From assembly GCF_964204645.1 (NCBI RefSeq), contig NC_134030.1:4940778-5004777 (forward strand): a stretch of 64,000 nt of DNA. The letters are read 5' to 3'. Under the pieces are notes generated by a model, which made no database searches, was not told the origin of the DNA, and saw only the letters and a program-made list of their open reading frames with translations. This DNA comes from Tubulanus polymorphus. Lineage: Eukaryota; Animalia; Nemertea. This document shows, in pieces, positions 1 to 64,000 of the stretch; within the stretch, counting starts at the first letter, position 1; the number at the start of each line of letters is the position of its first letter. The position numbers were made by a program, and so were the translations under genes.

Positions 1-417
1 GGGTGCTTTAAAATCTCTTCACGGCATTCTTATCCATCGTAGATACAATATAACCAGCAGACACTGTGACAGTTTGCTGATGTACTCGAGCTACTGAGCC
101 AGAAAAATCTCTTGATGAAGTATGCTTTACAGTTGTGAATAATGAGAAATGTCAACGTTTTTCTCTGTTTCATTTTTTCTGTTGATTCAGCTCCATTATG
201 ACATGAGTAATTCAAATTTATGTATTATGCCTTCTAAGAAAGACACTTCCGCTGTCATAGCGCCAGTAAGTACTACTTTAAAGCAAAAACTTCGAAATAT
301 GACTTAATTCGTACTTCATAAATCGGGAAGAATGATCAACCAAAATCATCATCCAATGTCGCAAAAAACTTCAAAAAACTGTGGAGGCAAGGGTTCAAAA
401 TCATTTAGCAGGAGACT

Positions 418-553
418 ATAGCCGCGATCACACGGAGACGATTTGGCCCGGGCCAAATTGGCACGGATCAGGCTTGGGCCCATTTGGCACCCGTGTGAAC
501 AGTTGTTTGGCACATTTGGCCCAGGCCAAATATACTCGTGTGATCGCGGCTAT
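418..553. mobile_element. Short palindromic non-autonomous DNA transposon (MITE, PIF/Harbinger-like)
   Basis: Perfect terminal inverted repeat ATAGCCGCGATCACACG...CGTGTGATCGCGGCTAT with internal ATTTGGC(A/C)C sub-repeats; a partial end of the same family lies near 10628. Confidence 0.75.
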
Positions 554-3492
554 TCTTTCATTCAAATGCAGGATGGCTTAAAGGTCAACCAACTTAGGCT
601 CTTTTGAGGCATTCTACAACCAAACTTGTAAATCAGTAAACTGGAGTTCATTCGCACCCATGCTATTCGTTCTTCATATACACTCATCAATGGATTCATG
701 AAGCCCAAGGGAAGAGAAATGCTTCTTCCAGTGAGATATGATTTCACTTATTCTGTTTTATACCATTTATACCCGGCCACGCACGGAGCACAGACGCGCG
801 TGTGTGTGTGATTGTTGTGTATTAATCCTTTTCCATTAAAGGACAGCCCGGTGCGCACACTTTCCAAACCCCGAAATAGAAGTCTTTAATTTATTTCCTA
901 TCATTGAAACGTGTGCGCCGACAACCGGTGAGAATAATGCGGGACTTTGACGGTATAAATGCGACACTCACTTACATGCCCCATCTACTCCCGGCCCATT
1001 CAAACCAACTGATAACATTCATAGTGGGTATTAATTCATTGATTCGTTAATTAGACCCCAAGAAGATACCCACATCCAGACTGTGTAGATGCTAATCGGA
1101 CCACCAGCTGCTCTAATGAGCGAAATAATAGATCAACATAGACTCTTTGTCGTATCATCCCTTTGACTATAATACTAATAGTACTAGCAGGAGCTAGTCG
1201 TCAGATGTCCAATATCTGGTACCATTATTATTAGCCAAATGCCATGCATAGCGTAAGATGCGTTAATTTGAAATTGAATTAATTGAATGGATAATGATGA
1301 AAGATGAGATTCAGTGAAACTATCGTCATTCTTTTCAATTGTGAAGAAATCGTATTTGGTTACGTTCAGACTGTGATAGCATGTGGAACAATAATCTCTA
1401 AATCCTCAATATTTTCATCCCTCTATATACTTGTTTACTACTTCTACATATACTTCTAGCGTATTAGATATCCTAAACTGGCAGATAATAACTATTTTAG
1501 TAAATATTTTCATAATCTACGGTCAGCACTCAGCTTTAAACCAAGTGAACTTTCATCGCACTGACATTTTAACAAGCTGCTCGTTGCTAGGGAACTAAGC
1601 ACCGGTTGTCGAGGACCTACGGCAATCGGTGAGTCTCTGGTGATCCCGAGGATAAATCCAACGTGAGCGAATAGCCGTGTTAATGAGAGTTCACTGACAA
1701 ACGTGTTTGAAGTTCAAAGATACAATTACACAGCCTGATTACGCTGCGTCAAACCTAACCTTTAAAGGCAGGTAGCCGTTTAGATAATAGAAACAGCTTT
1801 ACAACATCTTCCAACCTGCTAAGCACTATCCAGGACTTTGAAGGTTTGTCAGCTTTTTCTTATCCCAAATAAGGACTCTACGTTCCACTCCGGCAATTCA
1901 GGATACCACACGCGGCATGCATGGATCCACCAGGTTCACTAGTGCGCATTCAGACAATGACACCCAATCTCTTCTCAGATTCAATTAAAATCTAATTATA
2001 ATTTCTCCAATTCTACGCATGATGAATAAGAATCATGCTATATACCATGAACCTTGATATAAAGACCATTCCGAGTTCATCAAGAGACATGATGTGCCTG
2101 ATTTCTGATGCGAGAGGATAAAAATCCAGATGAAAGTTGAACTAAATTTTGACCGAGATGTCCCATTGGTAGACACGTCATCTAGCACTGTCGGCACGGG
2201 GTCCTCATTGCTCGAGGGACCATCATTCTAGACGCAATGGAGTTATATGAATATAATACATGAAAGACCAGCAGCTCAGACAATGAATCTGAAACCATTC
2301 TTAAGTTTCTAAGCTCAAAAAAAAAGCTTACGAAATTCAAGAACAGGAAATCAATGCCTAAAAAATCAAACCCTGGAAGATCAACAAGACGTTTGTGAGT
2401 CGAGTTACGCATCTAATTACTGCAATTTCTTTCTTGTCGTGCAGTAACGCGCGTTCTCGTCAAACAGAAAGACAATTTAACCTCGGCGTATTAATCCACT
2501 GTACAATCAAATAAAACGCATTGACTCACTCACCGCTCGCACAGGAGCAGGCGCAGGAGCAGGAGGAGACTACGTCCCTCGAACACAAACCTAATTGATA
2601 TTCCGTGTTCGATTGGCGCGGCGTCCACTGATAAAAGTCCGCCGGTTCTATGCATGCCGTGTTTTTATTTATCGTTCGGTTATCCATCACTCGACGAGGA
2701 TAAGACGTAGTTTTCTGCATGCTAATAACACGAACCCCTCTCACAGCGTACACCTTAGAAATACCTACTGAATAGATTAGCAAGTTTTTGACCAACAACG
2801 CGTCGACCGAAGCTCCTGATTTTCTGACTTCTTACATTTTTACTTTTTTTTAAAATCTAAATTGATATACCCTAAGATTCTACTGGCATCACCAAAATGA
2901 ATTTAGATCCAAAATACTTAAGTGTGAATATAAATTTTTGGCTGAAATGTTAGTTTTGTATGTTATGTAATTACAAGATTTCTTACAGATATACTGGTAG
3001 ATGGGAAACAAACCCACTGATTGCTTCATCGTCACAGCCACTGGCAAAAACATTCATTCCTAAGCGAAAGATGAAAATAAAGTCTGATTCGATGTATCTG
3101 TTTCACACGCGATTCAAACCCCCGCGAGCTAATGCGCAAAAAATGACTCCGATACACTTCGTAAGTGTGTAATCGTATCCGTCTTAATTATTCCGTCGTA
3201 TCGCCTTTCATATACACACGAAAATCAATAATAGCACGATAGTAGACTAAAATCCATCCAGAGAAGATAGCGATTCTAAAATTATGACGAGACGGAAAGC
3301 TTCAAAATGTAACCCTCGAGGAGAACGTATCGGGACTGAAAACATCACAAACAAACATCATTACATGATTATATTAACTATAAACAAGGCTGTAGGTCTA
3401 TATATAGACAGCCTATTAGTTTAGATATTTAGTGCCTTTTATGATTTAGGTACCTCTGCTTCACAATTAAGAGAAGTGACAGTGAAATTACG

Positions 3493-3565
3493 CGCACTCA
3501 CCGGGGATCGAACCCGGGTGACTTATGTAGAAAGCAAGCGTGCTAACCAGTAGACCGACTAGTCC
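3493..3565 (-). mobile_element. tRNA-derived SINE head or tRNA pseudogene
   Basis: Minus strand GGACTAGTCGGTCTACTGGTTAGCACG...CCCGGGTTCGATCCCCGGTGAGTGC has A-box and B-box and an intact T-arm. The acceptor and anticodon stems are mismatched, so it is not a functional tRNA. Confidence 0.65.
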
Positions 3566-3677
3566 ACTTGGTCAGTAGTTATACAGCTTGTCCTATATGC
3601 GTAACATCTGGATTACTTAAAAAATTGTCTTTTTGTTTTTAATGGCACATGTACATCTCACATTTTTGTTAAATCAG

Positions 3678-3720
3678 TACTCCTGAAGATGACTATTAGG
3701 TTGGAGTCGAAAGTTTCAGT
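3678..3720 (+). ncRNA. Degenerate minimal type I hammerhead ribozyme motif (Penelope/retrozyme type)
   Basis: CTGAAGA(3683)-T-GACT[loop]AGTC-GAAA(3709)-GTTTCAGT: catalytic core and stem II are intact, while stems I and III are imperfect. Confidence 0.45.
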
Positions 3721-6700
3721 TTTCCTTTTATGGTTTTATCTTTGATCTTTTATTTCATTTACAATCACGTATTTTTGATTTAGGATGAATAAAATGATTT
3801 TTTTTAGAAGTGACTTCAGTGTGTTTAAGGGAGTAGCTAATAGAGGGTTAACCGATGAAATGTCAGTTACTTCAATAATCCACCGGAAGATGTAAATCCT
3901 GCTCGTGAATGGCTGAAGCGTCATCCAGTGACTTAAAACAAGCAATATATATGCTAATAACGCGGTTCGAATTTCAGCCGCGCCGCATCGGTAGCCATTG
4001 TTCTCGAGGTCTGATTACAAATTCTTGTCTCGAAGTCGCCGCATAAAACCATGCGAGATTTATGTATCGATTTATTTTAAAATGGAATTTCGCAAACCGT
4101 AGCGGATGAACATCGAGATGAACGCCGCGGCGCGATTGAAAAATGTAATTGAAATTTCAACCGTTTGTTCTTTTCCATTATTGCATCGTACATCATGTTC
4201 AACTATTCATATACAAGAGTGTTTATAGTTATACATGAAATCAATACAAAAATGCATAGATCATTCATCATTTCAAAGTATTAAAGCAAACTCAAGGTCC
4301 GGTTCTCATAGGCAGGTCACAGAGTCCCTATAGAGCTGCTGTCATTCCTGGATGTAAGGAATATTATAAGTTTTAAAGGAGAATATTTGAAATTTCTAGA
4401 AAGTGTCTGCATCACATTCACATTCCAATTACTGTAGACACCTTCTAAATTGGTACTGTTTATCTTGGTAAACCAGTAATTCGGCAGTTTTGTGAGCACA
4501 TTTTTTTCCTTTACATTGACCAAACTCAGTTTCTAATTCAGTAGGTCCTGGTCCCAACTGTGTCAATTTAGGCATAGTTTTTGGTACAACTTCTAACATT
4601 TCTAATTGCCTATTTCTCAAAAGTGAATGAGTTTAGGACATTTTTCTCGCATTAAAGGAGTTTCAAGTATTTTTAAAAGCATTTTCTGTTCAGGAGTTTT
4701 TAAGGAATCAATGAATCGTAGAGACCCAGCAGGATATAAGTGAAAAAATAGGCTTCACTGTTGATTAGTTATAGAAATGAACGGTCTTTGGATCTTAGAT
4801 AATTTGTGACTCACGGCGCGGATTAAGCGCAATAACAATTTAACTTGAACCCAATCACTCTCAAATATGGTACAACACCATAAGAGGCTAGTCTTCTAGT
4901 TTATTATTATAAATCCTCTTCATTTCATAAAGCCACTTCATTCTTGAGTAGCGCAATCGAAAAACTAATCTTTCAATTTTCGTGCAGCGCGCATCAGTCT
5001 CGTGTATCCGTAGTCGAATATCAGTAATATAATAAAAACGCGAGATCGTTGATAATGAAAGCCTCGTCACGCGTATCTATTGTTACTGCGAACATGATCA
5101 GTAACTGAAGAGACATATGACGTCTCCTCTGAGAGCTTGTTAATTATGTGATGAAGATTATCGTCACAGTCCCTGATAATTCATATTTTGACGAAAACGA
5201 ACACAAGAAGTTCGTGTGACACTCGAGTGACAGGTTTTTTAGCGTATGTTACGGTTTAGTCGTAATTATCTCATCTTTGTGTTCGGTTTCAAATAGACCA
5301 CTGGTACACTAACTACCGATGAACAACGCGCTTCTCAAATTTTGATGATACTACCAGTGGTGGCTGACCCCCTAGAAATATAAAGTTCCCCTGAAATTTT
5401 ATGGTAAAATGAAAAACATTAAAGATACCTAAAAAGTTTGAATTCAGTAGCTCGTTCTCTGTATTTCCTAAAATCAGTTCATGTTTTCCAATGATTTTTT
5501 TTTGGGGTAGCCTTTTGATTATACTATATACCCTATTTTGGGGGTACACCCTTCCCTGAATCAGACCCCGCCCCTGACCTCGTAGGTAAGGTAGAAAGTC
5601 GAGTTGGATACCTTTGTATCGATAGTGAAGAAATCTCCGAACAACAAGGGTTTCATATAATCGCAATGCTAATATCTATGTATCAGGCAGGCTGTGGTAA
5701 GTGAGGATGTATATACGATGATGATGATGATGTATTGTAATGGTCTCAGCTGTAGCGAATATTTGATTAGAACTCGACGCTCGCTCCCACCGTTCGATCG
5801 AAATGATTTAGAATGAGCTGTAAATGTCATTATAGGAAGGACACGTTGCGGTACAATCAATATCATACTAGATTTACAGTATGAGAGCTGACCAGAGGTG
5901 AACACATACAATGAAGAACTATAAGAAAGATCCTCTTCAGTAATGGCAGCATTACGAGCCGTGTTCACACTTTCACTAGTTAGTCCGTTTGGCTTGGAAC
6001 AAACCAATCTAGAACAGACCCGGGGCGATGACACATGTTTTAAAATCAGCTGTCTTCACTGGTCCAGCTAGATGCAATACTGTGATTGACGTGCAATTAA
6101 AGCAAAATTCTTTTCATAGAGAAATGATCCGTTCCTGAATTTAGAACGGACATGGATTGGTCTTTTTGTTGCTCCCGATGGGTACATTTTAAAATTGAAC
6201 GTGGACTTGAGATTGACTGGACGCAACTGAATGTCGGGTTCTTTAGTTCAGATAGTATGTTTAAGAGCATTATAGATTTTGGTGAGAAGCGAGAATTTCT
6301 TTTAGAAAGAATCGCAGGACATTATGATAATCAAGTGTGTATCTCAGTATGCCGAGTATTAGTAGCTGCAACCATACACAGCTGTCTTAATGCCAGTACT
6401 CAGCAAGCATTCTATTGTGACAGTCATGTCTGTCTATTGTCCTATTCATACGACTGGTTCTCGGTACTAGTTCTTGGTACTGGTTCTCGGTACTGCAGCG
6501 GTGGATGATGATGATGATGACGGAATCATCTTACAATAGTCAATAAAGACGAGGCCTGCATTATAAACATTAATCCTCATTGATTTTTGTGAAGATGTGA
6601 ACTGCGCTGCAGCGATGTCACATTCAGCCATTATATCACACGGCATATATATATACATTCATATATTATTAACTATGGTTGAAATCGGAATGACAGTCCG

Positions 6701-9700
6701 TGTGGTCCACGTAAACACACAAATATACCTGAAAGCAGTAGATGAGTGGCATCAGAGTTTACACTATGCTCTTAATTAAGTCGGTTCCAATTTAGAATGG
6801 ACCTAAGAAGCCTGTCCAGGTCTGTTTTCTCTGAAGTATTTATTACGTATGTGTATAAATGCAAGGGATCGATTTGATCAGTTCTAACAAGGTCCGTTCA
6901 AGCATGGACTCTAATAACGCTTAAGGTTCCAGGTACAGGTCAAAATAGAATGGACTGAAACAAGCGCTAGCGTATATAACAGCATTCGCAACCTCCTCAA
7001 TGGTCCCAGAGCACTCGGTTGATGCACTGAACTCATTTGACGACTTGTCAGAATTTGTTTTGACATCGAGTCTTCCAAATACATCATCTTATCAATCTTC
7101 ACAAATTTCATAGATCATTGAATCATTGAAATTCTCTCAGCATTCTCCTTCAAAATTTGACTCTTAGAAAGAATAGATTTCATCTGTTTTCCAGTTTATT
7201 TGCGTAAGACTGACACATATCTAAACTACGGACTCTTTATCGACATAAGAGACACTCATTAGAACGCATTGATTAGTGCCAACAACTTCTGATGGGAGCG
7301 TCATTTTTATTATTTAAAACAACTGTTTTTCATCTGTCGTTCGTTCGTCGGATATCAGTTTGTATTGTACGTATATTATCAATAGCTCTTCACCAGCGAT
7401 GACTCATATTATCGAGGAAAAAAATATATCCGATGACACCTCCGAGTGTACTAGCTGCAACTATATCGCAGCATGAAGAATAGAAGAAGTGGTAAAGTTA
7501 TCACCATAAAGTGCAATTTGCCGCGATTCATGCGAAACAGATTTAAAAGATTCATTAATTCTTAAAAGATTTAGTCAAAGCTTAAGTTACAGTTACAATG
7601 CGAAACCGCAGCTGGGATGACTGGGCCATCGTTAGACCAGCTCGAAGCAACCACCTAACAATAGATAATGGATGGAATAGATGATTTCCATAGACTTATA
7701 TCTCTGAACATACTGAATGCTGTGAAGTTACAGATTTTTTCTATCGGCTAGTGTAAGTATCCGCTGGTGAACAGGGTATTACTCATTCCGGTCACTCATA
7801 TTCTATTGTTTGTCTCTGTATACTGACTAAACCGTGTCAACTTAATGGCAACAACGCAAAATGCACAAGTACCATTACAGGCCATAAAACCGGATACAAA
7901 ACCAGAAATCCAGACAAAATCTGCCACGTGCAGCAACTTAACTCACATACAGTACAATGCATATCGACATATATTAGCCTGGATGAATTTTAATATTATA
8001 CCTTACATCGATTCAATACGTATTGACTGAAGAGGTTTGAACGATTGAATTAAATCAGCTCTGCACGCTGCTACTGTTTTATAATACCGGATGAATTTGA
8101 ATATGATTTTCATATAATCGATAGTGTAGAAGCCGATGAGGTAAAGCCTACAGGGGATGAATTGAACGCACCAAGATCTGAAGTACTCGTAGGTTTGTTG
8201 CAGTAAATGCTATGAAAACTTTCTCACGTTATTCGTTTACAAAATCTATCATAAATACGCAATAATTGTCATCGATATTTGTATTTTTCAGAATAAGGGA
8301 TGATTTCAACATTTCTGCTGAAAACAAAGGCGAGAAGTGTGGAAAGTCAACATCAAAATTGTGATCACTACGCTATGAATCACAATGTCAGGAAGTTTAC
8401 ACAACTCATCAATAATAATAACAGTCATTACAAATAGCTGCATGAAATAGAATCATTCTAATTAGTCTCACTAGGAAACTAGGTAAAATGAAGCCATTTA
8501 GATAATGTATCTTTTGAAATATTTTTTTTCCATTAAAACCACAGTGGTTGCCCGACAACTCTGCCTCAGGCTTCGAAGTTGTCAAAGTACCAATGATGAA
8601 AGAACTCCAGAAGTTAGAATTCAGAAATTGAAAGTGCAAATAAAGCCAGCGGCTGGTTCTACGAGTCCACAGGCTTAAATTCGAAACTAGCCAAGCTTAT
8701 TTCAGTTCTCTTGCCAATCTAACAACTTCCGATTCAAAACCATTTCGTTATGACTGGGCAAGCACCTGGGTCCTTGTTTAAGATATAGAGACGAGAGCCT
8801 GTCTGCAGAAAGCATGGATCTCGGTAGAATCAGTCCAACGCTCCTGGGTAGAGCCGGTGTGGTCTTATGAACTGACCACATGACTGCTACGACTGCACAG
8901 ACAAATGAAATTACGTCATTCTGATTCAGTTACATGATGACAATAGAATCAATAGACCAACAGCACATTGACATATTGGTAATGACAATGACTACAATGC
9001 CGAGAGACAAAGCAAATTACATCTCTCTTTTTCGTGAGGACTAATTGTTCGTAGACAGAATACATAAACTGAATAAACGAATCAGCCCAACCCTTTAGCT
9101 TTGATGAGCCATTTTGTTAGCTTTGATGAGCAATACCAGTGATATCTTAGTCAATATCTTCCATTTCAAACGAATGGTGCTGTTTTTTTTTCTGGGTTTA
9201 GACGCAACGGTTTTATAGGAGATATCGCGCTTTGATCATTCGCTTTCATCCATGAGAACAAAATCCTTCACCAACAACGTTAAGATTTCTATAGCGAAGT
9301 TACTTTACATCCAAAATTTTGAATTCAACATTGCGGATCTCCAGATCTCTTGCATCTCTTGATATTTTCCAACAACCAAAATAGCTCAATTTCCAGCTTA
9401 CCTTCAAACGAATCATAAAATCCTGAATGCCTTAAAATCCAATTATCGGAATATCCTGAAATAGAAATAAGAATACGTTTACATCGTTTAGACAACTAGA
9501 CTAGTAATAATGTCTACTTCTTGATTGGCCGAACAAGAACTGATTTGGAAGATGTTAATTCTCAAATGATGATGGCAGAAATCGTACAGTTTTATCACTA
9601 GATTAGTGAACCATTGCATGCAGTCTCATTAACACAAACTGGTTTATCAAACTGATGACAGTTATCACCACCTCATAGATCAAACTATACATCGATGACT

Positions 9701-12700
9701 GACACACACAACAATTTTCTCTTCTTTAACGAGCCTTTGTTCTTTTTGCCAACGAGATAATTTACCATCAGCCGTTTTATTGAACGTACAAGAAGAGAAA
9801 CCCCAAGAACAATGTATCTCGCGCGTTGTAAGAGAAGCCGATAAAATATAGCAGATAAGATTAGTAGCATTATCACATCCATATGGATGTTGTAATGACC
9901 TCATCAATGGATAAATTGGTTACATTTGGGAGCAGCCGTACAACGACAATTATATTAATTTGTTGTTCATCGGAAAAGGTGACGGAAAAATCTTTACAGG
10001 CTATTGGACAAATACACAAAATTAGTGTCTTAATCAGTTCATATTCCAGCCAAAGTTTCTGTGAATTCATTTTCACCTTTGGTATCTTTTTTACCGATGG
10101 TGTATTTCTCAGCTGGCATTATTTTCTCTACAGAACTATTACCTATATGCACTAACACAGCACTTTTCTTTTCCTTGTACATACAGAGATAACCAGGCCT
10201 CACTAGTGCCGTACTAAAACGATTCCATTCCTGAATATTTTCTTCTATGATGAGAGCGGATGAATTTTTTACGTCTTGAAATGAATGAATGCTTGACCCG
10301 GCAATCTGGTACATTATCTCACGACTGCACTTACTTCTTACAAAACACTTATCAGTTTATTTGCTGAAGTTCTTTTGTAGTTAAGCAATCAATTATTGGC
10401 ATATTAAGACTAGTGCCCAATTCCGTTTGATATGAAATTCTTTACGAAATGTTGACTTAGTCTTCCTGGTTACACAGAGTAAACACCAAAGTAAATATGT
10501 ACAGAAGTCTGTGCACAAAAAAAAATGAATTACCGCAAACGCCAGTGGGTTATTATACAAAAACCTGTCAATCAAACTCAGGTAGGATCTCGATCCTGGA
10601 ATGAGCAATATATGAAATATATAGCTACGTGTGATCGCGGTTTATATCTCATTTATAGTTATTTGGCACTCAAGGAAAATGTGTACAGAAATATGCAAGC
10701 CTGTCATTTACAAAAACCTGTACATCGACATATTGCGCATCATCATGGATTAAACTATAAGAACTGCTTGATGAAAAATCAATCAAACACAAATGAATTC
10801 ATTTCATCCGCCCGCATGTACTATGAAAACATTGATACAGTGCATCGCTGAAGTATTTCACAGATTTATTTTATCAATCATCTGAACCCGGGTTCAACAA
10901 AAATCCTGAGCACCCTTGACAGCACCTGCCATAGCATATATGAATAGCAATATACGAATGAGAGCTATGAATACTCATTGTTCTTTGTAATATCTTCAGC
11001 AGAATAAATGTAAACATCGTTAGGGTTATTGAGGACAATAATAACGTCATTGTGAACAGTAACCACCATCTCAACATCGCATTGATCATTAACAATAAGT
11101 AGATCTTCAATCATTCTGTTAGTTCTAATAATTTGCAACATTCTGAGTTTAGATTTTAGAGTTATTTGAAAATTGACCTGACTCCAACTCTGACTTCAGA
11201 TCTGTGTAACTTGTTTCTTTTAGACTTAATACTCAGAATTCAACACCAACGAGCTGTTTTTTTTTCATTTACCCTGTCCGATGCCGTAAACATGCCCTGA
11301 TTTCAAATGGATTCGTTCGTGGTTTATCAAAGCCCAGAAATCAGGTAATATCGTTTCTTTGCCGGGGTCACCTCGAATGAAAGCTCAATTCATGTTTTCT
11401 GTCAGACTTTACGTTGATCATTCTAATTGGTCCAGGCTCATTCCGAATTATGGGTGGACCTGACCAACCTCAGCTTCATCATCTATGTATCTACTCCATC
11501 AATCGAGGGCCAATTCGCGCGATGCTTATTGACTCAAATTGCATAAAATTACGACTGTTTACTCGGATAGAGTTATATTAAACGGTTGCCGCACGAGTCG
11601 CGATTGTACGAAGCCATCGTCGCGCATCAAATCGAGAAGAGTAGGCAGTCTAATTTAATTAAACGATTGCCATGGTAATCAACGAAACTACTGTCGTCTA
11701 ACAACGTCATCAGACGCGATGTAACATTTTAAACAAAAATCCTTAATGGGCCGGCAATCATTCGATCGAAGCCATGTCGAACGTTAATCAACGTTTTTCT
11801 TTGATTAAATCATATTTGCTTTTTCAATTTTGCACGATTGCGTCGTTCCTTGTCGGTGCCAGTCGAGCGCTTACTGTATAAACAACTCGTCAAAAACGGT
11901 TCGTAAAAAAGTTTGCAGCAATGAAGGCCCTTTCTACTCTCGAGCATCACAAAAATCTGACTGATTGCCACATTTGAAGTCCAGTTATATTATGTATTTA
12001 TTTTCAAACTTTCAGATAATTAGCATATTTTCAATGGATCATGATTTCAAAAGGTTGTCCTTTTCGCTCATTGTATCGCATGATCTACTTTCAAAATCCG
12101 ATGAAATCTATCATTTCTATAACTGGACTGGTTTTAAATATCAGAAACCGAGATCGGGCAAAATTCGGGAATGAATTGTTTGTAATGGTATCTTTATTGT
12201 CGATAAGAAATGCTTCGAGGAATAGTGAGACAGGGGTTTAGCTTTTTTCTATGTCGAACACGTGTGAAAAGATTCAATTGACTGGAATTCCACCTTCCAA
12301 AATAACGTCCCATTTCTATAGTCAACATCCCTAAGGACATTTGTATAACCTGTAAAGATTCATAGAAATTGGCTTGAATTAAAATAAACAAATGTCGTCG
12401 AATTCATTTACACTTTTGCTGCAACTATCAAAAAGACATATTTCACATATAATATTTGCCGAACCCTGGATAGTTTGCCAAATGGATTTTCTGAATGTTT
12501 TACAAATAATCATTTTTCGTCATCAAAGCCATGTAAGGCCATTGTAAAATACTGATGCAGACAAATGAATTTCATTCAATAACACATGAATATAATCATC
12601 TGAGCTGAAATATTCAAGTGGGGTAGAACCGCTCGTTCGCTGCCTATTGGATTAATTTCGAAATTTAACCGAGGGCAAATCGCATTGAATGTTCTTCGAA

Positions 12701-13875
12701 CACGAAATCCTGTATAAGGGTGTATAGACAAAACCTGTCACCTTACATGTATGGAAACTAGCATTTTTCTCATATTACTGACGGGGAAAAATTCTAACAG
12801 GGCTATAATTTGTTCATTTCGTTGAAAGCATTGAGAATTTTAACAAAAACAAACTTGACTCACGCACGCTAGTCATTCATACTAAACATATAATTTCGTC
12901 AACAAGTTTTATCAATTACGAACGACGGGTCACGAAACGTAAAAAAATATTCATTACACGAAGACGATTTGTTATCATAAGATTTTTACAGGAGATAGTT
13001 GAATATAAAGGGACGACTGCCAGGGATGCCTTCAGGCATAGGCGAATTCAACTGCTCCAGATTCAATAGTAAACAGGGCAGGCAAGGGTTTCACTTTTCA
13101 AACATTTCGGGTTACTAAGTATAAATATATCATCGCCCGGAGGGCCGGGCACAAAAAATACCCGAACACCGCAGAGATAATAACATATTTCATTCAGTAG
13201 ATGGCGCCAGAAATTAAAGTCATATTGCCGAAGAATTAAGAAGATGGAGGGAAATCTGAAGCGATAGTTACAAAAAAAAAATAAATGTAAAATCCAATAT
13301 TTGTAGAAAGAAATGAGAATCTATTTGACATAATATCATTTTCAGCCGAAGAAGGGTGATAGTAATCACCTGAAAGCTACAATATTTCTAGTATTATAAA
13401 TAGACCTTTTAGCCTTTTCACACTCGTAGGATTTTACATATATTGTTTTTTCTAGTATATTGTGATGTTACTGATACAGTTACAGAAAACTGTCAATATT
13501 TCGTACTATTTTCATACTTGCACGTAACAGTATCAATTATCATGAAAGATACCTAGAAAACAGTATTGTTTTGCCCTGTAGCAAACAAAACAACAACCTG
13601 ATAGCAAACGTTTAAAAAAAACATCCGCATTTTATTTGTTTTTTTCAATGGCTTGGCTAAATCATTTGAATAGAAAAACTAGTGAAATAGCTGTTAAAAA
13701 AATCCAGAAATTGAATATCAAAATCCACGGCGGATGGTATGTAAACACATGATATAATGCATAATATTAAAAATCTGATATATGGATGGATTTACCTAAT
13801 TAACAGTACAGCAGGTAACAGCTGGACAACATATACAAGGTGTTACAGTACTATACTTAACTATTGGGTCGATAT

Positions 13876-13878
<3 letters not shown>

Positions 13879-13955
<77 letters not shown>
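13879..13955. repeat. (TA)n microsatellite, ~38 units
   Basis: Uninterrupted TA run read directly. Confidence 0.97.
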
Positions 13956-13958
<3 letters not shown>

Positions 13959-14748
13959 TATACATTTTCATTATTTGACGTAAAATGATACTACATCACA
14001 TCGCGTACTACTTTAATGCTACAGAATGGTGCTTCATATCGGGTTGTTCAGATTATAAGTTCGCGAAAAAAGTGCGTTTCACGCCATAGATACCGTTCTG
14101 CATTTGTGAAATGTTTGAAAAAACGACGTCGAACAAAGCTCTCAATATTTTGATTGTTTAACGTCGTTTTAAAATCTGCATCTGCCATATTCATTGATAA
14201 CTATTATGACAAATAGCCATTCACGCAGTTGAAAAATCCCATTGAAAAATGTCCTAATTTCCGTTACGAGAAAATATGCCATTTTTTCAGCCTTTCAATA
14301 TTAAAATCCACTTCAAATATAATACGCAAATTGATATTCTTTTAGGATTTTTCGCGATGCGAGTGGCAGGCAGGCGTCCGAGCAAATGTTCATTCATTTC
14401 GTTTCTTTCAGAGATGACACTCGAGTTAACAAAGGCTTAAATAGACGCATAACGCCGCTCTGTTCCTTCACTCAAATTCACCTCACAAAAAGAAACTAGT
14501 CGCACAAAATACGGGATGTAGAATTTCATTCAATATCAGATCACATCATTATCCAGGCAATGTTTCATAGATATAATCATTTGAAATCTAACTAGCCTTA
14601 ACAGAGTTTTTGGATAAGTCGAAAGACATTGAAGAAATTATACCAAATCCCATCCCAAAATCCATCCTCCCGCTACAGGGTTTCCGCTGCGGTGATGCCA
14701 TCAGGTTCCATCTACCTGCGCACCCGGTCTAGTGTGGCAGGATTTCGT

Positions 14749-14800
14749 GCCTCGGTGGCCGAGTCAAACCATGCCATCAAGTTCGAATCCCTGCCGAGGG
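14749..14800 (+). mobile_element. Internally deleted tRNA-derived SINE head
   Basis: GCCTCGGTGGCCGAG (A-box) ... GTTCGAATCCC (B-box) ... CCGAGGG, which pairs with the 5' end. Confidence 0.45.
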
Positions 14801-17800
14801 AGGATGGGTTAAAAAAAAATCATATAAGATACACACAGTATACAGATTATCCAACTCTGTGGCGCTATACTGATGAATGATTGATCATGTGACGGTCGGA
14901 CGAGAGTTAACCGGCTTAATTATGTACTACTTCCTATAACAAAGTATTCGCAATAAGACTCGCAGTAGAAACTGCTCCATTCTGTCACCAGCTATTAAAA
15001 AACTCATTCATCAAATGTCACAGCAATAATTAATTATTCATCGATGTTCCTACAATATTCTCTTATACTTGGTGACTAAGTTTACCTGTTTGATTAGATA
15101 GGCCTAATTAATTAGGCCTATGCGTCTTATTAATAATTCATAATTCATCTGATCTATTGAATGGGTGTTAATTGAAGCTCAGTTCAACCTTTCTAGTTCA
15201 GCGTATTAATCTGTTTATAACTCGATCCATTACTGCGCACAAATTGACAATAACGAGAGAACATGTAAAACAAGTGAAAATACAGCAATAAAAAATTAGT
15301 TTCCAAAATAGTAAATTAGTTTCCAATCTATCTATTAAAATGTGAACTAATTCTATATGATTTATGATAGTAGATTCACAGTGTGGTATCATATCATTCT
15401 GGACAATCCTCTGACGTTGAATAGACAAATCAACTAAATGCATTCATTATGGATATTTGCTAGACAGAAGGGAGACTGGCAGTCATGAGACTGTCACACA
15501 TAGCCTATTCTAATCCCCTCGTATCATTAGCCATCTGCCCAGATCGTTCTAAATTAAATACACGCTTCAAGATTTACAACGTCGGTTTATCTAACAATAA
15601 ATTCCTGACCAGGGATAGTTTATGAGCCATATGCACTTACTTTTAAAGACTAAAATTTCTCTGAAATGAATTTAAACTTAGTCAAATGAATGTTTCATTC
15701 TTCGAATTAAGTCATTATCATAATGATATTAATGTAGAGAATTGAATTACATATACCTGTATTTTTATTTTGAACAGAGTATCTGTACTAGTTAGCTAGT
15801 GCAGGCCATTCAAATATATGCACATGCATAATTCATCTCCTTAACTGCGTAGTGGATACTATGCCTGTAGACCACATCGAAGAACCGTTATAGAGTGTTG
15901 ATGATAAATTAGACCACATCATTGGATAAATCAATATCTTGGGCATCACTAGGATTTTTTAAAGGGGTTCAGAATTAAAACAAGTGGAACTATATGCCAT
16001 CCTTTGCACTGTATCCACTGAGCACCCAAAGGCAAGCATTTCTGAGTTCTTGGAATTCTGAATATTCTTAAATAGTCCAATAAGTTTTGAGAGGCGTTTT
16101 CATGACATTTTTGGGTAAATATTTATGAAATTTCTGGAATGAGAAATTTGGAACTAAAAAAATGTGAGATTTAAAAAAAAAGGGTTGTCTGTTTCCCCTA
16201 ACCCTCCTCTGGTGAAACCCATGATACGGTACTTAAAATGATAAGAAATTGAATGAAATATCTCCTGAAACTGAAAGAACAGAGAACTTTTGACAATACA
16301 CCCGCTACCTAACAATTCTTATGATGACGGTCTATTTCATCATTTACAAAAACACAAATCAGTCTTGAATTCATGTGTCTTGATTATATTCAGTTAATAG
16401 TATATTTTGTGACCAAAACATATGGAAAGCATCGAGACATTTAGTTGCCGTTGCTGCCATACTGACACATGCTATAACTACATACCCAGTAGAACAAGAG
16501 TATTCCCACTTTCTACGCAGTTTGAGGATAAAATCCAGATATTTGAAGATGTCCGGACACACCACCAACTAAATCCACCTAGGCTGCAGTAATTCCCGTC
16601 AATATCGGAGGAGAAAATACGCAATAATATTCATTACCGGCCGGCAGAGAACCTGGCGACTTCATCCGATGTGTTCGCAGCGTATAATGCTGTCATCGCG
16701 CTTATACCGCGCACAGAGCCGTGTGTCGCGTATCCAGTTAGAATCAATGAGAGCAAGATGGCGAACAGTCAGCCACCTGGTTCATATTCAGCATTTCAAA
16801 TAGCGCAAGACGACTTGTCCCGGCGACAATTTCTATAGAGCACCCATATACATTATATAGGTCTATACAAAAAAATTGTGAAGAACCTTGAGTATTTATG
16901 TGTAACATTAATTTAAAATTGCTACCAAATTTAGTATAGGCCTATCATCACTATATTCTTAATGTTACCCCCGGTTCTGATAAATTTGAAATCTCGTATC
17001 TAATTTTGTCTTCATTTATCGGTAAGCGTTATGCGACCAGATCTAAAAATCGACTGTATAACTTATACGTCATCCATGTAGGGCAAAGTCATTATCTTTG
17101 TCAGAATTTTACTAGACAATTTGCATTACTGGCAGATGCCATGTTCATCTGTCATTTCAGTTTTTAAACAGTTATGTAATTTTCAAACCTTTTTTTTATA
17201 GAAAATCACTTTCCGTCGTTATCCAGAACGTTAATCATTCACGCTGTTGGAATATTTTTGGAATATTTTCACGAGAAAAATGAACAGTTTACATGGAGAG
17301 AAAGCGTATTTATTCATTTTACATTGTTAAATTTAGCTAGATGTGTGGGGGAGGTGAGATAGGGTTCAGATCAAAGATCAGGTAATATGCAATATTGTCA
17401 TTCGAATGGAGATCACTCAACCTACAATGATAAAAAGACTATACGCGTAAAAATAGTCGAACGTTCGCATCAGACTCATCGCAAATAATGTAAACGTCAT
17501 TTTTTAAATGATACAAAAATACTAAGTGTTACACATGATTTTCGAGTGCCTTTGTTAGATGGAAGACTTCGCTGCGAAATTACAAGCTGATCTCAGCTCT
17601 TCATCCAAATGGAGTGTACTTCATGTGGCAAAGTGCTAACCATGTCGCCATTTAGAGTAACAACACCAAAATCACCGATAAAAGATAATACTTAATGCTG
17701 AACAAATGAAAAGAGATATTCTAATACATTTTTTCATCGCCAGAAAATTTCAAATGTACGAATCCGTACGGCCGTGGCCACATTTTTCCATGCTCTCTTT

Positions 17801-20800
17801 CTTGTTAATGGATAGATATCATGATGTGGTTCTGGTTCTTGGGGTCCTCATAGATGTGTATTCTATCTAAACCTTGACGTTGCATTCCCGTTTCGCTTTG
17901 GTGACGCTTTGATTTACCCTGTAGGATAAACCGGAGGTTAAATAATGTATTGACTTATCACACGGTACCACTAACTAATAAAGCAATAATTAGATAATCA
18001 TCACTTCACGACAAGGAGATCTTGGGCTACATTCACTGGCGAGCGACGAATAATTTTCGACCAGACTACTCTATCATTTTTGTGTCATTTCTTGCCGGCG
18101 CTAGTCTGGCGCTAATTGAATAAGGTCACTTTCGAACAAAAGATAAGTACAGGGTCCAGACTCAGCCCGTCAAACGCAATTTGTGTCCAGGCAGACGACC
18201 AGGTAGTTATCACAGTCGCGCAGTCAGTCGCACCGTCAGTTAGTCTGGGATGTTGTTTCTTTTTTAAATGACAACACAAAGCTCCATATCGAAAGAAAAG
18301 TTATAAGTGAAGAAAAATAGCGTCTACGTATTTTTTTGCGTCGGAAGTTCATATGAAAATATTATATATGAAAATCGTGAGCTAAATGATATTGACTTGA
18401 GAAACAAAGTCTTACGTACAACGCGGGCAGACGTCTGATTTTCCATTTGAATGAATAAATTGTCAATGTTTCGTGTAATCTTCGCTGTAATCAAAGTAAA
18501 GTCAAGTTATTTTGCTCGAGAACAAAAGAAAAGTCATGTTTTGGCAGCCAAGATGACACGACGATCCGATTGTCGCAATCCCGAGGGTTTTAACTAAGAT
18601 TTGTCAATGCTGCGACGACCAACGGTCGACGACACCGCCGATTAAGACAAACGGCTACGCATTATTTTCCGCCGCCGAACGGAAATCTGTTGTTCTTTTC
18701 ACTTTCCCTAATGTCGACATCTTGTCACGCACAAAGAAACGATCTATACACAGCGCGGTCGCGGTGACTCAAAACGTGCGTGGCTGGCGGGCTGGCGGGC
18801 TCGACGAGGTGATTGATGTGTTTTCACGAATAGTTGCTCGGCAACCAATGCGAATGTCCTTTGTTTTGTCGGCGTAAAAAGAACGAGTGAAGCGATATTT
18901 CAAAATTTCTCGGAGCACACCACATGCGAAGAGATGAGCTAATTAAAATTTGTGGCGCACGGAAATGACAGCGCTGTGAGAAAAACACGGCTTTAATCAG
19001 AGTAACGTAGTTAGAGACATAATACTTGTCTCCATACCACAACGTGGTAATTAATCAAAAGGCTCCAAATGATAGAAGAAATTGAACAGAACGTGTTGTG
19101 GCCACTGTGGGATGAAGAGCATCATCAAGCCCCCCCCCCCCCCAAAAAAAAAAAAAACCCGGAAATTCAGTTTACAATATATTTCATCATCGATGATTTA
19201 ATGCAAGCGCCGCAATATACTGAGATCGTACAATATGCGAATCTGGATGGTTACTTGAAATATTCAACGTTATATCAAGGTTCTTATTTCACTTCCACAG
19301 CTATTTACCTCAATTGAATTAACCCGTATTTTAAAAACTACGAAACGACCTTATATTATCCAAACGTGCGTATGACATAACTGCTGTATTGTAATATTCA
19401 TATAGGAACAGGAAAGCTCTCAAATGAAATATTCAGGTATTTTCCAGAACGTTTCCCCTCTCTCTCTCTCTTTATCAAGAATTCACTGAAAAACATCCCA
19501 GTTTTTCCATCGGTTTTATCACCATGGTAACTCGCAGCAATGGTGAGGACGGCGATGGAGTATAGTGAGTCACCTTACCGACGTTCGATATATTAATTTC
19601 TTTTCACGAGATGTTCGTCAGACGATAAAAAATATTCACGGCAGTCCGCACTATGAATTGACATCGCTGCGCGGTGCATGTGTGTGTATTACGCTCTTGT
19701 AGAAAATCGTGAGTTATTCGTGATAAAATATATTCGGATTGTTGATCTTGAAATAGGGAATTTCCCTCTCCTGATTGATTGATTTCGATTTAATTTGATT
19801 TTGAACCTTACCAACCCAGCAGCACACCTGCCAGGAACGAAACAGGAGGGATGATTAGTCGAATTTACTTCTTTTTTTAAATCGAGGTATTAATTGAAGA
19901 TTTCGGTTCCAGCCGGTGTAAATAAACTTCCAATCAGCCTTAACAGGCAAGCCACACTGATTTTGGTTAATTATTGACTGTCTATATAATACGATGAAAG
20001 AGGCAGGTTTGAAGCATCATATCAGCGCAACAAACTGTCGAAACTGTATCTCTAACTGCCCCGAGACTATTGAAATAATCTGGGTAGTCTTCAAGGTGCA
20101 TTATAGCTAAACAATTAACTATGTACCTGCAAGGTTTCAGTTTATTATTTCCTTCGAGCATTTCTCCAAATATAATACATTCATTGTTTTGTTGCGACGT
20201 TTATCGAAGGGAAATTCTAAGCGTTTATTGATAATACATATAACTTTTTTTGCATTAAAATGGAGAAACGGTGAAAGAAGAAGTTTCGTCTCGGGGGTAT
20301 TTTAAGTGCATTAGCAAAATCGATCAAAATATTCGATACAAAAGAAAGACTATTACCAGTTCAAACGGTTTTTTTTTCATCGGGGTGCAAAATACCGATA
20401 AAAATAAACATGTCGGAGCAGAATCGATGGAAAATATCAAATTTTGAAATGATAGAAATTGATTTTTCAATAATCATTCCACCGTACTACCCGAAGGGGA
20501 TGTTACTCAAATATCAAAGTGCATTTGAGATATGAGACCAAAACGTATTTCATTTTGTGGATTCATACACATTATGATCCATGTGCCTATGGGCACATTA
20601 ACCGACCCTGACCTCAACATGTTCGTGGAGCGGGTTTGATTTGTCTCTGAATCAAGTTCGGCAGTTACAATGTTGTAGTTGTACGGGTTTGATTTAACTA
20701 CGGGCCCCAGTTCCATAGTTGTGCGGGTGTGGTTAAACTCTGCGGACCCATTGATCGTTGGTGGAGATTATCAGACGTCACATCACGTGTCATTATGGAC

Positions 20801-22136
20801 TGCCACTTGGTGGCCAGCATGACGTGCAGTGACGCCACGTGCATGAGTAAACATGATGCGTCGAAAATGTTGGCAAATTTCAAAGAGAAAGACATAAAAA
20901 GAACTTCGTTGACATTTTTGATTGATTTTCACCGATAATTCCAGCGATGCCACGTTTAACAGTATTCAATTTCACCGAGTTAAACCCTACAGCAATAAAG
21001 TATATTTAAGAAGTCACGAATAGTTTTCCCCAAAATATGGATTGCCGTATATAGATGTTGTTCAAGTGGGTGACTGAATATTAATTCAAGTTATAGATCG
21101 ACAGTTTGTGATATTTTTTTCCAATAAACCCGTGTTCAAAACGTTTACATCTGTTGCCCCTAGAGGGGGTTGATAAACATTTTGAATTCGAGTCAATGAC
21201 ATCGATAACGACTGACACACCCTAGGATAGTGTCTCTGAAATCTTTTACGAACACATTTTATTTTCTATTATCAAGCAGACATTTTATATTCGGTCGATA
21301 GAATAATTTAACAGAGCTGCCTAGGTATGTGATATCCTTTTTAGTGATTAGGTTCACTGGTTAAATGGAGAGAATATGGAAGAGAATAAATCAATGTTGG
21401 TGGTCCTAGAAATCACTTGAACTATCGTCAGACAATATTGATTCGTTTTTCTGACGGATACGTCGTGGCCCTCGGAAAAGCCAATTTTGTCATAAGTGTT
21501 TGCGAGACCTTGAAACTGTAATCGATTTTATATTAGGACGCAACAGCTGTGGACAATTAGGTAATATCGACATGATTTACTGAGGATATTCATCAAATAA
21601 ATCAGTGATCTATGACGACAAAAGTTTCATTTATGGTCTCCATATGTTGCCACACAATCACCACGAAAACTGCATATACATATCGGCTCAGAAACTGGAT
21701 CCAAATTTGATTTAAAACAAAGTATTGTCGGAAAATATTGTCAGACCGGACTAGGTTTAGCATTGAAGGGGTTAAGTGAATAAGAGAAACTAATTAGATC
21801 AATGGTGTGACCGATGACAATGAAATGGAACAATAGCCATCAACCACGACTCAGAATATTGAAAAGATACTTTAATAGGACGTTAAACGAGCGTGAAAGA
21901 TAATTTACGAACGAAATCCTCTCGGGAACCGCAGCACTGTCATCGGTTTCGAAACGCATCGTCCCAAAGCGACCATTCATCAATCGAAACTTGAAGCGTG
22001 TTTTTTTCCTCGGTTGTATTGTCTTCTGTAGTGAGAATATCTTTCGCATTGTTAAGATCTTGTCAGTCGCTTTGAAAACCTGAGATGGATTCGCCACGAA
22101 AAGACGCAGGCAATATGGCAACGACGTCGCTACAGA

Positions 22137-22659
22137 GTGATTCCCAAAAGATCATGGAGAGCATCCATAAGGGAATCACCTAAAGGTGACTATTACTCTC
22201 TATTCAAAGATAATCATAGCCTGGAGTTTATTTACACGTCGGACATTCCTGATGACCTGCTATATAGTTTAAGTAGATTTAGAACGTGTAACCACAAACT
22301 TCCAATTGAAACTGGTAGATGGATGAAAGTACCCAGAGAAAACAGGACCTGTCCTCTTTGCAACAGTGCTATAGGGGACGAATATCATTATATATTATGT
22401 TGTCCAACCCTTGACGTTTTAAGGACCAAGTACATTGAGAGAAAATTTTCAATTTATCCAAACCAGTATAAATTCTCCTCCCTTATGCAGACAAAAAACA
22501 TCAGAACACTTTATAATTTATGTATCTTTATAAGTAAAATTGCTAAAATATTTGTGTAAACACGGCATTCGCTGCTATGTTATTTTGTATAATGTTCTAT
22601 TTTTCACTCATATTGTCTAATTTGTAGACCTTGAGTTTGTCAAATAAACTGTAAACTGT
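22137..22659 (+). mobile_element. 5'-truncated non-LTR retrotransposon (LINE, RTE-X-like), ORF2 C-terminus + 3'UTR
   Basis: ORF 22137-22559 has FRTCNHKLPIETGRW...RENRTCPLC...DEYHYILCCP, the CCHC knuckle region of RTE-X-type LINE ORF2. It is followed by AATAAA (22643) and a short (AACTGT)n tail. Confidence 0.85.
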
Positions 22660-25600
22660 TAGTAGTTGATTGACAGGACCGTTTGCGACTGTCCTATCAG
22701 ACTCGAATGAATGGAATTTGTGTCAGCTTCATTGTTTTAGGTTTAGTCATCGCGCATCATAAATTGCTCATCTTCGCATGATGAGACAAAAGACAATTAA
22801 CTATTGCGCAATTTCTGAAAGGGAGACAATGGAGGATGGTCGCGCATTAGTAAGTGCTTAATGTGCTTAATGGCACATTAGACTCGAGTTACAGTTACCA
22901 GAAAATTCATTTAACCTTTTTTATTCCAACTTCAAGCAGCTCTGCTTCGGGCACCAATCCTCAAAAGAAACCAATATAAACGTCGAAGAAACCGGTTTGA
23001 TTAAAATACAGAAACTAATCACGAAAACGTTCTTAAAAACATACGTAGGCAAATAGCGAGAGTCTACAGTTACCGAATCACTAGTACTGAACGTCGTAAT
23101 CGCAATATCGGAGGTGATTAGTTTGTAATGAAACCTGATGGATGTATGACGATTTTGGTGATTCACTCGTCGGCAAACAGTAGGTGCTGTGTTTGCTGCA
23201 GTAAAATCGAGAATAACGTGACGAGAAAATGATTCATTCCAGTTCTGTCCCGGGAAGATATACGTAATTCTCGCTAATACGATAAATCTTTTTTTTCTGT
23301 CGCAAAGCTCAAAATCATGAGGTTTTATTGTGTGCGCTTCACTTGTTTCGACATTTTACAAGCGCGTTAGATTTCCCATCCGGATTGTTTTCATTTTCTG
23401 TAATCATGTCGATGAGATTTTTATCAAAAAGATTAATAGATATCGGTATCAAATGACTCTAGGGCCTACCGATTCGATGCACTGACCCAGTTCCATAGTT
23501 CAGGTTTTGACTTTAAAACATTAAAAATGAACTAACTCTAGATTCATACTAAACTGAAAACTGTCCTGGGACTCGGAATCCAGGTATGTATCGGTGGAGC
23601 TTAGCAATTTGCACACAGAAACGTGATACTGAATAAGCTCAATCTAAATTGATGAGTTCTAACGCATGTGCACGGAATTCAGCGATCAATAACTATTAAT
23701 ACAAACGCATTAAGCAACAGATTATTATTTTACCGAATCGATGACAGATTTATTGCCCTGAGTGAGGATGACTCACTGAGGATCTCCGATGAGATTTTAC
23801 CTGATCTACAGGTAAGAGAGATGATCATGCCACCCGGTAATCAGCATGGCGACGATCCGGTAGTCGATCAAGAAGGTTACCACCGGTGACGTCGATCGCG
23901 CTTACCGCAGAGAGCGATGCAGGCCTTCGATGACTCACACCTTCAACAGGAAGACAGTTTTACATAATTAATTTATAGGCCCAATAAATTGTTAGTGTCC
24001 CGCCATATACATCCCCGCTGTCATGGTAATCGTCCAAGTCGCCACCTCAGATTCTATGCTTCACAGGAAGCCTATTCCTATATCGATTTTATGTGTCGTT
24101 GCATTAGATGTTAAGTGCAAATAAATTCAAGGCTATAATATGATAGAATGCAAAGAAAAGAATCCTAATACTTTCTATGCAGATACTGGGCGGGAAATTC
24201 TAGAAATAAGATTTATGGTATCGATTCAAAAAATCGGTCCATTCCTCTCATTCCCATACCCTCCTTACCAACTTTGAAAAATCTACATAATCCAAGAACA
24301 TCTCGCACTATCGAGAAAGAAGATCGATAGAAAGGACAACCGCGGAAAACTTCTCAAGAAGACATCCACTCAGTGCGGATTATGAATTAGCCACGACTGA
24401 CTCATCTTACATTATATTGGTCAATAGCACCATCTCTCTGTCAATCTGAATCGCTATCAACGCTTCAGGTGTGTCCATTTACAGGGTGGACACTGAACCT
24501 GGGAAATGTAGATTTAATCATTAAACGATTTTTCCTCATCAAAAAAGGTATAGTTATGAGAATGGAGTGCCTATCCTTGAGAATTATAGAAATATGTTTA
24601 TTCTTGGATAGAGTTCTTACTGGATGGCAAGATATCTATCTCAATGATTTTTTCCATTTCCGAGGAAGCGCAATTGCAGTTTAGAACCCCGGGTTACGAA
24701 AACAAGCAATTAGATTCAATGTCTTCATTCTGTGACTCAAGGCAGCTTCATTTTGAAGATATTCAGTCAGGTAACCACTTGAATTAAAATCTGAGCAGTG
24801 TGACAGAGAGAGAATGAGGGGTACATAAGCCACTGTGACTCATCGTGAATATAGACCCTCAGGTCAAAACCAATTACATCTCCGCTTAACGACAAGACAA
24901 TTTATGGCAATTCTAGATCGCTCGTTCTCAGCAACTTCAGGAATTCTACACCATCATCATCAGTAAAATGAACGCTACATTTTAGAATTCAAAAAAGAGG
25001 GCGCTCAGCTTTAAACAGGAATTTAGATTTTAGATTCTGCGCATAGGCCACAGTTGTGACTTCGTAGAGAAAATTGAGAATAGAAACGCTTTTGTTAATT
25101 GAAAATCGAGAATAGTAACTTTTTGCTAATTCAATTCCTGTAGACTAAAACGGCATTTTCGTAGACATTAAGTCGGAAATTAGTGTCGGGCTGAGCATCG
25201 TAAATGACCAATACAAAATTGAAATGAAATTGTCACAAAAGAAAAGTGTTTTTATAAACGAATTAAACCGTGACAAAATTATGGTTGGCCATTAATAAAT
25301 GACCAAGAAACGACACTTCCTGTAGTAAATCCATCAACTTTCGCATAATGAAATTTCGTTGTCATTTCCGATACGGTTGCTACATTCTGAAATTAATTTC
25401 CACGGTCTATAATTTGTTTTGTGTCGATAATAGCTCCCGGCGAAGTGGACAACATAAACCCTGTTTACGGGTCGCAACAAACATTTGAAAGATACGCATG
25501 TGACCAGCAAAAACATATGAAGTTAAGACGATGCCAATGTAGTCTCCCATGATACGGTAATCTAATGAATTTCGAGAGATTCTACAAGGAACATTGTATG

Positions 25601-27279
25601 TAGAAGTTTAAACGCAGCTGTGCTAATGTCTTAAGGGGCACTGGCGAAAATTAACATTTTCGATGCTGGCAAAATGAGGAATTGTTGTGCGATAGAGCGA
25701 TGTAATCAAGAAAATTGACGAAGTCAAACAAATCATCAATCTTCGTTACAGGGGCGACACTGCCGTGCAGCGCAAAACAAACCCATCAGTGAATTACTAG
25801 ACAAATGCTGCAGGCATTCTGTCACGTTCATCCCATTACTTTACGTACAAGCGAACCAAAATCAATTGCGAACTTTGCACTGATATATAAGAGTTCGTGT
25901 AAGACGTCAGGCCGCCTTCTCCCAAGTTGTAAAACCTGACCCGCCGCGGTCCCATGTTAATAGTGATTATAGAGCAAATGGTTTTAAACCGTGACTATAT
26001 GCAACTGGCTCCAAATCTTATCGTAAAAAAAAACAACATTCCCGGGTACTATTAATGTGCTTTTAGCCGAGAAGATTTTACATGATCAATATAATGCCGA
26101 ATACCGTGTTTATTGCTGCTGCACTTTTTTGGATCAAAGAAACGATGACCAAAACAACCTTCAGTGCCAATTTGTGTGATGATCACATCGCACTGGATGA
26201 TGCGAGCGCAGATCAATGGCTGCATCTAAGTGATTTAACCTGTTCTATCGTTTCATTTCTTCATCAAACGATTTAGCTTCCGTGTAGTCATTACATGAGA
26301 GGGTAACAAGAAAGAGGTTCACGGCATACAAGTCGTTTTGGCTAAAAAATGCAGCTCATCCACCGTTTGCATTTTCAAAGCAGTATCTCAGGGCAAAGAA
26401 AAAAGCCTATACCCTGTACTTAATTCCAATTCTTTTGAGTTCATGCATATTTCTTTAGAAGGACCTTGATAATACCCTGTGGGTAATAAGTGAATTTGTC
26501 GTATTAAACTGGTTTCCCTATCATCCAAAGCTCGATTGATATAAATATCTTAGCTGGGACATGCTGGAAATCAACGTGTTTCGTCTCGGAATGGAATCGT
26601 GTTAACGAGGTTCAACTGTATTAAAGAATGAAGTGGATCCAATGCTCCATTCTTCAGAACATAAGAAAAAGCAATGATTTATTCTCTAATTAAGACTTTT
26701 ATTAAAAAATATCAAATATGCTTTGTATAAAATAACATGTAATAGCAAACAGATATGAAAACCCTGACCAGCAGGATGAATTTACATTGATAACTGATTA
26801 TCATCAAATGAGATGGATGCAAAGGTTTAACCAACAAAATCCTATAATTCAAAATCTTGGCCCACGTAAGCTCTGGCAGAAGTAACCCTAAATAGCTGCC
26901 ATTTCTATAAGAGCTAACTATTAGCCAACAGTTTTGTAACATCTCTTAGTATTTTCCATAATTGTCGGTTTTTTCTTCAAATTGAATTATAGACAATCAC
27001 TTGTCTATGGAAACAAACATTGGCTCAATTCTACAGATATTCATTCAATAACTGTGTGACTTTGTCAATTAGTATTTCACAGAAACTTGCCTACACTAAG
27101 ACAGAAGATTATTCTAAGCTCATTGTAAAACTGGTGGAGGGCAGTTCATTTTATAGAAGTGAGCCTACATTTCTATTCACAACTAACAGTTGTACATTTA
27201 AAAATATCGCATTCACACATTCTACCCTTCACTTGCAGATTCAATGAGATATGATAGAGACACTACATATGATTTCCGA

Positions 27280-38950: not shown

Positions 38951-41900
38951 ATGAAGAGATCTATAGAGAGCGGTGATGAACTAGAGCACATGGTTGTGAA
39001 AGAACCGAGGTTGAATATCACCGATGCAGAAGTTGAAGGGTTAACAGTCGTTTCCGAAAAAGACATCGATGAACAGCAGTTAGTATTTTCTATTTTCATT
39101 GATATACCAGGGTCCCTACGACTAACTCCCTTTTAAACAGAAAATGCTTTTAAATGTGCTTGAAACTCCTTTAATTTGAACAAAATGCCCAAAACTCCTT
39201 CAATTTTAGAAAAAGGCGATCGGAAATTTTGTCTAGATTGTAGTCAGTAAACTACACCTAAAAAACGATTTGGGACCTGGATTTTTTCTTTAATGAATCA
39301 CGCAGTTACCGAATTAGAAACTGAGTTTTAGTTGTGTAAAAAATGAAAATTTGCTTTGTAAATTGTAGAGTATTTGTTACGGCTGATGGCGACCACGGAA
39401 ATATATTCGTTACCGATGATTTAACGGTTCAGGAACCGACGATCGTCCAAGATTTAACGATTGTAGAAGAGGAAAATGATGATGATGACGACGACGATGA
39501 CATGGCGTCGATTCACCGGTCAGCGCTTGATCAGTTCGAGCTGCAGGATTCCGCTCATACCGTACAGAATATCGTCGTTCAACACATGGACATCGCTGAA
39601 CCCCTGACCGTATTGAGAAAACTACTAGAATCTAAATTACAATGCAGTTTGAAGGGACATGATTTCTACCTTCAAGATCAAATTCTTGTAAGTCATTTTC
39701 AGTTTGTTCTGATATTGTAAGGTGTGCTGTCAGTTTGAGCGATTAAGCAACGCGTATTTGAAATAATATGTAAAATACTGTGTAGAAAGTTCACTGATCC
39801 AAATCTTAAAAAGTGAAAAAAATGATTTTAGAATTGACCCGGATGTTTCGGGTTGCATTTTATTACAATTTGTTTTATTTACTTTTTATCGAAAAAGACT
39901 TTTCTTGATTATTATCATAATTTCTAAGATGCACAAATGGACAAAGCAATATTACCAACATTACATCTAGCATGGGCTTTGATTTAGGTGTTGTTAATAG
40001 TGTTTGAATCGAAATGAAATTCATGTAAAGTGAAAATTATTTAAGCCTACAATGCCAGTCTTTGGACCAATGTAAAACATTGGGCTTAAAAGTTGGTAAA
40101 TTAGTTCTCTGAAAAATGTTGGCATCAAGTGAGCAGTGGCATAAAAAAAGAATGGCGTTATAATGGACATAGATCGTATTTACTTTTGATATAATTTCAG
40201 TTGGATCCAAAGAAGAATCTAGTTGAACAATGTGTCCAGGGTGAGGGAACTGTACAGATCAACGTGGAAATTAAATCTCAACCAGGCATTAAACCGATGA
40301 TCAACATTGTCGATATACTAAAACAGACTGAAGAAATCATTGAAACCACAGTTGAACCAGAACGTAAGTTACACTAGTATATGTCGCTAAGTTGAGCAAA
40401 TGAAAACCCTGAATATAATGTAAAATCTAAAATTTGGAGTCTGGAATATTTATAATAAGCTAGTACACATAGTTTATATCAACATTTCGAATCTATGATT
40501 ATCCTTATAGTCATCTTCAGTCAAGATGTTGGAATTGACTACAAACTCAAGGAAACATTGTGGACTGTTCTTTTTCAATTTTTCGTTGTGGGATTTTATA
40601 TTATTTTCACAACCCAGACAGAGTGTTTCATTCCTGAATATTGTTGGTAAACATTGTAGTTTCCTATCATTTTAGCCGAGCCAACTCCACCTTCTAAAGT
40701 TGTGATACCATTTCATGAAAGTTCTGAACACGTGACACGATGGATCGTCGACCAAAACTTCCGCAAAGAACAAGAACGACTTAAAATACCTCTCGGTTAG
40801 TAAAAATCACTGAACACAATATGAAAATGACTTGAAAAGGGCCCTATTTGATTTCTTTCACTTCTCTATTGCAGACCCGTCGCAATGGAATATAAGTCAT
40901 GTGAAACACTGGTTACAGTGGGCGGTTAAAGAGTTTAATTTGACAAATGTCGATGTACACGGATTCAATATGACTGGACGTCAACTGTGCGATCTGAAAC
41001 ACGACCAGTTCACCAGTTATATCCCCAGCGATCGTAATGACATCTTCTGGACACATTTAGAACTATTGCGAAAGTGTAAATTTGTCGGTGAGTGTTTATC
41101 AAATTAGTTGTCTCCAGTCAGGATCGAGTCAAAAATGTTTTTGAAAACGTTTCTAATAAGTCTGAATTCAGATCTGCTACTAAAATCTCCTAATTGCTGT
41201 GTGATTTCTGTTTTAGCCGTAGTTCAACAGCCGACTCCTCATGCCATAACAACGGTCACTGTTTCAACATCTGGCAATGATTACGCACCTGTTGGTAAAT
41301 ATTCTGACTTCGTCAATCAATCTAAAATTGTTAAGAATCTTTCTTTGAAATGCATTTTAAATCTTTCTTTTAATTCTTTACAGCCGCAAAAATTGGCAAA
41401 CCTAAATATAAAAGTCGGCCACCGCGAATATCAGATGATCGAACTTTGCCTGGCAACAGGACCGGTGAGTAACACATTAAAACTGTTAACTGTTTATAGC
41501 GATCAGGTCCAGCATTAGTTCCTGAGTTCCAGTATCACAGCAACACAGAAGGGTCCTTCCCTGGAAAATGTAGGAAATTTGCTGCCTCCTAATACAATGT
41601 TGAGCATTTTTGGGCGACATCTAATTAAATTTCCCACATAAGAATCCTATTAGATTTTGAATTTTACCTTCGTTCATCGCTCATGCAGTAATGGTCATCA
41701 GATGGATCCATCTGTGATGATGTTTATTACGTTAAATGACAAAATTGTTTCATTCTTTTAAGGAAATAATGGGCAGATTCAGTTGTGGCAGTTTCTGTTG
41801 GAATTGCTGACTGATAAGGAATGTCGTGAGGTGATTCACTGGGTTGGTGATGAGGGCGAGTTCAAACTGAATCACCCGGAGCTCGTTGCTCAGATGTGGG

Positions 41901-42429
41901 GCTCGAGGAAAAATAAACCGAATATGACGTACGAGAAATTAAGCCGCGCCCTCCGGTATTATTATGACGGAGATATGATCGCTAAGGTGAGTTTTAATAA
42001 ACAGCTCCAGGGTCGACACTTACCTGTAAATTGGGGGGTTTCCATCTATATTTGACATATTTGACTTTCTTAATTGATTAGATTGTTATAGGGGAACCGA
42101 CTTACATTTCAGGGAATAACCGGTCAGGGAAAAGCAAATCAGATAGAAGTGACCACCTCAGATCTTTTTCCTAGGATTAGAATTGACAATCATTTCCATT
42201 ATCGATTAGCCTTTGAATAGTAATACTGAGTTTGTTTTGGTTATTTCAGGTTCATGGAAAACGTTTTGTGTATCAGTTTATCTGCGATCTGCGTATGTTG
42301 CTAGGATACACGGCAGCCGAGTTGAATCGACTCGTATCGGAAAGTTCGGAGCGGTTTATGAATAAAGTTCGTGTGGCGTTCTCTCCCGGAGCGTCGGGTA
42401 GCGGCACGACTAAAATCATCATGAAATGA
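38951..42429 (+). CDS. GABPA: GA-binding protein alpha chain (ETS factor, ELG/Ets97D class), 9 coding exons, 501 aa
   Basis: Exons 38951-39078, 39369-39687, 40201-40363, 40676-40795, 40875-41087, 41217-41294, 41384-41464, 41763-41986, 42250-42429 join in frame (1506 nt). OST domain ([15 protein letters not shown]...[16 protein letters not shown]), PNT domain ([21 protein letters not shown]...[10 protein letters not shown]), [23 protein letters not shown] domain, and the GABP-beta-contact tail [19 protein letters not shown]. Confidence 0.96.
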
Positions 42430-42483
42430 TGATAGTTTGTGGTGAAATGATAATGATACGGACTGCTTTACTCTCAGTTAGGG

Positions 42484-42607
42484 CAGTGGAGCCTCGGTTC
42501 AACAAACTTTAGGGCACCAGAAAATCAATTTGTTATAACCGATAGTTCAACGTTGTATACAGTGTAAAATTAATTATATTCGACTTCCTTATAACGAGGT
42601 TCTGCTG
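42484..42607. mobile_element. pogo/Tigger-like MITE in the GABPA 3' region
   Basis: CAGTGGAGCCTCGG...CGAGGTTCTGCTG imperfect TIRs; a related end lies near 26600-26620. Confidence 0.5.
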
Positions 42608-43005
42608 TTCTCATATTTAAGAGACATCTGAAGAATATTATTTATGTGATGCAAACTGTACTCCTGGATATATTGGACACTTAGGAGTCAATTGTGTCAT
42701 TCTCCATTACTAATGTATATTGATATATTGTACATACTGTAAATCTATAATGAATTCTTATTTGTACAGAAAAAAATAAATGTCTATTATATATAATACA
42801 CTTCAAATGTTGATTATTTCGATTTTTCTGCGAGATTGCGATCTCCTTTCTGGACAGGGTGTTGTATTTACGTCGATGGTAATCTATAGGATAACTTGAT
42901 CCATGAAAGATCAATCGGGAATGATCAATATGCGGCCTCAAGCAAGAAGTGTCACCATTAGGAGTTGATCATTGAAGTGAAAAGAAAGTTTGGATGTACA
43001 GATAA

Positions 43006-43224
43006 GGCTAAACAAAAATCATACCTTGTTTCTCCGCAGCGGCCGGGTAATTTTTGTAAAATATGATAAAATTTGTAAACATTTCATTTCTATAGCGGCC
43101 GGGTCTGTTATGGTACAAATGATCACGATTTAAAAAAAAGTAATGTATAGGGTAGATAGGCGGCCGGCCGGATCAACATTTAAGCTCAGCAGAGCGGAAA
43201 ACAAGGTATCAATTTTTTTTAGCC
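43006..43224. mobile_element. PIF/Harbinger-like MITE with TAA target-site duplication
   Basis: TAA|GGCTAAA...ATACCTTGTTT ... AAACAAGGTAT...TTTAGCC|TAA. Confidence 0.75.
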
Positions 43225-44200
43225 TAAGTATATTTTTGATATTCAAGACTTAAAAACATCACTCACAAATACAGAGAGTGTATACAAATCAAGCACCAAT
43301 GTTATTAACATACGTTGGTTGAATTTATACATATTCACGTAGACAATGTTGTAAGTTAAAGTATATAAATTTTAACAAGCAAACAAAATAAAACAAATGC
43401 ATTTCATAAGTCGATGAATTTGTCTAGTATATGGTACATTTTAGAACACATGATTCCATATACAAGTTCAATTAAGAAAGTCAAAATTACACGCATGAAC
43501 CGGTAATAGATTTTACAAAATTAGAAAAAGACTTAAGTGGTTACTATAGATCAACGAAGGCAGAATATAACTCAAGTGTACATAACGTAGGTCCATGTAC
43601 CAGGAAGAGTGTAAATATAAAGTGTGGAACTGGAATACATGTATAAATACGGCCAGCTGTCCGATGAAAGGAAGGTTGATCTACTAATATACATAAAACG
43701 AGCTGCTTTACAATGACTAGAATAAAGAGGTCATCGTTTTAAAGATGATCAAATTCTCCCGTCCCCTGAAATTCGTTGTAATAAAATCGTACTAATTAAT
43801 ACAAGTAGTAAATAAATCTATGTTAGCTGTTATTATACCTTAGATTTTGCATTCAAACTTAGTAATTACAGTAATGAATATTTATATATCACATTGATTG
43901 AATGAAAACAAATATCCAACATTTAACTTTGATATCGTTTACGTAGCCCTGGAAGCTTTTAATCGAATGGATTCTTCTAGAATTTCATTCATGATTACAT
44001 AGACATACAAAATGTTTGACGTGAAATCTAATTCTTATCTATTGGTTTCATTGAGCAAAGTGTGGACAAACATTGATTTTAAGAACAGCAGAAATGATAT
44101 CTTCACTTTCACTGAACTTTCAAAACATCTGCTGAATGTTAAGATTCAGGCAATAAAAAACACAAAACGATAAGATCAATAACGACCAAATCGTCTGTAA

Positions 44201-47200
44201 TCATAAGCCATCTTTAGGAGGTGGAACAAGCTGTATTTCCTCAGCCACCGGTGCCTCCTGTTGACTGAGTAAATACATCGTTAGGTCGACCCCCAAATCT
44301 GATAATTTTGACAGAAATTCCATCTTTGCTTCATTCTCCATTTTTTCACATTCTGAAAATGACATACATATATATATAAGTGTAAACTATAGGAGTGTTA
44401 TGCTAGTATATTAATCCAGAGTACAACACTTACTAAGATTGAATTCTTGTTGGATATCTAGTCTTTTAATGAGTTCTGTATTTTCACTGAGACGAATCTC
44501 ATCCTGGTGGCTTTGTTTCATTAATTGCAGTGATTGGTCGTGTGCCTGACGACTTTTCTCAATATCTTGTTCTACAACAATAAATGTTCTAAATTGTCCA
44601 ACGAGCATTGAGAATGAAGCAGAGATTGTTCACACTGCCAGCCAATGACATTCAATTGCATAATATCAAACAGTACACAAGAAGGATCAGTTACAAGATA
44701 ACTCGTGACAATGTTCGTTCACAGAACAGACGAACCACGAGATATCTTGAGACATTTGAAAACATACTTGCTGTAGTTCGCGCTTGCTCGCGATTCGTTT
44801 TAAAATCTTTCACTTTCAATTCTTGTTCCTGAATTTCTGCGTTTAATCTCAACTGCGTACGCGATTGGACAGCTCGATCTTGCATCGCCTTAAAAATAAA
44901 ATCATCGATCTTACACTAATCATGCCCATGTAATTTTTAAAGGTTTTTGACGTGGATCTTGTAATGAAAGTGGGTGATTCTAAATGTATAGTTTAAAGAA
45001 TGGAGTATATGCTGCAAGAGTTGAATTCGGAGCAGGAACCGACAGATTTTTTTTAGAATAGAAGCCTGTAGATGGGTGTTAAAGCATTTTTAGGTAGAAC
45101 TGACGCATCATGCAGTTTTCACCATATTCAGCGCAATGTAAAGGGGAATTCCACATCCTGGATTCATTTCAACATTTGAGAGTTAGGGTTAACTCTTGAG
45201 TTATAATTAGTTCACTTTCAATGGATTACAAGTCACATCTGAACACAGAACCATGAAACTAGAGATCCTGGAATCGTCCTGTGATCCGTGAAATGATAAC
45301 CAACGACATTATGTACATACCTGTAACTGGTCGCTGGAATGGTAACCAGTGTAGACAACTTTATTGATGTCGAACCCAATTCGTTCACATCTTTGTAACA
45401 GTTGCGGGAATGTTTCTAATTGGCTGAATTTGGACGTATTCTTGAGGAAATCTTGGAAGCTAAGTTTGCCAACAACAGCCACAACATCAGCACAAACAGC
45501 GCTATCAAAATAAACACAAGTCAATTAGGGAATCTGAATATCTTAAACCCACTACTTTGTTACATGGCATTTTTTTCCTGTCTGGTTTGGTTTGCAAATT
45601 TGCAACGTTCTGATTTAAGATTTTCAACTTAAGATTTTTCATCCATGAAAATGACCAGAAACCACAGTACTAACATGTCAACAAATGTTTTGTGGTTCAA
45701 CCAGAAAGGCAGTTTAGGTCAAACTGGTTGATGGTTAAGACCCATATGTAGAAGGAATAGCAATTGCTTTTACTCACTTGATCATGTCTGCTATTGGATC
45801 ATGAGTTGCTTCTAACTAAAAACAAAATGATAGTCGATCATTTTGTAATCAAATAAATATTCACAATGTGGTTAATAGCACTAAAACGTTCAGATATCAG
45901 TACAGAGAATTATGATGTCGAAACATGGGATAAATAGATTTATAGCTGAAAGAAAAACTTTTCAGACTTTATCTTTCTTTCGTGGGATTCTCTATGGTCA
46001 CAACACGGAATAGTGTTTCATCAACTGGTTCAGATATAAATATGTGTTAATTATGAGCAAGGAGAATCAATACTCCGTAGTTACCATTTTAATGATGTCT
46101 TTCATTTCGTAAAATAACATCAGTTTTACTGTAATCATAGTATCATCCACTGTTCGAACATCGCGCACCTTTCATAAAGAAAAAAAAATACAAAAAGAAA
46201 TTCTAGGTAGATATTCTGAAGTATATACTAGGGGCGGATTTAAGGGGTGGTCTCGGACCGCTGTCTTTTACGGTACTTTTCGTCAAGACAGAGATAGTTA
46301 AAACCTGCCAATTTGACACTGATCTCTCAGAATTTGCATCCTTAAGGGTGTATTTCTTCAAAAATATCGAACCCTAATAGAGGCACCCGCTAGTGGCCTT
46401 CCTTCTGGACCCCATCCTTCCAATCTTTCTAGATCCGCCCCAGATATACTTATTACTAGTAATTGAATTCTACGGCATAGTTATAGTTTTTCATACGGTC
46501 AGTAGTTTCTGAATTAGTTGAACATTCGAATTCCCTTACATCATAATAGAAGTTTTCAGGAATGGTAGTAAGTTTCTGAAATGTCCGACTGCCGGGAATC
46601 ATTCTAGATTTCATTGCTGGATCGGCGCCATGCCACTGAAATTCATGCAGCCTACAAAACAAGAGGAAACAAGTCGATCTTTAAAGCAACACTGAAAGCA
46701 TCATTAACAGCTCAGTGCATAGTGGAATATTCACATCAACATTTCTACTTTTTTCACTCCTAAAAAACCTGGATTTCTATCAAAATCTTCAAATTATGAA
46801 TATTCTTAACATCGAATTTTGTGAGAAACTTTAGCCTTGGCTTTAACAATGGCAAAACAGAGCTTGGTCACCGTGATGACTATAAAATCAAGTTTGAAAA
46901 AAATGAGCCTAAATTAAGAGGAACTCAAATGATGTTTGTATTCAAGCATTTATGCTCCTTGATGTAAAACTGAAGAGAATATTCTGCAGAAAAGCGCATC
47001 AAAATTTCCTAATTTTAAACTTTAAAAAAACTTTCTCACAGGAATTATACAACTTTTAGAATATTCACAATTTTCACATCCACTGATTACTTCGATCTAA
47101 CGAGGACATTGGAATAAATGATCTACTGGTGATTACCATTCTTCAGCTGTAGGAATGAAGACAGTTGGTCCTTGTACAATACGACGTTCTACGTTATCTT

Positions 47201-48420
47201 TCACTTTTTTGTAAACGACGATCAAATGATTGGCGTCGATTTTTGTAGCGTCTTGCACGATAATATAGTCATACGCCAAAGGGTTTTCATAAAGATCACA
47301 AGGGCTGAAAAAAAATAAACACACACAAAACATGATCGTTGAACTAAGATCAAAACGCAAAAATATGTTTAACCATTTCAGTGCGTCTACACATAAATCA
47401 GTGATAGATTTCGCTAGTACACCGCACTGCGGTGTATTGATGTAATTAGTAATTATCTGTCTTGAAAAATGGCAGCACCTGTCAAACGTAGCGAAATACT
47501 AGTAACTAACAATACACTGCGCAGTTGTATAGATGCACTATAGTGGTATTACCTTTATTCAAAACACTAGGGTGGAATTTTTTAAAATTTTCAAATTATC
47601 TCCAGCACTATAGGGTATTAATTAGTCGGCACTGAAAGGGTTAAACCAGAACCATTAACTAACTCCAGTTAAGGTCACTTTCCTGCTATGTGGCACTAGA
47701 GAGTTACTGATTACAGCGATGAGATGCAAGATTCAACAATTTTCACATTTTTCGCATAGCCATTTGATCCTTTCTTCAGATTTCTTCACAAAATAGGATA
47801 TTTTACATTTCTTCGTACCAAAAAGAGGATTTTCACATTTTTCCATACCAAAAACAGAGTTTTTCAAAGCTTTTTTCAAAAGGGATATATACCCGAAACC
47901 ATTTCTTCATTTTTGAGGAGGTTTTATGGAAGAATTGCATAAGAAGTTAAACATGTTATAGACAATGCAACAATTTCAGCCTGTAATTAGGGTATACAAA
48001 TCGTCACATAGGCTAATTTCCTAAATTTTCACATTTTTCAGATGCATCTCAACCCTTAAGGATAGCTTAACTGCAGCCGTTTCGATAATGTACATTAAAT
48101 TTTCCGAAGTTTTACCCGGGTAAGTGAGACAAGACGCCATCTTTATTCTTGATAACCATATACTGGTCAGGAGTACACGTGTGCCTTCGTAATTTCACTA
48201 GACGTTGCCGAAACAGAAAAATCTGCGCAATAAGAGAAAACGCCGTTCTAATTGATTATCTAAATAAGCGTCACTGCGTGCAAGAGTAATCATATATAAT
48301 AATTATGTTCAGTTGCTCCTAAATCAACTTTACCCGGTGTGGGCCTTTGATAAGGCGTCCTTCACCGAGGTGATTAAATACTAATGCTTGTTCCCCTTGA
48401 AGGATTCTTTTGAATTTCAT
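44201..48420 (-). CDS. Short major-vault-protein-like / SPFH (band 7) domain coiled-coil protein, 10 coding exons, 395 aa
   Basis: Exons 48420-48334, 48222-48116, 47304-47137, 46651-46540, 46168-46085, 45815-45778, 45501-45321, 44888-44768, 44571-44434, 44352-44201 join in frame (1188 nt). Three N-terminal beta repeats end in GP (RLIKGP, SHLPGP, RRIVQGPTVFIP), followed by a shoulder/SPFH-like segment PENFYYDVRDVRTVDDTMITVKL...DPIADMINAVCADV and a Q/E/K coiled coil. The gene model is strong; the MVP kinship is inferred. Confidence 0.8.
46229..46443. mobile_element. MITE (hAT-like TIR) in intron
   Basis: TAGGGGCGGATTT...AGATCCGCCCCAG. Confidence 0.65.
47373..47640. mobile_element. piggyBac-like MITE (TTAA TSD)
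   Basis: TTAA|CCATTTCAGTGC...GCACTGAAAGGG|TTAA; near-identical inverted copy at 62420-62688. Confidence 0.9.
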
Positions 48421-48681
48421 GCTTGCTTTATCTCAATTGGACTTGTTTCTTCTTAACTGTAAAAAAGAGAAAATCAAAATGAATTATGAAATACTTCAAA
48501 AAAGAAGGAAGTCTTAGGCTATTTAGTTTTTTAGGTAGGTGATATTTTGCCAATGCGGTATTATTCCTGTTAACGCTATTTTGCCAATGGCTCGTTCTGA
48601 TTGGCTAATTGACACTGCACATGCGTAGCGACGTGTGAGAAAATTCGAGGAAAGTGTTTAGAACAGAGTTAGAGAAAAAAA

Positions 48682-48710
48682 GGAGCATAGAGCGGGATTC
48701 GAACCCAGAC
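48682..48710 (-). mobile_element. tRNA-derived SINE fragment (B-box)
   Basis: Minus strand GGGTTCGAATCCCGCTCTATGCTCC. Confidence 0.35.
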
Positions 48711-51232
48711 TACCAAATTGTTATCAATAACAATATTCAGTAGTTAGTTCACGGCTTGGTCTCGCAAAAAAGAATTCAAATCTTTATTATTATTGCCATT
48801 GATGCCTTCACATTTTCAATGAGGACGACAATTCAAACTTAACCGTTTTAGGCTTAAACTTTTTCATGAAACTGGGCCCAGGTTCCAATCTTTCCCAAAA
48901 GCCCTCCTTGGTAAAAGCCCTAGGTGCGATACAGACGGATTTTGCCGATTATTTTGGATTGATCGCACGATTTAACAATCTTAAATATTCCTCGAACCAC
49001 TTGGTTTAACGCAGAAATTCTCCGAATTATCTTACTTGAAACAGATTGGGGTAAAAGTGCACCTCTCGTGATTGACGCAATCTACAGAATGACAGAATCC
49101 AGGCTACAATCTTTCTGGTGAAGACTTAAAATTAACCAATGCCTGGCAATGTATGAATTGCTGATGACATTTTGAATCTACCCAGATTGGATTATTAATA
49201 ATGAAGACAAAGTTACGAACTGTTGTCTGTTGAAGTAACATACCTATCGACCGATTAGTCAGTAAACCTGTCTGTGCCGTCGTCGTGGTTTAGTTTGAAA
49301 CTGTTTGACTTTGAGTGTTTCAGTTTCACGATCCGGATCGGATATTTTCACAAACCACAGTCGAGTCAGGAATGGGACCACCGATCAATCAGATATTTGC
49401 ACAACAATGACATAGCCTTCTACAAATTCCTAATAAGTCCACTTACCTAATGCAACATAAAAAAACAACATATACTCGTCTAATTTAGGCCCTGGCCGCC
49501 GCCGAATGAATAACGACGATCGAATGAATAAATGAAACGGAAACAGGTTAAACTGCAGCAGTGCAGCATTCGCCCGTGAGATGACCTGGGATACGTGTCC
49601 CGTCATAGGTCCCATAGAAAATGAAAACTTTGCATTTTATAGACGAAATGTCGAAAGTTACTGAACTCGATTGCCGGTTTACTATACACTGAAAATAAAG
49701 TTAAGAACATGTTAACAATCTAAATTTATCAATGATATCAATAAATTGAAGCATTAAATGCATAGAACGGAACTCAAATCAAATTGATTTCAAAGCATTT
49801 GATTGAGTTCTGATTGAGTTGGCTCATTGTCTGGTGTTCTCGGCATGTGGCTGGCGACGGAGAGCTGAAAAGCTTTCGAACATTAGTTTTGTTCCATACC
49901 AGGTTTTCATCGCTCTTCTCTTTTTTCTTCATTTCAGGACTCCCAAGAAGTTGAAGAAGAAGATGCTAGAAGGTGACAACAGAAGATGGCGAAAAAAATA
50001 CTGAACTCGGCAATCTTGAAAGTTAAGTTGATACCCATGTAAATTAGGATTAATGATGAAGAAATGTGTGACTACAAAATGTTTTTCTTTTACGCAATTT
50101 CAGCTTCGACGAAGCCCAAGAAGACAAAGAAGTACTTCGATTTTGAGAAAAGATTAAGTAAAATCGACCGACGATCACACAACTATATCTGTACTTCGAT
50201 TTCGAGAAAAAAAATTAGACAAAATTATCTTCAACCTTGTAAACTTTCGGACTACTTATATGAAAAAAAGACCAAATATTGTAAAATTATCGAAAAAAAT
50301 GATGTAAAATCGACCGACGATCACACAACTATATCTGTACTTCGATTCCCACCTGTTTCGCTCCTGGCAGGTGTGTCATGATCGTAAGGGACACCAACTC
50401 AAAAAGTCAAACGAGAGCTCATCATCTAAGATCTGCCGATTAGAGAACAGTGCGCAGAAGGGGCCAATTTGGATGAAACTCAACCAACCAACTTAAGAGA
50501 TCCTCCGATAATGAACCCAGCCATCATAAAAGGTAATTTGATATTTGATACAAACTTGGAACATTTTAACCGATACTGAACCCAGCAAACTTGAAATGTA
50601 AGTTGATTTTTGGCGAACCGTAGGTTTGCCTATGCAAATGGTCTGGAGAAGCAGTTTTCATTGAAAATGAATAGAGTACCGGTGTGTCAACAAGGCACAA
50701 ACATTGGCTGTTGAACCAATACTGTTGATTTTTGGTGTCATGGTTTGTCTTATAATGAGTTCTCGAGCCCACAAAAATTTCATAGTGATCAAATTATTTT
50801 AAGGGGACTTATTCTTGAAAAACACGTAAAAACCCTGCTTTTTAGCACTAATGGCACGTTTTCATATATGAGAATTTGCATACTTGGAATTGAAATATAT
50901 ATAAGTTCAATCCTTCCTGGAAGTGTTGCCGTTTTTTTTGCGACTCATCTCGATGTACTTTTCGACCTACGGGTCCTCACTTTACGAACCCCCAAAATTT
51001 TCTCGCTTCTATTTATCTGAGTTGACCTTGTTACCTGAGCTACATTGAATGTGATTGGCTGTTTGTTGGATATACCGAAAATTCCGGGAACTTCTGATGT
51101 AATTGGGAAAGCCCATTGGGAAAACGCAATGTGGAACCCAAAACAAAATGGCGAGCATTTCATTCGACTAGGTATCGGATGTTCGCTTATAATTTGTTCG
51201 GTGTTACGAATATAACCGAGTAGGCTATTCTA

Positions 51233-54230
51233 GGTATATTATTTATGGAAATTATTATGATAAATTCTAAATGAAATATTTTGTCATTGCAGGATATCTT
51301 CTTTTAATCATTGCAGCTAAATTTCAACTATGCGAAAAACCCAGCTTGAGATCAACTACTCGTCAAAAATCGACCAACTGGAACAGTGCACAGATGAGGC
51401 CAACAGAATCGAACTCATTAACCCACCAACTAATAAGATAATCGCCGATAACGAACCCAACAATTATAAAAGGTAACTTGATATACATGAAATTATTACG
51501 ATTTATTCTTATTGAAATATTTTGTCATTACAGGATATCTTCTTTGCAGCTAAATTTCAACTATAAGAAAAAACTCAGCTTGAGAACAACTACTCGTCCA
51601 AAATCCACCAACTTGAACAGCGAACAGATGAGGCCAACAGAATCGAACTCATTAACCCAACAACTTTAGATGATCCACACCGATAACGAACCAAGCAATC
51701 ATAAAAGGTTACTTGATATACATGAAATTATAACGATTAATTATTATTGAAATATTTTGTCATTACAGGATATCATCTTTTAATCATTGCAGCTAAATTT
51801 CAACTATGCGAAAAAACCCAGTTTGAGATTAACTACTCGTCAAAAATCGACCAACTTGAACAGCACACAGCCAACTAGGATCCAACTCATTAACCCACCA
51901 ACTTTAGATGATCCACACCGATAATGAACCCAGTAATCATAAAAGGTAACTTGATATACATGAAATTATTACGATTTATTCTTATTGAAATATTTTGTCA
52001 TTACGGGATATCTTCTTTTAATCATTGCAGCTAAATTTGAACTATAAGAAGAAAGCCAGCTTGAGAACAACTACTCGTCCAAAATCGACCAACTTGAACG
52101 GCGCACAGCCAACTAGAATCGAACTCATAACCAAACAACTAACAAGATAATCACCGATAACGAAACCTGCAATCAGGTAACTTGATATACATGGAATTAT
52201 TACAATTAATTCTTATTGAAATATTTTGTCATTACAGGATATCTTCTTTTAATCATTGCAGCTAAATTTCAACTATAAGAAAAAACCCAGCTTGAGAACA
52301 ACTACTCGTCCAAAATCCACCAACTTGAACAGCGAACAGATGAGGCCAACAGGATCGAACTCATTAACCCAACAACTTTAGATGATCCACACCGATAACG
52401 AACCAAGCAATCATAAAAGGTTACTTGATATACATGAAATTATAACGATTAATTATTATTGAAATATTTTGTCATTACAGGATATCTTCTTTAATCATTG
52501 CAGCTAAATTTGAAATATAAGAAGAAAGCCAGCTTGAGAACAACTACTCGTCAAAAATCGACCAACTTGAACGGCGCACAGCCAACTAGAATCAAACTCA
52601 TAATCAACCAACTAACAAGATAATCACCGATAACGAAACCAGCAATCATAAAAGGTAACTTGATATACATGGAATTATTACGATTAATTCTTATTGAAAT
52701 ATTTTGTCATTACAGGATATCTTCTTTTAATTATTGCAGCTAAATTTCAACTATGCAAAAAAACCCAGTTTAGAACAACTACTCGTCAAAAATCGACCAA
52801 CTTGAACAGTGAACAGATGAGGCCAACGAATCGAACTCATTAACCCAACAACTTTAGATGATCCACACCGATAATGAACCAAGCAATCATAAAAGGTAAC
52901 TTGATATACATGAAATTATAACGATTAATTATTATTGAAATATTTTGTCATTACAGGATATCATCTTTTAATCATTGCAGCTAAATTTCAACTATGCGAA
53001 AAAACCCAGTTTGAGATTAACTACTCGTCAAAAATCGACCAACTTGAACAGCACACAGCCAACTAGGATCCAACTCATTAACCCACCAACTTTAGATGAT
53101 CCACACCGATAATGAACCCAGTAATCATAAAAGGTAACTTGATATACATGAAATTATTACGATTTATTCTTATTGAAATATTTTGTCATTACGGGATATC
53201 TTCTTTTAATCATTGCAGCTAAATTTGAACTATAAGAAGAAAGCCAGCTTGAGAACAACTACTCGTCCAAAATCGACCAACTTGAACGGCGCACAGCCAA
53301 CTAGAATCGAACTCATAACCAAACAACTAACAAGATAATCACCGATAACGAAACCTGCAATCAGGTAACTTGATATACATGGAATTATTACAATTAATTC
53401 TTATTGAAATATTTTGTCATTACAGGATATCTTCTTTTAATCATTGCAGCTAAATTTCAACTATAAGAAAAAACCCAGCTTGAGAACAACTACTCGTCCA
53501 AAATCCACCAACTTGAACAGCGAACAGATGGGGCCAACAGGATCGAACTCATTAACCCAACAACTTTAGATGATCCACACCGATAACGAACCAAGCAATC
53601 ATAAAAGGTTACTTGATATACATGAAATTATAACGATTAATTATTATTGAAATATTTTGTCATTACTATACAGGATATCTTCTTTAATCATTGCAGCTAA
53701 ATTTGAAATATAAGAAGAAAGCCAGCTTGAGAACAACTACTCGTCAAAAATCGACCAACTTGAACGGCGCACAGCCAACTAGAATCAAACTCATAACCAA
53801 CCAACTAACAAGATAATCACCGATAACGAAACCAGCAATCATAAAAGGTAACTTGATATACATGGAATTATTACGATTAATTCTTATTGAAATATTTTGT
53901 CATTACAGGATATCTTCTTTTAATTATTGCAGCTAAATTTCAACTATGCAAAAAAACCCAGTTTAGAACAACTACTCGTCAAAAATCGACCAACTTGAAC
54001 AGTGAACAGATGAGGCCAACGAATCGAACTCATTAACCCAACAACTTTAGATGATCCACACCGATAATGAACCAAGCAATCATAAAAGGTAACTTGATAT
54101 ACATGAAATGATTACGATTAATTCTTATTGAAATATTTTGTCATTATAGCATATCTTCTTTTAATTATTGCAGCTAAATATCAACTATGAGAAAAAACCC
54201 AGCTTGAGATCAACTACTCATCAGAAAATC
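51233..54230 (+). repeat. Tandem array of ~231-248-bp units (12 complete + 1 partial) with a duplicated 5-unit higher-order block
   Basis: Units start GATATC at ~51293, 51534, 51769, 52007, 52238, 52481, 52716, 52957, 53195, 53426, 53674, 53909 and 54150. Segment 51769-52956 is repeated at 52957-54149, and a diverged unit lies at ~50380-50550. Confidence 0.95.
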
Positions 54231-54531
54231 TACAAGTAGATGAATACTGATTGACCCATTTGCTGATGAAAACTGCAGAAGCCCAGATTAGAAGTTTAGG
54301 AGCCAGCGACGGATTAATCACTCAACGATGGATTCTTCTACAAACGGTGTTTGATTTCTATAAAATATTTTATCAGGATCAGCAGAGACTATAGTGAATC
54401 TTATAAACACTGATTCGAGCGACAAAGCTAATGGATTATCTCATAAACACTGATTTAGGATAAGCACTATTTTAAAAGCAGTAAAGACAATAGGGTATCT
54501 TATTAGGAGCAGCATAAACAATAGTGCATCT

Positions 54532-54828
54532 CAGTGGCGGATTTAGCCTACCGCACTTGCCGCTAATGCGGTAGTCAACATTTTTCCTCTAACAACATTT
54601 TATTTATTTCATGGATGGACTTGACTTAGCTGATTCCTTGGAAAAAAGTACCCATATTAAAACAGGATTTTTCTCTCCCAAAACCCAGGAAATGTCATCT
54701 CAGCCCTTTAAATTTTTCAAAATTATCCGGGGGAGGACCCCCAAACCTCCCGTAGGCACGTCGTGCCTTCGGCACTCGTATTGCACATCTCGTGTCTTCG
54801 GCATATTATGCCTCTGGATCCGCCACTG
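54532..54828. mobile_element. MITE with CAGTGGCGGAT TIRs inserted in a degenerate ~40-bp repeat
   Basis: CATCT|CAGTGGCGGAT...ATCCGCCACTG|CATCT; flanks carry repeated ATCTTATAAACACTGA / AGACAATAGTG units. Confidence 0.8.
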
Positions 54829-55901
54829 CATCTTATAAACACTGAGATCCAGGAGCGGCAAAGACAATAGTGGATTTCTGTAGTAAAGTATTGATTTTTT
54901 TACTTATCACCCTTTTTCAAACCAGTCTGATATAGTGTTTTCAAGGAAATTATTTTATATTGTTCAATGCAATGTGAGAGTCTAATAAAAGCTAAGCACC
55001 ATTAATTCACGATATTGGTCTTCGATCCTTGGTTGATAGAGAAGTCAAGTTAGGTTAGTCACTAGGGGTCAATGGTCGCATTGAGCGCCTAGTTTGAACT
55101 CGTAGGTCTGTTGAGTTAACTCCTAAACTGAGATATAGTTTCAACATGATATTGTGAGTTCAATCTTTAAACTTTACCATAGTAAAACATAGTCAACTAT
55201 GGCTATTTGTCCGTGTAGGTATCACATAGTTAGGAAACATAGAACATAATGTTAGGCCAGTGTTGATGTAGAAATATTAAGTATTTGCTGAATTGTAGAT
55301 GTATTGATTTGATAGATATATATTTTCGAAGGCCCATGTAACTGATTTCACAATTGAATCGTATATGTCGATTTTCACATCGAGTTTTAACTTAGGTTGG
55401 AGACTGTTATTGTAACACAGTTCGCCTGTTTGGAAATTAAGAACTTGCGTGATGATTCCTCGATTGAGATATTATTTGTGAATAAAACGATGTACATTTT
55501 CATCATTCATGTTGAAACTTTTAAGTTGTTAATTTTTATAGCGACAATTCCACTGTGGTGCTTTTCAGTGGTTCATAAAATACTGATTTAATTAAGGCCT
55601 TTTCAAAAATAGCAGGAGCATAGAATAGAAGCAGCAGTTTCTTGATAACTTGAGGATATAGTGCTAATTGGTCAATTGTCCTAGCTTTGTTTTGATTACC
55701 AGTTTAACCGCGTCTGTGTGGGGCCTGTAATATCTGGACAAGAAGAATTTCTGATCTTTATATAGAGTTGTATTTATATCTACTATCAAGTTGAATTATA
55801 CAATTAAGAAGTTACTGTAGCTTCGTCAGTCAAACCATATTTATGTGAAGATACTCGATTTATCTTGAATTATCACGAAGAAAAACCTTTATAATAGTTT
55901 G

Positions 55902-56159
55902 CAGGGTTTGATCTAAGGAATTAATGCCACTAGACCTTGGGGCAAGCATATGTAATATCACTTGCCCCCTCAAAAATCAACTTGCCCTACATGAGCAGTC
56001 CGATTGTGACACAATCATCCCTTGCATCTAGTGGGTTAAAAGCTTTGAGACATAGAATTACACAAGCCCGGTGGTAGACGAGTGATTGTGATAACCTACA
56101 TGCCCTAATGAAAATATACTTGTCCCGGGCAATTGGATTAGTGCTTAAATCAGACCCTG
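55902..56159. mobile_element. hAT-like MITE
   Basis: CAGGGTTTGATCTAAG...CTTAAATCAGACCCTG imperfect TIRs. Confidence 0.65.
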
Positions 56160-57650
56160 CTTTGTTTCAAATGTAACATTTGTGAAATAATTAAAGAAAT
56201 CTCTCAGACGAGGAAATTTTTGGCAATGTTTTTACAGTTTTCTTGTAATAACTAAGATTAATTAGTTTACCTAACGCTTTCCAGAGTGAGTGAATTTGTA
56301 GGTTTTATGTTGAACTGTTTTTTAAATAACTCATTTAGCAGGGTATAATTGTTGTGTAAGAATAAAATGATATACATGTTTCGTCATTCATACTGAGGTG
56401 CTCATCAATGGTTCATAAAATACTATTTTCATAAAGGCCATTATGGAAAATAGAGTAGCAAAATAGAGGAGCATTCTCTTGATAAATGAGGATATATGAA
56501 CAGTATTAATCAGTAGATTTTGCTAGCTATGGACTCTAAAACCATGGTTTAACAATGTCTATATGGGTTCTGAAATATCTGCACAAGAAGCACCTCAAAA
56601 AGTTAGTTATTGAATCTTAACTTAATTGAAGCAAAGCCATTAGTTATTAGTAATTGCCCTAGCTCTATTCAAATTGACAGTTGAACAATATTTATATACT
56701 CGATTTATATACTCTTGTTGAATGCATGGAAGAGAAAACCTCCAAAATACTATATTTATAACAGTTATAATGTTTTTATGTTGGAGATATTTTTGAAATA
56801 CAGGTCACGTTTTTGTAAATGACTGAGGAACTTCCTCCAGTACTGTCATTAAGGTATAATTCTTGTTATAGAGATAAAACGACATGTTGATGTCAATTGT
56901 TCATAAAACATTGATTTATTAAGGTCCTATCGAATAAAGTTGAGCTTTTTCTTGATAAATGAGATGTCCTCAATCGATGTCATTTGAAAAGTTGACATTA
57001 TAGATTCATATTTCATGAAATATAACAATTAGTGTTGGTTATATTCACCTCATGAATTGTCAAATTCATAATCTTAGTCTTTCAGACTAGTCCAATTTTC
57101 GTTTTTTTTTGGATCAAATTTATAATTCTTTGTGTATTTTTGTTATTTTTCTATTGATGCAAATTGTATAAATCAGCTGTAGTGGAAAATGTATCGTAAA
57201 GACTTCTAAATACCTTACATGTAACTTTGTTTTAAGTTAGTACAATTTCATACATAGTAATAGAAATGAAATTGCTTTTAAAATTTGAGAAAATAAGCTA
57301 ATAATTTGACATGTGAAAATAAAATGATGTAAGAATGTAAATCAGATTGATTACTTAATCCTACGCTTTCCAGAGTATTTGGCCAGGTTTATCTCTGGTT
57401 TTAGTGCGGGGAGCCATGGTTTGGGCCATAGACTTTTTTGTTTTAGAGTCTATGGTTGGACCATGGGCGTATAAACTCTCGTTTATAGTTTATACACCCA
57501 TGGTGGTTGGACTAGTTGTTTTTGAAAGTCCACGTGTTTGAGGAGCGTACGTTATAATTTCTCGAGCACAAACCTGGCATTTTGTAAAATTGTTGTATGA
57601 GAATAAATATGATTGATTTTGAAATTTGTCATTCGTTTATTTAAGCAACA

Positions 57651-57855
57651 AGTGTTACTAAAATGAAGCACTACTAAAAACCAAGACTATATGCACCCGA
57701 GAAAACCGACCAATTTACGTTTGCGGCAGTGGTGGTACAGAGCGCCTCAAGTGATGATTTCGAGTATCTTCGGACTTCTTTTTAGTCATGCATAGTTTTA
57801 ATACCTCAAAGTGCATAGCTCTTCGTTTTAGTAGCGCCTAGTTTTTAGTAACACT
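57651..57855. mobile_element. MITE / foldback element
   Basis: AGTGTTACTAAAA...CTACTAAAA and TTTTAGTAG...TTTTAGTAACACT inverted ends. Confidence 0.6.
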
Positions 57856-57924
57856 CCCATTTCACTGACCAGCTATAAAATTAACTGCTTCTCACGGGCC
57901 AGCCGTGAATCATTTTCATGAACC

Positions 57925-58086
57925 CAGGGCCGCCTTCGGTTATCTGAGTTAGTCGACTATAGTCGAACTAAACGAAACCGAATGTCAGTTAGTCCGGAAC
58001 TATATTCCATGAACGAAATCAAGCACCTTCGGTTATTAGTTCCGACCACGAGTCGACTCTAGATATGACAACCGAATTTGGCCCTG
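57925..58086. mobile_element. MITE
   Basis: CAGGGCC...TTCGGTT and AACCGAA...GGCCCTG inverted ends. Confidence 0.6.
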
Positions 58087-58977
58087 GCAGTTGAATCGGT
58101 TGCTGCTCCCCGAAGCATTTTGATCTAAGCATCAAATCATTAGAGTGGAGAATATTTCGTATCAAAATATTAAACAGTCTCCCTCTTCAATGACTGTTCC
58201 TAAGTTTTACGAATCGAGGCATAAAATGAAATTCCTCATTAAGAAGGTATGAAAATATGTTTTTTCAATGATTTCCCAATCGTTCTTGGTGGTTTTGTAA
58301 GTATTGGAAAATACGAAATGTACTACCAACATTTTTCCTAGGTGATGAAAGGCCATGTCGACATGATTATTGGATCCTAGGTAAAAAAAGGCCATGTAGA
58401 TTAAATATCTTGAAAATGTTGTGAAAATGAAATATAATATAGATGTAAGAGATTTTTGATAAGAAGGCTGTTCAAAGTCCCACAATAGAAAAACTGAAAA
58501 GTTGAAATATTCACGAAGGAATGAACCGAAAATTTCGGAATATTTGAATGAATTTTTTCGATATTTTAACCTTTCGGTTTTTTATTCTGGGACTTGGACT
58601 TAATTCAACAAGTTCTATCTCGTCGGTCTCTGTCTGGACAGTCGTTTCCTCCATGCCACTGCATCAATGATAGTCAGGCAGTTTTATAGTTGAAGTACCG
58701 GTACCGGTATTTGCGTTATTAACTTTCATTGATTTGTTTCACGAACATTCCTCCATCATGCAATTAACATCGTCTGGTTGGCCATGCTGTTGTCAAGGTT
58801 ACTGCCTCTTATCTCACTACAGTAATACCAGGCAATGCAGGTATAATGGCTTGATTAATTAAGTATAAATTCAACAGATCGAATAGAATGGAACTGCAGC
58901 TATTGAAACAGTGGTGATTTTACATGCAATTGGATATAAATTCAGTCATAGGAGATTAGCTACTGCAGATACTTCCT

Positions 58978-61900
58978 ATGTTCAGATATTATTTCCTGAG
59001 ATGTGCATTCAATGTAGTAGAATTGTGGACTAGATTTGTTTTACTTACAGTCTATTTTAATGTCATTGAATCTGGCGTAAGATTCACTTATGTGTCACCA
59101 GATATAACAACTTATCAAGGAAACAATGTCACTCTAAGATGTCAAGTTACAGGCTCTGTTTTGCACTCTATCAATTGGACCAAGGTACTGTATACCCTTC
59201 GATTTGACTAATTCTTTATCTTTTGAAAATGTCAACCAAAAAAGGCCATTTTAAAGGTTTTAGCCTTGTATGTACATAACATGGTAAAGCAAAGGATGTT
59301 TTATTAATTCAAAGGTTCACGGGTCATTGCCTGAGTCAAGATTGATCTACCAGTACTCTGGAGAGCTCATTTTGAGAGATGTTGTGTCTGAGGACTCGGG
59401 GACGTATATTTGTTCATTTGGAAGTTTGATTGATCGTATTGGGCTTACTGTTCAGTGTATGTATATTCATGCTAGCATTAGATTGAAGCCCTAATTCAAT
59501 TAGTTCCCTGTAAATCCTGACTTAAGTTGAATGGCTGATTGATGATAATGTTTCTGTAAAGTTAACTTGAACACAAATCTTGAAACCATTCCAACAGACT
59601 GTGAATTAGATTTCACTTGGAATATCGCCTGAATATTTGTTTCTTCGGTTACAGCACCTCCATGGATAACAACTCATTCTGATTCAACCGCTGTCATACT
59701 TGGTCAACCAGTTACATTAAAATGCTCAGTCACAGGTTACCCTTACCCAACAGTAACATGGCATACACCAACATCAGGTACTGATCAAGATCTCATAATC
59801 GATGCATTCTGCCATAATAATCACCTTTAATCATAATGCTGTTGCTAAGTAGAAGTATTTTTTATGACTAATAGAGCAAATGAAAGCTGGAGAATTTCTA
59901 GATGGTATTTTTATTCAACCAAGCAATACACTTTATATAAACACCACAACAGATGAACACCATGGAAACTATAGATGTATAGCTACAAACATTGTAGCCA
60001 CAGTTACTGCCTCGACAATGGTTTCAGTACAAAGTACGTTTCTAGATAAAAACTTTTTGTGAAATACTTTTTGCTGACCGCAAATAATTGCTAGCGATTG
60101 TTCTTTAGTGCCACCAGTGATTGAAATGAAATCCTCCCATGTCAAGATTATTCAAGGGTCAGTATTGAAGTTACCTTGTCAGGTATCTGGACGACCATCT
60201 CCAGTGATTTCCTGGTACTTAAACGGATTGCATATTCAACAAACTGATAACAGATTATATATTCTCGGGTAAGCTTCAGGATTCCTCTCACAAAACATTA
60301 AGAACTACTGATTGACACTTCGGCCATCAACTATGATTTATAATTAGAAAAGCTTGAGCTTTCATTCATACTGTTGTTTTTTACAGAGATGGTGTATTAA
60401 TCATTAGAGAAGTGTTCATGAGTGATGCCGGGACATATACCTGCATAGCTAGAAATATTCTCAATCAAACCTCGGCCAAAATTGAAGTTTCTGTTATTCG
60501 TGAGTATACTTTTGAAATTCCAGTTCAACTAAATGTTGTATTCTGTAATCAGTTCAATTATGATTTCATTTCAGCTAAACCAGCATATCTCATAAAACCT
60601 CATGATCGAGTTGTTCAACTGGGTCAGTCCCTCTTACTCAATTGTCTCGCAACGAATGAGCCCAATAACAACGTCAGCTATGTTTGGAAAAAAGATGCAG
60701 TTTTACTCCAGCAAGGTCTGTTAGATGTCTGAGAGCTGGGTGATAATTCTTTATTCATTGAAAATCTCTCTCAAAATTTATTATGATTTTGCAGACGATA
60801 ATCTGAAGATTTTCGGTAATAATTCAGTTTTCATTGGTCAGATATCTATATTTGATTTGGGTGTGTATGAGTGTAACTTACACAGTGAGACTGCAGTGAT
60901 TAGATCACGAGCGAGCATTTATTTAAGAGGTTAGACGAAATTTTGCCAATATTTTGTGTTTGAAATATCATTCTTGAATTTTTGATTATGTATTAAATCC
61001 ATTTTCAGATGCTCCATCAATGGTTGTTTCTCCTAGCAACCTAACTGTCCCTGTGAATGGCTCTGCGTTGTTCAAGTGCCGGTCGACATCGAAGGAACAG
61101 ATATCTATAAATTGGTTCACATGCGACTCCCCCATTAGAGTGTTAGGTGAAGGTATCAAGTTGCCGGGTGGAAAGTCGAGTGCTGTAGTTTCGGCATTAG
61201 GAGACTTGTATATTCAGGTGAGTGATCCTGTTATTGGGCTGCGGCTGTGGAAGTAAGGCTACGCTGGTCTGATGCACTGATTTATTTTTCTGATCAATTG
61301 AATACGATATTTTCCTCATTCCAGAGAACTACCGTTGTAGACTCTGGTTGTTATAAGTGTCAAGTTAAAAGTGTCTTCAACTCTTCTTTTAAGACAGTTA
61401 GCCTCAGTGTACAAGGTGAGTCTTTATTCATCATCTGCAAAATATCACTGTCTATCAGATTTTGTTTACTGATAGTATAAGAAACCTATGAGATCAGTAT
61501 TTTATGCGTCTCTTGTAGTTCCACCATCATTGGTGAAAACCAATTCACCCGTGGTTGTTCTGGAGAACAGTAGTGCCACCTTGGAGTGTCAGTTTGTTTC
61601 AGATCCCGTATCTAAAGTCACGTGGTTCCACCGTCAATCTAACCGACATTTTCAATCGACCTCGCCCGGTCGTCTGCAACTAAATGATGTGACCTTGACT
61701 CAGGATTCTGGTAACTGGATGTGTATGGGTTGTAATGTAATTGGTTGTTCAGATGGCATTGTCAATCTACTCGTTAATGGTGAGTAGGCAACAAAACTAT
61801 TGTCAATGCTTCATTGTCCACATCTTCGTGTATTTCAAATGAGATAATTCCTTCCATTATAGGTCCACCGGTCTTCACCAAATCGTTGTTGCGTCCTTTA

Positions 61901-63582
61901 GGAAGTCGTATCGAAATATTCTGCTCCGGTATTGGCTATCCATTACCGACTGTTAGTTACTATGTGAACAATCATGAAGTGAATGAACGTAGTCTACCGG
62001 CAGGTTATACACTGCATGATGGTCAACTGTCTATTGAAGAAACGCTGAATAACAATACTGCCTACAAGTGTAAACTGAAGAATATATACGGGAGTGTGGA
62101 GAAAATTCTAACTAGTGAGTATGTAAGAACAATTTATGCAACTACTGAAAAATATTATATTTATGAGGTCATTCAAGGGGATTTAGTATAGATTTAGGCA
62201 GTTTTTGATTGAATGTATTCCGGTTTAGGTATTGCAATTCCGGGTTCAGGAATAGCAATTTCGGATCTTCTATCAGGTTTACAGAATATGCTATTCCGAA
62301 AGAGGTAGAGTGAATTCTGGTTGAAATGAGCATATACCATAGAGAATTCTGGAATCGGTTGAGACCAATTGAAACCTGCCTATATTTCTCCAGTGCTTGT
62401 GCTGGATCGACCTTCTTAACCCTTTCAGTGCTGACTAATTAATACCCTATAGTGCTGGAGATAATTTGAAAATTCTAAAAAATTCCACCCTAGTGTGTTA
62501 AACAACGGGTATACCACTATAGTGCGTCTACACTGCGGTGTATCGTTAGTTACTAGTATTTCACTATGTTTGACACGTGCTGCCATTTTTCAAGAGAGAT
62601 AATTACTAATTACATCAATACACCGCAGTGCGGTGTACTAGCAAAATCTATCACTGATTTATACACCGCACTGGACGCACTGAAAGGGTTAATCTAATAC
62701 AAGTATAATTTCACTACGCGGTGTATTTTCAGTGCCTTCTGCTCCGAGTTCACCAAGAAATATAACAATAATAGACGTAACATCCATCTCTGTATCGCTA
62801 AACTGGACAGAGCCATTAATAGGTGGTGACAGCGTGATTTCATATGACGTACAATACCGTGCAACTCCAGTCATCCAATCATGGTCGTCGACAGTGGCTT
62901 GGATAACCACAGTAACAGTGAATAAACTCCACCCCTACACGTTGTATTCGTTTCGTGTTCGTGCCTTTAATGGAATTGGATACGGTCTGTATTCGACATC
63001 GAATCGAGTGATGACTTTACCAGCAGCACCATCCAAACCGCGAAATCTCACGTTCGAGCTGAAAGGGTTTTCAGATGTTTTAGTTTCGTGGGAGGCACCG
63101 GTGAAATCAAATGGCAACACAGGTGATAATAGCGTAAATAGTTGAGACTATTTCCAGTCTTGATGAACATCATTGAGAAAAAACCCACAATCTCAATTCA
63201 AACAACTGTAATTAGTTTTTTCTTACAAGTTTCGGGTAGAATCCTTCGAGTGGAGCTTATTTGAAAATTATTCATTGACATACATTGTGGGCTTCTCAAT
63301 GTGATTATAGTAATTGGTGTGGCATTAGAATCCAGTTCCTTGAGATGGCAGTTGAACATGACAGTTCATTGAATCTATTTGTAGCTGATGTTATGTATGA
63401 AGTATCCTATTACCCATTAAACAATGCTGAAGCTATGATATCTGTACAGTCTGAGAGTCTGCAGGTGACGTTATTGGGTCTGAATACGTCGGCTATGTAT
63501 TCTGTTTCTGTGAGAGCTGGAAATTCACATCTGGATGTTTGGAGCCCGTATTTGACTGAAACAGTTGATCTAACACTATTAG
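58978..63582 (+). CDS. Ig-superfamily cell-surface protein, 7 Ig domains + at least 2 fibronectin type III domains (3' end beyond window)
   Basis: In-frame exons at approximately 58978-59184, 59315-59456, 59654-59777, 59875-60033, 60109-60268, 60387-60499, 60575-60714, 60795-60929, 61009-61217, 61325-61415, 61518-61779, 61863-62114, 62733-63121 and 63384-63582. Repeated C...W...DxGxYxC Ig motifs and FN3 motifs (PSSPRNI...LNWTEP...LHPYTLYSFRVRAFN). The start codon and signal peptide are uncertain. Confidence 0.88.
62420..62688. mobile_element. piggyBac-like MITE (TTAA TSD)
   Basis: TTAA|CCCTTTCAGTGC...GCACTGAAAGGG|TTAA in the intron between Ig7 and FN3-1. Confidence 0.9.

Positions 63583-64000: not shown

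What the first reader, a model, noticed from the sequence alone, without database searches (positions are those of the whole stretch)
44201..48420. A 395-aa 'mini-vault' protein: ~3 MVP-type repeats + shoulder/SPFH domain + shortened cap helix
Seen: an intact 10-exon ORF. Residues ~1-125 form three ~40-aa beta-rich repeats ending in GP. The third (IVVYKK...ERRIVQGPTVFIPTAEEW) runs into PENFYYDVRDVRTVDDTMITVKLMLFY, then a helical SPFH-like region, a ~100-aa coiled coil and the tail MEFLSKLSDLGVDL. Established (recalled): MVP is ~850-900 aa with 9 repeats; its last repeat and shoulder read roughly VQVYDY...ARVVFGPELV...[24 protein letters not shown], and the shoulder is SPFH-like. Inference: a stand-alone, half-size MVP relative, intermediate between flotillin/SPFH cages and vaults, that could assemble a smaller vault-like particle or ring, or co-assemble with true MVP. 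It has no signal peptide or TM helix. I know of no characterised animal protein with this layout.
Basis: partly seen in the sequence, partly recalled or inferred. Interest (0 to 1): 0.82.

Follow-up and report, generated by a model that had tools for sequence, protein, structure and literature searches.

The report
Mini vault-like protein of a ribbon worm
This ribbon-worm gene encodes an unstudied 395-residue protein that looks like the top half of the major vault protein, and its bacterial relatives sit inside NAD/ADP-ribose operons, a possible clue to what vault-type cages do.

Summary
A 10-exon, all GT-AG gene on the minus strand (48420..44201) encodes 395 aa. It is identical to the RefSeq protein 'uncharacterized protein LOC141906945' of the nemertean Tubulanus polymorphus.

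The reading as a 'mini-MVP' holds at fold level. An AlphaFold model of the Aplysia orthologue matches major vault protein (MVP) best: Foldseek E 2.6e-14 against 5e-8 or worse for erlin, stomatin, flotillin, HflK/C and prohibitin. The match covers human MVP 321-770, that is repeats R7-R9, shoulder and cap helix. The window protein's own residues 1-136, folded alone, hit only MVP repeats. A family profile aligns to this genome's MVP exon at the R9/shoulder junction (hhalign score 40.4; 100 shuffles reach at most 19.5).

By sequence it is only a weak Band_7/SPFH member, not an MVP. It belongs to a conserved, unnamed family found in sponges, molluscs, annelids, nemerteans, crinoids, hemichordates, rotifers, protists and PVC-type bacteria. 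Animals carry two old paralogues; the second one here lies on another contig.

New lead: bacterial members lie between nicotinamidase and ADP-ribose hydrolase genes in NAD-salvage operons, and MVP's shoulder binds NAD+/ADP-ribose. Oligomer state, ligand binding and expression remain untested.

The parts
48334..48420 (-). Exon 1 (start codon at 48420; residues 1-29), first part of beta repeat 1
   Evidence: Residue 1 aligns with residue 1 of the orthologues.
48116..48222 (-). Exon 2 (residues 30-65): end of repeat 1 and most of repeat 2, up to the G of the second GP
   Evidence: Strands in the models. G58 and G65 are conserved.
47137..47304 (-). Exon 3 (residues 65-121): P66, end of repeat 2 and repeat 3 with the third GP (110-111) and the E120-W121 motif
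   Evidence: Aligned to the 'VVFGP...EE' stretch of MVP repeat 9 by hhalign.
46540..46651 (-). Exon 4 (residues 121-158): the family's most conserved motif (H123, F125, W127, H128, G129), a basic proline-punctuated loop (130-152) equivalent to MVP's 'keyhole loop', and the start of the SPFH domain
   Evidence: Conservation table. hhalign to the MVP exon, score 40.4 against a shuffle maximum of 19.5. MVP pocket residues are taken from PMC12280208.
46085..46168 (-). Exon 5 (residues 159-186): SPFH beta strands with the near-invariant V162-R163-T164 and D166-D167
45778..45815 (-). Exon 6 (residues 187-199): SPFH helix start with T190, D192, P193, D196
   Evidence: Weak in-register hhalign to the second MVP shoulder exon.
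45321..45501 (-). Exon 7 (residues 199-259): SPFH helices and last strand, then the start of the long helix. This exon was the query of the library search
   Evidence: 238 clusters at E<=1e-3..
44768..44888 (-). Exon 8 (residues 260-300): cap-helix-like single helix
   Evidence: Helix 257-365 in the orthologue model. Aligned to MVP 647-770.
44434..44571 (-). Exon 9 (residues 300-346): cap-helix-like helix, continued
44201..44352 (-). Exon 10 (residues 346-395 plus stop at 44203-44201): end of the helix, the conserved LGVDLT.YL motif and a short tail lacking the H.H end motif of clade B, protists and bacteria

Best explanation
The locus is an intact, conserved gene of the nemertean Tubulanus polymorphus. 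It encodes a soluble 395-residue member of an unnamed family in the SPFH/Band-7 clan, and MVP is the family's closest structural relative. The protein has three vault-type beta repeats (about 1-40, 41-83 and 84-133), an SPFH 'shoulder' (about 139-256), one helix of about 110 residues and a short conserved tail. In layout this is MVP repeats R7-R9, shoulder and cap helix in miniature.

Inferred mechanism: like every SPFH-clan protein of solved quaternary structure (MVP, flotillin, stomatin, erlin, prohibitin, HflK/C, QmcA), it packs side by side through the SPFH domains and a parallel helical barrel into a closed ring or dome. Here that ring has a short three-repeat wall and no membrane anchor. 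In animals the ring probably also contains the second, equally old paralogue.

More tentative inference: the conserved basic loop between repeat 3 and the SPFH domain forms an inter-subunit pocket for an adenine dinucleotide (NAD+ or ADP-ribose), as MVP's keyhole loop does. The cage would then buffer or organise NAD/ADP-ribose turnover.

Shown: the gene model, the folds, the family and its conserved residues, and the bacterial operon context. Inferred: oligomerisation, partnership with the paralogue, and ligand binding.
For: Gene model:
- It equals the RefSeq protein.

Full-length fold (orthologue model, pLDDT 87):
- Foldseek puts MVP first at E 2.6e-14 to 9e-11; other SPFH cages score 5.5e-8 or worse.
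- VIA-align gives Z 16.8 with 356 residues aligned, model 1-376 on human MVP 321-770.

N-terminal domain (the window protein's own residues 1-136, pLDDT 92.8):
- Only MVP matches: Foldseek top 16, TMq 0.52-0.68.
- VIA-align over 48,161 chains: Z 8.2 with 131 aligned at 3.5 A, Z 6.0, and Z 4.3 for the two-repeat NMR fragment.

Sequence-level links to MVP:
- hhalign of the 153-sequence family profile against this genome's MVP exon: score 40.4, probability 89%, E 2.5e-6, against shuffles of 13.1 +/- 2.7 with a maximum of 19.5.
- One 610-aa family member passes Pfam Vault_3 (30.3 bits against 28.8).
- ESM Atlas neighbours are 326-870 aa clusters, several of which carry Band_7, MVP_shoulder and Vault_3.

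SPFH membership:
- Band_7 at 29.5 bits.

Paralogues:
- A second copy lies at G000:C9:6083637-6090222 and shares at least the four clearest intron positions.
- In the tree the two animal clades have support 100 and 97, and both contain sponges.

NAD link:
- In 20 bacterial loci from four phyla the gene is flanked on the same strand by NrtR (15), isochorismatase/nicotinamidase (14), NAPRTase (13), a Nudix hydrolase (12), ADP-ribosylglycohydrolase (11) and NAD synthase (10).
- Direct Pfam annotation of the Haloferula rosea operon shows overlapping stop and start codons.
- MVP binds NAD+, ADP and ADP-ribose between neighbouring SPFH domains behind a basic loop (PMC12280208; bioRxiv 10.64898/2026.05.01.722283).
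- The hhalign register places family P132, P140, P152, E/D153 and F155 on MVP P505, P508, P520, D521 and F522, with conserved K/R residues in the loop.
Against: Weak sequence signal for MVP:
- No Pfam Vault or MVP_shoulder hit for the window protein.
- No HMMER hit of the family profile to any PDB chain.
- No BLAST similarity to this genome's MVP.
- By sequence it is only a marginal Band_7 protein.

Untested steps:
- The pocket mapping rests on one profile-sequence alignment with a 5-residue insertion. MVP W545, R437 and K573 were not mapped.
- The operon evidence comes from bacteria and may not carry over to animals.

Other points:
- The full-length fold comes from an orthologue at 48% identity, not from the window protein itself.
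- The window protein alone among 153 relatives has C45 (A in 151) and T250 (R in 149), so this copy may have changed function.
- Some protist members carry N-terminal MGC or MG..CC acylation-type motifs, which points to membrane-bound flotillin-like behaviour in those lineages.
Confidence: 0.6

Rival explanations
1. It is an ordinary SPFH/Band-7 membrane-microdomain scaffold of the flotillin or stomatin type. The N-terminal beta units are only an extended SPFH1 subdomain. It would work on a membrane, not as a free vault-like shell, and have nothing to do with NAD.
For: Band_7 is the only Pfam family over its cut-off. A single repeat (residues 40-84) also superposes on flotillin 1-43 and stomatin 52-96 at Z about 4. 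Several protist members start with myristoylation/palmitoylation-type motifs. Vaults themselves were recently seen on membranes in situ (title of PMC13100048).
Against: The animal and bacterial members have no TM segment, hairpin or acylation motif. The three-repeat N-terminus as a whole matches only MVP. The full-length match to MVP is six orders of magnitude better than to any membrane SPFH protein. The bacterial context is metabolic, not membrane-related.
Confidence: 0.2
2. It is an accessory subunit that co-assembles with the canonical MVP of the same genome, for example by capping or modifying vaults, rather than forming its own particle.
For: The genome has a canonical MVP at G000:C2, about 31.081-31.086 Mb. 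It also has DUF4062-domain genes, which are TEP1-like candidates of unresolved identity. The shoulder and cap-helix geometry is shared with MVP.
Against: Five bacterial genomes that carry the family have no Vault-repeat hit over the cut-off, so the family works without MVP. The family has its own conserved paralogue pair. A three-repeat wall cannot fill a nine-repeat stave. Sequence identity to MVP is too low for BLAST to detect.
Confidence: 0.07
3. This particular copy is drifting or has taken on a new function. Its unique changes at two near-invariant positions would mean it no longer performs the family's ancestral role, with the clade-B paralogue carrying that role.
For: C45 (A in 151 of 153) and T250 (R in 149 of 153) occur only in the window protein. 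L283, M51 and F224 are also rare. Clade A as a whole has lost the terminal H.H motif.
Against: The reading frame and all splice sites are intact. About 60 other near-invariant residues are kept. The branch length in the tree is ordinary, 0.51 against a median of 0.56. The N-terminal domain model is very confident.
Confidence: 0.1

Closest known systems
Major vault protein (MVP; rat/human vault, PDB 4V60, 9BW5, 9R86)
   Same: Domain order is the same: beta repeats, then SPFH shoulder, then one long cap helix, then a short C-terminal motif. There is no membrane anchor. MVP is the best structural match for the whole chain and for the repeats alone. A profile-level sequence match exists at the R9/keyhole-loop/shoulder junction.
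   Different: It has 3 repeats rather than 9, 395 aa rather than about 860, and a helix of about 109 residues rather than about 155. It has no Pfam Vault or MVP_shoulder hit. It lacks repeats 3-5, the region used as the PARP4 MINT-binding construct (PMC12280208). It is a separate gene beside a canonical MVP in the same genome.
Short MVP-like proteins: Naegleria gruberi 530-559 aa (PMC3595041), Asgard archaeal 5-repeat MVP homologues (PMC12962969), phage and bacterial MVP homologues (bioRxiv 10.1101/2023.11.10.566534, 10.1101/872010)
   Same: These are reduced-repeat versions of the repeat-shoulder-cap helix plan. ESM Atlas places such clusters (416-641 aa, MVP_shoulder/Vault_3) next to this protein.
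   Different: Those proteins pass the MVP_shoulder model and this family does not. This family is shorter still (three repeats), is present in animals as two paralogues, and has no published description that I could find.
SPFH/Band-7 cage proteins (stomatin, flotillin-1/2, prohibitin-1/2, erlin-1/2, HflK/C, QmcA)
   Same: It shares the SPFH fold (Z 12-13; 1.8 A over 109 residues to stomatin), which is followed by a long helix. The paralogue pair recalls flotillin-1/2, PHB1/2, erlin-1/2 and HflK/C. Band_7 is over its Pfam cut-off.
   Different: It has no TM segment or hairpin. It has two extra N-terminal beta repeats. The Foldseek E-values are about 10^6 times weaker than for MVP.

Membership tests
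Major vault protein family | Tandem vault repeats recognised by Pfam Vault, Vault_3 or Vault_4 | tested here: not met
   The window protein and its exons have no hit. Hits are faint in 3 of 30 relatives. One 610-aa relative passes Vault_3 at 30.3 against 28.8 bits.
Major vault protein family | Vault-repeat fold (five-strand antiparallel beta units in tandem) | tested here: met
   With residues 1-136 folded alone, only MVP chains match: Foldseek top 16, and VIA-align Z 8.2 with 131 aligned at 3.5 A.
Major vault protein family | MVP shoulder domain (Pfam PF11978) | tested here: not met
   No hit in the window gene in a genome-wide six-frame search or in P0210. Hits are faint in 2 of 30 relatives. 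The fold and the junction motif do match MVP.
Major vault protein family | Nine repeats, about 850-900 aa, 42-turn cap helix | tested here: not met
   Three repeats, 395 aa, and a helix of about 109 residues or about 30 turns.
Major vault protein family | Assembly into a 78-mer D39 shell with vault RNA, TEP1 and PARP4 | not testable with these tools
   No multimer prediction or experiment was available. The repeats 3-5 used as the PARP4 MINT-binding construct (PMC12280208) are absent from this protein.
SPFH / Band 7 clan | Pfam Band_7 (PF01145) over the gathering score | tested here: met
   P0210 scores 29.5 bits against 23.6, covering residues 87-282. 15 of 30 relatives match at E<=1.
SPFH / Band 7 clan | SPFH alpha/beta fold followed by a coiled-coil helix | tested here: met
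   Z 13.2 and rmsd 1.8 A over 109 of 109 residues of the mouse stomatin SPFH domain. A single helix spans 257-365.
SPFH / Band 7 clan | Membrane anchor (TM segment, hairpin or lipid modification) | tested here: not met
   No hydrophobic N-terminus. The only hydropathy peak is a buried SPFH helix. There is no Gly2. Some protist relatives do have acylation-type N-termini.
SPFH / Band 7 clan | Closed homo- or hetero-oligomeric ring or cage | not testable with these tools
   Inferred only from the behaviour of all solved clan members and from the conserved paralogue pair.

The most novel reading that the evidence does not exclude
The family is a minimal, MVP-independent 'mini-vault': a soluble ring or dome whose inter-subunit pockets bind NAD+ or ADP-ribose. 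On this reading its ancestral role, still visible in bacterial NAD-salvage/ADP-ribose-hydrolase operons, is to sequester or channel these nucleotides. The recently found NAD+/ADP-ribose pocket of MVP, and the NAD-consuming vault residents PARP4 and TEP1, would then reflect the original function of vault-type cages. That would make vault function testable in culturable bacteria (Haloferula rosea, Adhaeretor mobilis) and in invertebrates that carry both systems.
Probability: 0.3. Interest if true: 0.9.

Novelty: new variant of a known kind. Interest (0 to 1): 0.74.

Why it matters
Vault function has been an open question since 1986. In 2025-2026 the MVP shoulder was found to bind NAD+ and ADP-ribose, and TEP1 was reported to be an NADase.

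This family keeps only the part of MVP that holds that pocket: the last repeats, the shoulder and the cap helix. It occurs without MVP in bacteria. There it is wedged, probably translationally coupled, between nicotinamidase and ADP-ribose hydrolases under an NrtR-type regulon.

That is independent genomic evidence tying vault-type SPFH cages to NAD/ADP-ribose metabolism. It also offers a small, genetically tractable model system.

In addition, the family fills the structural gap between membrane SPFH cages and vaults. It adds an unannotated, ancient paralogue pair to the gene sets of many marine invertebrates.

Tried and rejected
Searches that gave nothing:
- Exon-by-exon Pfam and PDB sequence searches gave nothing useful. 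The only hits were chance PPR repeats.
- The family profile against PDB sequences gave only a chance kinetochore hit.
- tblastn of the model against this genome's MVP locus found nothing.
- NCBIfam and PADLOC found no family for the window protein or the bacterial members, so it is not a catalogued defence component.
A single bacterial member worked instead.
- The two other MVP shoulder exons gave only weak (E 0.013-0.024, in register) or no hhalign signal.
- Full-text searches for a prior description, and the NrtR regulon paper, gave nothing.

Steps that could not be run:
I therefore made no RNA check and did not use read laying or any substitute.

How the spliced model was handled: it was searched exon by exon, by reference. 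The joined protein was never typed or sent to a search or fold tool. It was built only inside local scripts, to check the frame and to compare with fetched proteins, until the identical database protein P0210 gave a reference.

Readings rejected: pseudogene or annotation artefact (the frame is intact and conserved), a membrane protein (no anchor), and a fragment of a longer MVP gene (the N- and C-termini coincide with those of full-length relatives in many phyla).
Full report
**1. The observation**

The region 44201-48420 holds a minus-strand gene. I located ten coding segments that join in frame, each bounded by a canonical AG acceptor and GT donor. The CDS is 1188 nt, giving 395 codons and one terminal stop.

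The joined sequence was built only in local scripts and was never sent to a search or fold tool. Later a database protein, P0210, proved 100% identical to the model over all 395 residues. P0210 is 'uncharacterized protein LOC141906945 [Tubulanus polymorphus]'.

- GP occurs exactly at 26, 65 and 110, and all three sites are near-invariant in 153 relatives.
- The quoted motifs, the helical SPFH-like middle, the long helix and the LGVDL tail are present.
- There is no signal peptide or TM helix.

**2. What it is by sequence**

Single exons hit nothing in Pfam or the PDB. Genome-wide six-frame searches with Pfam MVP_shoulder and Vault found a canonical MVP gene on another contig (G000:C2, about 31.081-31.086 Mb) but not the window gene. 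tblastn of the model against that MVP locus was blank.

The 60-residue exon 7, searched against 1.84 billion representatives, found 238 clusters at E<=1e-3. Many are proteins of 390-460 aa in which the match sits at about residues 200-260, the same place as in the window protein. They align end to end with the model.

Named members come from:
- molluscs, nemerteans, an annelid, crinoids, hemichordates, sponges and rotifers;
- a choanoflagellate, Rhodelphis and marine protist transcriptomes.

Every source name is 'uncharacterized', 'hypothetical' or 'Band 7 domain-containing', apart from a few evident mis-annotations. Many orthologues sit on 1.3-1.7 kb assembled contigs that hold the whole ORF. 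I read these as spliced transcripts, which is an inference. The full protein passes Pfam Band_7 weakly (29.5 bits against a cut-off of 23.6) and nothing else. Among 30 relatives, 15 match Band_7, 3 match Vault_3 faintly and 2 match MVP_shoulder faintly. A 610-aa relative passes Vault_3 over its cut-off in the position of repeat 3. NCBIfam and PADLOC have no model for the family.

**3. What it is by structure**

Full-length model. An AlphaFold2 model of the Aplysia orthologue (48% identical, 30-sequence alignment) has mean pLDDT 87. It shows about 20 beta strands up to residue 181, an alpha/beta domain to residue 255, and one helix from 257 to 365.
- Foldseek against the PDB ranks twelve MVP entries first (E 2.6e-14 to 9e-11).
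- Erlin, stomatin, flotillin, HflK/C, prohibitin and QmcA follow at 5.5e-8 or weaker.
- VIA-align maps model residues 1-376 onto human MVP 321-770, with Z 16.8 and 356 residues aligned. By my recalled rat/human domain boundaries, that span is R7-R9, the shoulder and most of the cap helix.
- The SPFH core superposes on the stomatin SPFH domain at 1.8 A over 109 residues, Z 13.2.

N-terminal domain alone. To test the repeats without the SPFH domain and helix, I folded the window protein's own residues 1-136 with a 46-sequence alignment (pLDDT 92.8).
- The 16 best Foldseek hits are all MVP, including the R1-R7 crystal structures (TMq 0.52-0.68). The next hits have E>0.5 and TM<0.25.
- An exhaustive VIA-align run over 48,161 chains again puts MVP first: Z 8.2 with 131 aligned at 3.5 A, then Z 6.0, then Z 4.3 for the two-repeat NMR fragment.
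- All other chains cover one repeat only. Among them are flotillin 1-43 and stomatin 52-96. One repeat therefore equals the SPFH1-type beta unit, and three in tandem equal a vault wall.

Sequence-level tie to MVP. hhalign of the family profile against this genome's own MVP exon, which spans the end of R9, the keyhole loop and the start of the shoulder, gives probability 83-89% and E 2.5e-6 to 8.8e-6 over 63 columns. One hundred shuffles of that exon score 13.1 +/- 2.7 with a maximum of 19.5, against 40.4 for the real exon.

ESM Atlas. The Atlas holds the protein letter for letter, in a 463-member cluster. Its nearest neighbours are 326-870 aa clusters, several carrying Band_7, MVP_shoulder and Vault_3, from rotifers, haptophytes, diatoms, Chloroflexota and phages. 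A Planctomycetota cluster fused to an MshEN domain also appears.

**4. Family history**

This genome has a second copy at G000:C9:6083637-6090222. At least its four clearest exon junctions fall at the same positions as in the window gene.

In a quick maximum-likelihood tree, which uses SH-aLRT support and is rooted at the midpoint for drawing only:
- the window protein falls in animal clade A (support 100);
- the C9 copy falls in clade B (support 97), next to the second Lineus protein;
- both clades contain sponges, so the duplication predates the animal radiation.

Clade B, protists and bacteria end in an H.H motif that clade A has lost. The bacterial members form one clade (support 98) among protist sequences. 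I draw no conclusion about the direction of transfer.

**5. The new lead: NAD and ADP-ribose**

A 412-aa member that is 40% identical to the window protein lies on an 88.8 kb metagenomic contig. It sits in a tightly packed same-strand gene row in this order: NAPRTase, Macro, NAD synthase, PnuC, AAA_28, NAD kinase, methyltransferase, NrtR-type Nudix regulator, isochorismatase, NADAR, [the gene], DUF4291, Tpt1/KptA, Nudix, ADP-ribosylglycohydrolase, phosphatase, ADP-ribosylglycohydrolase.

Twenty relatives were found in Verrucomicrobiota, Planctomycetota, Omnitrophota and Sericytochromatia genomes. Their same-strand neighbours are:

| Neighbour | Loci out of 20 |
|---|---|
| NrtR | 15 |
| Isochorismatase, usually directly upstream | 14 |
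| NAPRTase | 13 |
| Nudix hydrolase, usually directly downstream | 12 |
| ADP-ribosylglycohydrolase | 11 |
| NAD synthase | 10 |

Several of the loci that lack these neighbours are on short contigs.

In the cultured Haloferula rosea KCTC 22201, direct Pfam annotation gives this order: NAPRTase, NAD synthase, NUDIX, NrtR, isochorismatase, [gene], ARH, ARH, Macro, Tpt1. Stop and start codons overlap on both sides of the gene. Five of these bacterial genomes have no Vault-repeat hit over the cut-off.

Published cryo-EM shows that MVP binds NAD+, ADP and ADP-ribose. The site lies between the SPFH domains of neighbouring subunits, behind a basic 'keyhole loop' (R504, K506, R507, P508, H509, R511, L517, D521, F522 and others; PMC12280208). 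ADP-ribose is present in native brain vaults, and TEP1 is reported to be an NADase (bioRxiv 10.64898/2026.05.01.722283).

In the hhalign register, the family's best-conserved stretch (E120, W121, H123, F125, W127, H128, G129) leads into a loop that matches the keyhole loop with a 5-residue insertion:
- P132, P140 and P152 fall on MVP P505, P508 and P520;
- E/D153 falls on D521 and F155 on F522;
- the loop carries conserved K/R at 135, 137, 138, 147 and 149, of which 138, 147 and 149 are invariant in the 15 bacterial sequences.

This mapping is an inference from one alignment, and I could not superpose coordinates.

**6. How it most likely works**

- Shown: a real, conserved gene; three vault-type repeats, an SPFH shoulder and a cap-like helix; no membrane anchor; an ancient paralogue pair; bacterial members in NAD/ADP-ribose operons.
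- Inferred from what is known of every solved SPFH-clan assembly: lateral packing into a closed ring or dome, with the helices forming a barrel. In animals this is probably an A/B hetero-oligomer, by analogy with flotillin-1/2, PHB1/2, erlin-1/2 and HflK/C.
- More tentative: inter-subunit binding of NAD+ or ADP-ribose, and a role in buffering or organising their turnover.

The rivals are a plain membrane SPFH scaffold, an accessory subunit of true vaults, and a drifting copy. They are weighed in their own sections of this report.

**7. Comparison and novelty**

It is not a member of the MVP family by that family's sequence models, length or repeat number. It is a member of the SPFH/Band-7 clan. 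It works, as far as fold can tell, like the upper half of MVP.

Reduced-repeat MVP homologues are already published for Naegleria (PMC3595041), Asgard archaea (five repeats, PMC12962969), bacteria and phages. I found no paper on this three-repeat family, on its animal paralogue pair or on its NAD-operon context. I therefore rate it a new variant of a known kind.

**8. Limits**

- No multimer modelling.
- The full-length fold comes from an orthologue.
- The tree is the quick version.
- Absence from vertebrates, arthropods and nematodes is only suggested by the hit lists and was not tested.

Noticed in passing
G000:C9:6083637-6090222 (locus L020, + strand), outside the window: A second, clade-B paralogue of the gene in the same genome. 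At least its four clearest exon junctions match the window gene, and it keeps the C-terminal H.H motif that the window copy lacks. Its first exon was not located.
   Followed up: partly
window 48088-48090 region of exon 2 (residue 45) and exon 7 (residue 250): The window protein is the only one of 153 family members with Cys at position 45 (Ala in 151) and Thr at position 250 (Arg in 149). This could be a lineage-specific change of function, a polymorphism or an assembly error.
   Followed up: partly
L021, L023-L042 (bacterial loci); L039:3988-14286: A conserved bacterial operon joins NAD salvage genes (NAPRTase, NAD synthase, nicotinamidase-like isochorismatase, NrtR) with ADP-ribose processing genes (Nudix, two ARH, Macro, Tpt1/KptA, NADAR, DUF4291). 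The mini-MVP gene sits in the middle. The operon is present in four bacterial phyla.
   Followed up: yes
P0084 (662 aa) and an ESM Atlas cluster of 125 Planctomycetota proteins (587 aa): Some members carry an N-terminal MshEN domain, which I recall as a c-di-GMP-binding module. This probably explains the odd 'type II secretion system protein E N-terminal domain' names given to several mollusc clade-B proteins. It also hints at nucleotide-second-messenger control.
   Followed up: partly
P0035, P0041, P0116, P0129, P0270, P0273, P0113 (unnamed, protist-like members): Their N-termini start MGC.., MG.CC or MGSS.S, which are typical myristoylation/palmitoylation signals. Some lineages may therefore tether the cage to membranes, as flotillins are tethered.
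   Followed up: no
window 46224-46448 (intron 4): A 225-bp stretch is bounded by 19-nt inverted repeats that are 79% complementary. It may be a small MITE-like insertion.
   Followed up: no
window 47790-47866 (intron 2): A 30-bp unit is repeated 2.5 times (80% matches), with further similar 'TTTTCACATTTTTC' motifs nearby in the same intron.
   Followed up: no
window about 38500-42055 (+ strand): The neighbouring gene is a GABPA-like ETS factor: ETS and pointed-domain ORF pieces are visible. It converges tail to tail on the mini-MVP gene, and the gap to the stop codon at 44201 is about 2 kb.
   Followed up: no
G000:C2:19813164-19813259, C4:4900227-4900454, C10:12029240-12029434: Three DUF4062 (TIR-like NADase domain, as in TEP1) matches exceed the Pfam cut-off in this genome. 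I did not resolve whether any of them is a TEP1 orthologue.
   Followed up: no
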